Shown here piece after piece: positions 1 to 64,000 of a stretch of 64,000 bases of DNA (its first letter is position 1; each line of letters starts with the position of its first letter). The position numbers were made by a program, and so were the translations under genes. The stretch is taken from positions 3,782,001-3,846,000 of the forward strand of contig OZ218953.1 of the NCBI GenBank assembly GCA_965112735.1, read 5' to 3'. The stretch comes from Phaeosaccion multiseriatum (lineage: Eukaryota > Protista > Ochrophyta, other classes). A model generated the notes under the pieces. It was not told the DNA's origin and made no database searches. It saw nothing but the letters and a program-made list of their open reading frames with translations.

Positions 1-245
1 AGGGAAAACGACCTCGCCCCACCCCTCATATCTCCCCTTATTAGCTCCATGGTCTCACCTTAGGTCCTTTTCCCCTTACACACGTGTCTCTGTGCCAATG
101 ATTTTGCCGGCCCATGTGGACCATTCCTGAAATCGTCGCCACTTGTGATCCACTTGTCGCGGATTTCGAGCTCGCTCACATGATCCATTACTTTTAGACA
201 ACCATATAGCGCTCCTCGATCTCCGATCTCCTCTGACAAGGATTC

Positions 246-1625
246 ATGGTGATCGGGAGGGTTGTGGTGATGCTGCTTGTTTCTCGTTCCGTTCGAGGCT
301 TTGTCGCTGTGCCCGCTTCGCGTGTAGCAGCGGCAGCAGCAAGAGGAGGAGGACGAGGAGGAGCGGGACGGATGGCACGTCGACAACCGCCTTGTCACAC
401 CATCTCTCGCCGGCTACACGACGGAGAAGAGATAGCTTTGTGGTCATTGGCAGCAGCGAGAGGGAGAGGGGGTGGGAGGAGCTCAAGTGGCGGCGGCGGC
501 GGCAGGAGGAGGAGGAGGCCTTCTCCAAGGTGAGCAGGGCCCAAGCCTCGGCCCGCCCGCTCCTACCGTCATCTTCTTTTCCCTTCTCGCTCTCTGTCTC
601 TTCTCGCATCTCAATCTGTCCTCCGCCCCCCTTCTCCCCCCTCCTCCCTCTCCCCTTCTCTTCTCTCCTCTCCTCTCCTCGTCTCTCTATCTCAGGGACG
701 GAGGTGGTGAGGGTGGTGCGGGCAGTCCGTCCAGGGCGAGCCAGTATCGGCATAACTTACGGCCGGGCATTCGCGTGGAGGTGGTGAAGAAGCAAGACCA
801 GAGAACGGGGCGCTTGACAAGGTGCGTAGAGGAAACAAGCGGTCGCAGCCGCAGCGTTTCGGCAATGGCTGTGGAACGGGGAGGCTTTCTGGGGCCGCCT
901 CTGTACAAGGGGCAGCAATGGGGAATGGGATGGAGTCAGCAAAGAGATGAGGAGAGATGGGGAAAGAGGGAGAGAGAGGGAGGGAGACCAAAATATCTGA
1001 ACAAGAGGGCATCTTCTACCTCAGGACACTCCTTAGTTTGCCTCTACTTGCAAAGAAGGCTCTGGTTGGCTCACGTTTTCATTGTTATCTTCATTCTGTC
1101 TCGCGCCGTCCGTCCCTCCGCCTCCGCAGCGGTGTGGTACAACGACTGTTGACAAACTCGACTTTCCATCCGCGAGGAATCAAGGTGCGGCTGGATAACG
1201 GAGTAGTAGGAAGAGTCTTTAGCATCGCCGGCGACGAAACCCGCTCCAACTTCTTGCCGACTGCTGCTGGTGTCGACACGTCCTCCTCGGAGAACCCAGT
1301 ATCGGGCGGAGCAGCAGACGCAGCAGCAGTACTGGAACACCCACAGCAGGAGGATCACTTTGCGGCTCACGCAGAGAATCAGCTAGGAGAGCAGCAGCAG
1401 CAGGAGGAGGAGGAGAAGGAGGAGGAGGAGGAGGAGGAGGGGGAGGAGCGGCGGCGGCACGGGCGGCGGCAGGGCGAAGCTTGGAGACGGAGACGGGGAC
1501 GGGGAGGGAGGGGGGGGGGCAGGCAGGTTCACGCGAGAGGTGGGGCAGGAGGCGAGGCAGGAGGCGAAGCCAAAACGAGCCGCTCGTGGCACTTCGTGGA
1601 CGGCGTGTTGGTGGACAGCACATAG
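246..1625 (+). CDS. YwbE/DUF2196-family protein with an N-terminal signal/transit-like leader (3 exons: 246-529, 696-821, 1130-1625)
   Basis: GT-AG splicing keeps frame and joins RHNLRPGIRVEVVKKQDQRTGRLT to SGVVQRLLTNSTFHPRGIKVRLDNGVVGRV, the typical YwbE pattern. The N-terminus MVIGRVVVMLLVSRSVRG-FVAVP resembles a bipartite plastid leader. Confidence 0.85.
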
Positions 1626-2247
1626 AGCCTCGCCACCTCGTCTACCCAAGGTTAGTTAGCTCTATTACATAAAGAGGAAATTTAATGCTGGGAAGAAAAA
1701 AAACTAATTAAAATTCATTAAAAAATTGAGCCCTCTGGTGTTTTATCGATCTCCTCCTCGCACGCAGCACAGTGATATAAGGGTGTGAGGCTGCGAGAGA
1801 GAGAGCTCCTCACTGCTTCTCAGGGAAATCATGGCCCTCCTCTGCGGCGTCTAATGGCAATGACACATCCTGCTTCGGCACAGGCTCCTCCTGTACAGGA
1901 GGGGCAGGACACAGTCTAGAGTTTCATCGAAGGCGGCAGGTTCCTGAAGGCAGGCGCTGGATCCATCAACACAGAGAGGGGGGGGGGGGGGCTCTCCTAC
2001 CGGGGGGCCTTGTCCACCCCCCCCCTTCCTGACGCACCCTCGCCTCCGCCAACCCTGCCCGGTGGCGTGAGACGATGCTGCCAAAGCCCTTTTTCGGTTG
2101 GTTGGCAAGCACACACTTGAGGTCATTGCCGTCCGTCCATCCATCCATCATGGGGCCGAGCCGAGACGGCCACAGCCGTGCAGCGCATCATTGACCTTCG
2201 TCTGCGCCCTCCGCTCTCTCCTCTCAAAGCCGAGGCAAAAGGGAGAT

Positions 2248-5200
2248 TCAGCCCCGGGCAGGAAAGCTCCCCCCTGCCCTCTCCGCCAAGATGGTGGCGA
2301 GCAGTTGGCACATGGCTGGCTCCAGCACGCCGTGCTTCTGCTTCTTGGGCCACTGGGCAAGTGCGTCGGCCACCTCGGGGTCGCTCTCTGGCACAGGCGG
2401 TACCTCCAGGATGACGCGCACCTGACACCGGACACCAGGCACCATGCACCAGGCACCAGGGGGAAGGGGGAAGGGGGGGAGGGGAGGGAACGTCAAGGGG
2501 CAGCCGGGCGGCACAAGACAAGACGAAATACGAGAGAAGACACAACAGCAGATGGATGCGCAGGTCATGTCAGTCACAGTCACAGAGCGGTGCCTCTTCT
2601 CACCTTGACTTGCGCGGGGAGGGGCGAGCGCTGCCCAGGCCGGGCCCAGGCGCTGGGGTCTAGTAGCTGCGAGAGAGAAGCACGAGCGACGAGGGCAGGG
2701 CAGGGCAGGGCAGGGCAGGGCAGGGCAGGGCAGTTGGTGATAAAGGGCAGGGCAGTTGGTGATAAAGGGCAGGGCAGTTGGTGATAAAGGGCAGGGCAGT
2801 TGGTGATAAAGGGCAGGGCAGGGCAGGGCAGGGCAGTGCAGTTGGTGATACAGGGCAGGGCAGGGCAGTGCAGGGCAGTGCAGATGGTGATACAGGGCAG
2901 TGCAGTTGGTGATACAGGGCAGGGCAGGGCAGGGCAAGGGTGATACGTCAGCCTCGAAAGCCCGTCGCAAGCAACACGGGGGGGTACGAATACGATGAGC
3001 GAGGAAACGCAACACTTACCTCCGTCAGTGCCGTCTCGGCTGCGAAGATTCCGAAGAGCATTCTTTTGCTAATATCCAGCAGGAAGAGCGGGCTGGCGGG
3101 CGGGTGGGCGGGCGGGCGGGCAGGGGGGGGGGGGGGGGACGGGCAGAGCCCAATCAATCAGCCTCAGCCTCCAGCCGGGGCAACAGAACACAAGAGAAAG
3201 AGGAGCCACCTCACCTGCCGGGCACGATGGCCTTTCTGGCCTCGTTGGCCTGATGCGCAGGGAGGCCGAAAAGCATCTTGCCTAACGTCTCGTTGATAGT
3301 ATCTGACAGCAGCGGCAGGGGGCAGGGGGCAGGAGGGCGGGTAAGGGGTTAGAACGCGCCACCTATGTCTTTGCCCTGGTGCCGCGCTTTGCCACACATG
3401 CGCAACTCGAATCGGCCTGCCTGACCTGCGCTACAGTTGAAGAGGTAGCCCCACTGCCCCGCGGGTGTGCTAAACATGGCGCGGTTGGGGTTCACCGGTA
3501 CAAGGGTACCCTCTCTGTCCGACGCACAGGGGGGGGGGAGGGAGGGGCAGGGGGGCAAGGAAGGGTAAGAGAGTCAGGCCCCAGTAGTGGATTTAGGAAT
3601 TCAGGACAAGCAGTGAAGGTCGCCCGTCTGCAGCAAGAGCGGTAGGTACCCTCAAAGGCAAGGCGCCCTCCGTCCTCACTTCCCTCCATACGCAAGCTGG
3701 ACATGAGCAAGGTATGCGTTTCATTATCCTCCCCGTCTTTTCTGTACCCCTCCTACCTGTCCTCAAAGGCAATCTCCTTGACCTCGATGTTCCCCTTCAT
3801 GGCCTCGCCCGTTACCTCCACTACCGGAGCGGAGTACATGAGTAGCAAGAGGGCGCGCCCCACATCGTAGGGCACGTCTGAGCCGTCCCTGCCAACCCCA
3901 CGCGGCGCGGGTACATGGGCACACCATACAGACAACAGGCACGGCACACAACAGAGAGATGTCGATGAGAGGCAGCCGGGCGGCGAGAGCGAGTCTCCCT
4001 GTAACACGGAGCGGCGGCAACGATAGGAGGTGGATGGTACACACAACTGCGCGAGAGGCACTGCTGTAGGCCGGGCTGGGCTGAACCCCCCAAGTCACAC
4101 AACCCCCCCCCCCATGCCCGCGCCTCTGCCTTTGCCACTCTTACCTGCAGGCCGTCAAGGGCGCCCCGTGCGGCGGCGGCCCCGTCCTAAGCGTGGCGGG
4201 CACCTTGGAGAAGGGCAAGTCACACACACGCAGCCACTCCACCGCGAACAGCGCGGACCACGAGAGGGGTCCCCCCGTCGGGCCCGGACCCTCCGGGATG
4301 GGCGCCTTCATCTCTGCACAGCCTTGGAAGGAGCCTTTGCCGCTGGGGAGGGGCGAGCGGAAGAGGGGAGGGGAGGGAAGGGGAGGGTGTTAAGGCGGGG
4401 CTAGGCGAATGGGGTCGACGTGGGGGGGGGGGGGAGGAAAGGTTGGTGACGGCAGACAAAGGACAATCCTACATCTGGCCCCCACATCGCTTCGACCCCC
4501 TCGCTGGAGCGTCGAGTGGAGCAAGGAGGCCCAGGCCCGCCAGATCCACCCACCTGACCGTGAAGATGAGGATGACCTTCCCGTTGCAGCCCTGGGCCTC
4601 GCTGAGGGCGTCATTGAGCCTTCTCCGATGCGCCTTCCTTACGCTCCAGCGCCCGCTGCCCACGCTCACGGCCAAGTTTTTGAGCGAGAGGCTCTTGAGA
4701 ACAAAGTACATCACCCTTTGCCCGTGGAGGAGAGGCAGCTGCTTCACCACCTCCGGATCCTCCTCAACCAGGCTCGCGGTCTCCCGCTTGTGATCTCCTC
4801 CCTCTCCTGCCCCCCCTCTCTGCCCCGCCCCCCCGCCGCCCCCCCTGAAGGACACCGCCCCCCCCCCCCCGCCTTGTCCCTGCCCGGTAGCTTGATGAGT
4901 TCCTGCTCTCCGTGGGCAAAGTGGCACTTGTCGTTGAAGGGGCAGAAGCCCCCGCTCTGCAGCCAGTGCTTGCACATGGTGGTCTTGAAGAACTCGTTGG
5001 GGTTATTGATGCCATTGCCGGGATTGGTGCTCAGCCCCTTGGACGCCTGCGGCCAGCAGCAGCCAGCAGCACCGGGACCGGGGGGGTGAGAGAGCAGAGG
5101 GTGAAGGAGCAGAGGTTCAGACGCAACACACTGAATGGACGAGGACACCACCGAACACACCACCGAACACGAACAGCCTTATGGGCCATACCGCCCTCCT

Positions 5201-6222
5201 CCGTGCAAATCCAAACAAAAACAACAGCGAGTGCCGGCACTCACCGCCTCTTCCTGCATGGCCATGGCGAGAGAAAAGTCCGCCTCCTCGGCCAGGTCCT
5301 CGGGGGGGCGTTTCACGTGCCTGGACGGACAGGACACACAGGACGGACACATCGAGGGGGGGGTGATCGAGGGGGGACAGAGGCGTCAGAGCGAGGGTGC
5401 AGGTAGAGCGGGGGGAGGGAGGGGTCGAGCCCGAGCCCCCGATGCGGACCGTGCTTCTCTCAGCCTCAGCCGACGCACACACACGAGACCACCAAGGGAC
5501 CCCTCGGAAGGTCGATGAGTACATACACACACACCTGTATCGGCAGTCGTTGCCCTCCTTGCAGAAGCCCTGCTTGTAGTACGCGCACTCGGGCTTGTCC
5601 TCCTCGTTGATGTGTCTGTACTGGCAGTCCTTCAACTGGCACGCCGCGCCCCATCTGAGGCGAGCGGTAGAGATGCGAGACAAGAGAGCAGGGGGGGGGG
5701 GGGGCGTCAGCGGCACGAGAGGAGAGAGGGGCAGGTGCGGTACGAGCGAGCGCTCTGAGGGAGAGCACCTCGCTGAGCAGCCAGTACGGCACAGTACAGC
5801 ACTGAGAGGCGAGGGGGGGAGGGGTCCTATCCGCCATGAGCCCGTTCCGCAATTGGCACACTTGGCACGACTCACCTGCAGATGGGCATCTTGTCCAAGT
5901 CCATGCGGTGCAAGAACTCGCACCTGTCGCTCTTCTTGCAGAGCCCCTTGAGCCAATGCCTGCACACCACCGTTCGGTGGCGCTTGTCCCCATCGCCCCC
6001 GTCCTCCACAAGGTCCGGCATTACTTCCGTGATGGCGCCCTCAAAGTCGAACTCCAGCGCCAGCGGAGCAGCTTGGGGGGGTGCCAGCGTGCTGCTACTG
6101 CTGTGGCCATTCTGGCCTCTATTCGTACTGCCCTGCCGATTGCCATGGCTGTTGTGGTGACCGCCATTGGCATTGTGGCCCGCGGGTCCCCGGAAGAAGT
6201 GAGGAGGAGGCGCCATCATCAT
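2248..6222 (-). CDS. CPSF30: CPSF30/CPSF4-like protein: CCCH zinc fingers + YTH domain + DCD domain (multi-exon; one apparent frame break at 4858-4870)
   Basis: Zinc fingers: VVCRHWLKGLCKKSDRCEFLH, CRWGAACQLKDCQYRH, CAYYKQGFCKEGNDCRYRH, MCKHWLQSGGFCPFNDKCHFAH. YTH across exons: YFVLKSLSLKNL..GRWSV, VILIFTV-SGKGSFQGCAEM, WSALFAVEWLRVCDLPFSK, RDGSDV. DCD across exons: GYLFNCSA-DTINETLGKMLFGLP..IVPG-PLFLLDISKRMLFGIFAA..LLDPSAW..PLPAQVKVRV. Confidence 0.88.
2693..2940. repeat. Intronic composite microsatellite: (GGGCA)n interspersed with GTTGGTGATA(A/C)A units
   Basis: Directly visible tandem pentamer with higher-order units. Confidence 0.9.
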
Positions 6223-6449
6223 ACCTCACTCCGCTCCGCCCCGCCCCTCAGAGTGGCGGGCCGAAGAATCTACTCCAAGCTTCTCATCGACCCTATCGTC
6301 CCTCTTGCTGTGTCTGACCCTGAGTCCTGAGAGGGAGAGCGAGAGAGAGAAGCGAGAGGCAGGGACACACAGAGATACGCGGGACAGGGTTAATATGCAT
6401 GGGCCATGTGCTTCATCACCCATAGGTCATGGACAAGCTTGCTTGTCTC

Positions 6450-6715
6450 TCTCCCTCTCCTCATCCTCTCCCTCCTTTTCCTTCCTCCTCCTCCTCGTCC
6501 TCCTCCTCCTCCTACTACTACTACTCCTCCTCCTCCTCCTCTTCCTCCTCCTCCTCCTCCTCTTCTCTTTTCCTCCTCTTTCCGCTCTCTCCATCTCTAC
6601 CTCCTCCTTCCCTTCCTCCTCTCCCTCCATCTCCACCTCCTCCTCCTCCTCCTCTCCCCCCATCTCCTCCTGCTTCCTCCTACTCCTCCTCCTCCGCTCC
6701 GCCTTCCGTCCTCCC
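6450..6715. repeat. (CCT)n-rich pyrimidine tract in an intergenic region
   Basis: Directly visible; it explains the spurious poly-L/P/S ORFs here. Confidence 0.85.
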
Positions 6716-7024
6716 CAGCATCATCACCTGTGGAGTTTAATTTGGTGTTGCCTGGCTGGCTGGCTGAGTGAATCGAAGGGGAGCCAGGCCCTACAAATGG
6801 CGACGGCACGGACTTGTTTGTTCTCCACCCGACGCTCACCCACGGGCTGACTGTGGTAGCGCCGCAGCAGCATCCATCCAGCATCCATACAGAGTTGACA
6901 TTGTTCTAATTAAGAGTCGCTCTCTTCTCCATTGTTCCAGAATCCCAGAGGCGGGCCGGCAACAGCAGTGTTACCCAAAATAGGGGGAAGGAGGGGGAAA
7001 TTGAGAGAGCGCTTTCGGAGCTAA

Positions 7025-7837
7025 ATGGCCGGGCTTCTCGGCAGGGCATCGGGTGGGGATGACGTGGAGTGGACGGACTACGTGATCCGACAGCACTCGC
7101 TGGTGGGCCTCTATCTCTCTCTTTCCAAGGGGGAGGAGTATAGGGAGCTCGGCGAGGGGAGTTCGGGGCTGCCAGGAGGCGGGGTTCTAGAAGGTCTTGA
7201 CAGGGACAAAAGAGTGTTCTTGGCCTGCTTCTCTTTCGTCTTCCCTCTGTGGATGGCGTGTATCCTCTCCATCTCATCCTACTTTTGGGCGGGCTGCTGG
7301 ACCGCGTGCCTGCTGACGGTGCTTCTGTGGCTGCTCCGCAAACTTCTCACCAGCCCCACGGCATCGGATAGCTTCGAACTGCCCATTCTGGGCAAGACCA
7401 TCGGCGTGTTCCCGCAGGCCATGTATGGCTTGCTTGGTGGCATGCTTCTATGGGTGCTGCTCACGGCCTTGGGCGGCGCCAGGCCTTTCTCCTCCCTCTT
7501 GGGGGGGGCGGTTCTGTCTGTCTTTCTGGCCGTCTTTCTGGAGATGCTCGTTCGAGCTGTGTGCAAATATACGCAGAGCTGGCCTTCCGTGCTCGCGGGC
7601 ATCGCTCCGTCCGCGGGAGCGTCCTCGGGAGGGGGGGGGGATGGGGATGGTGGGCTTCGAGGGAGCGAGCAAGGTGGCATCTACCAACCCCCCTCGCTTC
7701 CCTCTGGCATGTCCTCACAACGGCAGCAGCAGCACCAGCAGTACCACCAGCACCAGCAGGAGTACGAGCCCGAGCTGCAGCAACAACAACAGCAAGCGCA
7801 GCAAGAGGTGGACCAGGATTTGCTGTCTGCAATTTGA
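7025..7837 (+). CDS. Single-exon multi-pass membrane protein (270 aa) with a Q-rich tail; function unknown
   Basis: Clean ATG-to-stop ORF with about 4 hydrophobic segments and coding-like codon usage. Confidence 0.7.
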   Translation: MAGLLGRASGGDDVEWTDYVIRQHSLVGLYLSLSKGEEYRELGEGSSGLPGGGVLEGLDRDKRVFLACFSFVFPLWMACILSISSYFWAGCWTACLLTVLLWLLRKLLTSPTASDSFELPILGKTIGVFPQAMYGLLGGMLLWVLLTALGGARPFSSLLGGAVLSVFLAVFLEMLVRAVCKYTQSWPSVLAGIAPSAGASSGGGGDGDGGLRGSEQGGIYQPPSLPSGMSSQRQQQHQQYHQHQQEYEPELQQQQQQAQQEVDQDLLSAI

Positions 7838-7962
7838 CACACAACAATTGTTGATTTAACCTACATGAAAGTACGGGATGTTGGCCGTCAGCTCAGGGGT
7901 TTCGTTTATTCGATTCGTGCATGGGGAGAAAGTACTCCAAGACACTGCTACTTCCACTACTG

Positions 7963-7999
<37 letters not shown>

Positions 8000-8017
8000 C
8001 TCCGCCCTCGCCTCATC

Positions 8018-9413
8018 TCATTGGGCCCCCTCCCCGCAGGCTTGTATTCGCACCGGGGTGGCCGGCGCGCCTCTGATGTGAAACACGTTCATAATGCCTC
8101 GCACCACCTCCATACCCCGTACCACCCGCCCGAACGCCACGCAGCGGCCGTCCAGCTGCGGAGCCGCCTCGGTGGTCACATAGAATTGGCTGCCGTTACT
8201 GTCCCTGCCGGAGTTGGCCATGCTCAGCAGGCCTCCGTCCGTGTGCGGGATGAGAAAAGCCTCGTCGCGAAAGTACCTGCGGACGGAGAATCGCAAGAGG
8301 AAGGGGGGGGGGGGACGGGGGGGGGGGGGGGGTAGTGCAGCAGCAGCTCATCAGAAGGCGAGCAGAAGGCCCTTTGAGTGAAAGCCTCGAGCCAGAGCTT
8401 TCCCCAGGTCGCATGCAGCACATGAATCACAGCTCCTCCCTCACCTCTTCCCCAGCGCGCTGTGGCTCTTCTTCCCCTCCCCGCCCTCCACGTCTCCCAC
8501 CAGCAGGCCGGTGTTCTTGACCAGCTGGTGCACAGGGGCGCCCGCGTAGTGCAGCCGAGTGGGGTTGTCTCCCGTGCATAGTTTGAGGAAGTTGTCGCAC
8601 GTGAGGGGCAAGACGTCGCTGGCCAGCTCCACCTCCACCTTGCCGCGGCTCACTCCGTCCACGCTCAACTCCAGCCACGCGCGCTTCCGACTCGCGGGGT
8701 CTCGGCCCCACTGCTGCAGTGCCTGCGCGCCGTCGCTGTGGTCCCAGTCGAACGGGGCGGGTGGAGTCGCCTTACGGAACGCCTCTTGCCCCCCCTCCAT
8801 GAATTTGTGATACCTGTGAGGGGCGATTGGGATGAGCACAAGGTTTCCCAGGGGAGGTTTGCATGCAAGTGGTCAGAAGCGGGACATCCTTCCCATCCAG
8901 CCCCATCCTCAGCTCCAAAGAAGCGGCTACTAACGGAGATGTCAGATGAAGGGGGACCGCGGAATTGCTGTCTCTTTATGGAGGGGCCATGAGGTGCCAG
9001 CAAGGAGCACGGCCTCACGGAATCAAATCGGCCAAGACTGCATGCCATATTTCAGTAGCAGTCAGCAGTGAGTGGGGGAAAGATACCACAGTGAGTCCAG
9101 TTGAGGAGGAGGAGGAGGAGGAGGAGGAGGAGAACGGCACTCACCATCCCCAGCCTCTCGCTCCTCGGGACACCATCATCCCCCGACGCTGCTGCTGTTG
9201 ATGCTTCAGCTGTGGCCGGTTGCCGATGCCTGCTATTCTTGCCGAGTAGCAGCAATGCGCCTGTGCTGTTGGTGTTGTCGCTCTCCCTCCTGACTCTCTG
9301 TCGCCTCGGCGCCTCCCTCCCTGAGCACCCCATCCTCCTCCTACTGAGGCTGAGGCAGCAGCAGGGGGTCGTGAGCGTACCACAGCCGCTGCTGCCCTTG
9401 TTACCCCAATCAT
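8018..9413 (-). CDS. Cyclophilin-fold protein with a degenerate active site; probable organellar (mitochondrial-like) presequence; about 3 exons
   Basis: Motifs GKVEVELASDVLPLTCDNFLKLCTG, LLSMANSGRDSNGSQFYVT and LDGRCVAFGRVVRGMEVV; N-terminus rich in R/A/S. Confidence 0.88.
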
Positions 9414-9534
9414 TTCACTGCTTCGACCGTTCTATCGGATGATCGTCCAAAGCGTCGGACGAGGGGGAAACACATCCAGTGCCATCGCAGATAGATTTGG
9501 GGCATTTCATATTGATATCCATTATTCTTTCTCG

Positions 9535-12500
9535 ATGGCCCTCCCGCGAGGCCTTTTTAGGCGGCTACCGTCACTGCTTTCACACTTGCTAGTGTTCTCA
9601 CTCTCCGCGGCTCTGTCTTCGAGCCACTCTCAGCTGCAGCAGGAGCTCCGCCTCGTGGAACAAAACCAGGATGAGGGGGGGGTGAATAAAGCGTTCCCCC
9701 TGGAAGAGCGGGTGCTGATGGCAACACGAGAGAGCGCTCTGTGGGGTGGAAGACTCCCCCACGGCTGGGCCAGAGCAACAGAGGGCGATGAGGAGAGCGA
9801 TGCGGCAGAAAAACTCCACTTCAAGCTTCACTTGCCTCAATGCAACCTCGATGTGCTAGAGAAGACCGCGAACGAAGTGAGCGATCCCGAGAACCGCAAA
9901 CGCTACGGGAAATACCTCACAGCTTCGCAAGTGTGCGCCATCGTGGAGTGCCCCGCCGAAGGCAGCACTGCGCACACCGGCGGGTGAGTCAGTGAGTGAG
10001 CGAAGCGAGGTTGCCTCTTTCCATGTGAAAGAGAAAGGTACGCGAGAGCCTGTTCGTTGTTTCCTCGCCCTCATGCCTCTATTCTCTTCCACATGCCTTG
10101 AACACTTGCCGGTTGCAGCGAAGAGCGGAGCCGGCGGGCGGAGGCCGTCGAAGCGGTGCGGGAGTGGGTAGGAGAAGGCAGGGATGGCGCCTCAAGTCAC
10201 GGAGATGCGAGCCACGTGGTAGTGGAGGGCTGTGACCACATCGCCCTGTCTATACCGCTGTCGATGGCGAGGCGCCTCTTCCCTGAGACTGACTTCGCCG
10301 TGTACCAGCGCAGCGGCGGTACCAGGTGCGTGAGGTTCCCTCTGGCGAAACAAGAGATATGTCCTCGTCCTCCGTGCTCGTTTGCGGTAAGGCTCGCCTC
10401 GCCTGGTCCACTCCATCGAGCCTAACTGCTCTCTGTTCCGGTGCCCCAAACTCTCCCTCTCTCTCTCTCTCATTTCGAAGCCGAAAAGAGGAGCGCCTGG
10501 TGAGGGCGACTGGGGACGTGAAGCTTCCCCAGGCCGTCCAGCAGCACGTTCAGCTGCTCACAGGCCTCACCGAGCTTCTCCCAAATACCAAGTACGGCAG
10601 CGGCGGCAGGAGCAGCAGGAGGGTGGTGGGGGCGAGAGGGTCGGCGGTGGAAGCAGCGGAAGAAGCAGCAGCGGACAACGTGTCAAACTTTACACAGACT
10701 CTCGTCACGCCTCGCACCATCCGGCAGCTGTACAACATCCCAGCGCACGAGCAAGGGAGCGGCTGGGAAGATGATGTTCATGGCAAGGGAGGGCCCAGGC
10801 TGGTCACATCCAACAAACAGGGGGTTGTGGCCTTTGATGACTTTTACACGCAGTCGGACCTCTGCAGCGCCTATAACCTCCTGGCCGGAGATGATGTGTG
10901 GCTCAACAGCCCCCAAGTCAGCTACAGTGGGCCTGGCTTTGACGCTGAAGCAGACGAGGCGGAGAGCGACTTAGACACCCAGTACATCACAACAGTAGCA
11001 GCAGGGTAAGACTGGGGTGGGGGTGGAGGGTGAGGGTGAGGGTGAGGACTCTCTTTCGAAGTGTCTTAGGCTCCACGCTTGAAGCAAGGAGTGCACATGA
11101 TGCTCACTCTTGTGTAGCGCCCCGCCGAAAGATTGAGCTTGCCCCTGTCCGTGCCCCGTTGTTGCCGTTTTGCAGAGTGCCCACTGCTTTTGTGAATCAT
11201 GACGAGAGCCAATGGATACTAGACTGGGCCCAGGTGAGCGGAGGGAGGGACACGAGAGGTCAAACTGTCGCCGACCCGCTGCTGCTGCTCCTCTGTCAAT
11301 CAATGCTTTAATGGGGGAAAGGGGAGTCGGGACGGAAAGGCTGGATATGGAAAGAAGCACACGAGCCGCGCAGGAGAAGAAGGACGCGACGGGTCGAACT
11401 CGTGTTACGTACGTGTTACGTAGAGGCCTCACTGTAGTCTACCTCCTGCACCTCACCGCTGCGAGTAGCCACGTGCTCGACCCCAACACCTTACCTTCTC
11501 CACCTCACCGCTGCTTCTCCTCTGTCTCGGTGCCGCCCTCCCCCCCCCCCCCGTGCTCTCCTGCTGTAGGACGCTTCCTCAACCCTCGCCCCGGATCAAG
11601 GCGGACCTTTGGTGCGCGTGTGTATATTCCCTGACTGCAGGCCAAAATGAGTTCCTTCAGACTAACCCCCCCCGCCCCGCGCTACACTCTGTACTCTGCG
11701 TGCAGGTTTGGAGTATCTCCTATGGCTTCCCAGAGGAGTGGCAGTGCTCCATTGCAGGTGACGTGAGCATATACACACATACGTATATATGTATATATAT
11801 ATGTATATATGTATATGTATGTATATGTATATATGTTTTTGTGACGCACGCATGGACGCATGCCCCTGCCGGCCGTCTGCCGTTGTAACTTGTCAGGAGA
11901 GGGTGGTGCGGGGCAGGAGCTGTGCGCCTCTGCCGCCCGAGGCTACGACCCCACCGTGTATCTCGATCGCACCAACGTGGAGGTGAGCAGGCCCGCTTCT
12001 CCCTCGAGTCGGCTGGTTTATGAAAAGCACTCTTCCTCTAGATAGACCCCGCGTGCCCATCTTCTTTCGGCCGCTCTGTTTGTGCTCTGCCCTGCCCTGT
12101 ATCCTGTGCGCCCTCGAATGGGATGTCTACGGATGCCTACGGATGCATACAAGCCGCGACGCGTGCACCCACCCTGCGCGAACTTAGCTCTCTCACCCCC
12201 CTTGCGCCCGACCTGTCTGTTTCCTCTTGACCCGCTCCTCAGCTGATGAAGCTCGCCGCCCTCGGAACCACCGTAATCGTGGCCAGCGGGGACGATGGCA
12301 GCGTCGGCTTTGGGGCCACATGCCCGCTGGACCCCACGCTGCCTGTGGATATTAGGTGCGGGCACACAAACACGCCTTGTCTGCCCCATGAGTTATGAGT
12401 TGAGCTGCAGTTGTGTGTACTGTTCCCTAACTTGCCTTGTATCCTGCCGTCTGTGCCCCCCCCCCCCCCCCTCTCTCTCTCTCTCTCTCTTTGTGTGTGT

Positions 12501-12957
12501 GCCACCCCATTTTGCCTCGATTTGTGTTCCCAAGCGGGTCTCGTCTGCTGGAAAACGCGTGCCCTTTTGAGGAGGTCGAGGACTGCCGCTGTGCTTCGTT
12601 TGCCCTCCGCCTTGTGGGGGCACCTCAGAACGGCACCAGTGGGGGCAACTCATCCACCAACTCCTCCTTCTCTGACAACTTTAGCAGCAGCAGCAGCAGC
12701 GATGACCCCGAAGCGCTGTACACGTGCATCCTCCCGCTAGGCCTGGCGACGGCGCAGATGGGAGTCCCGGATGTGGAGGGTGGGCAGTGCGCAGAGGTGA
12801 GGACAAAGAAGGCTTGCGTGCTGACATGTAGCTGCCTTTGTCCTTTGTTATATTATGTAGATTTTTCGCAAGGAATGCTCCCTCCTCTCCCTTACTACGC
12901 CCTGCACCGATGCACTGAGACAGCACCCCGCCCTCTCCCGCCCATCACTACCGTCTC

Positions 12958-12996
<39 letters not shown>

Positions 12997-13010
12997 GTCT
13001 CTTTCTCACA

Positions 13011-13054
<44 letters not shown>

Positions 13055-13459
13055 GTCTCTCTCTCTCTGAAGGCGCTCTCTGACGCGTCGTGTGTGGCGC
13101 TGCTGGAGGGAATGGAGGGAATGGACGGCCTCGACAACAACGCCCAGGGAGAAGAGTGTCGTACTGCATTCAACGTCAGCACGTTCAGGTGAGTAGTAGT
13201 GGTGACACATTGCTGATCCTGCTGCTCCACTCCTGCACGCGCTCCTGCTCCGCTCAGTAAGTGGTATGGTCTCCCTCGGCGACTCACAGAGGGTGTTTCG
13301 ATTCTTCTCCCCCCGTCTCTCCCTCCTGTGGCGTTGTGCAGCTTCTACTCGGACTGCGCTTGCGAGGCGGTTCCTCCCGTGTCTCTCGGCAATTGCACCC
13401 TTTCCGGGTACTGGTGGGGCAAAGGCAACAGAAGTGGGAGTGCACCACCGCCGCCGCCG

Positions 13460-13492
<33 letters not shown>

Positions 13493-15779
13493 GGAGGCGA
13501 TGGGAAGGCGTGGGGCTTCAAATCCGCGTTCACCCCGGATTTTCCCGCTAGCAGTCCTTGGGTCACCTCGGTGGGAGCCACTCAGGTGAGAGAGCAGGGC
13601 TGACCGGCTGCAACGGTTGCGGCAGAGCTTGGCCCCGAGCTAAATGGGTGCTCTCACATAACTGTCTTTGTTCGGGGTTTTGTTGGGGGGTGTTGGCGTG
13701 GTGGTGGCTGACTGCCTCTCTCTTGTTGTTTCACTGTTGGCAACGTGTTGATGGGCCATGGCTTACTCAGGTGGCGTGGAACCTCCAGCAGTCGTGTGGG
13801 CAGGCCTCGCTGCTAAGGCCGGAGGAAGGCAGGCAGGGGGCGGAGACGGCCGTGAACAAGTGGACGGGCAAGTACGACGCGGGGGGAGGCTTCAGCAACT
13901 ACTTCGCGGCCAGAGCCTGGCAGAGGTATGTATTCATGTTTGCCGAGCAACAGGCAGGGAAGGAAGGGGAGGAAGGGGGTGTTCTCGTAGGGAAGCCATG
14001 CTTTGCCTGCCTGCCTGCACTACTCCTCCCAGACCCAGGGGTGCTCATGACTTCCCCCCCTGGTGATCCACCCTCCGCGCGTGCCCTTTTGGCCCCTGAT
14101 GGTAGGGATGAAGTGGCAGCATATGTGCAGACAGGAAAGGCCCCTCCTGAGGGCAGCTTCAACGCAAGCAACAGAGGCTATCCGGATATTTCCGCCGTGG
14201 GCCACAATTTCGGTGAGTGAGTGAGTGAGTGAGAGAGAGAGAGAGTCTTTGTCGGGAACATGGCGTTGGTATGCGTTTCCTGGGTTGCCTGTTTTGAGCA
14301 CGCGACAGCAATGACGCGCTTCACCTTCGTCACGGGAGAGCAAGTTTATCAGACAGGGCGGGCGCTTGAAGAGATGCATCGGCAAATTGGAATCGCGTGT
14401 CATCAGTTGGGCCTCCCTCTTGTCGCGTCTTCATTTGCTTGCTCTTGTGAACCTCGTGCCCGCCCGCCCTCCCGCCCCCCCCCTCTCCTTCTCCGCGTGT
14501 ACATAGTGGTAATGGTCGAGGGAGCCGTCCGGACTGTGGACGGTACCTCCGCGTCAGCCCCGGTCGTGGCCGCGATGATCTCGCTGCTAAACGAGCGGCG
14601 GCTGGTGGATGGGGACCCCCCTCTCGGCCACCTCAACCCGCTGCTCTACAAAATGGCCAGGGAGGATGACACAGTCTTTCGAAAGGTTCGGTTCGGTTCG
14701 GTTCCGTCGTGTGAAGGTGGCCTCATGTGTGACGTACTCCTCTTGTGCTCAGTTGTGGCGCTGTCGCTTCCTCAGTCCCCCAGCTTGCTTACGTCTCCCT
14801 CTATCGGTGTGTCTGTGTGTGTGTTTATATCATTTGCTCTCTCTCTACACTCGTATGCTGCCTGCTGCCGTTACAGATTTCCCCACAGACGTACGACTTG
14901 ACAGGCACGGCTGTTGCAGACAGGTTGCGGCGAGACTCACTCACGGTGGGGGATAACTCGTGCTCGCGGTTCGGCTGCTGTAGCATAGGGTATGAGGGCA
15001 CTGAGAGGTGGGTGAGGAAACGTGCGAACTTTTGACTCTGTCTGGGTGGGGGGGTGGGGGTAGAGGATGGCGACCTGGAGCGTGGAAGGAGGCGGGTTGA
15101 GGGGAAGGATTGCACGCACAGCAGGCGGTCCTTTTCGTTGCGCTTTCATGCCAAATGCCGCCAATGCCAATGGTCCCCTCCCTCCCATCTCCGTGAACGC
15201 TTTGTGTGTTTGTGTCGCCTCTTGACTCTTGACAGCGGCTGGGACGCTGTGACCGGCCTTGGCGTAATCGACTACTCAGCGTTTGCAGCCTACTTGAAGC
15301 TTGGAGGAGGGGGAGGAGGCGGGGCGGGGAGCGATGGCAAGCCGAGTCGAGTGAGGGAAGCCGCCTACGTCATCTCGGTGGTGTGCCTCACTCTACTCGT
15401 GCTGATGGCCGTCCTGTACGTTGTCTACTCCATAAGGCCCAAATACGGAGGCCTCCGCCCCCCACAGCGGCACTCCGACTCCGACGGTGGCATCGTTGGC
15501 AGCGGTGGTGGTGGCAGGTTTGGGCTCCCCCGCTGGGGTGCAAGGCGGGGCGGTGGGGGTGACGCTGGGCCCGAGAGAAGAGGCGTGCTCACCGAGATGA
15601 TTGCGGAAAGGGGGGGCGGCGCTGGTGCTGGTGGCTACGGCTACGAGGAGGAGGACGAGGCTTCGTATCAGCTGCTGGAGGGCGAGGGGGGGGGGGGCGG
15701 AGAGGGAGGGAGGGGCGGACAAGAGGGAGGAGGGGCTTCGAGGGCCGCCGCAGGTGAAGGGCTGAGAACAAGTTTGTAG
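9535..15779 (+). CDS. Sedolisin / tripeptidyl-peptidase I-like S53 protease with pro-domain and C-terminal transmembrane helix (many exons)
   Basis: Signal peptide; pro-domain EVSDPENRKRYGKYLT; catalytic motifs ESDLDTQY, VASGDDG, FPASSPWVTSVGAT, GGGFSNYF, RGYPDISA, DGTSASAPVVAAMISLLN, GWDAVTGLG; TM segment YVISVVCLTLLVLMAVLYVVY. Confidence 0.93.
12955..13068. repeat. Intronic (CT)n microsatellite
   Basis: Directly visible. Confidence 0.9.
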
Positions 15780-16157
15780 TGCAGTGCTTGGGCTTCCTCT
15801 CCTTTGCCGACTCAATCGTGCTGTCCCCTCTGCATGAATGGATAAAAAATATGTTGATTGATAGATAGATGGTGTGGTTAGTTGCTTCGGGCTTGTGGCC
15901 CGAAGCGTTGTAAGTACTTAGGGGTGTGTTACGAGTACATTATGAGGAGAGACAAAATGGTTTACAGTGTAGTATTATAAGGACACCATTCATACATAAG
16001 CTTACTTTTGTTTTCAAAATTGTTGGATAGAATGAGGAGAGAAAGAGAGAGTCGCCTATCGCTTTGGGGACCTGCTGCTGCCCCATACTTAGTACTACTT
16101 CGTACATCAGTACATCTATTTGGAGAGTTGAAAGCGCCACACAAAGCAAAGCGACAC

Positions 16158-17315
16158 CTACTCCTGCCTCGCTGCTTCGAAAATCCTTTGCATCTCTCGC
16201 AGGGCGTCCTCAATCCCGCGCACGAGAGCAGGCCCGTCCGTGGCTCTTCCGCTTGCGAAGGAGGTCACAGGGGCGGTGACAGTTTCATCGTGCACCACGT
16301 AGCCCAAACCGTAACCGTCCCCCGTGACAGGCCCAAAGCCGAACTGCTCCAGACAGGGCACGGACAGATTGCTGGTAGACATGAGCCAGGTGCTACTTTG
16401 GCCGAAGAGAGGGTGCGAGAAGAAGGCGTCTCCTAGCCTCGGGCCCTCCCCCTCCCCCTCCCCCTGCTCCTGCTCCTCTTTCTGTTGCGCAGCTTGGGCA
16501 GCCGTCACTCTGAGCATGGCGAGGTGCCTATCTACACCCTGCCCCTGCTGGGCAAGGAGGGCCAGCTGCACGTGCTTGTTAGCGGCTCGAAGGAGGGCCG
16601 CAGCTTTGGTGTCTGTTGAGCTGCTGCCTGCCTTGCCCAACTCAAGCACCGCGTCGGCCATCTCTGTGGAACACGTACGTATGACCTGAAATTGGGGTTG
16701 ATTGGGGATTGAAGGGGGGGGGGGGGGTGGAGGATAGAGGAGGGGCGTACTCTGAGTGTGGGTGAAGCCGCAAGCCTGCCCATACTTACGTCTATATAGA
16801 TATACGATCGTATCCGCGATGAACATTATGTTATGCCTGTGTGCCTGCCTTCGCCCCCACCCTAAGAGAAGGAGAGAGGGAGCGGGCAAGCAAGCAAGCA
16901 AGCTCTGTTGGCTCACTCACTCACTTACCTCCGTCCTGCCGTGCCGGAAGCGGCTCGTGGCGCAGCTCTCGTACGTGGGTGCCATGCGGCCGTGCAGCCG
17001 CAGGTAGGCGGTGTGGAAGGCGAGTTGGCACACCGCATCGGGACTCATCTTCCACTTCTTCATGGCTCCTGTCAGGACCAAAAAGGAGGACACGGGACAC
17101 AAGAGACAAGAGAAGAGGGGCGGGGCAAGGGGAAAGCAGCGAGGGGTAAGTGGGATGACGGAGAGCGCAGAGATTGCGGTCAAAGCTGGTCGCGGATGTG
17201 GAAAATGTGTATCAACAAGGCAGGGACAGACTCACTCGCTGATACCACCGCAACTGAGAAGAGAAAGGGCAAGAGGGCGACGGATGATGAGGGAGTAAGG
17301 AGGGAGCAAACAAAA

Positions 17316-17346
<31 letters not shown>

Positions 17347-17782
17347 CAGAGAGAATAAGGAGGGAGCGCTCTCTCACCTTTCCCGAAGTCCTCAAAGCGG
17401 AGCATGTCTAAGCAGAGGTTGTCGGCGGCGGACTTCTGCGCCTGTTTCGCACCGTCGATCTTGGCTGCCATATCCCGAGAAATGTCCCACTGGAGCGGAT
17501 GTATCATACCCTCCAACTTCTGCCGTTGCTGCTGCTCTGCCTGCCCCTCTTTGCCCTCCTGTCCGCTCTGCATGCGGCGCCAGCAGTAGTCCAGCACGCC
17601 CGTCCAGGTGAGACCGTCCGAGTAGCTGTGCTCCGTGTTGATGGCCACGTTTCCATTGGGCAGCACCAGCACCTGATGAGCATCGAAAAAGCGGTTACGC
17701 CCTGGACAGTCGGAACCCCCGTGCAGAAAGGTCTTGCCCGCCTCCGCCAACCGCCGTGACTCTGAGGAGCCGAGCATCGTCT

Positions 17783-17813
<31 letters not shown>

Positions 17814-19020
17814 GCTGTCCCCATCTAATCCAATGACGAGCAGGGCAGAGGCAACATCCGCTAGGGAGGCGCGATTGACAGCGCTGTGTCCCTCGAGCTC
17901 CTCTCTGGCTGCGGCCCACTCGTCTCGGTCGATGCCGGTCAAGTAGCCCACGAAAGCCGACGACGAGGAGGCCTGGCTGCTGCTACTGCGACTCATGCTG
18001 TTGCCGTTAGAGCGCCTCGGGGCTTCCTCTTGGAGTGCCATGTTTCGCACGACCTCCATGGCGCGGCGAAGCGAGGCTCGGGAGAGGTACTCCCTCCCTC
18101 CTTCCGGCCCAACTCCTTCTTGCTTGAGCACCACATTCAGCCGGAAGAATCTGTTGTTGCAGATGACAATCACATGCTCTGAGTGCGGAGAGTGCACGAG
18201 CTCGTCCCTTCCCCTCCTGGGAATCCTGCTGGTCCCGAGCTGTGAGGCGATGAAGGATACGCAGCTTGCCGTCTTGGGACCGCTGGGCAGCGCAAGGCGC
18301 CCCTCGCGGACCTCGGCTGTCCATTGTAGCCAAGCGTGTACGAAGCCAGAGGCAGCGGTGAGCTGAGCGTCTCCGGAGGTTCCGGAGGAGGAGCCAGGGT
18401 GGTGTGCGTCGTCGGCGCCCTTGATGGCCAGGTAGGGATTGGAGTTGATGGGTAGCGGCCACCGCCCCTCCAGGTACATGTCATCCCAGAAGCGCTGCAC
18501 GTAGCTGTACGGGTAGGAGTGCGGGTCATTCCTATCCTGCGCATCCTGTGCCTGGAGGCGTGCCTGCAGCACGGGGCCGTCACGCTGCAAGAAGGAAGCG
18601 CACACCGCCTCCACTTCTCGGTAGGCTGGAGTGTCCTTCCCTCCCACCAGAGGCTCCAGACTCTGCCATAGGGAGAGGAGGAGACGGGAAAGAATTTTGA
18701 TTGGGGTACTCTGTGAAGGGGTGGGGAAGGGGGAGACCACATCCCCACGAAGACCTTCACCTTCAACCTAAAGCGTTAAGGGCCATATTTTTTACCTGCA
18801 AATATCGCTCGACGGTGTCTTTCAGCGCAGGAATGGGAAGGCTTTCCAAGCCCAGAGGGTTCTTCGACCCAGCTAGCTCTGCAAAGGCGAGAGTACACGA
18901 GCTTGTCCTTCCTTGGGATCCTGCTGCTCCCGAGGATCGGATACTCCTCTTGATAATCCTCCTCACCGAGGAAGAAGGGCGGAGCGGCTTCACGCAGTGG
19001 CGAACAAGTCCGGGATGCAT
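16158..19020 (-). CDS. Carnitine O-acyltransferase (CPT2/CrAT-like), probably mitochondrial
   Basis: Motifs [35 protein letters not shown], catalytic [58 protein letters not shown]; Arg/Ser-rich presequence. Confidence 0.93.
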
Positions 19021-19303
19021 GTTTGCCCACCCGCAGCAGCAGGTACGGTGCCAAGTAAGCGGGAGGTTGAGGGAGGGACGGAGCAAAAAGGAAAAAGGAA
19101 CAAGAGAGTGAGGGGATTGTACATTCAAGTGGTCGCCAATTGGGAGGCGTCGGCGGGCGGGTGCGTATCTGCGTATCGCGTGTCCGTCGCCCCGATTTTC
19201 TCTCCATAACCCTCATTTCCTGTATTCCTCCTCCTCCTCCTCCTCCTCCCTCATGAGTGTCCGTATCTTCTGGAGTCTCAGGTGAGGGCCTACTTTCCCT
19301 GTT

Positions 19304-19305
<2 letters not shown>

Positions 19306-19381
<76 letters not shown>

Positions 19382-19390
19382 CCTCTCTCT
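19306..19390. repeat. (CT)n microsatellite
   Basis: Directly visible. Confidence 0.9.
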
Positions 19391-20506
19391 CGTGGTGATA
19401 CTCTCAATCGATCCCTATTCTCGCTCATTCTCGCTCACGCCTCCCTCTCCTCCTTTCTTCTTTTGCTTGCCGTGCAGCAGGAGGAGGTGGGGCAGAAGGA
19501 AGCTGTGAAGCGTGCCGTGGAATGCCTCGGCGGCATTGTGCCCGGCTTCTTCCACGGCTCTCGGCGGGAATAGACATGACACGCCCGTTCCAGACCCCAT
19601 CGTACCCGAAGATATGTACGGCATTGCCCCCCCTCAGCTCACGCTCTGACTCTGGGCACCTTATTTCCTTCCCGACGACCTTCAGCAGCAACATCAGGCG
19701 TCGTGGGTCCAACAGAAGAATAGACAGAAGCGCAGTGTCTTTTGGAGCCCATCTTCAGCCAAGCTCCGAGCTTTTGCCCTTGATCATTCCGAGCGTCTCG
19801 GCGAAAGCAAGGCGATTGTCCTGGTGCCGTGCCCAGCAGAGACTGAGAAGGGGAAGGAGGGGCCGAGCAGCAAGGTGAGGTTGCGTCTTTTCTTCGTCGC
19901 TGAGTTCAAGGACCTGAGGGAAGGGAGTGTATCGCTTGGTGGAGTGGAGGCCCCCCTCGGTGGAGAGAGGCTGGAGAAAGTCTCCAGTCTCGGAAAGGAG
20001 AACGGGCCCAAAATGGCGTCAGCTCTCCTTGAGCTCCTCAGAGTGGATGACAATCGCTCTCTCTCGTTCGTGAAGCGGCTCGGGCCCAGAGCATGGCGAT
20101 ACATGTCTTCGATGCTGCCTTGGCCCGTCGTGATCGCACCAAGCCGTTCAGTGCCATCGCTGCCGGTGCTTTGAACGCGCGAACATAGGATGTGGGGGTA
20201 AGCGGGCGGGAGGGGCCCAGCCGTGCCAATGTCGAGTCTGGCCTTTACGGCATCACAGATGGCTGCCATGCTGAGCCTCTCGTAATTGAGCAAATGAGGA
20301 GTAGCCCTGATTGGGAGGAAGATGGCATCATCCTCCTTGTCTCTACAGTGCCTTGGTGCGTGTGCTCAGCACATCGTCCAAAAGAAAAAGGCGGGGGAGC
20401 CGAATCACTACGAGTGGTCGCCGGGGCGTCCTCCTCGGTGAAGCAAGGCGGAGTCGACACCCTGCAGCAGGCGGGCATTGAGGTGAGGTACCCAGCTTGC
20501 CCTACG

Positions 20507-20534
20507 GTAGTAGTAGTAGTAGTAGTAGTAGTAA

Positions 20535-20595
<61 letters not shown>

Positions 20596-20643
20596 GGTGG
20601 TAGTAGTGGTAGTGGTGGTGGTGGTAGTGGTAGTGGTAGTAGT
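20507..20643. repeat. Intronic (GTA)n/(GTG)n microsatellite
   Basis: Directly visible downstream of the donor GAG|GTGAGG near 20483. Confidence 0.9.
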
Positions 20644-21853
20644 GAGGTGTGGGAAAGCGTGTGCTGGCCTCGCTCTCTTGTCGCCCGCTGACTCACACTC
20701 TCTCTCCTGTTCGCTTCCCACAATAACGCCTGGCTGTGTGTGACCAGGTGACTAAAGATGAGAGTTTTGGTGCCGGCCTTTGTCCTCGCCTGAGGACAGC
20801 CCATGCTGGCTCCATCCAGGGCGCTGCATTCCACCCCCGGGCCCCAAACGGTGCGCGTGGCCAAAGATGGCGCACCGTTACGAATCTTGGACTGCTCCTC
20901 TTCTCTTCGCCACCGACGACTGACCTCCTCCGCCAGAGCCTGCTTCTCACCCTGGCGTTGGCATCGAAGGGACATGGCTCCAGCCTCAAGACTCAGAGAG
21001 AGTGGCAGCCGCGAAGGTTCGCACAGCTGTTCCTCGCGAGCCCCACCGATGCTCTTCGTAGGGACAGATGTGTTGATTGCGGCTGGACGGCGGCGAGACG
21101 TCCATCCGACAGGCTCTTCTTCTGCTGCTACTGATGCTGCTACTGATGCTGCTGCCCGGTCGCTCCCTCTCCGGAATGCGGATGGCTCAAGCGTGGTGGC
21201 TGGCTACCAACCCATGTCGGAACGTAGCTGGTCAGCTGCAGCCTTGGGGCCAGCGGCTTAGAATTGGGACACCATTCCCCTCTTCGTGGGTGGAGGCGGG
21301 TCCCAACCCACCCCCGCAGGTGGTTGTGAATGCGGACAGAAGGATAGAGAGAAAGCGAAGGAGGCTGGAAGGACAGGAGATGCGCAAGGAAGCGGTCCGC
21401 AAGCCTCTGCAGGTGCAGAGGAACAACCTCTATCTCCTGCTCAAAGACCGGGACGAGAAGGCAGGAGGTGAGGGGCAAGGGCAGCAGCAGCAGGTGGACG
21501 CAGGGAACGAAGGGGCACAGCGGATGCTCGAAGGCGCCCGAAAACGTGCAGTAGCACCTGTGTGTTATGTTATCCTCTAACCGCATCACCATATCTCTGT
21601 CCTAACCTACTCGCTTCTGCGCCGCCCCCTCCCTCTTTGGATCATCTCCTCGTCCTGCCATGCCATACAAAATCCCAAACTTCCTTTTCTTCTCCCTGTT
21701 CCGGGCCGGGGCAGTGTCGAATCGCGCGTCTCGTGCTGCCTTCGGGCTGGGGACCGCAGCGGAAAGTGTACAATAAGTACAGTAGGTTGGAGAGAAATTA
21801 AAAAAACAAACAACAACAACTGCGAGACGGGATGTAGCACGCGTCTCGACCCT

Positions 21854-24800
21854 TTATAACCCGCCGGAGCGGGAGCGCTCTCCTTTTTCCCCAAACACAT
21901 CCCCTGGGCGCAGCAGCAGCTCCGCGGCGTTGGCCACCGCATACCCTTGCTCGCTCCTCACCCTCAGCTCCATGTACATGAGCTCTCCCTCTGGAAAGGT
22001 GATGCCCAAGGCCGTGGTGAGCAGCTGCTCTGGATACAGCACGGAGTTGTCGGGAAAGGTGTTGAAGTAGGCCAGGATGGCATCGAAGTTGCTGCGGAGA
22101 AGCACGGGCTTGCTCAGGTGCACAATCGCTACCGCCACCTGCACAAAGATCTGACGGAGCGGGGGTGGAGAGTAGAGCAGCAGCAGCAGCAACAACAACA
22201 GCGCGCAAGAGGAGGGGGCGTTAGGAAAATTCCGATCGGACCAAACAGAGGCGGCCAAGTGTACCTAAAGGGACAGCTTGTCTTGTAGACTAAGTGCAAA
22301 GGCTTCATGCAAGTATATGTAAGTATGGCGAAGCGGGCAGAGAGTAAAGGGAGGCCACAGAGACAGTCAAATAAATGAGTGAAAGGCCAGAAGAGAGAAG
22401 TGTAGTGGGGTTCTTTGGATTGCCGCTACTCTCTCTCTCTCTCTCTCCCCTCCCCTCCCCACCCCCCACCCACCCCTTCCAACCGGCGTTCTTGCCGTAT
22501 TCCCTCACCTGAGGATCTCCTGTGACGAGCCAAACGTCCCATATGCGCATGAGAGACGAGGCGGGCAGGGCGTGCAGATGAAGCATGAGGGTTTGGAACC
22601 AGCCCATCAGCACCATGTCCAGCGCAAAGTCCTCCTTCTCGAAGTGCTGAGCCAGGACGGGCATACGAGACTTGACAAGCATCTCCACCACCCCTGCAGA
22701 GAGGGAGTGTGAGTGAGTGAGGGCGGGAGGGACTGAGTGAGTGAGTGAGTGGGTGAGGGAGTGAGTGAGTGGCTGAGTGGATGAGTGTGGGAGTAAGGGA
22801 GTGAGTGAGTGGCATGTAATGAAATGCAGGGCGGGGGAAGCAGGTGCTAAGTTTGCAGCAGCAGGCCACGGACACCACCCGTTGGGGTGGTCTCTTCACA
22901 ACTTGGCAGAGGCCACAGCGCACATCCGAGCAAGGCGCACACCACAAACGCACCCACACAACACGTGCATCACACACTGGACTGAGCCCACGCACCTGCC
23001 ATGACGAGCATTCCCCCCCTCTCAGGCAAGTACAACTCCCTCAGGCGGTAGCTCCGGAACAAGCCCGAGTAGACCTGGAATACGCCGTGGCCCGCACAGA
23101 TCACACCCCCATGGGGCCCCACCGCTGCACCCTCCGGTCGTTCCTCTGCTCCTTCCAACGCGGCCACCGCTACACCAGCCTCCAGTCCCCCTCCCCCCAC
23201 CCCAGCCTCTCTCTGAGCTCGCGCGTCACTGTTGTCCTGGTCCATTCCCTCGACCCCCTCCACCCCGAGAATCTGCATGAGCATCTCCACGATGCGATCC
23301 ATTCCCTGGCAGTAGCCCACGTCTGCGTGCACCGCTGAGGCGGCGTGCAGGACGTTGCTCAGACAACCTCGCTTCAGCCCCACGGGGATGAGCGCCCAAG
23401 ACGTGTCCGTGCGCTCGAGATCGTCCATCTCGCCCCTCTGAATGAATGAGGGAATGAATGAATGAAGGAAGGAAGGAAGGAAGGAAATAAGGAAGGAAGC
23501 AGGGAATGAATGAGTGGAATAATTGAGGGAACTGCAGGGACCGAAATGCATGATGCATGAGGGGGTAGAGCAGAGCACCGACACCAACAACGTCAACTCG
23601 TCCACTCACCATGCTCCTCGTCCTATTGGTGGGCGACCTGCTCGACGCCGTTCTGCGCTTGACTTGGCGGTGGGGCGCAATCTGACCGAAGGCTCTAGGG
23701 ACATCCCGGCCAATCATCGCTGAGTACGGCCCCTCCTCGCCAGCCTCCACCAGCAGAGGAAAGGCTTCCAAGGGAACTGTGCCGTGCTTGAGGGCCTCCT
23801 TCAGAGCATACTTTGTCTTGCCTCGCCCCGACGGACTCTCCGGTCGGCCCTGCTCTCCAACACCCCCCACACTTCCGCTGCCAAGACGGAAGGACTGGTT
23901 CATCATGAGGAGCTTGTTGCTGTCAGGGGCAGAGAGCACCAGCCGCCGCCACAAGGCGCTGCGCTGATGCATGGTGAGGGACGCCCCCGTGACCGCAGAC
24001 AAGACCAGCCCTTTGCGATGGCCGTGCAGTGCCATCTGCCAGCCCTTGCACACCGACTCACACGCCGCCAAGGCCTGCATCGAGCCGAGCAGCAGCACGG
24101 CCTGCCGAATCACACGGGGGGCCGCCGCAGCCAGTCCGCATAGATCCACCTGACACGTCACATCCGCCGCCCTCGCTTGCTCCTCCTGCGCAATCCTGCG
24201 GAGCTCTTGCAGTCTCCAGTCTGCCTCGCGCCTCTCCTTCTGCTTGCGGAGGCCTTGCAGCTGGAGAAACATCCTCTCTCCGTCCTTCCTGTCCTGCGCT
24301 TGCCTCTTGCGCTTCTCCTCCGCCTCTCTCTTTTGCTGCTGCTTCGTCGCCTCCTCTGCCACCTTGACCCTCTCCATGTCCTCCATGTCTACTCTCTCCT
24401 GCACTGCCGGGCTTCTCAGCTCCGCCAACACGATAGCCCCCCCCCCAGTGTCCGTGTCCTCCGTTACACTGTCGCTCCTCCTCGACCACACACTCACCGG
24501 TGTGGAAGATACGCTCCTTCCCCGCCTCGGAAAGAGTCCTGATGCTTTCTCAAGCGGCGCACTCCCTCTTGGTGGCACTCCCTCTGGTCTTTGTTGCCCC
24601 CTTTGCTCCGTCCTCCCCCGCGAGAACACCATCCCTAGCCCTCCCCCCTTGTGCTGTATAGCATCCTTAGCATCCTCTCGCCCTTCTGCGCTTGGGGTGC
24701 CGCCGTCGCCGCTGTTGTGGCCATTGGTAGCCGCACCACTTCCCCCCCAGAACCCCTCCGAGCCCCCCACAATTTTATCCCACAGGTTGGAGCTGCTGGA

Positions 24801-27800
24801 GCGCTGCTCCGTCTGGGTATTGGTCGTCGCCCTCCTTCCGCGTACCACCACGGCCTCCTTGCCTTCCGTCCCCGCCCCCCCTGCCCCCCCCTCGCTACTC
24901 TCTTCATCGTTGGTAATGAGGCTCTTCATTCGGTCAAAGAAGGATTCTTTCCGTCGACCCATGCCCGGCGACGGGCCCTCCCCCTGCACCTGTTGCACTC
25001 GCTCCTCCCCCGATTGCCCCCCCGACCGCGCTTGGGGAGGAGGGGAAGCAAGTCGCGCAGGCTCACTGGTGGGCTCCTCCCACCCCCCTCCCTCCCTCTT
25101 GCTATCTCTCTCCTGCTCACTTCTCTGTGAGCCCATCTCCGTAGCCCGCGGTGAAGCTCCTTGTGCCGAGTTCGGTGGCGAACAAGCCTTCTGCTGCTGC
25201 TTCTTCTGCTGTTGGTGCAGCTCCGTCTGGAACTGCAGCTCACTAGAGCTTCTCTCCATGTGAGGCCGCACTACCCCGCCACTATCGCTCGCACCATTGC
25301 CCTCCCGTCCTCGCCCCTTCGCGCGAGCTGCAGCAGCAGAAGCAGCAGCGGCGGCGGCTCCCCTTTCCCGAGCCGCTGCTAAAGCCGCTGTGTTGGTCCG
25401 GGGAGGGCCTTTGGGAGGGGGGCTTGAAGGAGGACTGCTCATGTATCGTCCGCCTTTGCTGCTGCTACGACTACTACTGCTGGTGGTGGTGGTGGTGGTG
25501 GTGATAATACCAGCGGCTCCCTTTTCCCGAGCTGCTGCCAAAGCAGATGTGCTAGTCCGGGGCGGGCCTTTAGAACGGGGGCTTGAAGGACGACTGCTGG
25601 TACACTGTCTGTCCTTGCTGCTGCTACTGCTGCTGCTGCTGGTGGTGCCGCTGATGCTGCTAGCTACAAGCTCCATGACACTTCCGCTCTGGCTTCTCCT
25701 CCCATCCAGCGGCGCATTTGAACTCTTGTTCACAGGAGCAGGCGTTGTAACCTCGGCCGCCGCAGTCGGAGGCGGGGAGGAGGCAGACACACGCAACGTC
25801 GCCCTGGCAGGCCCAGCCTTGTCTGCCGGTACCTTAATACTCTCTTTTGCAGGATGAGACAGCAGAGCAGCCATCCCTGAGAGAGAAGGGAGCGATGACC
25901 CACCGGGGGGGGTCAAGGGAAGCGGCCAAGAAGACCGAAGAGGGTCTCGCTCGACCTCCGGGGAGAAGCCGGGCAGCCCGGAGAGCAGCCCACGGAGCAT
26001 GTTGCCCGACGGTACCGTAGTGCTGCCTTCTTCCCCTGCCGAGGAGCGCGCTCTCCCTCTCTCTCTCGGCACGTTGTTGGTGTCGATATCCAGCTGCTTT
26101 CCCCTTTTGGCGTGCTCCTCTCCCGCCTGCCCTCCTCCCTCACCTCCCCCCCCTCCTCCTGCCGAAGGAACGTCACTAACTCTTGGTCTTCTCTCATGCT
26201 CCCCATTCGCCTTGCTCTCCTGCCCTCCCGGCACCTCTTCTACCGGCTTTGCTGTGGCCGCTTCAGATTGCTGGTCCTTCTCTGTAGGGCGAACTGTGAA
26301 TTCTGGCGACGACAAGATGTGTCCCCGCTTTCCCTCGCCCTCAACCGTTCCTGCTTGGTCTTCTCCCTCCCCTCCTTCTGTTTCTGTCCAAGGAACGTCA
26401 GAAACGCTCTGCCTTCTCTTAGGCTCCGCTTTCGCCTTGCTCTCCTGCCCTCCAGACACATTCACTACCGGTTTTGCTGTGGCTGCTATAGCGGCTTCTC
26501 CATCCTTGCCCTTTCCCGCTTGCTCTTCTCCCTTCCCTCCTCTCCCTCCTCCTGCCGAAGAAACGTCAGCACCGCTCGGTCTTCGCTTCGCTTCTGCCTT
26601 GCTCTCCTTCCCTCCCGCCACATCCACTACCGGCTGTGCTGTGGCGGCTACAGAGTGCGGGTCCTTGCGATTCGGCGTCCTTGGCTTCTGCCCCGTGGTG
26701 GGAGATCTTCGCGGTGGCGACGGCAGGATGTCCAACTGCTTTGCCTCACCCTCACGCTTTTCCGCTTGCTTTTCTCCCTCCCTTCCTAAAGAAGTGCCAG
26801 TAACGCTCGATCTTCTCCCAGGCTCCGCGTTCACCTCACTCTCCAGCCCTCCCTTCACATCTACCCGCGCTGCCCTTGCTGCGGCAGCGGTTTCCCCACT
26901 CTTACCCTTTTCTGCTTGCTCTGCTCCCTCCCCTCCCCTCCCTCCTACTCTTGAAAGAGCGTCAGAAACACTCGGTCTCCTCCTGGGCTCCGCCTTCGCC
27001 TTGCTCTCCTGCCCCCCCACCACCTCTGCCGGCTTTGCTGTGGCTGCTACAGAGTGTTGGTCCTGCTCCGTGGAGGGAGTTGTGAGTGCTGGCGATGACA
27101 GTATCTCCAGCCGCTTTCCCTCACGCTCACACTCATCCTTTCCCACTTGCTCCTCTCCTCCTTCCCCTCCCCTCAATCCTCCTGCCGAGCAAACGTCAGC
27201 AACGCTCGGTCCCCTCCCAGGCTCCGCGTTCACCTTACTCTCCTGCCCTCCTTTCACATGAAGCGGTGTTGCCCATGCTGCTGTAGAGTGGGGGTCCTGG
27301 TGATTCGGCTTCTGCTCCTTTAGAGGCGCTGTTGCGAGCGGTGGCGAGGGCAGGGTGTCCAGCCGCTTCCCCTCAACCCCAGCCCTCCCCGTTTGCTTCT
27401 CTCCCTCCCCTCCCCTCTCTCCTCCTGCCAAAGGAGCGACACTAACGCTCCATCTTCTCTCCGGCTCCGTGTTCGCCTTACTCTCCTGCCATCCCGCCCC
27501 ATCCACGACAGGTATTGCAGTGGCTGCTACAGAGCGCTCGTCCTGGCCATTTGGCGCCGCTGACTTGTGCTCCCTGGAGGGTGCTGTGAGTGGTGGCGAC
27601 AGCGGGGGCTTCGAAGCCCTTGCTGGAGTCGCTTTTGGCGCTGCTGCTACTGCTGCTGCTGCTGCTGCTGCTCGCTTTGCGGGTACTGCTGCGGTTTCGT
27701 CCTCCACAGAGAAGGCTCTTAAAAGCCGACGAGAGAAGAGAGTGCTCGCGGTCTCCATCTTCTTCATGGCACTGCTACTGGCTGGAGAGTTGAGGGTCGA

Positions 27801-30687
27801 CTTCGTGGCTACTGGTGAACAAGTCTCCTCGCCGGCGACAGAGCCCGTCGGTGTGGCGCAGGGCTCTGTAGTTTGCGCCACCTCTCCTCTCCCCCCTTGC
27901 CCATCCTCCGGCAACTCCAAACGAAGGTTCGGGGGGACTCGCCTCCCACCTCGGGAGGTATTGTCAAGGCCATCCTGCGACACCTGCCTCGCTCTTCCCT
28001 CCCCTGGAAAGTCAGCAGGAGGAGGGACAGTAGAGGTCGTGCCACTTCCTCGCCCGTTTTCAGCGAAGAAAGTGGAGCTGTTCCCACTGAGCAACCTGCC
28101 AGGCCTGCCAGGGGAAGAATCCACATCCCCATGGGTTCCCGCTGCCGGCCCAACCCCTTCTTCTGTCGGCGACTGCCCCCACTGCCCCCCGCGCCTCCAA
28201 GCGGGCTCCTCCGAAGCTCCGTCCCTAGACACGTCATCCGCAAGCTTGCTTATGATCGGGCCGAAACCGTCGGAGCTGCGAAGCGACCGTGTCGGGCTCC
28301 TTCGAGGAGGGGAGGGCGTCGCGGCCCTACTGCTCGCCCAGGCCTTTCGCTCCCACATGGCCGAAAGGTCCCTCACTTTGGGAGAAGACTCCCCATCCCC
28401 CAAGCGGGGGGGAGGCGTATAAGACCGAGATGGCGTGCCCTCGCCTATCTCCCCGTCTCCTTGCACCGACCAGAAGCCCGACACAGACTTCAACACGCTG
28501 GCACCACCCTTGCTATTACGCCCTGCTGTTCCACGATTGTGGCGAGAATCACTGAGAGGCCCGAAAGGTCCCTGCTGGTGCTGCCGCTGCCCCTGTTGAC
28601 GGTGCTGGTGCGAATCAGGCGTTTGTTCCGCCCCCCCCCCTCTCGCTGCAGCTCTCTCCCCCCGTACTGCTCCTGAAGAGGGCTGCTTTGCAGGCTTGCG
28701 TACCGCTGCAGACTTGTTCTTTCTCGACTCCTCCAAAGCTTTCTTGGCCTTGATCTCTTCCCTTGCCTGCGCTGCTACCCGATGCAAGTGCGCCTCTCTC
28801 CGCTGCCCCTCGTCGCCCCCTTGCCTCGAAGCGGGCGTGTGCGGCGGCGATCGCCTTGGCAGAGCCGCCATGTCTGCCATCTCATGCCCGTCAACGCTCC
28901 CTCTCGCATGCTCTGCGCGTCCTCCGACTGCGGAGGGCTCGCCACCGCTACGCTCACCGTCGCTACAGGTGGGCAGCGGCATGCTGGAGTGGCGCTGCTC
29001 CTGCTGCTCCGGCGATTGGCGAGAAGCGCTCATGGGCGAGGCGGTCTTGTTCAGATTGGAGAAGAAGCGGCCCAGAGCAGCGCTCCATTGCGCCGTGTCG
29101 CCCTCCAGCGGAGAGAAGAAGGAATCCTCCTGCGAAAGAAACAGAGAGCAAGTGAGTGCGCTTTCTATGAGGAGTACGTATTCACACACAAGGACACAAC
29201 AGCGGGGTCAGGACAGTGAGCGCGACAGCAACCAGCACAGGGTGACTAGAGGCAATACACTGGATAAAACGCCCCGGTAAAGTGTCCAGCTGCTTGCTGC
29301 ACGCACTCGAGAGGTAGCGGATGTAGGACAAGAGCCAACAACCTGACCTACGCAGGCAGACAGATACGACTACCTACCTTCTTTGCCTTTTGCGCCTGCT
29401 CCTGCTTCTTGCCACTGTACAGCGGATTGGGGTGCCCGCGAGAGGCCCTACGCGAGTCCACTTGCTCGTCACAGGCCCACAAGTAGAGCAGCAAGGTGCG
29501 CAGGTTTTCGCCCTTGCCCCCCCCCAGCACCTCAGCCATTGAGTTCGAGTCGGACACTCCTGTGGCCACGGCGATGTCGCTGCTGTTCTCTTCCGCGTCA
29601 AGCTCTCCGTCAAGGGACAGCTTGAGCTGTGTGGGAAAGGGGAGGGGTGTGTGTGTGTGTGTAGAGGGGGGGGGGTAAGAGGAGCCAGCATCTTCACACT
29701 AGATCCACAATTGCAAACTCATTGTACAGTAAAGCGGAAGGGGGTTTAGGGCCAATCGGTGATGTACAAGACGGTTTCCGTTCCTGCGCCTCTCCACACC
29801 GCCCCCCACCCCTCACCTGCTGCTTGGCGTGCAGGGCCTCGAGCCTCTTCATGAGGTGAGCGGCGCCCCTGTCTCTGTCAGAGCCCAGCATGGAGGCAGC
29901 GTGCAGCCGCTTGCCGTCAAGAAGCTCTCGGAAGGAGAGACCTCGTATTTTGCTGCTGCTGCCGCTGGTGGTGGTGTTGCTGCTATTCCTCCTGGGGCTG
30001 ACGTCGCCAGCCCTGCTGCGTCCAACAGGTGAGGTAGACGCTTTACCTTGCGTCTGAGTAAGTACGGGGGGCCAGAGGAGGAGCCGCAGCGGCAAGTAGC
30101 AGCAGCAGGAGGGGCGAGTAAGCAACAAATATGCAATGGCCAAAAGCCCGAACCGGCCAACCTGTTTGCACACGAAAGCTGTCCTCCGGTACGAACCTGT
30201 AAGCACTTGGCGCATCCACTCTGACTCTGACCGGAACACGCACAGCCATCGCTGACACCGATGCTTTCCACGCGATGAGAGACGTCGTCCAAGAGACGGC
30301 TCAGGCGCTGATCTTGCGTGACCTCACTCAACTGAGTTCTGCGTCATCATGGGGGAGGAGAAGGGAGAACGGTCTGGCGAGGTGAGTAAGATGTCGTGCT
30401 TCAAGTGCAGCATGCAGCCAAGGAACGAGCGCCCCATTTTTTCTCCTCTCCTTAGAAATCACCACTCACATTGGGTTCTTTCCTCCTCTACTGCCGCTCA
30501 CGCCGTTACTGCTGCCACCACCCGAGGCCACTCGGGTCAGCTTGGTGTTGAGCCAGGCGAGCAATTCCTCGTCGTTCCGCATCAGACTTTCCTTCCTCGG
30601 CCCATGCCCAGCCTTGGCTGTCTCCTCATCCACAGGCCCATCTGTCTGCTGCGGCGGCGACTGCTCCTTGTCTTCTGTGCTCGCCAT
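21854..30687 (-). CDS. Very large Rab-GAP (TBC domain) protein with a long low-complexity region and an F-box-like motif; includes a ~5.5-kb exon
   Basis: TBC motifs IGRDVPRAFG (IxxDxxR), LSNVLHAASAVHADVGYCQGM (YxQ), WFQTLML and LMRIWDVWLV..IFVQVAVAI; 1987-aa ORF at 23226-29189; upstream exons with GT-AG sites up to the ATG at 30687. Confidence 0.85.
26090..27550 (-). repeat. About 7 degenerate coding tandem repeats (~55-80 aa) inside the TBC giant exon
   Basis: Recurring unit (Q/K)DxHSVAATAKPVVxVxGGQESKAxAEPxRRxSVSDV..GGxGGEGExQA..EGKRLDILxSP. Confidence 0.85.
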
Positions 30688-31017
30688 TGCACTCCCCCTC
30701 AACCCACCTCTCCCAATCCTGAAGTGAGTCCTGTTCTATGGCTTGCTCCTTGAGTCACAACGAGGCATTGTGCTCTTGAGGGGAAGGCAAGAAGTAAAAA
30801 AAAACTCCTCTCCTCTCCAACCAACCGCCATTCATCTCCCGGGCGCTTAATCTACTCTACAGTGTTCCTTCTCCCTCACCTATGTTCTATCCTCAAGTCT
30901 AGGGGTGGGGATAGGAAGGACGAGGAGAAAGGGACCCAGAGACTCATTTGATTTGGATGTGTGGTGCCATCCGGTGCCATCCGATACCATGCCGTTACTC
31001 TGTGGATATTAATTACC

Positions 31018-34000
31018 ATGTCAAGCCCTGGAGCTTCGCCCCGGAGCAAGGGCAACATGGAGGAGACAGTCAAGGTGCGCTTGTCTCATGTCTCGCTCGT
31101 CACTCACAGAAGGGCAAGGCAAGTCAACCTTTACTCTCCTCCGTCTCTCGCTTTTCTCTCACAGGTGTACTGCAGGTTAAGGCCCTTTATGCACGTCGGG
31201 AGCGGGGAAGCAACAGACGAGCAGCTCCGGCGGGACACCGGGAACTGCTGTGTGGATGGAGACTCAGGCACGGGCGTTGTCACGTACCGAAGCAGCGGCA
31301 AGTCCTCAGGGGATGGAAGCAGCAGATCTGCAGCTGCTGCTGCAGCTGCAGCGCCCATGCAGCTAAAATTGACGGGCTTCCTTCCACCAGATTGCGAGCA
31401 AGAAACAGTATATGAAGCCGTGGGTAGTGGAGTTGTAGACGGCGTGGTCCAGGGATTCAACGGGACTATCTTTGCCTACGGTCAGACGGGAAGTGGAAAG
31501 ACTTTCACGATGAGAGGGGAAGGCATGGGCGGTGTGTCCAAGCAGGCCGGCATCATTCCTCGCAGCATCGATCATCTCTTTCGTGGTCTGACGGCGGTGC
31601 CTAGATCCGAGTTCACAATCAAGATATCTTACCTTCAGGTGACGGAGTAAATTGAACTCTAGCCTGTGTCTTGGTGTGTGTCTTACTGTGTCTTGATCCC
31701 CTTATCCTCGACCCCTTCACAACCCCCCCCCCCCCCCATCAGATCTACTGTGAGATTCTCAGCGATCTTCTGCAGCCCGAGAACTCGAACCTCTCCATCA
31801 GGCAGAAGAGCAACGGCGAGGTGTATGTTGAAGGACTGACAAAAGCCCCAGTGGGCAGTCTGGAGCAGGCCATGCAGCTGCTGGCCAGCGGAGACACTAA
31901 TCGCAACACTGCCGCCACTCTCCTGAATGCGCACAGCAGCAGATCCCATGCAGCTGTGTTGGTGCACGTGGAGCAGAGAGTGGCGGTGATGAAGGATGTC
32001 AAGCCCACTATCATCAGGAGCACGCTAGTCCTCGTTGATCTGGCGGGCAGCGAGCGAGCGAAGCAGTCGGGCGTTCAGTACCAAGTAAGGGAAGAAGAAG
32101 GGAAGAATGGGAGGTGGGAGAGAGAAACGTACTGTGTCCAAAGCAAGGAGAGAAGAAGGTGTATTTTGTCCCCTTCTCTTCTCTACTTTCTCTAACCTGC
32201 CCCCCCCCCTCTCTCACACGCTCGCTTCAATTCCCTCTTTCCACCAGCGCTTCGAGGAGATGAAGGCCATCAATCTGAGTCTTTCCGCCCTGGGCAACTG
32301 CGTCGCAGCCCTTTCCAAGGCGGCGGCAGCGGGGGGAGCAGGGCGCAAGCCGCACATCCCGTACAGAGACAGCAAACTGACGCGCCTGCTTCAGCAGTCT
32401 CTGGGAGGAAATGCTCGGACCGCACTGGTGGTGACGGTGCCTCAGGAGAGCGATGATGAGAGAGGTGAGACGCGCTCCACACTGAAATTCGCACAGAGGG
32501 CCTTGTCGGTCAAGGTGTGTGCACAAGTCAGCGTGGAGGCCGACTATCAGCACCTCTACAGCTTGATACAGGTGAGAGGAAGAGGCAATAGAAGGAAGAG
32601 GAGGTGGCGATTGGAGGTGAAGCTGCAGGAAGAGGATGGGGGAGTGTAAGGAAAAACCCGGCAATGAGCTGTGCGGGTGGCAAAGTTCCTCCTCCATTTT
32701 CGACCTTTGTCCGTCCTGACGTGCCTCCCTCCTCCTTGATCTCTCTCTCTCTCTCTCTCTTTGTCGTCCGCAGAAAGAGCTGGACGCCAAGACAGAGGAG
32801 GCAGCTCAGCTCGGTATCGAGAATGCACGAGTGCAGAAGAAACTGGACCATATGGAGGCGGAGACGGGCGATGCGCGAAGGGCCCTCGCGCAGATGCAGG
32901 TGCAGCTGGAGAGTGAGCGAGAAGGCTTTTCGACAACACTTGCCTTGCTGGAGAATGCCGAGAAGGAAGAGCAGCAGGAGGCAGCCAGCAAAGGGCTGGA
33001 CTCAGAGGCGCAGCAAGAGGGGGTGGGTGATGGCGGTGCTACTGGCAGCGGTCGGAGGGGCAGTGCGAATGGCGGTGGTAACGCAACGAGTGCGGCGGCA
33101 GCGGCGGCGGCAGTAGAAGCGGCCACAGACATGTGGAAAAAGGAGGTGCAGCTTCTCAAGGAGACACACGCCAAGGAGCTCGAGGAGGTTAAGAGAAAGA
33201 CTGAGGACCGACTGGGCAGGTACAGGGCGAGCGCCAAGGCCGCTAGCGAGGAGTGGAGCACCAGCGAGGCCGAGCTCAGTCGGGAGCGGGAAGCGCATCT
33301 TCAGTCGCTCAAGGAGTACCGGGAAGCGCAGAAGAGGCTGAGAGCCAATGTACGTTCTAGGACTCCTCCGCGCCAGGCTTACGTTGCTTCCCACACTTAG
33401 TGCTTGGGTGGGTTGAGTCAAGCGTATGGGGGGGGGCGGCGATTCCTGATCAGGTTGTTCCGCGTGTGTGTCCTGTCTCTCTCGCCTCCTCTTTGTGTCT
33501 CCAATCCCAGGACAAGGAGACGAGCGAGCGATTCAGTGAGCTGCACGCAGAGCTCTCTGAGAAAGGCGCGGAGATTGAGAATCTCGTGGAGAAAGACGCG
33601 CAACGAGAGCGACGAGTGGCAGAGCTGCAGACTCAGCTTGAGGTCAGTGAAGAGCAGTAGCTAGCGGGGCGTCTTTCTAGAGGACAAGGTGGTATGCTCG
33701 TCTTTCTAGAGGAGGAGGGCCGTGCGAGACGTATTTTTGAGGGCTTGAGAGCGAGAGCCGAGGTAGTAGCGAGACCGCAGTTGGTCTTGGCGCAAGGAAG
33801 GGGCTGACTTGGCGAGTCTCAATTCCATTTCTTCTGTGTGTCTGTGCAACTTGACATTGCAGGAAGCGAAAGAGAAGGCTGGGCTGGATTGGGACCCCAG
33901 CGATTGGGTACACCGGGACCAGGTGAGCGAGATGGAGAGGCTCTTCAAGCTCACCATCGACAAGCTGTCCAAGAGGGTGGAGTCCCTCGAGTCCGGCAAG

Positions 34001-34591
34001 GCAGGAGCAGGAAGCGCAGATCCCCCCCCCAGGATACCGAGCAGCAGCGCTCCCCGCTCGCCGCGCATGTCGAAGGACGCAGTGCAGTTGGGAAGTCATG
34101 CTCTTTTAGCGCAATTGTCCAAAGGGACTGCCGGCGCGGGGGGCGAAGGGGGCTTGCACGTTTCCAATAAGCATGTCGCCCAGCGGCGATCGACGAGTAG
34201 TAGCCGCACCGGCGTGAGCGCCGGTATGAAGAGAGACCTTCACGTCGAAGTCGGTGCGGACGCCACTAGCAGCACCAGCAGTAGCAGCAGCAGCGGCGGC
34301 GCCAAGGGGAAAATCCCAAGGAGTCCCCCAGGAGGGGGTACAGGATTCGCCTCCAGGGAGAGCAAGACGGGCGCAAGGGTAGCCGGCGGGTCGAGCCGGG
34401 GAATCGCGCGCTCTCTTTCAACGTCGGCATCTCCCAGTAGCGGGAGTGTGCCGGCTTCTTTGTCCGTCAACGAGTTGAGGAGCGGGAGCAGCAGCAGCCG
34501 GAGCACCACGAAGGCCCGTATCGAGCCTGGAGGGCTGCGAAGTAGCTCTGGAATCAATGGAGCCAAGAGCAGCCAAGCGCGGAAGCTTTAG
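31018..34591 (+). CDS. N-terminal-motor kinesin (ARK-like motor/neck) with a coiled coil and S/G-rich tail
   Basis: Motifs VYCRLRP, GFNGTIFAYGQTGSGKT, NAHSSRSH, DLAGSER, INLSLSALGNCV, HIPYRDSKLTRLL, GETRSTLKFAQRA..EADY. Confidence 0.95.
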
Positions 34592-34797
34592 CGGTTGTTT
34601 CCGAAATTGCTTCTTTGGACATGCTTGAGGGTCTGCGGTGCCAGAGGTGGCCCCTGATGATCGGTGCCCTCTAACGCCAGCAGAAGACACGAGAAGAGGG
34701 TCGTTTACATATATAAAACCGCGTTGGTTTAGTAAATGGTGGCCCACCCGCCCAGCCAACTCCCGATTGACGTACTGCCAATCGGGGGGGGCGTAGA

Positions 34798-35568
34798 CCC
34801 GCCCAGGCTTGAAGCTCCTGCTTGACGACTTGGCTCCGCGTTTCGTCCGAGTGCAGGAGCCTGTGGGGCAATGCGAACTACACCCCCAATCCTTCCCGCG
34901 GGGGGGGGGCACCTACTACTGCGCCAATGGCCTCTCTCTCCTTCTGCAACCAACCAAGGAAAGGGGAACATGACTCGCCCCCCCGGGGGAAGGAGTCGGG
35001 GTGTAGTCCGCATTGCCCCAGGCTCCTCCACCCGGACGCAGCGCGGAGCAAAGCCGTCCAGCAGGACCTTCAAGCCTGGGTTGACATAGACCCGCCCAGG
35101 CGTGAAGGTCCTGCTGGACGGCTTGGCTCCGCGCCGCGTCCGGGTGCAGGAGCCTGGGGCAATGTGAACTACACCCCCAATCCTTCCCGCGGGGGGGGGC
35201 ACCTACTACTGCGCCAATGGCCTCTCTCTCCTTCTGCAACCAACCAAGGAATGGGGAACATGACTCTCCCCCCCCGGGGGAAGGAGTCGGGGTGTAGTCC
35301 GCATTGCCCCAGGCTCCTGCACTCGGACGCAGCGCGGAGCCAAGCCGTCCAGCAGGACCTTCAAGCCTGGGCGGGGGAGCCGATTGACGTAGACCCGCCC
35401 AGGCTTGAAGGTCCTGCTGGACTACTTGGCTCCACGTTTCGTCCGAGTGCAGGAGCCTGGGGCAATGGGGACAACACCCCGACTCCTTCCCCCGGGGGGG
35501 CGAGTCATGTTCCCCTTTCCTTAGTTGGTTGCAGAAGGAGAGAGAGGCCATTGGCGCAGGAGTAGGTG
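34798..35568. repeat. Nested palindromic (foldback) array A-B-A'-A-B-A'-A-B'
   Basis: A (~110 bp) at 34798-34909, 35091-35199 and 35394-35500; its reverse complement at 34978-35080 and 35268-35375; B (~68 bp) at 34910-34977 and 35200-35267; reverse complement of B at 35501-35568. Confidence 0.93.
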
Positions 35569-35938
35569 GACTACTCCCATTGTACAATTCAAATCCATAC
35601 TTCTAGTCCTTCGAGTCTATACTTCGTACCCTTTGCCCTCACCACCATGCGCAGCAACAAACGGAGAGAGTTTCGGAGAAAGTTCCCGCCGCTCCAACAG
35701 TGGATGAATGGCCCCGAAATCAAGTCTCCGATATATACATACACCTCTCTCCACACCCCCAACCCTCCCTGTACACGACCTTTGCAGAGCAGAACGGAAG
35801 CCCTCTCGCGATCCTGCGCAGAGATGAGATCCCTCACTACAAGAGGTTTTAGGTCTTGTTCACCTTCCCACTTCCCCGTCCGGTCACCGTTCGTCCCCTC
35901 CTCAGCAGCAGCTCTCAGCTGGGTCCCACCGAAGGTGC

Positions 35939-37504
35939 TCAGAAGAGCAGAAGGCAGAGTATAACGAAGGAACCCAAGCCGAGCAACAAGTGAGACAGGA
36001 ATGCCTGTTGCGCCTCCTCCGGAGAAGGGGGCTCGCCCACCGCTGGCGGTGGAGCGCTGCTTCGGCTGTGGGTAAAGTTTTGCTGTTGCGGGTACGAAAC
36101 AACGGAAGGGGAGGGGTGGCGGAGCACCGAAGGAAACGTACACGTGAGTGAGTGAGAGGGGAATGAGGGGGGGTGAGAGGAGAGGGTTCAGTAGCGCCAC
36201 AGAGTGAGGGCCTGGATCCTGAGAGGGTGTGATGGAGGACAATTGACCTGCAAGACACCCTGGCGAGAGGCCAAAAGGGAGCCACAGGGGGGAGTGGCGT
36301 AGAAGATGTGGTTGGTTGCTACAGAGAGGGAATCATCACAGACTTTGTCCAGAACTTACGAATTGGAGGCCAAAGAGTGAAGGGAAGAAGCCGAAGCCGG
36401 CAGAGAATTGTACGAAAGCGTTTCCGTCCAGTCCTGCATCAGTGAGATTGGTGTTTGGAACAAAAGGGGGAGTAAAAAGAGACGAGAGGCGGGGGGTGAG
36501 AAACCAACAAGATGAAAGTAATCAGACACTCAGGAGTGAGGACCAGAGGGTCAAAGCTGCCCAAAAGGCCGTACAGTAGAGGAGTCACCCCTCTTTCCCG
36601 GGTCTCTCCACCGTCCAAACTATTGATCCCCCCAGTTACGTAAGCCCCCCTCACCTTGCTGCTGCTGCTGCTGCGGCCGGGCTGCTTGCGGACGGTCGGC
36701 CGTAGGGCGGTCGGGTATCCTCTCCCTCGCGCCGCCCTCGCCTTGCTCCCCTTCCAGCTTCGTTCTGGGGTCTACATTGTCGCTGTCCTTCCCATAAAGT
36801 GGAATCACATTCTCTTTGGTAACTCCAGCCTGGCCCGGAAGCAGCGTAGCGCGGGGGGGGGGTTGGAGGGGGTTACCAGACTGGCTCCGTCAGGTACACG
36901 GTATGGTCGTGTATGAGGCAAGAGGAAGCGGGGTGACTATCGGCTGCCACGCGAGAAGGAAAGCTGATGATTCTCCCCTCTGTCTCACCTTACAGACGGG
37001 GCACTCAGTGTGGTTCGTGCTGAGCCAGCGGAACAGACACGTCCAGCAGAAGAGGTGTCCACAGCGAGTCACCACGGCATCATTGGCGCTGTCCAGGCAG
37101 ATGTTGCACTCGAAGCGAGAGTCCGCCTCTATTCGTAGGAAAGAACGATACAGGGGGAGAAGAGGGGTTAGGCTGCGTAGGGAGGGCATTCTGAGTGTTA
37201 CTCGACATCTGTGTGTGTGTGTGTTCGAGAAGTTGGCTATTGAGCTGGAACTCGGCAGGGGGTCAATACACTTCATTCCGCGAGGGTGGAACGGCGTCCT
37301 TGGACTCCACCAAGCTCTCTCCCCGGACTTACCCAAGGCTTTTCTTTCCCGAGCTGCGCAAAGCTTGCACCCCTCGGTTCCCTTTTCCAACTCCGCTGCT
37401 CCGACCCCCCCCCCACCTCCCGCGACGGGAGGGCCCACTTCTTCCACTGCCACTGCAGCAGCTCCTGCTGTTTCTGGCGCTGTTATGGTGTCCATACCCG
37501 TCAA
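35939..37504 (-). CDS. RNF5/RNF185/RMA1-type tail-anchored RING E3 ubiquitin ligase
   Basis: [49 protein letters not shown]; then [21 protein letters not shown] and C-terminal [26 protein letters not shown]. Confidence 0.93.
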
Positions 37505-37727
37505 GTTAAATTTTTAGTATGCCTGCTGGGCTGGCGTGGGGGGGATGTTGCCAACCTGTGATTGGAGATCCAACGCCCCACTTTGGTCGCTCGCTCCCCG
37601 CTCCGCTCCCGCCCGTACCCGGCTCCCGTTCTTTGACTTTGGCCTCTTCCTGCGATGTGGCCTGAGGCTGACGCCTTGAGTCAGTACTCTTTCTATGCTT
37701 GATCCCCGTCCTATCCACTAGGTATCC

Positions 37728-39592
37728 ATGGCCGCTCCGCTAGGTAGCAGCGAAAACAGGCTCCTCCACGAGGTGCAAGGGAAGTTGGAGTACCAGTTCA
37801 GAAGGCCGGGGCTGCTGCTTCAGGCCTTGACGCACGGATCATTTTGCCACGAGAACCCGAACTGTCGCACGGGTGCGTGTGGTAGGCTGCAATGGTGGAG
37901 CTTCCTGCGATGGGCGCCTCCCTTCAATCTCCAGTCAGCTACCCACTCTTCCTCCTTCCGTTTCCAGCTTCCCCGGTGCACTTGACCCACAACCTCCTCG
38001 AACCCACCCCAAACTAAACCGAGCAGGCAACAACGACGAGCTGGAGTGGCTGGGTGACACCGTCCTCCAAATGGTGGTGACAAACTGGCTATTCCATGAC
38101 GTTGCGCCTCCGCGGTCCTCAGGGACCCTCTCCCAGCGGCGGCAAAAGTACACGAGCACTGGAGCTTGCATCGTGTTCGCCCAGCAGCTCGCATTGGTGA
38201 GACGGAAGGACGATGGGCCACAAGCGAAGAGGGTTCCTTGCGGAGGGCCTTTTCAACTGAGCTGCCAATGTGCCGTCTCTCTTCTCTCTAACCCTGCTGT
38301 ATGGTGTGCCAACTAAAGATGATATTTGCTCCACCACCGTGCATGCGCAGGCATCCTTTCTTCGTGTTGGTGTCGGCCAAGCGGTTATTGGCACTAAGGT
38401 CGAGGCCGACTGCTTCGAAGCCGTCTTAGGTAAGGAAGGGAAGGATTCCTGGCGCCCGCACGCCAACTCTCACTCGCACATTTGGCCTTTGTACGATCGA
38501 ATATAACTATCTCGATGACGCTTAACAGGAGCCCTGTATCTAGACAGCGGTGGTTTGAGTGCCATCGACAGACTGATGGCCCACCTCATACCGGGCTTTG
38601 CCAAGCCTGAGCCACAGCCCCCCGTCCGCTGGCGCCCCCGCCCCGCCAAAAAAACACCAGCGGCGGAGGAGGTGAGCAGCAGTGCGAGAGCCAGTAGCGC
38701 CGGGAGCATCGCAGAGGCAAAGGAGCAGGAGCAGGCCCCCCCTCCCCCCCCTCGTGCTGCTGACGGCGGAGCGCCCTCCCTGCCGCCTGTCGAGTGGCCG
38801 AGGCGCGTGCTGCACCACACACAGAGGCTCAGCACGGCCCTGAGGCGGCTCCCCAAGGAAGGAGGCCCGGAAGCCGCGCTGGACGAGCCGGACTCTCTGG
38901 GGGAGGTGGAAGGGGCCGTTGCGGATCTGCAGACCGCCTTGACCGGCCTGTATGTTGTCTGTTTGCAGGATGGACAGCTCAGCCACGGCCTGCCGCAATT
39001 CGCCGAGTGCTTCGGGGCGGAAGTGCAGCAGTGGCTGCAACACGTATTGGCACCTGACGGAGGAAGCATCAGCCACCGCCAACAGCAGAGAAATGGCCCT
39101 CATGTAACGGGAGAGGCACTTGTGCAGCAAGTACTGCGCGAACAAGTGAACATTCGTAAGGCCTTCCCTAACGCGCCCCTGGGGGCGGAGAAGCTCATCA
39201 TGGCGGTGAGTCAGTCGGGTCCCGGGCCAGAGGCGTCAGACCATCAGCGGACGAGAGGAGGGCGTAGGCAAGGCGGCGCCTCCATTGACATACGCTCTCC
39301 ACTCTCTCCCCCCCCTCCGTGTACCTCTCTCTAGGTGGTGCGTGTTCCACAGCGGGAGCGTGAAGGGCTGTTCGCTGCGCTTGACTTCGTCAAGACCAGT
39401 CTAGTAGTTCAACCCAGGGGAGGAAGGGGAGAAGGCCCGGCAGACGAGGAGTGGCAATGGCGCTGGCCGCCGAGAATAGCTTCGCTCCCTGCTGTGGCGT
39501 CGCTCGAGTCCTCCTTGCGCCAAACCCTTGAGGCGGGCGCCACCTGCCTCCTGTTCGCCCCCCCTTTAGCTCGTGCCCTTCGTCTCCAATAG
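37728..39592 (+). CDS. Ribonuclease III-domain protein (single catalytic domain, unrecognised C-terminal region; 5 exons)
   Basis: Motifs LEYQFRRPGLLLQALTHGSF, NNDELEWLGDTVL, GTLSQRRQ and ADCFEAVLGALYLD, joined across canonical GT-AG introns. Confidence 0.9.
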
Positions 39593-39718
39593 TATAGGCA
39601 CTTCAACACTTTATTACTTTCTTAATCTTTTTTATTACTTTGTAGTATAAAAATATCTTCCTACTGTTCAAAAATGTGCAGACCGGTCAGCCGATCAGTC
39701 GATCTGTCGATGGGCCGG

Positions 39719-42700
39719 TCATCTCTTGTCCTTGGCGGCGACTTGCTCTCTGAGACTCTGTATCTCCTCCTCCTGCCGCATGACCTGGTCCTTGATGAGC
39801 CTTAGTTCGGCCGTTACACTCGGACTCCGCGCCGCGTGACTCCGACCTCCCCCCCGTGGTGAGGGCGAAGGGGAAGGCAAAGGTGAGTGCTCGTCCGCCT
39901 GCGTCTTGTTCAGCGTCCTCGCCACAAGCTTGCACGTGGGGCCCCATTCGCCCAACTGTTCCATCTCCGTCGTTACCACCTGCAGCAAGTGTGTCTTGGA
40001 GGCCACCTTGTCGGGCGGTAGAGTGACTGGGGCGCAAGAGGCACACACATCCATCGGTTTGCGGCCATGCTTGTCTGTGGCAGATACACTCGCTCCCAAC
40101 TGTGTGGCGGTCGTGTGTAGCGCGTGCCGTGTGCACGGGGGGGGCGGGGGTGGGGCGAGGGGCTGAGAGCTTGCAAGGGGGGGGGTAAGAGAGGAGAGAT
40201 GCCTGTGGTGCACTTTCCCTCACCAAACGTCACGCATAGACAAACAAACAAATAAACGGAACAGAAGAGAAAAGAAATAAACAAACAAAAAAACGCAACG
40301 CACTTTCCTTTCCTCTCCCGCCTCGTGTGTGTGCGTGTGCCTCTCTCTCACCTTGATCAAGTACACGCAAGTCTTGACGTGCAGTCTGGACATGGCCAGG
40401 TGTAGCGCCGTGGACCCTTCGTCATCCCTGGCCAGCAAGTTTGCCCCTGACGCAAGCACGGCTCTCAGAGCACGCAAAGACCCTCCAAGGGCCGCGAGAT
40501 GGAGGGGGAACCTGCCCTCTCCGTCACACGTGTTGAGCGCTTCCTTGTCGGCGTCATCTCGGAGCAGCACAGCAAGCTCCTGTGCACGCCCCTCCAGGCT
40601 GGCCAAGTGCAGGGCGGGCAGGGGCTCGCCCTCCCTCAGGCGGTGCGGTGTGCGCTTCCCGACCACCCCCACGGAACGTCTTGTGTGCTCTGCCTCCTTC
40701 TGGCAGCGGTGAACGAAGCGTAGCACCAGCACTTCCACTTTGGTGTAGGCGATGGAGTCCTGCAGGGCGACATTGTTGCGGTGGTTCACGCCGAACATTA
40801 TGGACGCCATACCCACCAGCACCTGATGATCGAGGACGTAAAACAGACAGGCCGGCCGGCAGGAGGCGTATGGGCAGACAGACAGGAAGGAAGGAAGGAA
40901 GGAAGGAAGGAAGGAAGGAAGGAAGGAAGAAAGGAAGGAAGGAAGGAAGGTAGATAAGACAGACAGTCAGGCAGCGAGGCAGACACATGGAGGCAACAAA
41001 GCAACAGATTACCTGTATGCCAGTTGCGTGTCTACATAAACCACAGGGGGGGGGGGGGTAACAGCAGCTAGACATGGACTGGAGTCGTACCTGATTGAAG
41101 TTGTAATCGAAGCCTTCCATAGACTCGATGAGCTTCGCAATGCTGGTAACGGTGCAGAGCGACGCGAACTGTCCCACCCCTAGCGGCTCGGGCACTGAGC
41201 GCAGAAGGAGGCGTAGCTGGGGGGCATTGATGCTTCCCGTGCCGAGCGGGTCCAAGGCTGCCCAGGCCTGCTCGCAGAGGGGAGGGGAGGGGGGAGGGGG
41301 GAGGGGAAGGGACAGACAGCGCAACAGAGAGGGTGGCATGGGTTGGGTATGAGCCGTTTCTCCGAGAGCAGCAGGGCCTTACAATACGCCTCTCCTCGGT
41401 AGCATGCGCCGTCCTTGCCCCACGGCCTCTTTTGCTCCTGCCCCTGCTCCTGCCCCTACCCCTGCTCGTGCCCCCTCCCTGACCATTCCTAACCTTGATG
41501 TATCCCGGAATGACCTCCTCCAGGACATGTCGGTTCTCCGAGGTGAGCACGTCGAAGGCTTCCACGAGAATCATCACGAACTTTACCAAGACCAATGCCA
41601 GAGCAGGTTAGCCACGCCGGGGGGAGGAGAGGGGGGGGGAAGGGGGAGACGGTAAGGTAGACGTCGGACATGGGGGAGTGAAGAGGGGTACAAGTCGGGG
41701 GCGAGTGAAGCGATTGACTGACGCGAGTGAAGCAAGCCAACACGATTCGCCCCTCGCCCCTCGTCCATGGCCCATGGGCAGTCACATGGGCAGCCACGCA
41801 CGCACCATGTTGATGATGAGGAACTGCATGGTAAGCATGACGGTTACAAAATAGAGCACCACGACAACGTAGGGCTGAGAGCCATGCTCGGCCACCGCCT
41901 CCATGTAGTCACTCCAACCCTCCGCAGTGGTGCAGATGAAGAGCAGCTGGATGGCGCCGTACATGGAGTCGAACGAGGTGTAGAGGTTCTCGTTGTCCAT
42001 GGACACATCCGTGCCTGTTGGAAGAGAAGAGACGACAGGAGCGGAGAGGAGAGGCGGCACATTGTTGAGACAAGAGGCCAGAGAGGGAAGGAGGGAGGGA
42101 GGGAGGGAGGGAGGGAGGGAGGGAGGGAGGGAGGGAGGGAGGGAGGGAGGGAGGGAGGGAGGGAGGGAGGGAGGGAGGGAGGGAGGGAGGGAGGGAGGGA
42201 GGGAGGGAGGGAGGGAGGGAGGGAGGGAGGGACGGAGGGACGGACGGAGGGAGGGATGGAGGGAGGGAGGGAGGGAGGGAGGGAGGGAGGGAGGGAGGGA
42301 GGGAGGGAGGGAGGGAGGAGAGAGAGAGAGAGGGAGGGAGGGAGGGGCGGAGGGAGGGAGGGAGGGAGGGGGGGAGGGAGGGAGGGACGGAGGGAAGGAG
42401 GGAGGGAGGGAGAGAGAGAGGCAAGAGCGCGCGGAAGGGCCCATGTACGGCTGGAGTTTGGTAACTGGAGCGTGGTGCCAGCAACCTCCGTCCATCCATC
42501 CATCCACGAAGGAGATCGAGGGAGAGAGAAGACAAAACGGAGCGGAGGCCGAAGGGAGAGAAGGAGGGAAGGCGGGGGGGGACGGCTCGAGAGGAGGAGT
42601 GGGCCCTTTTGTTTGGCCCCGTGTCGCCTCACTCACCTCGAAAGAGGAACACTCCGGCACTGGCGAACATAAAAAGCCCGATAAAGTAGCACAGAAACAC

Positions 42701-43835
42701 GTTGCACAAGGTGCCCAAGGGGTACATACACGCCGCAACAATGAGGTTGATGTTGGGCAGGAACGTCATCAATCGGACCACGCGGAACACGCGGAAGGCG
42801 CGCAGCAGAGAGAGCAAGGCGACGTCTCCTCCACACAGATCCATCAACGTTACAAAAACGTCCACAACCTGTCGTGTCGAATAGGGACAGAGAGAAAGAG
42901 AGGAAGAGAGGAAGAGCGGGAGAGCGGAAGAGAGAGAAGAAGATAAGAAGAGAGAAAGAGAGAGGAAGAGAGGAGGCATGCAAACGTGTCGGGGCTCCGT
43001 ACTGCGCTTTCTCTCCTTTTCTCCGTCCCTAGCTATGCTCTCCTCTCCCTTCCCTTCCTTTCACCTCCGCTGTCAGCTCGCCGACCGTCGACCTTGTGCC
43101 TTACCGAGAGGACGGTGATGACAAAGTCGAACAGTGAAGTGCGGAAGTACGCACTCATCCCATAACCCATGAGCTTGATGCTCGCCTCGACCACAAAGAT
43201 GGAGGCGAAGGCAACGTTGCTATAGACATGGGTCTCCTGCAGCCACTGGGGAATGTCACTGCCGTCGCTGGCAAGCACCACGAAGTTGACGATGAGCACT
43301 GCAATGATGGCCCCTTCGAAGGTGTCCGACGTGCTGATGCGATACCTGGGTGGTGGTTGGGTTGGCGTGGGGCAGCGGAATGGGCGTGAGGCAGCGGGAA
43401 GGGCGTGAAGGATAGTTCAGGGGAAGGGGGGGGGGTTAGGGCGACTGCAAAGGGAGACAACGATAGATCAGGGGAGGGGTGGGGCGGTAGATTCGTACAT
43501 TAAGGAGCGAGAGAGAGAAAGAGAGATATGTGTGTATAGTCAAGATGGGGCGGGTCCCGTCGCCGGGTTGTTTTCTCGCTTCTCTCGTCTCGCCCTTTGG
43601 TAACACAACGCGGCGTCGGTGGGTCGATCGCCGCATCCAATACTTGGTGCACATCGCACATCCTCATTTTGTTCACCTCCCGACTGACCGATTGTGACAC
43701 TCGCCCACTTACCAAAGGTAGCGCCAGTGATGCGAGCTGGGCCTCGCGGGGAGCTGCGTAAGTAAGGGGAAAAAGAAGAGTGGTCCGAGGCGGAGGCGGT
43801 AGAGAAGCCGCAGGGAGGGACAGGGGAGAGCCAGC

Positions 43836-43907
<72 letters not shown>

Positions 43908-44557
43908 TAAGTCAGTGGGGGGGGGCTTGGGGTGTTGGAGGGGCCGCCGCGCCGCTGCTGCTTCTGCTGCTCAGGCTGCCGCTGTTCTACCTGGTTGTAG
44001 CAGCGTAACATGTGTCAAAGACACCACCGACACCACCGTCCACCCCACCTACCTTGAGCGGGCGGATCTGCTGCAGCCGGGCCTCGTACTCCATCCACCT
44101 CCGGTCGGCGAGGGCCACCAGCGTCCCGTCCGGCAGGCGACCCTTTTCGCCTTGGAAGGTGTCGAAGATGACTGCCACGAAGAGGTTCGTGAGGTAGAAA
44201 CCTATGGGGGAGGTATGGGGCGTTGATGCAGGAAAGGAAGGGGGGATAGGGGGGATGGGCAGTTATGTAATCCCCCGAGCGATCAGTTGAGATGGGTGTG
44301 TTGGTTGCTCAGCTGGGAAGTATGGCAAAGGGGTGTGCAGAGTATGGCTGTGATTGGCCATGCCCATTCATCCCCATCGACGTCAGCAGGCACTCGACTT
44401 TCGCGGACGGGCACGCGCTTGCTTACCGAAAGCGAAGAGACCGAAGAAGAAGTACCAAAAGGAGAGCAAGTTGAAGTTGATTTTCTGTGTAGGGTAGGGA
44501 AGGGTCAAGCGTGCAACGCCATAACGTCAATGAACGTCAGCGTTGGGCGTCAAGACG

Positions 44558-44605
<48 letters not shown>

Positions 44606-45479
44606 TAGATAGGCAGGCAGGCAGATAGGCAGGCAGGCCGCTAGGCAGCCAGGCCGGCAGGAAAGAGGCAGGCAGGCAGGCAAGCAAGTAGACAGGAAGG
44701 ACGTTGTCTCTCAATGGAAGGGCAGGGAAACAAACTCACTCATAACTCACCGGCGAATAATCAACGAGCGTCATGTCGATGCTGTTCCACATGATACCCA
44801 TCCACCCGTCGGCCGTGGTGAGCACGAACACCGACACAATGGAGGTGAGCAGATTGTCAAAGTTGAGTCGTCGGCTCTTCCACATGCCCTGCAGAGCACA
44901 AGTAGAAGCGCAAAGCACGCAGCACGTCAGAGCAAATCAAGTCGAGTCAAGTGAAGCGACGCCAAGCAGGCAAGCCGAGACGTGAGCGCCGTGAGAGATG
45001 TGCGGCTGTGCGGCTGTGGGGCAAAGTGCGTACTACGAGCATATACCGAACACGCGGTGGGTGACCGAGTGGCCAACAGACCGCCGAGGACATGAACTCT
45101 GTTCCTCCTTATACATCCTCCTCCTGTAAATAATAAAACGTATGCACATGCCGTACGTACCGCGGGGCAAGGTTCGACATCGTACGTGACGCCGTCGGAG
45201 CTGAGCTCTCCGTAACGAGAAGTGTTCTCCGGGAAGGAGGGGTCGTCACAGAAGTAGAAGCCCCCCTGGAACAGCTGCATACCGATGAGGGCGTAGGAGA
45301 ACCACCCGATGAACAGGATGCCCACCTGCGCAGGTATACCGCCACAGCCGCAGCCAAGAGAGAGAGAGAGAGAGGGAGCGACACACACGCATAAGAGTAT
45401 AGGAGGAACACCCACTCCCCGCTGGTGTGTGTACACACCGCCAGCAGACTCTCTAGCGCCGCCCTACTTCGAGTGTGTG

Positions 45480-45527
<48 letters not shown>

Positions 45528-48500
45528 TGTATATACGCACGCGTCTGTCCTGTCCTTACCATGCTGGTGAGGGCCATGACCGACTTTCGGAGCGAGATGA
45601 GAAGCTCCTGGAGGCTCTCGAGTCGATTGATAATCCGCAGGGGCCGCAGCGCCTGAGGAGGGAGGGAGGGAGGGAGAAGGTTTGGCGCTGGAGGAGATGG
45701 GAATGGGGCCCAGCAGGGAGCCCAGGGATTCGACGCAAAGGGCTTTGTCCTGACGTCAGGGGCTTCGTCGCTTCTTCTTGTTCGCCGGTCCTCGTTTGGT
45801 TGACGCTTCGAACACGCCTCTCTTTGCCCCCCCACCCCTCCGTCTCTCCATCTCTCTTCTCTCTCTTCTCTCTCTTCTCTCTCTCTCACGGACTTACACT
45901 CTCTCTCTTTCCCTTCCTTTCTCTGTCTCTCTCTCTCCCTCGTGCTCCTCTCTCACCTTGAGTAAGTCGAGCACGCTGCTGACTGCTCGAGGGGCCGACC
46001 CCGCTTCCAGGGCATAGGAAACAGCACTCACCACTGCTATGAAGCAGTCGAGCTGATTCCAATGCTCCCTGTGGTCGTGAAAGTAGGGTAGGTCAGCAGG
46101 AAGGAGGAAGGGAGGAAGGGCGGGAGGGGAGGAGGGGGGGGTGAGAGGCTTACTCTCCTCGGATACACAGCACAACGCAGCACAGCATAGCAAGGGGGAA
46201 GCTAGGGGTCTTGCTGACTCCCGCCCTGGCCGCTTCCCTCGGGCGGACGTCTGGTCAGTTTGCAGTTTGCGTGCGTGAAGGTGACAGCTTGGGTCCATGT
46301 GAGTGTGGCCTGGACCAACACGCACAGCAACACGCTCTGGATTGGAGTACCTGAAGAAGCCGTTGGGGCCTTGCCAGACTCCGTGAGCGGCGACCTTGAC
46401 GCCCACCTCGCCAATGAAGATGAGGCAAAAGAAGAGCTCCATCATGGAGTACGCGTTGGTGACGCCCGTGGTTTCCGCCGGCTCCAGCACCATGAACAGG
46501 GTCGATGAAGCCACGGCAACGAACATGGCCTTCTCGAAGAGAGGATGTGTCGCCAGGGTAAGGAAGGACTGCCCGGAGGAAGGAAGGAAGGAAGAAAGGA
46601 AGGAAGGAAGGAAGGAAGGAAGGAAGGAAGGAAGGAAGGAAGGAAGGAAGGAAGGAAGGAAGGAAGGAAGGAAGGAAGGAAGGAAGGAAGGAAGGAAGGA
46701 AGGAAGGAAGGAAGGAAGGAAGGAAGGAAGGAAGGAAGGAAGGAAGGAAGGAAGGAAGGAAGGAAGGAAGGAAGGAAGGAAGGAAGGAAGGAAGGAAGGA
46801 AGGAAGGAAGGAAGGAAGGAAGGAAAGAAGGAAGGAAGACGAGGAGGGATTTAGTTCCCACGTCCGTCCTCCATTCGCGGAGAAAGTATGGAGAATGGAG
46901 CTACCCCTTCTCTGCATCATCGATGTGCATGCAGTCCTGTCAGCACACCCACCCCCTCACCACCCCACCCATCGCCCCACAGCCTGTCAAGCACACGCAC
47001 ACACATCTGGCTCTGACTCTCTTCGCGAGGGGGTGATTTATTGCAATGGAACGTAACGCAACGTCACGCATCGTACTTTTCTCGTCTTGCTCTGACTCGC
47101 GACCCATTTTTTCGCCTCGGGCCCCTCCGTGGCGACTCTCTCCCCAAAGACGAAGTCCACGTTTCGAATAATCCAATCCCAGCAGCCCCCTCGGGTTTCC
47201 TCGAGCTCAGCATCGGGTTGCCTCTGAACGACATCGTTGATGCGCGAAGGGAGGGTGCTGAAGGAATCACGGCGCACTGACGTATGCGTGTGTAGCGCCA
47301 CCGCCGTGCGCTGATATGGACAACCGTGTCAAACAAGCGCAGTTCAATTTCGAGACGGTGGAGGTTAGGATTATTTCCAGAGGGTCGAAGGGTCGACTCC
47401 CTGACCAATTCAATGCCGTGATCGATGCTCAGACTCATCGATACTAACTGACTTACTGAACCGCTAGCGCTCTCTCTCTCAACCCCCCTTCCCCGTTGTT
47501 GCAGATGGGTTGACGCGTCTTACCTGATACGACCCATCAAACTCACTATCGTAGGTGAGCGTGCTTCCATCACGTGTGGGTGTAGCCCTCGCCGTCCTGC
47601 GGCTCTCAGCGCGATCCAATTCCGGCAATTCCACTTCGGAGCCTTGGCCTTTAGACAGGGGCTTCGGAAAGCTGCCGCCGCGGAGGAGTGGAGGCGGAGG
47701 GAGGGAACGGAAAGATGAGGCAAAGCACACCAAGAGAAAAACCGCGATGAGCAAAGCGTTTTTTCTCCCTCCGAGAGCAGCTTTTCCAGCAGGCTTTGTG
47801 TACTATACCCCACCTGCCCCCCCCCCTTGACCGGCTCACCTCTGCAACAGCCAGTTGGGTAAGCCCTTGCCCTTCTCAGCTTCGCCAGCGTCTCCGAGCT
47901 TCGCAGTCGACCCTCTGCACCCTCTCACTCCTCTCGACCCTCTTCCGCCCTCCGCGCTGATCAACTCCGAGCTGCCACCACCACCACCACCATCACCATC
48001 ACCATCACCATCACCATCACCATCACCATCACCATCACCATCGTCGGTGCTGACGCCACGACTATCCGGGCTCGCGAACCGTGTCCTTTCCGCTCGCAGC
48101 AGCCTCCCTGCGGCCCTCCCGGCGGCCCTGCCCGCGCTACCCACTGCTGCCTCCTCCTCCTCCTCCTCCTTCCCCTCCTCCTCCTCCTGCTGCCGGACCA
48201 TGTTGTAGTAGAGAATATACAGCGCCTGTCGCTTGAACCCCTTCTTGTAGATGCTAATCATCTGTAGGGTGAAGGCAGGCAAATGGGAATAGAGGAAGGC
48301 GGAGGGAGGGGAAGGGAGGGGGGAGGAGGTGGAAGGAAGGTCGTGCGAGGCGGTCGGTTGGCCAGTCGGCTCAACAAATGGCGGCCAAACAGGTAGCATC
48401 CGTGGACGAGCTAAGCTAAGCGACTGCATGTATCACGCCGGTAGTACCGTACCTGAAGCTTGAGCGCTTGGCGGCGGTGTTTGAGGTTGAGCTCGTCACC

Positions 48501-49075
48501 CACCCCGTCCAGCACTACGGCCAGGATCAAGTTGAGCAGGCAGTACTGACCGATGAAGATCAAGGCGATGAAGTACACGCTGGCGATGGGATGAGTAGCG
48601 TCCATAGCATAGCGCATAATGGCTGGCCAATTCTCGCCCGACACCACAAAGAAGGTCTGCATAAAGGCCCAGTAGAAGGTATCGAAGCGGATGCGCGAGT
48701 CGGGCAACACCACATAGTCCGCCGCGCCGAACATTTGCATGCCCAAGATGGCGAAGATGAACATGACGAGAAGCAGCAGCGCCACGATGGGGGCCATCTT
48801 ATCCGACGACTGAAACCGCCGCACCACACCATGGGGCATGCACAGGGACAGAGGGGGGGAGAGGGGGATGTCGGAGCAAGACGAAGTCAGCGTTATAGTG
48901 CGGCCTCCCCCCCCTCCACCTAGCGTGAGCTTTTCCGCCCTCTCACCCCATCACTACACATGCCCCGCCTCCCTCTCCCTTTGTTCCGTGGTCCAGGCAT
49001 TCCCTCCCGCCCGTCTACTTCGCACCCATGAGCAGCCTAGTTCCCTCTTCCCACCCCGAAACTCGCACGCACGCT

Positions 49076-49111
<36 letters not shown>

Positions 49112-49525
49112 CACACACCTGCACGATCATGTCAATGACGCGCGTCAACGAAGCCCAGCTGCACGCAGGCACGCAGAAGAAGGGAAAGAGAAACCCCGGA
49201 CAGCAGAGTTAAGTTCAGACGCCACAAGGAGTGAGAGAGTTGGGACAAGGGACAAGGGACAATGAGTGAGACCCGTTACCTTGGAGGCCCTCCCACCCCT
49301 GCACTCCCATGGTGGGCTGCTCTTGACTTACTTTCGGGCAATCCTCCCAATGCGAAGCACCCTGAACAGGCGAAGTGTGCGCAGGCTGCGCAGACTGGAC
49401 ACGCCCCCTCCTTGGTGCTGCAGCGCGAGCTCCACGATGGACCCGGCAACGATGAGAAAGTCGAAACCGTTGCTTCGGTCCGAAAAGTAGTCCGGGATGC
49501 CCTGTTTCGGAGGCGGCACAACGAG

Positions 49526-49570
<45 letters not shown>

Positions 49571-52500
49571 GGAGTCAGGCATCAGGCCGTAAGAGTGTTG
49601 AGAGAGAGAGACAGAGAGGGAGTCAGGCATCAGGCCGTAAGAGTGTTGAGAGGCGGTCTGAGGGAGAAGGGAAGCCTGCGTGGCGAGGAAGGGACTAAAG
49701 AGGCGAGAAGCAAGGAGCTCTAAAATCTGATGGAGCGAGTACGTGGGGAAAAGGTCGACAAAGGAGTGCTCGCTTACCAAGATGGCAACCTTGACCACGA
49801 GCTCTACGATAAACAAAAGAGTCAAAGCGAAGTTCATCCACTCGAGCACGATGGTCATGGCCTGTGGATTGCCATGGCCATCCAAAGCGAGCACTGCCAA
49901 GTTGATGAAGATGCATAGGAACACGAACTGGATGCATTGCACAGAGAGTCAGGGAGGGAGGGGAGGGGAGGGGAGGCGGGGAGGGTGAGTATGACGAAGG
50001 GCTCCCGCCAGTGAGGAAGAATCCTGTCATCGCTACTGTATCACCAACTGCTCCTACTACTGCTACTGCTACCAAAGGGCGAATGATGGACGGGTCGAGC
50101 CTCCGTTGCCAGTCGAGTCCCTCACTGCCTTGCTACTCCTATTACTCCTGTGCCCCACTGCCTCGGCGCCTCACCTTGTTGAGCGTGCTGCCGTCACTGG
50201 TGCACATGGTCCGAGCCCTCTGCGAGCGGATGCCTCTGTAGACAAGGCCACGCAGCGACGCCCGCACCCACCGCCCCACCCTCTGCGGCCAGCTCACCCT
50301 GCCGCCCCCTCTCTCGCCTGCTCCTTCACTACTGTGTCTGTTGCCCCCATCTCCTACACCTTGCCAACCCTCCCCTCCCTCCCGCTCCTTGGCAATCGCT
50401 TTCTTGAGCAAGTTGCGGCTGCTTCTGCGCCGTAAGGAGCCTGCGCGGTGCAGAGCTGCTGCCCTTCCGCCAAGGAGAGGCATGGGGCTAGACGGGGCCG
50501 TAGTGGGGGAGCTCTCCCTCCGCTCGAGAGCCATGGAGAGGTCCTGCAGGGCCGTCGATCGAAGCGGTTGCTGCTCTCTGACGGGGGCCACCCCAAGGAC
50601 TTCCAGCAGGGTTGGTCGGAGACGAGAGCCTCCTTCGCAGGAAGATGAAGAAGAGGAGAAGGAGGAGGAAGCGGAGGAAGCTTTCTCTTCCTCTTCGTCT
50701 TCCTCTCCCTCTTCCTGTTCTGCGATGACTTCTTCTTCCCCATCAGAGCCCTTTGCGTAAGGGCCGCGAGCCCCTCGTCGCGTCTCACCTGTGGCAAGTG
50801 GGCAAAGTACACAGACAGGCATCAGCAGCACGAAAAAGACAGAGGTAGAAGGCTTCACACCACGGCAGAGGCTGCTCATTCTCCAGGGCCTTGTTTCCTC
50901 TCGCACCTTCACCTCCTTTCGTCCATACTGCGCTTCTTCTTGGGTCCTCCCGGGTCCGCTGCTCCATCTCTTGCACCGCCGCCCGAAGACCGATGGACAT
51001 TCTCCTCGCGCGCCTCCCTTCAGGCGGTAGGCACTCGGTGTTAATGTTGCTGAAGCTCCGCCGCCCCCCTACTTGAAGTTGCAGCTCCTCCTCCCCCTTA
51101 TTGAAGATGGGGCCGAGACGCGCTCGATTGGCGGCCTCCATGTCCTTCTGGATCTCCACCTGCATGCGAGGGAAGCAAGAAGAAGAATGTGAGACAATCG
51201 AAACGGCGAGTCCTCAGGGAATGAGTTGACCACCACCGCCGCTGCCCCTGGCCTACTAGAGTACACCAACAGGGAAGGGATCGGGCAGAAACGGCACACA
51301 GCGCTGCCAATGCATGCCTCCTGTGTCATCAAAAGAGGTATACTATGCCGCTCTGCTTGTACACAAAACGCACACACCATCTCCGTCCGAGGTCCACCGA
51401 TCACGTCCCATCCCCTCGCTCCGGCTCTACCCTCCCCTCCGTGCACACACACACCTCCTCCATCTCTTCCACGGCGCTCTTGCGTCTCTTTTGCTTGTTC
51501 TTTCGCTGCACTTCCGCCATCTCCTGCAAGCGCTCAGTCTGCGCGCTCTGAAAGCCGGCCATGATGGTGGCCACCACAAGATTCATGATCATGAAGGCGC
51601 CGAGTAGAATCACCACGACAAAGTACCAAAACGTGTGCTCCTGGACCCACCAACAAAGACAGAAACGCGATGGAGGAGGACGGGGGGTGAGATCATATCA
51701 GGGAGGCAATGCAGAGAGAGAAGCGGCTGTACTCTCCGGGACGCGGGCGGGGCGGAGGGTGGGGGGCGGAAGGAGCTCTTCCATCTCCTAGAAACTGTAT
51801 GGCGCTCCTCTCCAGGTGTGCCACAGTCAGTCGGCAGTCGTATCGTACCGTCATGACTGCTTGGGTGTTCCACAGAACGGCGGACCATTCCTCCAGAGTG
51901 GTGACCGCAAAGAGATTGAGGAAGGCCTGCGGTGGACAAGGGAGGAAAGTGGAAAGGTGGGAAGGTCCCGGCATACATGAGTCCGGGAGCACAAGGAGGT
52001 GACCTCAGAAGTGCTATAGATGGCCCTACTGGCTGGAGCAAATGAGCAAGGCTTTGTGACTCTCGCCACCTCGCCACCACGTGAAGCTCTCTGATTTCGC
52101 CTACGAACAGTCAGAAAGAAGCAAGCCCCAAGGAGATAGCCCGACTTTTATCTTCTGCTCTTCTGAGAGGACACTTACCCATGGGAAGCTGTCGAAGTTG
52201 ACGAAGCCTTCCTTCGGATTCTCCCCGTAGTCCATGCAGGTGTACTCGCCCTCGCAGGTGTAAGGGGTATCTAAGACATTAACGTAGCTGCAAACACCGC
52301 TGAAGGTTTCCGCTTCGATCTGGCACAGGATGCTTCCTCGGGCCTCCCAATCGACGGTCGAGTCAGAGTCAATGGACATTGGTCCCATCGTGCCGCTACC
52401 TGCTACGCTGCCAATCTCTTCTACTCCACAGCGGTGGGTGAGTATGCCACTGAAGAGGAGGACTCCGACCATGCTGGGGCAGGACAGGTCATATTATCAC

Positions 52501-53605
52501 ATCAAGTAGACCGACGGCATCGGAAGGGAAGAGAAGGAGACTTTTAAAGGGGGCAGCAGGATAAAATGGAGGAGAGGAGAGGGTGGGCATTCTCACGTGC
52601 ACACGACAATCTATGGACAGGACTAAGCTCACCTGACGATGGAAAGATAGAAGAGGAATACGCAGGCTATGAAGCTGAGGTTCTTGACGGACAAGAACAG
52701 CGACGACACCACAAACTTCAAAGAAGGGAAGCGGCGGATGGTCCGCAGCGGTCGGAGGACGCGAAGGGTCTTCAAGAAGCCCAAGTCGACGGTAGGGCCA
52801 CTGCAGGGCGTGCCCACAAGAGGGGGGGAGAAGGGGAGGGGGCTTTGAGAGGAGGCTGGTGCTTGTGGAAGGGCGGGGGGGCGGTATAGATAGGAACAGG
52901 CATGCTCGTCTACCCTCCTCCCCTCCCCACTGACCTTGAGCCACTAAGGCTGAGACCGAGCGTAGACACGCTCTCGCACACCACGACAAAGTCCAGCAGA
53001 TTCCACCCATCTTTGAAGTAGCGAGAGCCCAGCGCCACCAGCTTGAACACAAACTCGAGTGCGAAAAGGATGGTGAAGCAGACGTCACTGACGCTCCAAT
53101 ACGCGGGTACGTCATCGTCGTCCCACTTGGGGTCCTCCAGCGCAAGGAGTATGCAATTGACGAGGATGGCGCCGATAATCGCCATCTCAAAGTGCGGGTG
53201 AGAAACGAGCGCGATGAATGGCAGCTGAAACCTCCACGGCTGGCTGGTTGGAGCAGCTGCTTCACCTTCGTCGTCGTCACTCTCACAGCCATCATCCATA
53301 TCAGTCTCTCTCTTTGGGGCTCCCTCGTGAGATGTACCCTCGCCGTCGCGATTTCCTGGAGGAAGGCCTTTGCATGCTCGATACTCACCTCTCTCAGGCG
53401 GCCGCACGTCTATGGCAGATCTACTCCCTCTCGTCCTCTCCATGTGGCTGAAGGATTCGTAAGCCGAGATGTCACCCCCCCCACCCCCGCCCTCATAATC
53501 GGGGTCGCCATCGTCGAAAGAAGCAGCACTTCCTTCATCATCGCTGTTGGGAAAGCACTTCCTCACGCCTCTCTTCCTCCCTGGCCGGGGCTTCCGGAAG
53601 TCCAT
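39719..53605 (-). CDS. Four-domain voltage-gated Ca2+-type channel alpha subunit with C-terminal EF-hand-like motif, ankyrin repeats and coiled coil (~25+ exons)
   Basis: Four S4 helices (KTLRVLRPLRTIRR; RSLRTLRLFRVLRIGR; ALRPLRIINR; LRAFRVFRVVRL) and four P-loops (TLEEW, SGENW, TADGW, TAEGW); S6 segments MNLVVATI, LNLILAVV, NLFVAVI; EF-like WAALDPLGTGSI; ankyrin motifs ALHLAS, GRFPLHLAA, GSTALHLA, GRKPMDV. Confidence 0.93.
42089..42410. repeat. Intronic (GGGA)n microsatellite
   Basis: Directly visible. Confidence 0.92.
44558..44680. repeat. Intronic (GGCA)n microsatellite
   Basis: Directly visible. Confidence 0.85.
46579..46838. repeat. Intronic (GGAA)n microsatellite (a shorter one lies at ~40884-40950)
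   Basis: Directly visible. Confidence 0.92.
49561..49652. repeat. 48-bp tandem duplication in an intron
   Basis: AGACAGAGAGGGAGTCAGGCATCAGGCCGTAAGAGTGTTGAG occurs twice with period 48. Confidence 0.9.
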
Positions 53606-53808
53606 CGCTATCGTAGCCCTCGAAACCGCGCAATCGTGAAGTGCATGCTAATCCTACAGCTGTCTTAGCTGTGTGCTTTTTGGTTTCTTGAGGTGCAGGG
53701 TTTTCTAGGGCGGGGATTGTATGTGTAACCGTATCGGGTGCCATCCCGCCTGCCTTAAAGTAAAGCTCGTCCCCCCTTCCCCACTTAAGAAGGAGCTGTA
53801 CCTCGAGG

Positions 53809-56150
53809 ATGGCTAAGCTGTTTCTTGCTGTAGTGCTACTCCTTGTCGCTGCTGCGTGTCAGGCATTCTGTTCGTTTCCTTCTTGCTCTTTGCGAGGCCA
53901 ACAGCCGAGGTCTCGAGGCCAGGAGGAGCAGGAGCCGCAGATCTGGCAGAGGACGTTGTGTCTGCAGGCATGGGGTGGGGCAGGCTTCGGAAGAGGTCTC
54001 GGCGAGAGGCCAGTGGGGCAGTTGTGGAGTATGGCTTCGGCCTCAGCTGCTTTGGTGAAAGAGGAGAAGGAGGAGGAGGACGCGCAGCGGCAGCGAGCGC
54101 GCGAGGCGGTGGATGCCGCTACAGAAAAGCTGCTCCCCACCTTCCACGCTATCGACAAGAAGACCCAAGTCACGCTGCGCAAGGTACTGGAGGCCTTTCG
54201 GGAGGCCCGCGTAGACCCTAACAACTTTGCGGGGGTGGACGGGTACGGACACGGAGACATTGGCCGCGACGCGTTGGGCGAGATTTACGCCACTCTCTTC
54301 AAGGCCGAGAGTGCCCTGGTGAGTAGAGCATATGCCTTGTCTTGAGGGCCAAACAGCGTGTGGGATCAACAGGCGTGGCTGCAACAGAAGGCGTGTTTCA
54401 AGTCCACCCAAAGTGATCTCCCAATCTCCCATGCTTGGCCTCTGTTCCCTTGCAATGCTGATTCGCTTGCTTCTACGCGTTTCATTGGCGCCCCCAGATT
54501 CGAGTGCAATGCTTCAGTGGTACCCACGCCATCGCCTGCGCGTTATTCGGGGTGTTAAGGCCGGGACACAAGATGCTCGCAATCTCGGGACCTCCGTACG
54601 ACACGCTAGACGAGGTCATCGGAACGAGACTGCCCGCAGCAGGTGAGGGCCGGGCCGATGTATGGAGTTGAAGAGGGCTGGTGCATGGAGTTAGAGACCA
54701 TTTCAGGAGCTCGAGGACGAGGAGGGTCACATGCCTCGGCCTCTCACAATGCTCTTCTCGAGAGGCGGTGCCAGGTCCTGACGCCTCTACTCCTGCTCCT
54801 CGTTCCCCCTGCAGATACATTCGCCGAGGATCCCCTCTCCAGCGGCCTCGTCGGAAATCTTGGCGAGTTTGGCGTGTCCTACCAAGAGGTGCCCCTGACG
54901 GACGAGGGGCTCTTCAACCTGCAGGACATTGATGCCGCCCTTCACTTGGACCCGAGCATCCGCCTTTTGCACATCCAACGCTCCTGCGGCTACCAGTGGA
55001 GACCCTCCATACCCATCGCCGAGATTGAGCGCTTGGTGAGGCACATTGACGCCGAGTGGGCGCATCGCCGGTCTGAGCTCGTCATCTTTGTGGACAATTG
55101 CTACGGAGAGTTCGTGGAGGAAAGGGAGCCCACGGCGGTGGGTGTGGATCTCATTGCAGGGAGTCTCATCAAGAATCCAGGAGGAACCCTGGTCAAGTCA
55201 GGTACTGTTCTGCTTCCTGCTTCTTCTCCTTGTGTGTTGGCTTGTTGTGCCACCCGAGGATTCTCCCTGGTCCTGGTCACGTCATCCTTCCCCCTCGCTC
55301 CCCACGGCAACACACCCAGGAAGCACCTTACCAATGCGGACTGCTATCCCTGCCTTTGTTATACCGCACCCCTCCACCGCAGGCGGTTATGTGGCGGGAA
55401 AGAGAGACTTGGTGCGTGCCGCTTCCAACCGCATGGGAGCTCCGGGGGTGGACGGAGGGGCCACTCTGGGGCAGAACAGCGCTCTCTACCAGGGGTTATT
55501 CCTGGCCCCGACCATGGTGGGAGAGAGCCTAAAGGGGGCCCACCTGCTGGCAGAGGTGTTTGCGCAGAGGGGTATGCCGACCAATCCGCCGCGGGGCGGG
55601 GAGCACCTGCGCACAGACATTATACAGGTGAGTGCGTGCGTGGCTTTATATTTGTCAAGGGGTGTGCTTTCCCTCGTATTGATATGTACAAATCCACCAT
55701 CTTTCCATCAATCTGCGTATTCCCCAGGCGATCCAGCTGGGCAGTCGCTCGGCTGTGGTGGACTTTTGCCAAGTGGTCCAGAAGTTCAGTCCCGTGGGTG
55801 CTCACTACAAGCCAGGTAACGGGGGGCGACTTTTCCGCCCAATTAACTTGGGATGCAGTGTCAGAAAGGCTTTTCTTAAGTGTCTTGTGAGCGTGTATCC
55901 TGCCTGCCCATAACGCCACTGCCCCGCCTCCCTGCCCTCCTCAGTGCCAGGGAGCAGCCCCGGCTACGGCGACGAGGTGATCTTCGCAGACGGCACCTTT
56001 GTGGACGGTAGCACGCTTGAGCTGTCAGCAGATGGGCCCCTCAGAGAGCCCTTCGTGGTGTTTGCACAGGGCTGCACGCACTGGAGCCACTGGGCCATCA
56101 TCCTGGAGGAGGCTTTGCTGAAGATGGACGCCGAAGAGCCCCACCAATAG
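53809..56150 (+). CDS. YnbB / aluminium-resistance / methionine-gamma-lyase-family PLP enzyme, probably plastid-targeted
   Basis: Motifs GVDGYGHGDIGRDAL, SGTHAIACALFGVLRPG, IQRSCGY, FVDNCYGEFVE, IAGSLIKNPGG (PLP lysine), RTDIIQA, DGTFVDGSTLELSADGPLREP; leader MAKLFLAVVLLLVAAACQA-F. Confidence 0.93.
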
Positions 56151-56422
56151 ACTGCCTCGAGTCCAGAGCGTGGCTGTAGCTGCATAGGCTGGGTCTCTGA
56201 GCCAACTCTCCGCCCTTCTCCACACGGCGGCGGCCCGCGATGAGTCCTCAGGCTTGACGGGCGGCGGGGGGATCGCTGACTGCTCATGGGCATGCTCATG
56301 GGCATATTCCTCTTCCTTTCTTCCGTCGACGTGGAGCTTCTTCTTGCCATGACCTTCGTTCATGAGCATTGTTTTGAAGCTCCGCCAGCAGCGGGAGGGG
56401 GGCGGGAGATGAGGCTATCGTA

Positions 56423-58831
56423 TCAGAGCAGGCCTTTGAGGAGATGCGCAAGGCCTCTCACCACTAGACCCGGCCTGCCCCGCCCGTCCGTCGGCTGTTG
56501 CTGCTCCTGCTGCTGCTCCTGCTGCTGCTGCGGCTCCTGCCTGTACTCTGTGGCATGCTCGAGGAGGCCCTCCCACTCGGATTGGAGGCTGGCCTGCAGC
56601 TGCTCGGAAGTGGTGATGAGGTAGATATTGCTCTCCAGGTCTCTGTCCACAGAGCGGTTACCCAGGTTGCTGGAGCCAACCATGCTCACCACGGGGCCGC
56701 TGTGTGAGGGGGCCTGGGGAGCAGCGCCACTACCACCATCACCATTTTCGTCTTGCCAGCCCCAGATACCCTTGGCATGAAACGTCCACCCAGCGCGCTC
56801 GTAGAGCATGACGTGGAGGGCCTCCTTCTTGGTGGTTTGGTTCATTAGCGACTCGTACAGTTTCGGAACGCTGGAGGGTGGGACAGGCGGCAAGGAGGAA
56901 GAAACTTGAGTCATGAGAGACAAGCCAATCGAAAGAAACGGCGTGAAGGGAGGGTTGCAGGACCGGTGCTACACAGAGAAGATAGGGCAGGGTTTAGATT
57001 TGACACTGGGACGCTGTGCTCTCTCATGCTGAGATACCGGTGTGGAACATGTGAGCCTCGCCTTCTCTGTGCGCCCCTTCCTAAGGCAATTCTCAGTTCT
57101 TTGACTTACATTGCTTTCACTCCTTGCGCCCCTGCGAACCCGTGAGAGGCGGGGCCCGAGGACAGAATAGTGGCGCTCCTCTGAATAGCCCCAGATTCCT
57201 GGAGAGGAGCGACGAGCGGCGACAGAAAGCGCGCGGGGAAGTTCATGTAGGCCGAAGACAAGGCCACGCGCTGAAGCAAACCCCTTCCCCGCTGCTGCTG
57301 CTGCTGCTGCTGCTGCTGTAGTGAGCGTAGCAAGGCCAGAGTGGTGGTCTCGTCCCAGCGGATCCCGAGGGGGGCAAACTGGAGAGAAGGCAAGAGCCAA
57401 ACATTGGCTTCTCGTCCTCCTCCTTCCCTGCTGCTACTGGCTTCTGGTCCTGTTCCTGCCCTGCTGCTGCTCGGCATTCCCACCCCTTCGGCGTTGCTCA
57501 CGTCCTCTCCCTCCTCGGCTGGCGGTGACTTTCCCTCCTCCACGGCGGAGGTCGGCAAGTCCTCCCCGGACGATCCATCCTCCACTCCAGAGGAGGGGAC
57601 GTCCTCGAGAAAGAGCGTCTCCAGCTTTGCCCGCAGAACCGCGTTGCCTACATTCGACCCTGGCTGGCGAACGGCAGATCCGTCGGCTTGGACCTGCACA
57701 GAGGCCCCCGCGAGAGTCATGACCATCTCGTGGTATAAGTTCGATATATCGTTGTCCTTCACGCTCATGTAGCGGTCTTGTCGATCTGCGGGGGGGTGGG
57801 GGGGGGAAGGGGGATGGTCAGACTGTTGTTTCATGTATTGACTCTTCATGCACTCCCCTCCAAAGAGAGTCCGAGGTGTCAAGTCGGAGTGGACCGCGGC
57901 ATATGGAGAGTTGCGAATATGTCCAGTCGCCGAACCAAAATCAAACCCACCTGTAAAGTAGTCATTCGATAGATTTGCCCCAGTCATGATAAGGTCGCGG
58001 TCGAAGACGCAACTGAGAGTCGCAGGGAAAAGGAAATATGCCATACATGGGTTGCCCCATATGAGCTGAAGTAAATCACTCCTTCACGCAATCAGGAAGG
58101 GAGGAGGGAATGAAGAACGGCTGATTCGGGGGGAGGAAGAAGGGCTTATTCACTTAATCACTCGCTCACTCCCTCCCTCCCTCCCTTGACTCACTCACTC
58201 ACTCACTCCACTCCCTTCACTCCCCCACTCACCACTTCAAGTGGGACACCGCGACTGTCTCGTTCAGAGGCGAGGGGATACGACTTGACGCGGGGCCTCG
58301 CAGCTGGGGCATTTGAAACAGAGACACATTGCACTGCGATGGAAAGCGAGCCACGAGAGGGGCAAGCACTGTACAGCTGTTGTGTGATCCTCTCTGCCCC
58401 CGAGAATGGTCCACCACGATCTGAAGCTGAAGATGCGGGTACCTTGTTAGCTGCTGCTTCAAACCTAAAAGACGGTGGAGGGATGGGGGAGGGGAAGCGC
58501 AGGAGCATAAACATAATTATCAGGTACCAAATAAATCCCTTCAGCACCGACCTTGAACCAGAGCCGCCTCCTTGGCCCCTGTCCCGAAATACAGCGAACA
58601 TAGCGTAATTCTCTCCTTAGCTGTCCCCACTGCACTGAGGATGGAATTGTAAAACTCGAGAGGGGTGCGCAAGAGCAAGATGTTGTCCGCATGTGCCGGA
58701 AAGCTTCGAGGACAACGCCCACGATTCCTTGGAAGCGACTGCAGAGAGGATCGCAGCGTTCGGTACAAGTCCCTCGCGCACAAATTTCGGACTTCTGCGG
58801 CTGCTGCTGCTGCCGGTGGCGGTACTCCCAT
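56423..58831 (-). CDS. PGS1: Phosphatidylglycerophosphate synthase (PLD superfamily)
   Basis: Motifs PLEFYNSIL..AKERITLCSLYFG, VDHSRGQR, spliced HLKCCVFD..TGANLSNDYFTDRQDRY, SSAYMNF, GWTFHAKG, GSSNLGNRSVDRDLE. Confidence 0.92.
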
Positions 58832-59008
58832 TCGCCCACGCGAAAGCTAAACTAAACTGGTCGATCCGGCTCGGCGGGGCGCCAGGCTGGATCACCAACC
58901 CACATACTTTGGAGTCACAGATGGGCCTTCCGCTCCCTCATCCATCACTTTTATTTTTCTCCGCTCCTGCACGCTTGCCACACTCTTATCACACTCTTAC
59001 CCAAAGTG

Positions 59009-60311
59009 ATGGCCAGCGACTCGGACTCAGATGATTCAGACTACGTCCCCGGAGGTGAGAGGACCTGGGGACCTTCAAAATCGCCCCACAACACTTAGCT
59101 TTTGCGCTCTCTCCTTACTCTAACCCGCAGCTGACGATGATGCAAAGGACGATGGACCCTCTCCTGAGGGAGACGACACGACTGTCGGGGGGGGTATACG
59201 GCCTGGCAAGCGAAGCGCCATCAACGACATGTGGGGCGAGATGAATGGCGGTGGCGCATCAGTGGTAGACGATGATTTGGCTGGATTGGCCGAAGAAGAA
59301 GCAGAGCAACGGCAGGCAGGCACAAAGAAGAAGGGAGGCAAGGGAAGCAGGCTTTCGAACAAGAGGGAGCGAGCCTCCCCGAGTGCGAAGGATGTGTTGT
59401 CGGGTCTGTTCGGGAAGAAGGCTGCTGGAACCATGATTAGAAATATAGTGGCTTCCCAAGCTGTCAACGGGAAAGGAAAGAAGCGGAAGAGAAAAGGCGA
59501 AGGCGGAGAGAGTAAGGGGGGGGGGGAGGTGCCGAACGATGTAGCGGAGAAGACGAAGAAGAAAAGGAAGAGAAAGACAGAGCAGATCGGAGCGAAGACA
59601 GGGTCGGCACCGTCGATGAGTAGGGAGGAAATGCTGGCCGTAGTGGCGGGAGTAAAAGCCAAGATGGGCACAGTTGAAGTGGAGGAGGTGAGTGGCAAGT
59701 GCAAGTGAAGCGGGGAAGTCTGAAGAGCATTGCGTAAATTCATTATGGAGAGACTCCACATCCAGACGGATGAGTTAGTCTGAATCCGTGGACCCTGCAC
59801 TTTCGATCCGTCCTCATGCGCAGGTGAAGAAGTTTGCTGGGCAAAAGATTGTTGTGAAGCGGAGCGTACAAAAGGGCTCCGAGGAGGAGAAACAGCTCAA
59901 AGAAAAGGCAGCAGCATCTTCCAGCTCCACGGGTCTGGATGCAGTCCTGAGCACGATTGGGGGGCCACAGAAGGTCAACACCGTGGACAAGAGCAGTATG
60001 GACTGGGACGACTACAAGGAGAAGGAAGGGCTGGACGAAGAGCTCAGCAAGGTGCGTGGATGGGCTGCCCCCCAAACCCTTAACCTGAAGTCTCCTTCTC
60101 ACTATATATGCTCAAGTCGCACCATGTCATTGACGAGTCCTGTCCTTCTTTGTGCCTCTTCGATACGCTTCACTCATTTTGCCCTCGTCAGGTGACAAAG
60201 GATGGGGCTGGCTATCTCAACAAGCAGGACTTCCTGGACCGTGTGGACCACAGACAATTTGAGATTGAGCGAGGGGCGAGGGAGGCGAAGAGAGCAGCGG
60301 CCTCCAAGTGA
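59009..60311 (+). CDS. CFDP1: BCNT-domain protein (CFDP1/SWC5, SWR1-complex subunit)
   Basis: N-terminal SDSDSDDSDYVP; KFAGQKIVV; GLDAVLSTI..KVNTVDKSSMDWDDYK..GLDEEL..GYLNKQDFLDRVDHRQFEIER. Confidence 0.9.
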
Positions 60312-61468
60312 ACCCTGCTGCTGCATGTAGTACAAGAGAGGGTTGTCTACACGAGAGTGGTCGAGTGGCATGTACAAAGAGGTCAATAAAGTGCAGCTCA
60401 GACGGTGTGAGGAGCCCGTCCTCGGGAGGGTATTTCAAAGATGATGCCCCATGACGAGGAGGGAGGGGCTGGTCGAAGGAGGCTCCCATCCGTCCGAGCT
60501 TGGTCTGAAGGGAGTCCAACCGGGTGAGGAGTACGTCGGGTCTCTCTCGTTGAAGCGGATGGATCGTGAGGTCGATGATCTATCTCACGGTCATGAGCAA
60601 CTAACCAGCATCCTTCTTTTCCTTAGAGGCTCGGTGAAGTGCTGCTCACACGTGTTGCTGCTCAAATTTACCTGTCTGGTGGATCCCTTCCCCATCGAGG
60701 ATGAGGAAGAGGCAAGAGGATACACGTAGAGGTGTCCGGCTCGATGTTCAGATTATAATAATATAAGAAAATCTATGATCTACTGCGTCTCCCAACATCA
60801 ACTGGCCTTAGGCTTTCCCCAGGCTCCTTGCTCTGAAGGATCGGCATCCACACATTTTCGTGCACTAGTATCCGGCTCTCCTCGCCAGACGCCCCTCGAT
60901 ACAAGACACGATAGCAGTCTATAAAGGCCCAGGAACAACGTCGTGAAGGGCAGAATGGCGATAAAAAGCACAACGGCCAAGACCCTACCTATAGCGTCGA
61001 ACCTGGTTTTCTTCCGTCGCCCCTCACCATCGAGGACTGCCGTCCCATCGAAGTAACACTGCTGCTGCAAGCCGTAGTCCACCCCCCAACCCCCGCCTTC
61101 TTCCCAGCCCCCTAACCTCTCTCCAGCAGGAGCAGCCTCGTCCGCTGATATAAGTTCCGAGTCTTGCCTCTGTCCTTCAGCCAGTCCTTCCTGCTCTGAT
61201 GTTACTGCACCTAATGTTGGCACCGTCATTCGCATCCCCTTCTGTAGCACGTGTGCTGCTTACCCCGAGAGGCTCGCCCGGCACCTCCCTTTACTTTCCT
61301 CTCTTCTCTAGAGAGTCCTCCTTCTATCTTGAAGTCAAGTGAAGAAAGCAAGAACCCATTCCAATCCTCTTTAAGAAGCACACGAGCGAAGCAAAGCAAT
61401 AAGCAAAGCAAAGAAGGAAAAGAAAGGAAATGAGAATCGAAAGGAATTAACGAATTAACGGCGACCAA
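60217..61468 (-). CDS. Possible hypothetical gene with one hydrophobic segment; structure uncertain
   Basis: Coding-like ORFs at 60798-61250 (RVLAVVLFIAILPFTTLFLGLY) and 60217-60579 with plausible splice sites; no recognisable family. Confidence 0.3.
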
Positions 61469-61686
61469 GTAAGCAAGTTGGTTCTACAGTATTCATTCCA
61501 GCCCGCTCCCGGTGGAATAGATGCAATGCAAAGGTGAGGAAGGAGCAGCGCGGCAATCGTTACCAAGAAGATCAGTAGTTGAGGCAGCTTGTATCAAAGA
61601 ACACCGGAAGCAGAGGACGAGCCAAAAAACGAGAACAATACCTGAAAAGGGGGGGAAGACGGAAGGGGAAGGGGCGGCTGGGGGGG

Positions 61687-62349
61687 ATGATGGGAGGGCA
61701 AACGCAGGAGAATGAAGAGAAGGAGAAGCAACAGAAGGACGCGAAGCAGGCCCTTCTACAGCTTCTGCATGGAGGAAGCTCGGCCAGTGCCGTAGCCGGG
61801 GCAACCGGGGGGGGGAAGAGTAGTACTCCTTCGGCGACCCCCAAGTCGACACCAAAGGCGACCCCGAAGCAAGCCGCTGCAGCAGGAGGAGGGGGGGCTT
61901 CGGGGAAGGGGAAGACTCCGCCCCAAGTTCCAAGGTCAAAGTCAGATACTGATCCGCAAAAGCCACGTCAGGGGAAAACGACTTCAAAGGACAAGAGGAG
62001 CAAGACACCCAACAAGCAGTCGCAGGATCAGACGGAGAGAGCACGGACACCGAATAGGAAAGCAAGTCCTGCCAAAGGGCAGCAGTTTTCACAACAGAAT
62101 GGCAAAGGTGCCAAACAGCAGCAGCAGGCTTTTGCCTATTCAGCCTTCCAAAACTCTCCTGATCCCAAGTGCCTACCCATGCCTCCTTTTTTTAGTGACG
62201 ATGAGGAGGAGGAGGAAGAGAAAAAGGTCGCATCGCCTACACAAACCCCACGTTCCACACCTGCAACAGCATCACCAATAGGAGGGGCACGAGGACTGAC
62301 GGAGCATCAACTTCAGAGCGAGAGGCTCAAGAGGACACTGGGAATCTGA
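61687..62349 (+). CDS. PNRC2/Edc1-like disordered mRNA-decapping activator candidate
   Basis: Disordered K/P/T-rich ORF with FAYSAFQNSPDPKCLPMPPF (activation-like motif + LPxP) and helical ALLQLL and LKRTLGI motifs; start codon uncertain. Confidence 0.7.
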   Translation: MMGGQTQENEEKEKQQKDAKQALLQLLHGGSSASAVAGATGGGKSSTPSATPKSTPKATPKQAAAAGGGGASGKGKTPPQVPRSKSDTDPQKPRQGKTTSKDKRSKTPNKQSQDQTERARTPNRKASPAKGQQFSQQNGKGAKQQQQAFAYSAFQNSPDPKCLPMPPFFSDDEEEEEEKKVASPTQTPRSTPATASPIGGARGLTEHQLQSERLKRTLGI

Positions 62350-63025
62350 AGACCTAAGGCCGACATGAGGGCTTGACTCCGGCAGGCCCGAACACTACTG
62401 CTGCCCGTGACTTCTCCCCCCTCTTGTGCAGCAGGATCCCTTCCACTGCACCAGCAGAAAGCAGCGGCGGCAGCAGGAGGAGTGTGAACAGCGGCAGCAG
62501 CAGCGGCAGCAGCAGAAGTGCGAAAGGACTACCACCACCACCAGCACCAGCAGCAGGAGAGAGAGAAGCCCTAGCTTTCAGCCCAGCTAAACTGGGTCAG
62601 ACGCAGAGTGCGAGCATTAGCGGGAAAGCTTACGGTCTCCTACCTCCAGCTTTCCCCCATACTCTAGTGCGACGCTTAGAGGTAAAACTCGGCTGGCATA
62701 TAGCTGCTGCTCACCAGAGCGAGAACCCAAGCACCTGCTGCATTGAGTGCCAATGTGGCATTCCCCCCTATGCGCAACGCAGGGCCTCAAATACACACAA
62801 CCGTTGATGTAGTAGAGTGTTTTTTTTTTCTTTTTCTTCCACACCCTTCCTGGACTGCAATCGGCAAGCGCCCCGTCAACTCGCGGTTCCTCGGTGCCAA
62901 TCGTCCTTTCATCCCCGAGAACATTCCCTTTCAAGCCAATCTGGTTGTAAACCTTACGACCGGACTGGTATAGCCTCTCACCCGCTCGTCCGCGGAGGTC
63001 TCGTGTCCCTAGACGCGAACGGAGC

Positions 63026-63027
<2 letters not shown>

Positions 63028-63091
<64 letters not shown>

Positions 63092-63208
63092 CATATGTAT
63101 AATATATATATATTATATATTATATCTTATATATATAATTTTTATATATATAATATATATATAATATATATATATAAAAAATTATATATATATTATATAT
63201 ATATATCA
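63028..63208. repeat. (TA)n and degenerate AT-only tract
   Basis: About 180 bp of almost pure A/T in a GC-rich window. Confidence 0.92.
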
Positions 63209-64000
63209 TAGGGCCACCCGTCGTGCTCTCTACCTCAGAAAAAGACGGGCCATACACCCTCTAGCGGCTTCAGGCGTCGCGTGTGTGCGTCTCCTCAGCG
63301 CGGCGGACCGCGGGTGCGGGAGTCAAGAGCGTCGGGTGTAGGAACGTCGCGCCCTATTCTCTCTCGTCCTACCTGACCAGCGCTTGCCCAGCGAGGGGAA
63401 TGCTGCTCGTCCAACGACCAGTCTACGGGCGCAGATGCCTCTTCCCCTTGTCCCTTCAAAATTGCGGCAGAGCTGGATCTGGAACTTCGTCTCAGTCTCT
63501 TGCTGGTTACCTCTATTCAAAGTCCATGCTTGTCGCAGAAGTCTTCCTCGTCCGTACTCAGTGCCTTTCTGAAGAAGAGCGGCTGGTCGGGATGCTTGGA
63601 GCTGCGTACTGAGAAGGCAAACTCGAATCCTGCCCCTGCCCAGCCCTCACGAACGCCTCGCTCACTCACGTTCTCTCCTTTGTGCCTGTTGCAAACGGGG
63701 GAACGAAAATGTAACAAACAACTTAGATCAGTGGGTCCCGGGAATTGCACTGGGCACTTCGCTCAGAAGAAGCGCAGGTCGTGTGGAGCAGCATGGATGA
63801 TATGATTGGGTACTCACGGGGTTTTGGCTGAGAGATTCGCCTGGCCCAGCTGCAGGTCCAGAGCCTCCCGAGACGCCGCACCCTTCTTACTCTTTGTACT
63901 GGCCTTTGTGCTCGCCCGTGAAGGGGTCTTGGGTGTCTTAGGGTCCATGACGACGCTGTGAAGCTCTTCAGCTCATAGAATAAACCAGCTTCCCAGCGCC

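Follow-up and report, generated by a model that had tools for sequence, protein, structure and literature searches.

The window analysed here, a 64,000-nt stretch of Phaeosaccion multiseriatum DNA, contains at positions 34762-35568 a nested palindromic array that we interpret, with a probability of roughly 0.55, as a real amplification of a gene fragment into palindromes, non-coding and confined to one locus. As judged by alignment, the core and inner arm of its repeat unit share homology with the 5' leader found in a small family of genes. This homology is new here, and it is what identifies the array as an amplified gene fragment. We take the array to be a young, neutrally drifting by-product and a potential source of hairpin RNA, not a proven regulator.

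The anatomy of the array is real. It comprises two A-B-A' units followed by an A-B(inverted) unit, with a period of 291-303 bp, and TRF reports a period of 291, 2.4 copies, and 89% matches. The arms are 103-108 nt long with 91-93% complementarity. Positions 34910-35080 pair with 35398-35568 (171 nt at 93%), and further inverted pairs are 108 nt and 107 nt long (both at 93%) and 103 nt long (91%). The inverted pairs and the TRF layout thus bear out an earlier note on this DNA, which described tandem A-B-A' units of which the third is inverted and truncated. No other long inverted repeat of complex sequence is present in the 64-kb window. The parts of the array are as follows.

34762-34786, no strand: small hairpin at the left array edge, CCGATTGACGTA followed by its own local inverted copy, with an 8-bp stem
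34788-34906, + strand: arm A1, with an L-type inner end and a 2-nt insertion and three variants common to A3
34907-34977, + strand: core B1, forward, containing GCGCCAATGGCC and homologous to the gene-family 5' leader
34978-35080, - strand: arm A1', R-type, with leader homology over its first ~30 nt
35081-35094, no strand: loop 1, GTTGACATAGACCC, equal to loop 2 except for one 13-nt deletion difference
35095-35197, + strand: arm A2, L-type, carrying the bases of the facing A1' at alignment columns 93-115 (putative conversion tract)
35198-35267, + strand: core B2, forward, 97.1% identical to B1
35268-35375, - strand: arm A2', R-type, 97.1% identical to A1'
35376-35393, no strand: loop 2, with the 10-bp inverted repeat CCTGGGCGGG / CCCGCCCAGG on either side
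35394-35500, + strand: arm A3, with an R-type inner end that is an inverted copy of A'
35501-35568, - strand: core B3, inverted; the array stops exactly at the outer end of B

The small hairpin at the left edge has a minimum free energy (MFE) of -20 kcal/mol. Its motif is reused by the loops, as the earlier note had observed: CCGATTGACGTA occurs at 34763 and at 35381 (35381-35392), and the variant GTTGACATA at 35081. Each palindrome centre has an asymmetric spacer of 14-18 nt, and loop orientation is the same at all three centres. Runs of G9-10 and C7G5 border the core, and a 17-nt local palindrome lies at the B/A' junction. Around B2, palindromes of the form A'-loop-A (220-233 bp) appear as direct repeats; the units on the outside are incomplete. 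The array starts exactly at a palindrome centre and finishes exactly at the end of B. A search of the flanks for older, decayed units left no unit homology beyond 34741 or 35568, and an apparent fourth 17-mer copy at 35753 was rejected, its score lying inside the shuffle range. A 247-aa ORF running through the array (34822-35565) has no relatives in a collection of 5.8 billion proteins, from which it is also absent as a window-encoded protein; we regard it as an open frame that arose by chance in repeated, GC-rich DNA.

In searches of the 67-Mb genome, the full unit and the outer arm match only their own locus, and no part of the arms matches any other sequence. Core B, in contrast to the arms, has relatives. 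When B was searched genome-wide with two sequence-only profile models (R1 and R2), only four further partial copies were recovered, all of them gene leaders. Together with ~30 nt of adjoining arm (~100 nt in all), B is a diverged copy of the 5' leader or first exon of a small gene family. Core and inner arm are ~85% identical to C3:3919801-3919903 and C12:91710-91806, while the weaker matches found by model R2, at C16:1651527-1651634 (E 1.7e-17) and C12:1298878-1298987 (E 1.9e-15), are ~65-70% identical to the array. Exact words shared with the four leader loci are 31 (C3), 20 (C12), 20 (C16), and 17 nt long. All four loci run on into a (CAG)n run, a GTGAG splice donor, and a conserved T-rich intron end, and two of the four are followed, ~375 nt downstream, by an 822-aa ORF that has a GC3 of 0.73 and a handful of diverged paralogues. 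No Pfam family was found in the ORFs around the C3 and C12 leader copies and no database relatives of the 822-aa ORF, which we therefore regard as an orphan. To within a few nucleotides, B's outer end matches the point from which the family's 5' modules can be aligned; in the second C12 copy a TATATAC box lies ~30 nt upstream of this point, which is thus plausibly a transcription start. For the outer 75 nt of the arm, no significant homology emerged, either to exon 1 of the family or to its upstream region.

The array could have been built in four steps from a block (X) of ~175 nt that consists of core B and the right arm, its first ~100 nt being the diverged copy of the leader. X would have been copied in inverted orientation around a pre-existing short inverted repeat, CCTGGGCGGG N18 CCCGCCCAGG, yielding the palindrome with 175-nt arms at 35200-35568. 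The arm alone would then have been copied, inverted, to the other side of B to give A-B-A', and the resulting 291-bp unit would later have been duplicated in tandem. Finally, arm-to-arm gene conversion may have made the copies mosaic. Both the order and the mechanism are reconstructions; the order is the most parsimonious one given the identities among copies, although conversion could blur it. Small hairpins and the G9-10 and C7G5 runs mark the junctions, which fits fold-back or template-switch replication errors, and the amplification by template switching suggested in the earlier note fits as an origin, given the 10-bp inverted repeat around the 18-nt loop 2 and the homopolymer and hairpin junctions. 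Comparable cases are short-inverted-repeat fold-back priming, known from Tetrahymena rDNA and from palindromic amplification in yeast and mammals, and inverted duplications of the MMBIR/FoSTeS type. The array resembles such cases in the asymmetric 14-18-nt spacer within a 10-bp inverted repeat at its centres, in its junctions at homopolymers or small hairpins, and in its mixture of inverted and direct copies. However, the known cases usually span kilobases to megabases, whereas the array is sub-kilobase and its mechanism is read from the end product.

Identities among the copies range from 86% to 97%, with X1 and X2 97.1% identical and X and X3rc 93-94% identical, and the units differ by 3-13%. 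The arms are mosaic, with three partitions over eight informative sites, and several of the differences are length changes in G/C homopolymers. The claim that arms facing each other across the loops carry matched variants stands for a single compensatory site (alignment column 115) among ~25 variable arm sites, but not for the remainder, as the same facing arms contain 7-9 other mismatches. The compensatory site sits within a tract of at least 23 nt (columns 93-115) in which A2 has the bases of A1', a pattern that suggests DNA gene conversion and that conversion would explain better than a functional hairpin RNA. Even as a neutral by-product the array is useful: it documents the seeding of nested palindromes by short inverted repeats and G/C runs and the conversion of facing arms by one another, and it cautions against reading RNA-level selection into every "compensatory" variant of a DNA palindrome.

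Pfam searches of individual exons of the neighbouring genes identified kinesin motor exons (+, 30961-32649) and a RING exon (-, 36890-37504), confirming the location of the array between convergent kinesin and RING genes. Two features adjoin the array.

33809-34591, + strand: probable last kinesin coding exon, a charged, helical-looking stretch followed by a Ser-rich tail, with the stop at 34589-34591
35942-37504, - strand: RING-finger gene, with the RING exon at 36890-37504, the next at ~36623-36889, and a hydrophobic C-terminal piece extending to 35942

The exon at 33809-34591 probably belongs to the kinesin gene, and the exon chain and stop position of the RING gene are predicted likewise. 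A structure search on the RING gene, considered as possibly RNF5-like, returned only generic RING matches, so this putative name rests on the motif that follows the RING. Protein-level look-ups of the kinesin-tail ORF and neighbouring ORFs, aimed at other assemblies or transcripts, gave no matches, and a search of metagenome contigs for one exact 29-mer of B gave none either. The array begins ~170 nt past the kinesin stop, ends ~370 nt past the probable RING-gene stop, and occupies ~60% of the stop-to-stop gap of ~1.35 kb. This position makes transcription of the array plausible and, as the array fills most of the gap, read-through from either strand would fold. The poly(A) regions of the two genes could correspond to the AT-rich patches at 34705-34740 and 35733-35746, in which case the array would lie just outside both mRNAs.

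The region is strongly folded on both strands, in agreement with the structure that the earlier note had proposed to check by RNA folding. The whole region folds to -687 kcal/mol (+) and -708 kcal/mol (-), with z-scores of -47 and -41; 0 of 20 shuffles folded as well, and the folds lie 41-47 SD below the shuffles. The predicted hairpin with ~175-bp arms at 35200-35568 was recovered as described (175-nt arms, 164/175 Watson-Crick pairs, MFE -369.5 kcal/mol). Near-perfect duplexes of at least 100 bp are therefore available, the arms being 103-175 nt long and 91-94% paired, with perfect stems of up to 36-86 bp. Each hairpin contains 1-2 G:U mismatches versus 2-4 A:C and 4-8 transversion mismatches; mainly transversions and with no excess of G:U, the mismatches give no indication that RNA structure has been under selection.

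If present in a 3'UTR or in read-through RNA from either strand, the array would form near-perfect duplexes of 100-175 bp, and the flipped third core would place leader-derived B inside a duplex. The genome encodes genes that could act on such RNA: a Piwi domain at C13:419.6-420.9k, an RdRP at C1:3767-3770k, and RNase III domains at three loci (on C1, on C2, and in the window at 38038-38199, 2.2 kb from the array). Given these Argonaute, RdRP, and RNase III genes, the duplex RNA would be expected to be diced, although we infer both its transcription and its dicing. The gene set is comparable to that of Ectocarpus, for which one Dicer, one Argonaute, and two RdRP are reported (PMC4513859). The suggestion of an endogenous siRNA or hairpin-RNA source is plausible and gains some support from the structure, the position between convergent genes, the RNAi genes, and the leader-homologous duplex. 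We thus consider the array a real locus and a candidate hairpin-RNA source of a known kind.

Whether that source is functional is a separate matter. The array could be a functional hairpin-RNA gene, producing endo-siRNAs or a proto-miRNA, whose siRNAs silence the leader-sharing family in trans. Such a gene would account for the long near-perfect duplexes and for a flipped third core that makes leader-derived B double-stranded, and also in its favour are the exact words that the array has in common with the leaders (31 nt in C3, 20 nt in C12 and C16); tandem hairpins with target-homologous arms are typical of known hpRNA loci (PMC10317233), and the RNAi gene set is present. However, the mismatches show no sign of pairing selection, the single compensatory site is better explained by conversion, homology to the putative targets extends over only ~100 nt at 85% (~65-70% for C16 and the second C12 copy), and all Rfam families fall below threshold. 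We regard this reading as rather unlikely. Slightly more doubtful is the fuller version, in which a tandem hpRNA gene was born by inverted duplication of the orphan-family leader, the flipped core exists in order to make leader dsRNA, and the family is silenced in trans. The structure might instead act on its neighbours, separating the convergent kinesin and RING genes as a barrier or fail-safe terminator; an RNase III could cleave hairpins in read-through RNA, or cruciform or G-run DNA could stall polymerases. This would suit an array that takes up so much of the gap and contains G9-10 and C7G5 runs, in a genome with RNase III genes, one of them nearby. Yet the array is young and decaying, and no other gene pair of the window has a structure like it, so that it is not a general device; we consider a spacer function very improbable.

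The remaining alternatives concern the origin of the array as DNA. The earlier note had proposed counting copies of the arms and core and looking for target-site duplications as a check on a MITE-like or foldback element, and this reading is not supported: no dispersed arm copies exist, no target-site duplication is visible at the array, no convincing one of 4-5 bp can be made out, and no direct repeat adjoins it. The tips match no multi-copy sequence such as an LTR end in the same genome searches, and the array does not end in inverted repeats, the left tip (CCGATTGACG...) and the right tip (...GGAGTAGGTGG) not being complementary. As with foldback transposons and MITEs, the array is small, non-coding, dominated by palindromes, and composed of units in mixed orientation that allow a palindrome-core-palindrome reading; unlike them, it is single-copy, lacks terminal inverted repeats of the whole element and a target-site duplication, and has tips unlike any repeat. 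The uniqueness of the arms across 67 Mb and the restriction of B's further matches to the four leader copies speak against a MITE or foldback element. A one-off insertion of a non-autonomous element of either type would fit the precise edges, from palindrome centre to end of B, but it is improbable in view of the same features, and because the units differ by 3-13%, sister copies of equal age should still be detectable. Marginally less probable is a reverse-transcriptase snap-back, in which a leader-family mRNA was copied into cDNA over its first ~175 nt and this cDNA folded back, switched templates repeatedly, and was integrated. The outer end of B, where the array stops exactly, does approximate the start of the family's 5' module and hence a plausible transcription start. 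However, classic snap-back would put the palindrome centres at the mRNA 5' end, whereas here they sit at the fragment's inner (3') end; poly(A), a primer-binding site, and a target-site duplication are all lacking; exon 1 of the family shows no detectable homology to the outer 75 nt of the arm; and the idea is entirely inferential. A tRNA scan of 33.5-36.8 kb, bearing on a primer-binding or tRNA-like origin of the loops, found nothing. Palindromes are also a known long-read artefact, and a foldback chimeric read or mis-collapsed repeat might produce differences in G/C homopolymer length such as those seen here. Many of the differences are, however, substitutions in consistent subsets (the three partitions over eight informative sites), and copies only 86%-97% identical contrast with the near-identity expected of an artefactual foldback after polishing; an assembly error is accordingly very unlikely indeed. 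Least credible is an invertible DNA switch, in which recombination between arms flips core B. Inverted repeats of ~105 nt do flank B in units 1 and 2, and the third core is inverted along with the inner-arm variants. Unit 3, however, lacks a right arm, so B3 is not flanked by inverted repeats, and its core-plus-arm differs by 6-7% from the other two, indicating an old fixed copy and not a switch in its other state. No recombinase match was found among the flanking ORFs scanned, the genes identified being kinesin, RING, and RNase III, and B has no evident promoter or coding content for its orientation to control.

Comparable arrays are found among the Drosophila hpRNA loci that yield endo-siRNAs, including the hp-CG4068 tandem cluster, hp-pncr009/Oak, and the tHMG-derived hpRNAs (PMC10317233, PMC10292708). 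Both have long near-perfect inverted repeats in tandem hairpin units, arms homologous to fragments of coding genes (including 5' regions), and a young, fast-evolving character. The array, as a candidate locus of this kind, differs in belonging to a stramenopile alga, in the shortness of its homology to putative targets (~100 nt, 65-85%), and in a nested layout with one flipped core that is more intricate than a simple hairpin repeat. It also recalls the inverted-duplication model for the birth of plant MIR genes (Allen et al. 2004; updated in PMC3237417), in which inverted duplication of a gene fragment gives a fold-back with arms still similar to the founder family; with arms of 100-175 nt that are 91-94% paired, however, the array would correspond at most to a proto-miRNA or siRNA stage. 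Should small RNAs arise here, the locus would offer a clear, datable birth of a hairpin-RNA gene from a fragment of its likely target, in a lineage of brown-algal relatives where the origins of small-RNA genes are little known, with its founder family still readable alongside both the inverted and the later tandem copies. Silencing in trans, if true, would make it an algal counterpart of the arms races between Drosophila hpRNAs and their targets.

A microRNA gene was considered and rejected. An Rfam scan of the array found no family at threshold, the best match being to mir-5879 (47.5 bits versus a gathering score of 97), with mir-498 and mir-324 also far below threshold, and a miRNA precursor would be expected to be a short hairpin, which these arms far exceed in length. 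The palindrome tips attract these sub-threshold miRNA-model matches on both strands, as any perfect hairpin would.

The palindromic array at window positions 34762–35568 is real: at this single locus a gene-leader fragment has been amplified into palindromes, most likely by fold-back or template-switch duplication with later arm-to-arm conversion. Repeat and inverted-pair analysis agrees with the layout described in the earlier note, in which arms A and A' flank a core B and the third unit is truncated with an inverted core:

34788–34906, arm A1
34907–34977, core B1
34978–35080, arm A1'
35081–35094, loop 1, 14 nt
35095–35197, arm A2
35198–35267, core B2
35268–35375, arm A2'
35376–35393, loop 2, 18 nt
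35394–35500, arm A3
35501–35568, core B3, inverted

Tandem Repeats Finder gives a 291-bp period with 2.4 copies and 89% matches, and of the inverted pairs, those of 171, 108, and 107 nt match at 93% and that of 103 nt at 91%. Homology among the units extends from 34762 on the left to 35568 on the right; an apparent fourth copy of a 17-mer at 35753 was rejected, its score being within chance. Runs of G9–10 and C7G5 flank B, and a 17-nt local palindrome lies at the B/A' junction. The leftmost loop contains a 21-nt insertion in which the loop motif recurs inverted, producing the small hairpin at 34762–34786. The motif TGAC(G/A)TA, which we take to resemble a CRE/bZIP half-site, occurs in one orientation in all three palindrome centres (35081–35094, 35376–35393, and 34763–34774).

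The hairpin at 35200–35568 is Watson-Crick paired at 164 of 175 positions and has a fold energy of -369.5 kcal/mol, while the whole array region folds at -687 kcal/mol (+ strand) and -708 kcal/mol (- strand), 47 and 41 SD, respectively, below dinucleotide shuffles. Three folds compete: A with A' across the core, A' with A across the short loops, and X (core B plus the right arm, ~175 nt) with its inverted copy, forming 171–175-nt arms. Because their energies per nucleotide are similar, these alternatives are mutually exclusive, as had been claimed. No further long inverted repeats of complex sequence were found elsewhere in the 64-kb window. An AT-rich palindromic microsatellite lies at 63056–63210 (63.1 kb), and a (GA)n run (43838–43917) and a (TC)n-rich run (45876–45958), 2 kb apart, score as an inverted repeat of low complexity only.

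Core B together with the neighbouring ~30 nt of right-arm sequence (~100 nt in all) recurs at 84–85% identity at C3:3919801–3919903 and C12:91710–91806 (contigs of the same assembly), within an inverted segmental duplicate of 96.7% identity. More distant copies at C16:1651527–1651634 and C12:1298878–1298987 were found with a sequence-only profile of B. Their E-values are 7e-4 and 4e-3 under profile model R1, and 1.7e-17 and 1.9e-15 under model R2, the latter being partly circular since both copies went into building R2. Scoring covered 150 of the ~27,000 first-look candidates, so the copy count is a lower bound. Exact words common to B and the leader copies reach 31 nt (C3), 20 nt (C12), and 20 nt (C16). 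The larger regions concerned are:

C3:3916682–3920761 and C12:90842–94886, 4.1-kb inverted segmental duplicate
C16:1651248–1651909, C16 module locus
C12:1298598–1299266, second C12 module locus

All four leader loci contain the block ACTACTG..GCGCCAATGGCCTCTCTCTC.., a (CAG)n run within 100–250 nt downstream, and then a CAG|GTGAG donor followed by an intron with a conserved T-rich/CACAC tract at its end. Based on these shared features, the B-like block is predicted to open a paralogous 5' module (leader/first exon), with a start codon possibly inside CCAATGGCC. In the C3/C12 pair an 822-aa open frame follows ~375 nt downstream of the module; its composition is coding-like (GC3 0.73) and it contains three 92-aa tandem repeats. 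This frame matches no Pfam family and has no relatives in a large protein collection; a few diverged paralogues occur in the same genome (contigs C1, C6, C5, and C2). Searched against the ~8.6 kb that follow the C16 and second C12 copies, it gave no match; the sequence there appears to differ from that of the C3/C12 pair, and the 5' module may be a first exon or promoter cassette common to the four loci. The array copy has lost the frame of the leader family through a 4-nt indel and altered C-run lengths, so it is a non-coding fragment. No homologue of the arm's outer 75 nt or of the loops was detected.

Gapped identity is 97.1% between the X copies of units 1 and 2 and 93.0–93.7% between either of these and the inverted copy of unit 3; A2 is 92.5% identical to the reverse complement of A2', and A1 is 91.6% identical to A2. 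The arm alignment contains about 25 variable columns, eight of them informative, in three partitions. At four inner-arm sites {A1, A2} stand apart from {A3, A1', A2'}, whose R-type also occurs in leader-family copies; A3-B3 is thus simply an inverted copy of B-A'. Three sites separate {A1, A3} from the rest, and a single site, column 115, unites {A2, A1'}. Of the matched variants reported in facing arms, that of A2/A1' is column 115; the A2'/A3 match there is just the ancestral state, and A2' and A3 differ from each other at all three sites of the {A1, A3} partition. At columns 93, 106, 108, and 115, A2 agrees with the facing A1' and not with its tandem twin A1, a pattern explained by one conversion tract, 23 nt or longer, spanning the 14-nt loop.

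The simplest order would begin with inverted duplication of X about CCTGGGCGGG / CCCGCCCAGG, a short inverted repeat that still borders loop 2, followed by placement of an inverted copy of the arm at the other side of B and then tandem duplication of the 291-bp unit, at whose junction loop 1 carries a 13-nt deletion. Homopolymer runs and local palindromes are the kinds of sites used in fold-back priming and template switching, and we infer that these occurred at the G9–10 and C7G5 runs and the 17-nt B/A' palindrome.

An assembly artefact is unlikely, as the copies differ by many substitutions common to consistent subsets. In the 67-Mb, 22-contig assembly (window at C4:3782001–3846000) the full unit matches only its own locus, as does the outer arm alone, and a 29-mer of B was absent from metagenome contigs. 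The array ends are not inverted repeats of one another and no target-site duplication was seen around them. A MITE or foldback element, which the earlier note had proposed, is excluded as an ordinary family on these grounds. The array likewise lacks the marks of a hairpin-ended mini retroelement, namely multiple copies, LTR-like tips, and a 4–5-bp duplication. The invertible segment also suggested there is unlikely: the inverted core lacks the right arm and is 6–7% diverged, and the nearby ORFs scanned gave no recombinase match. One observation suggests a reverse-transcriptase snap-back product of a leader-family mRNA 5' end, namely that the outer end of B is where leader-family modules start aligning; in the second C12 copy this point follows a TATATAC box by ~30 nt. 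Classic snap-back, however, would put the palindrome centres at the opposite end of the fragment, and the array bears no further retro signature.

The array lies between genes arranged tail to tail:

30961–32649, + strand, kinesin motor exons
33809–34591, open frame, a helical-looking stretch and then a Ser-rich tail
34705–34740, AT-rich patch
35733–35746, AT-rich patch
36889–36623, - strand frame past the RING exon, then a hydrophobic C-terminal piece to 35942
36890–37504, - strand, RING exon
37729–39590, + strand, small spliced RNase III gene, divergent from the RING gene

The frame at 33809–34591 is probably the last kinesin exon, with its stop 170 nt ahead of the array; it has no matches in the large protein collection. 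The RING coding sequence probably stops ~370 nt away, since the - strand frames end at 35942. With these predicted stops, the convergent stop codons would be ~1.35 kb apart and the array would take up about 60% of that gap. The AT-rich patches may be poly(A) regions, which would place the array just outside both mRNAs. The array could conceivably act as a terminator or barrier separating the two genes, a role that nothing supports. A 247-aa ORF through the array, without a match in the large protein collection, was dismissed as a chance ORF.

In every possible hairpin the mismatches are predominantly of the transversion type, which accounts for 4–8 per hairpin, against 1–2 G:U pairs on + strand RNA and 2–4 on - strand RNA. 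Neither strand therefore shows a wobble excess, and the arm alignment has a single compensatory column. Rfam returned only sub-threshold miRNA-model matches on both strands of the palindrome tips, and ARAGORN found nothing in the array region. The arms look like neutrally decaying copies, now and then homogenised by DNA conversion. This pattern argues against an old, structure-constrained RNA and would be compatible with siRNA production, which needs no conservation.

The array is a credible candidate hairpin-RNA source of a known kind. By predicted folding, a transcript of either strand that crosses the array would form 100–175-bp duplexes with perfect stems of 22–86 bp, and the flipped third core places B inside the duplex instead of the loop. 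Gene-fragment hairpins have the same birth route in the plant inverted-duplication model. Like Drosophila hpRNA loci, which are tandem hairpins with arms from target genes including 5' regions (PMC10317233), the array combines tandem hairpins with arm sequence from a gene 5' region. It also displays two of their defining features, a long duplex and arms homologous to a gene family, and hpRNA loci would be its closest functional analogue.

The RNase III gene, 2.2 kb from the array, has exon 1 from the ATG at 37729 and exon 2 from near 38028 (signature NNDELEWLGD). It encodes a single RNase III domain (Pfam PF00636, E 5e-8) with no double-stranded-RNA-binding domain detected, and among solved structures it best matches bacterial RNase III, Drosha, and DCL3. 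It is among only three RNase III-domain loci in the genome, which also has one Piwi-domain and one RdRP locus, a set comparable to that of Ectocarpus (one Dicer, one Argonaute, and two RdRP; PMC4513859). Nuclear 18S rRNA genes in this genome are dispersed, not in one tandem array (C4:4312659–5380535, on the contig holding the window, and C3:3183741–3185548), with ten full copies spaced roughly 28–370 kb apart in both orientations.
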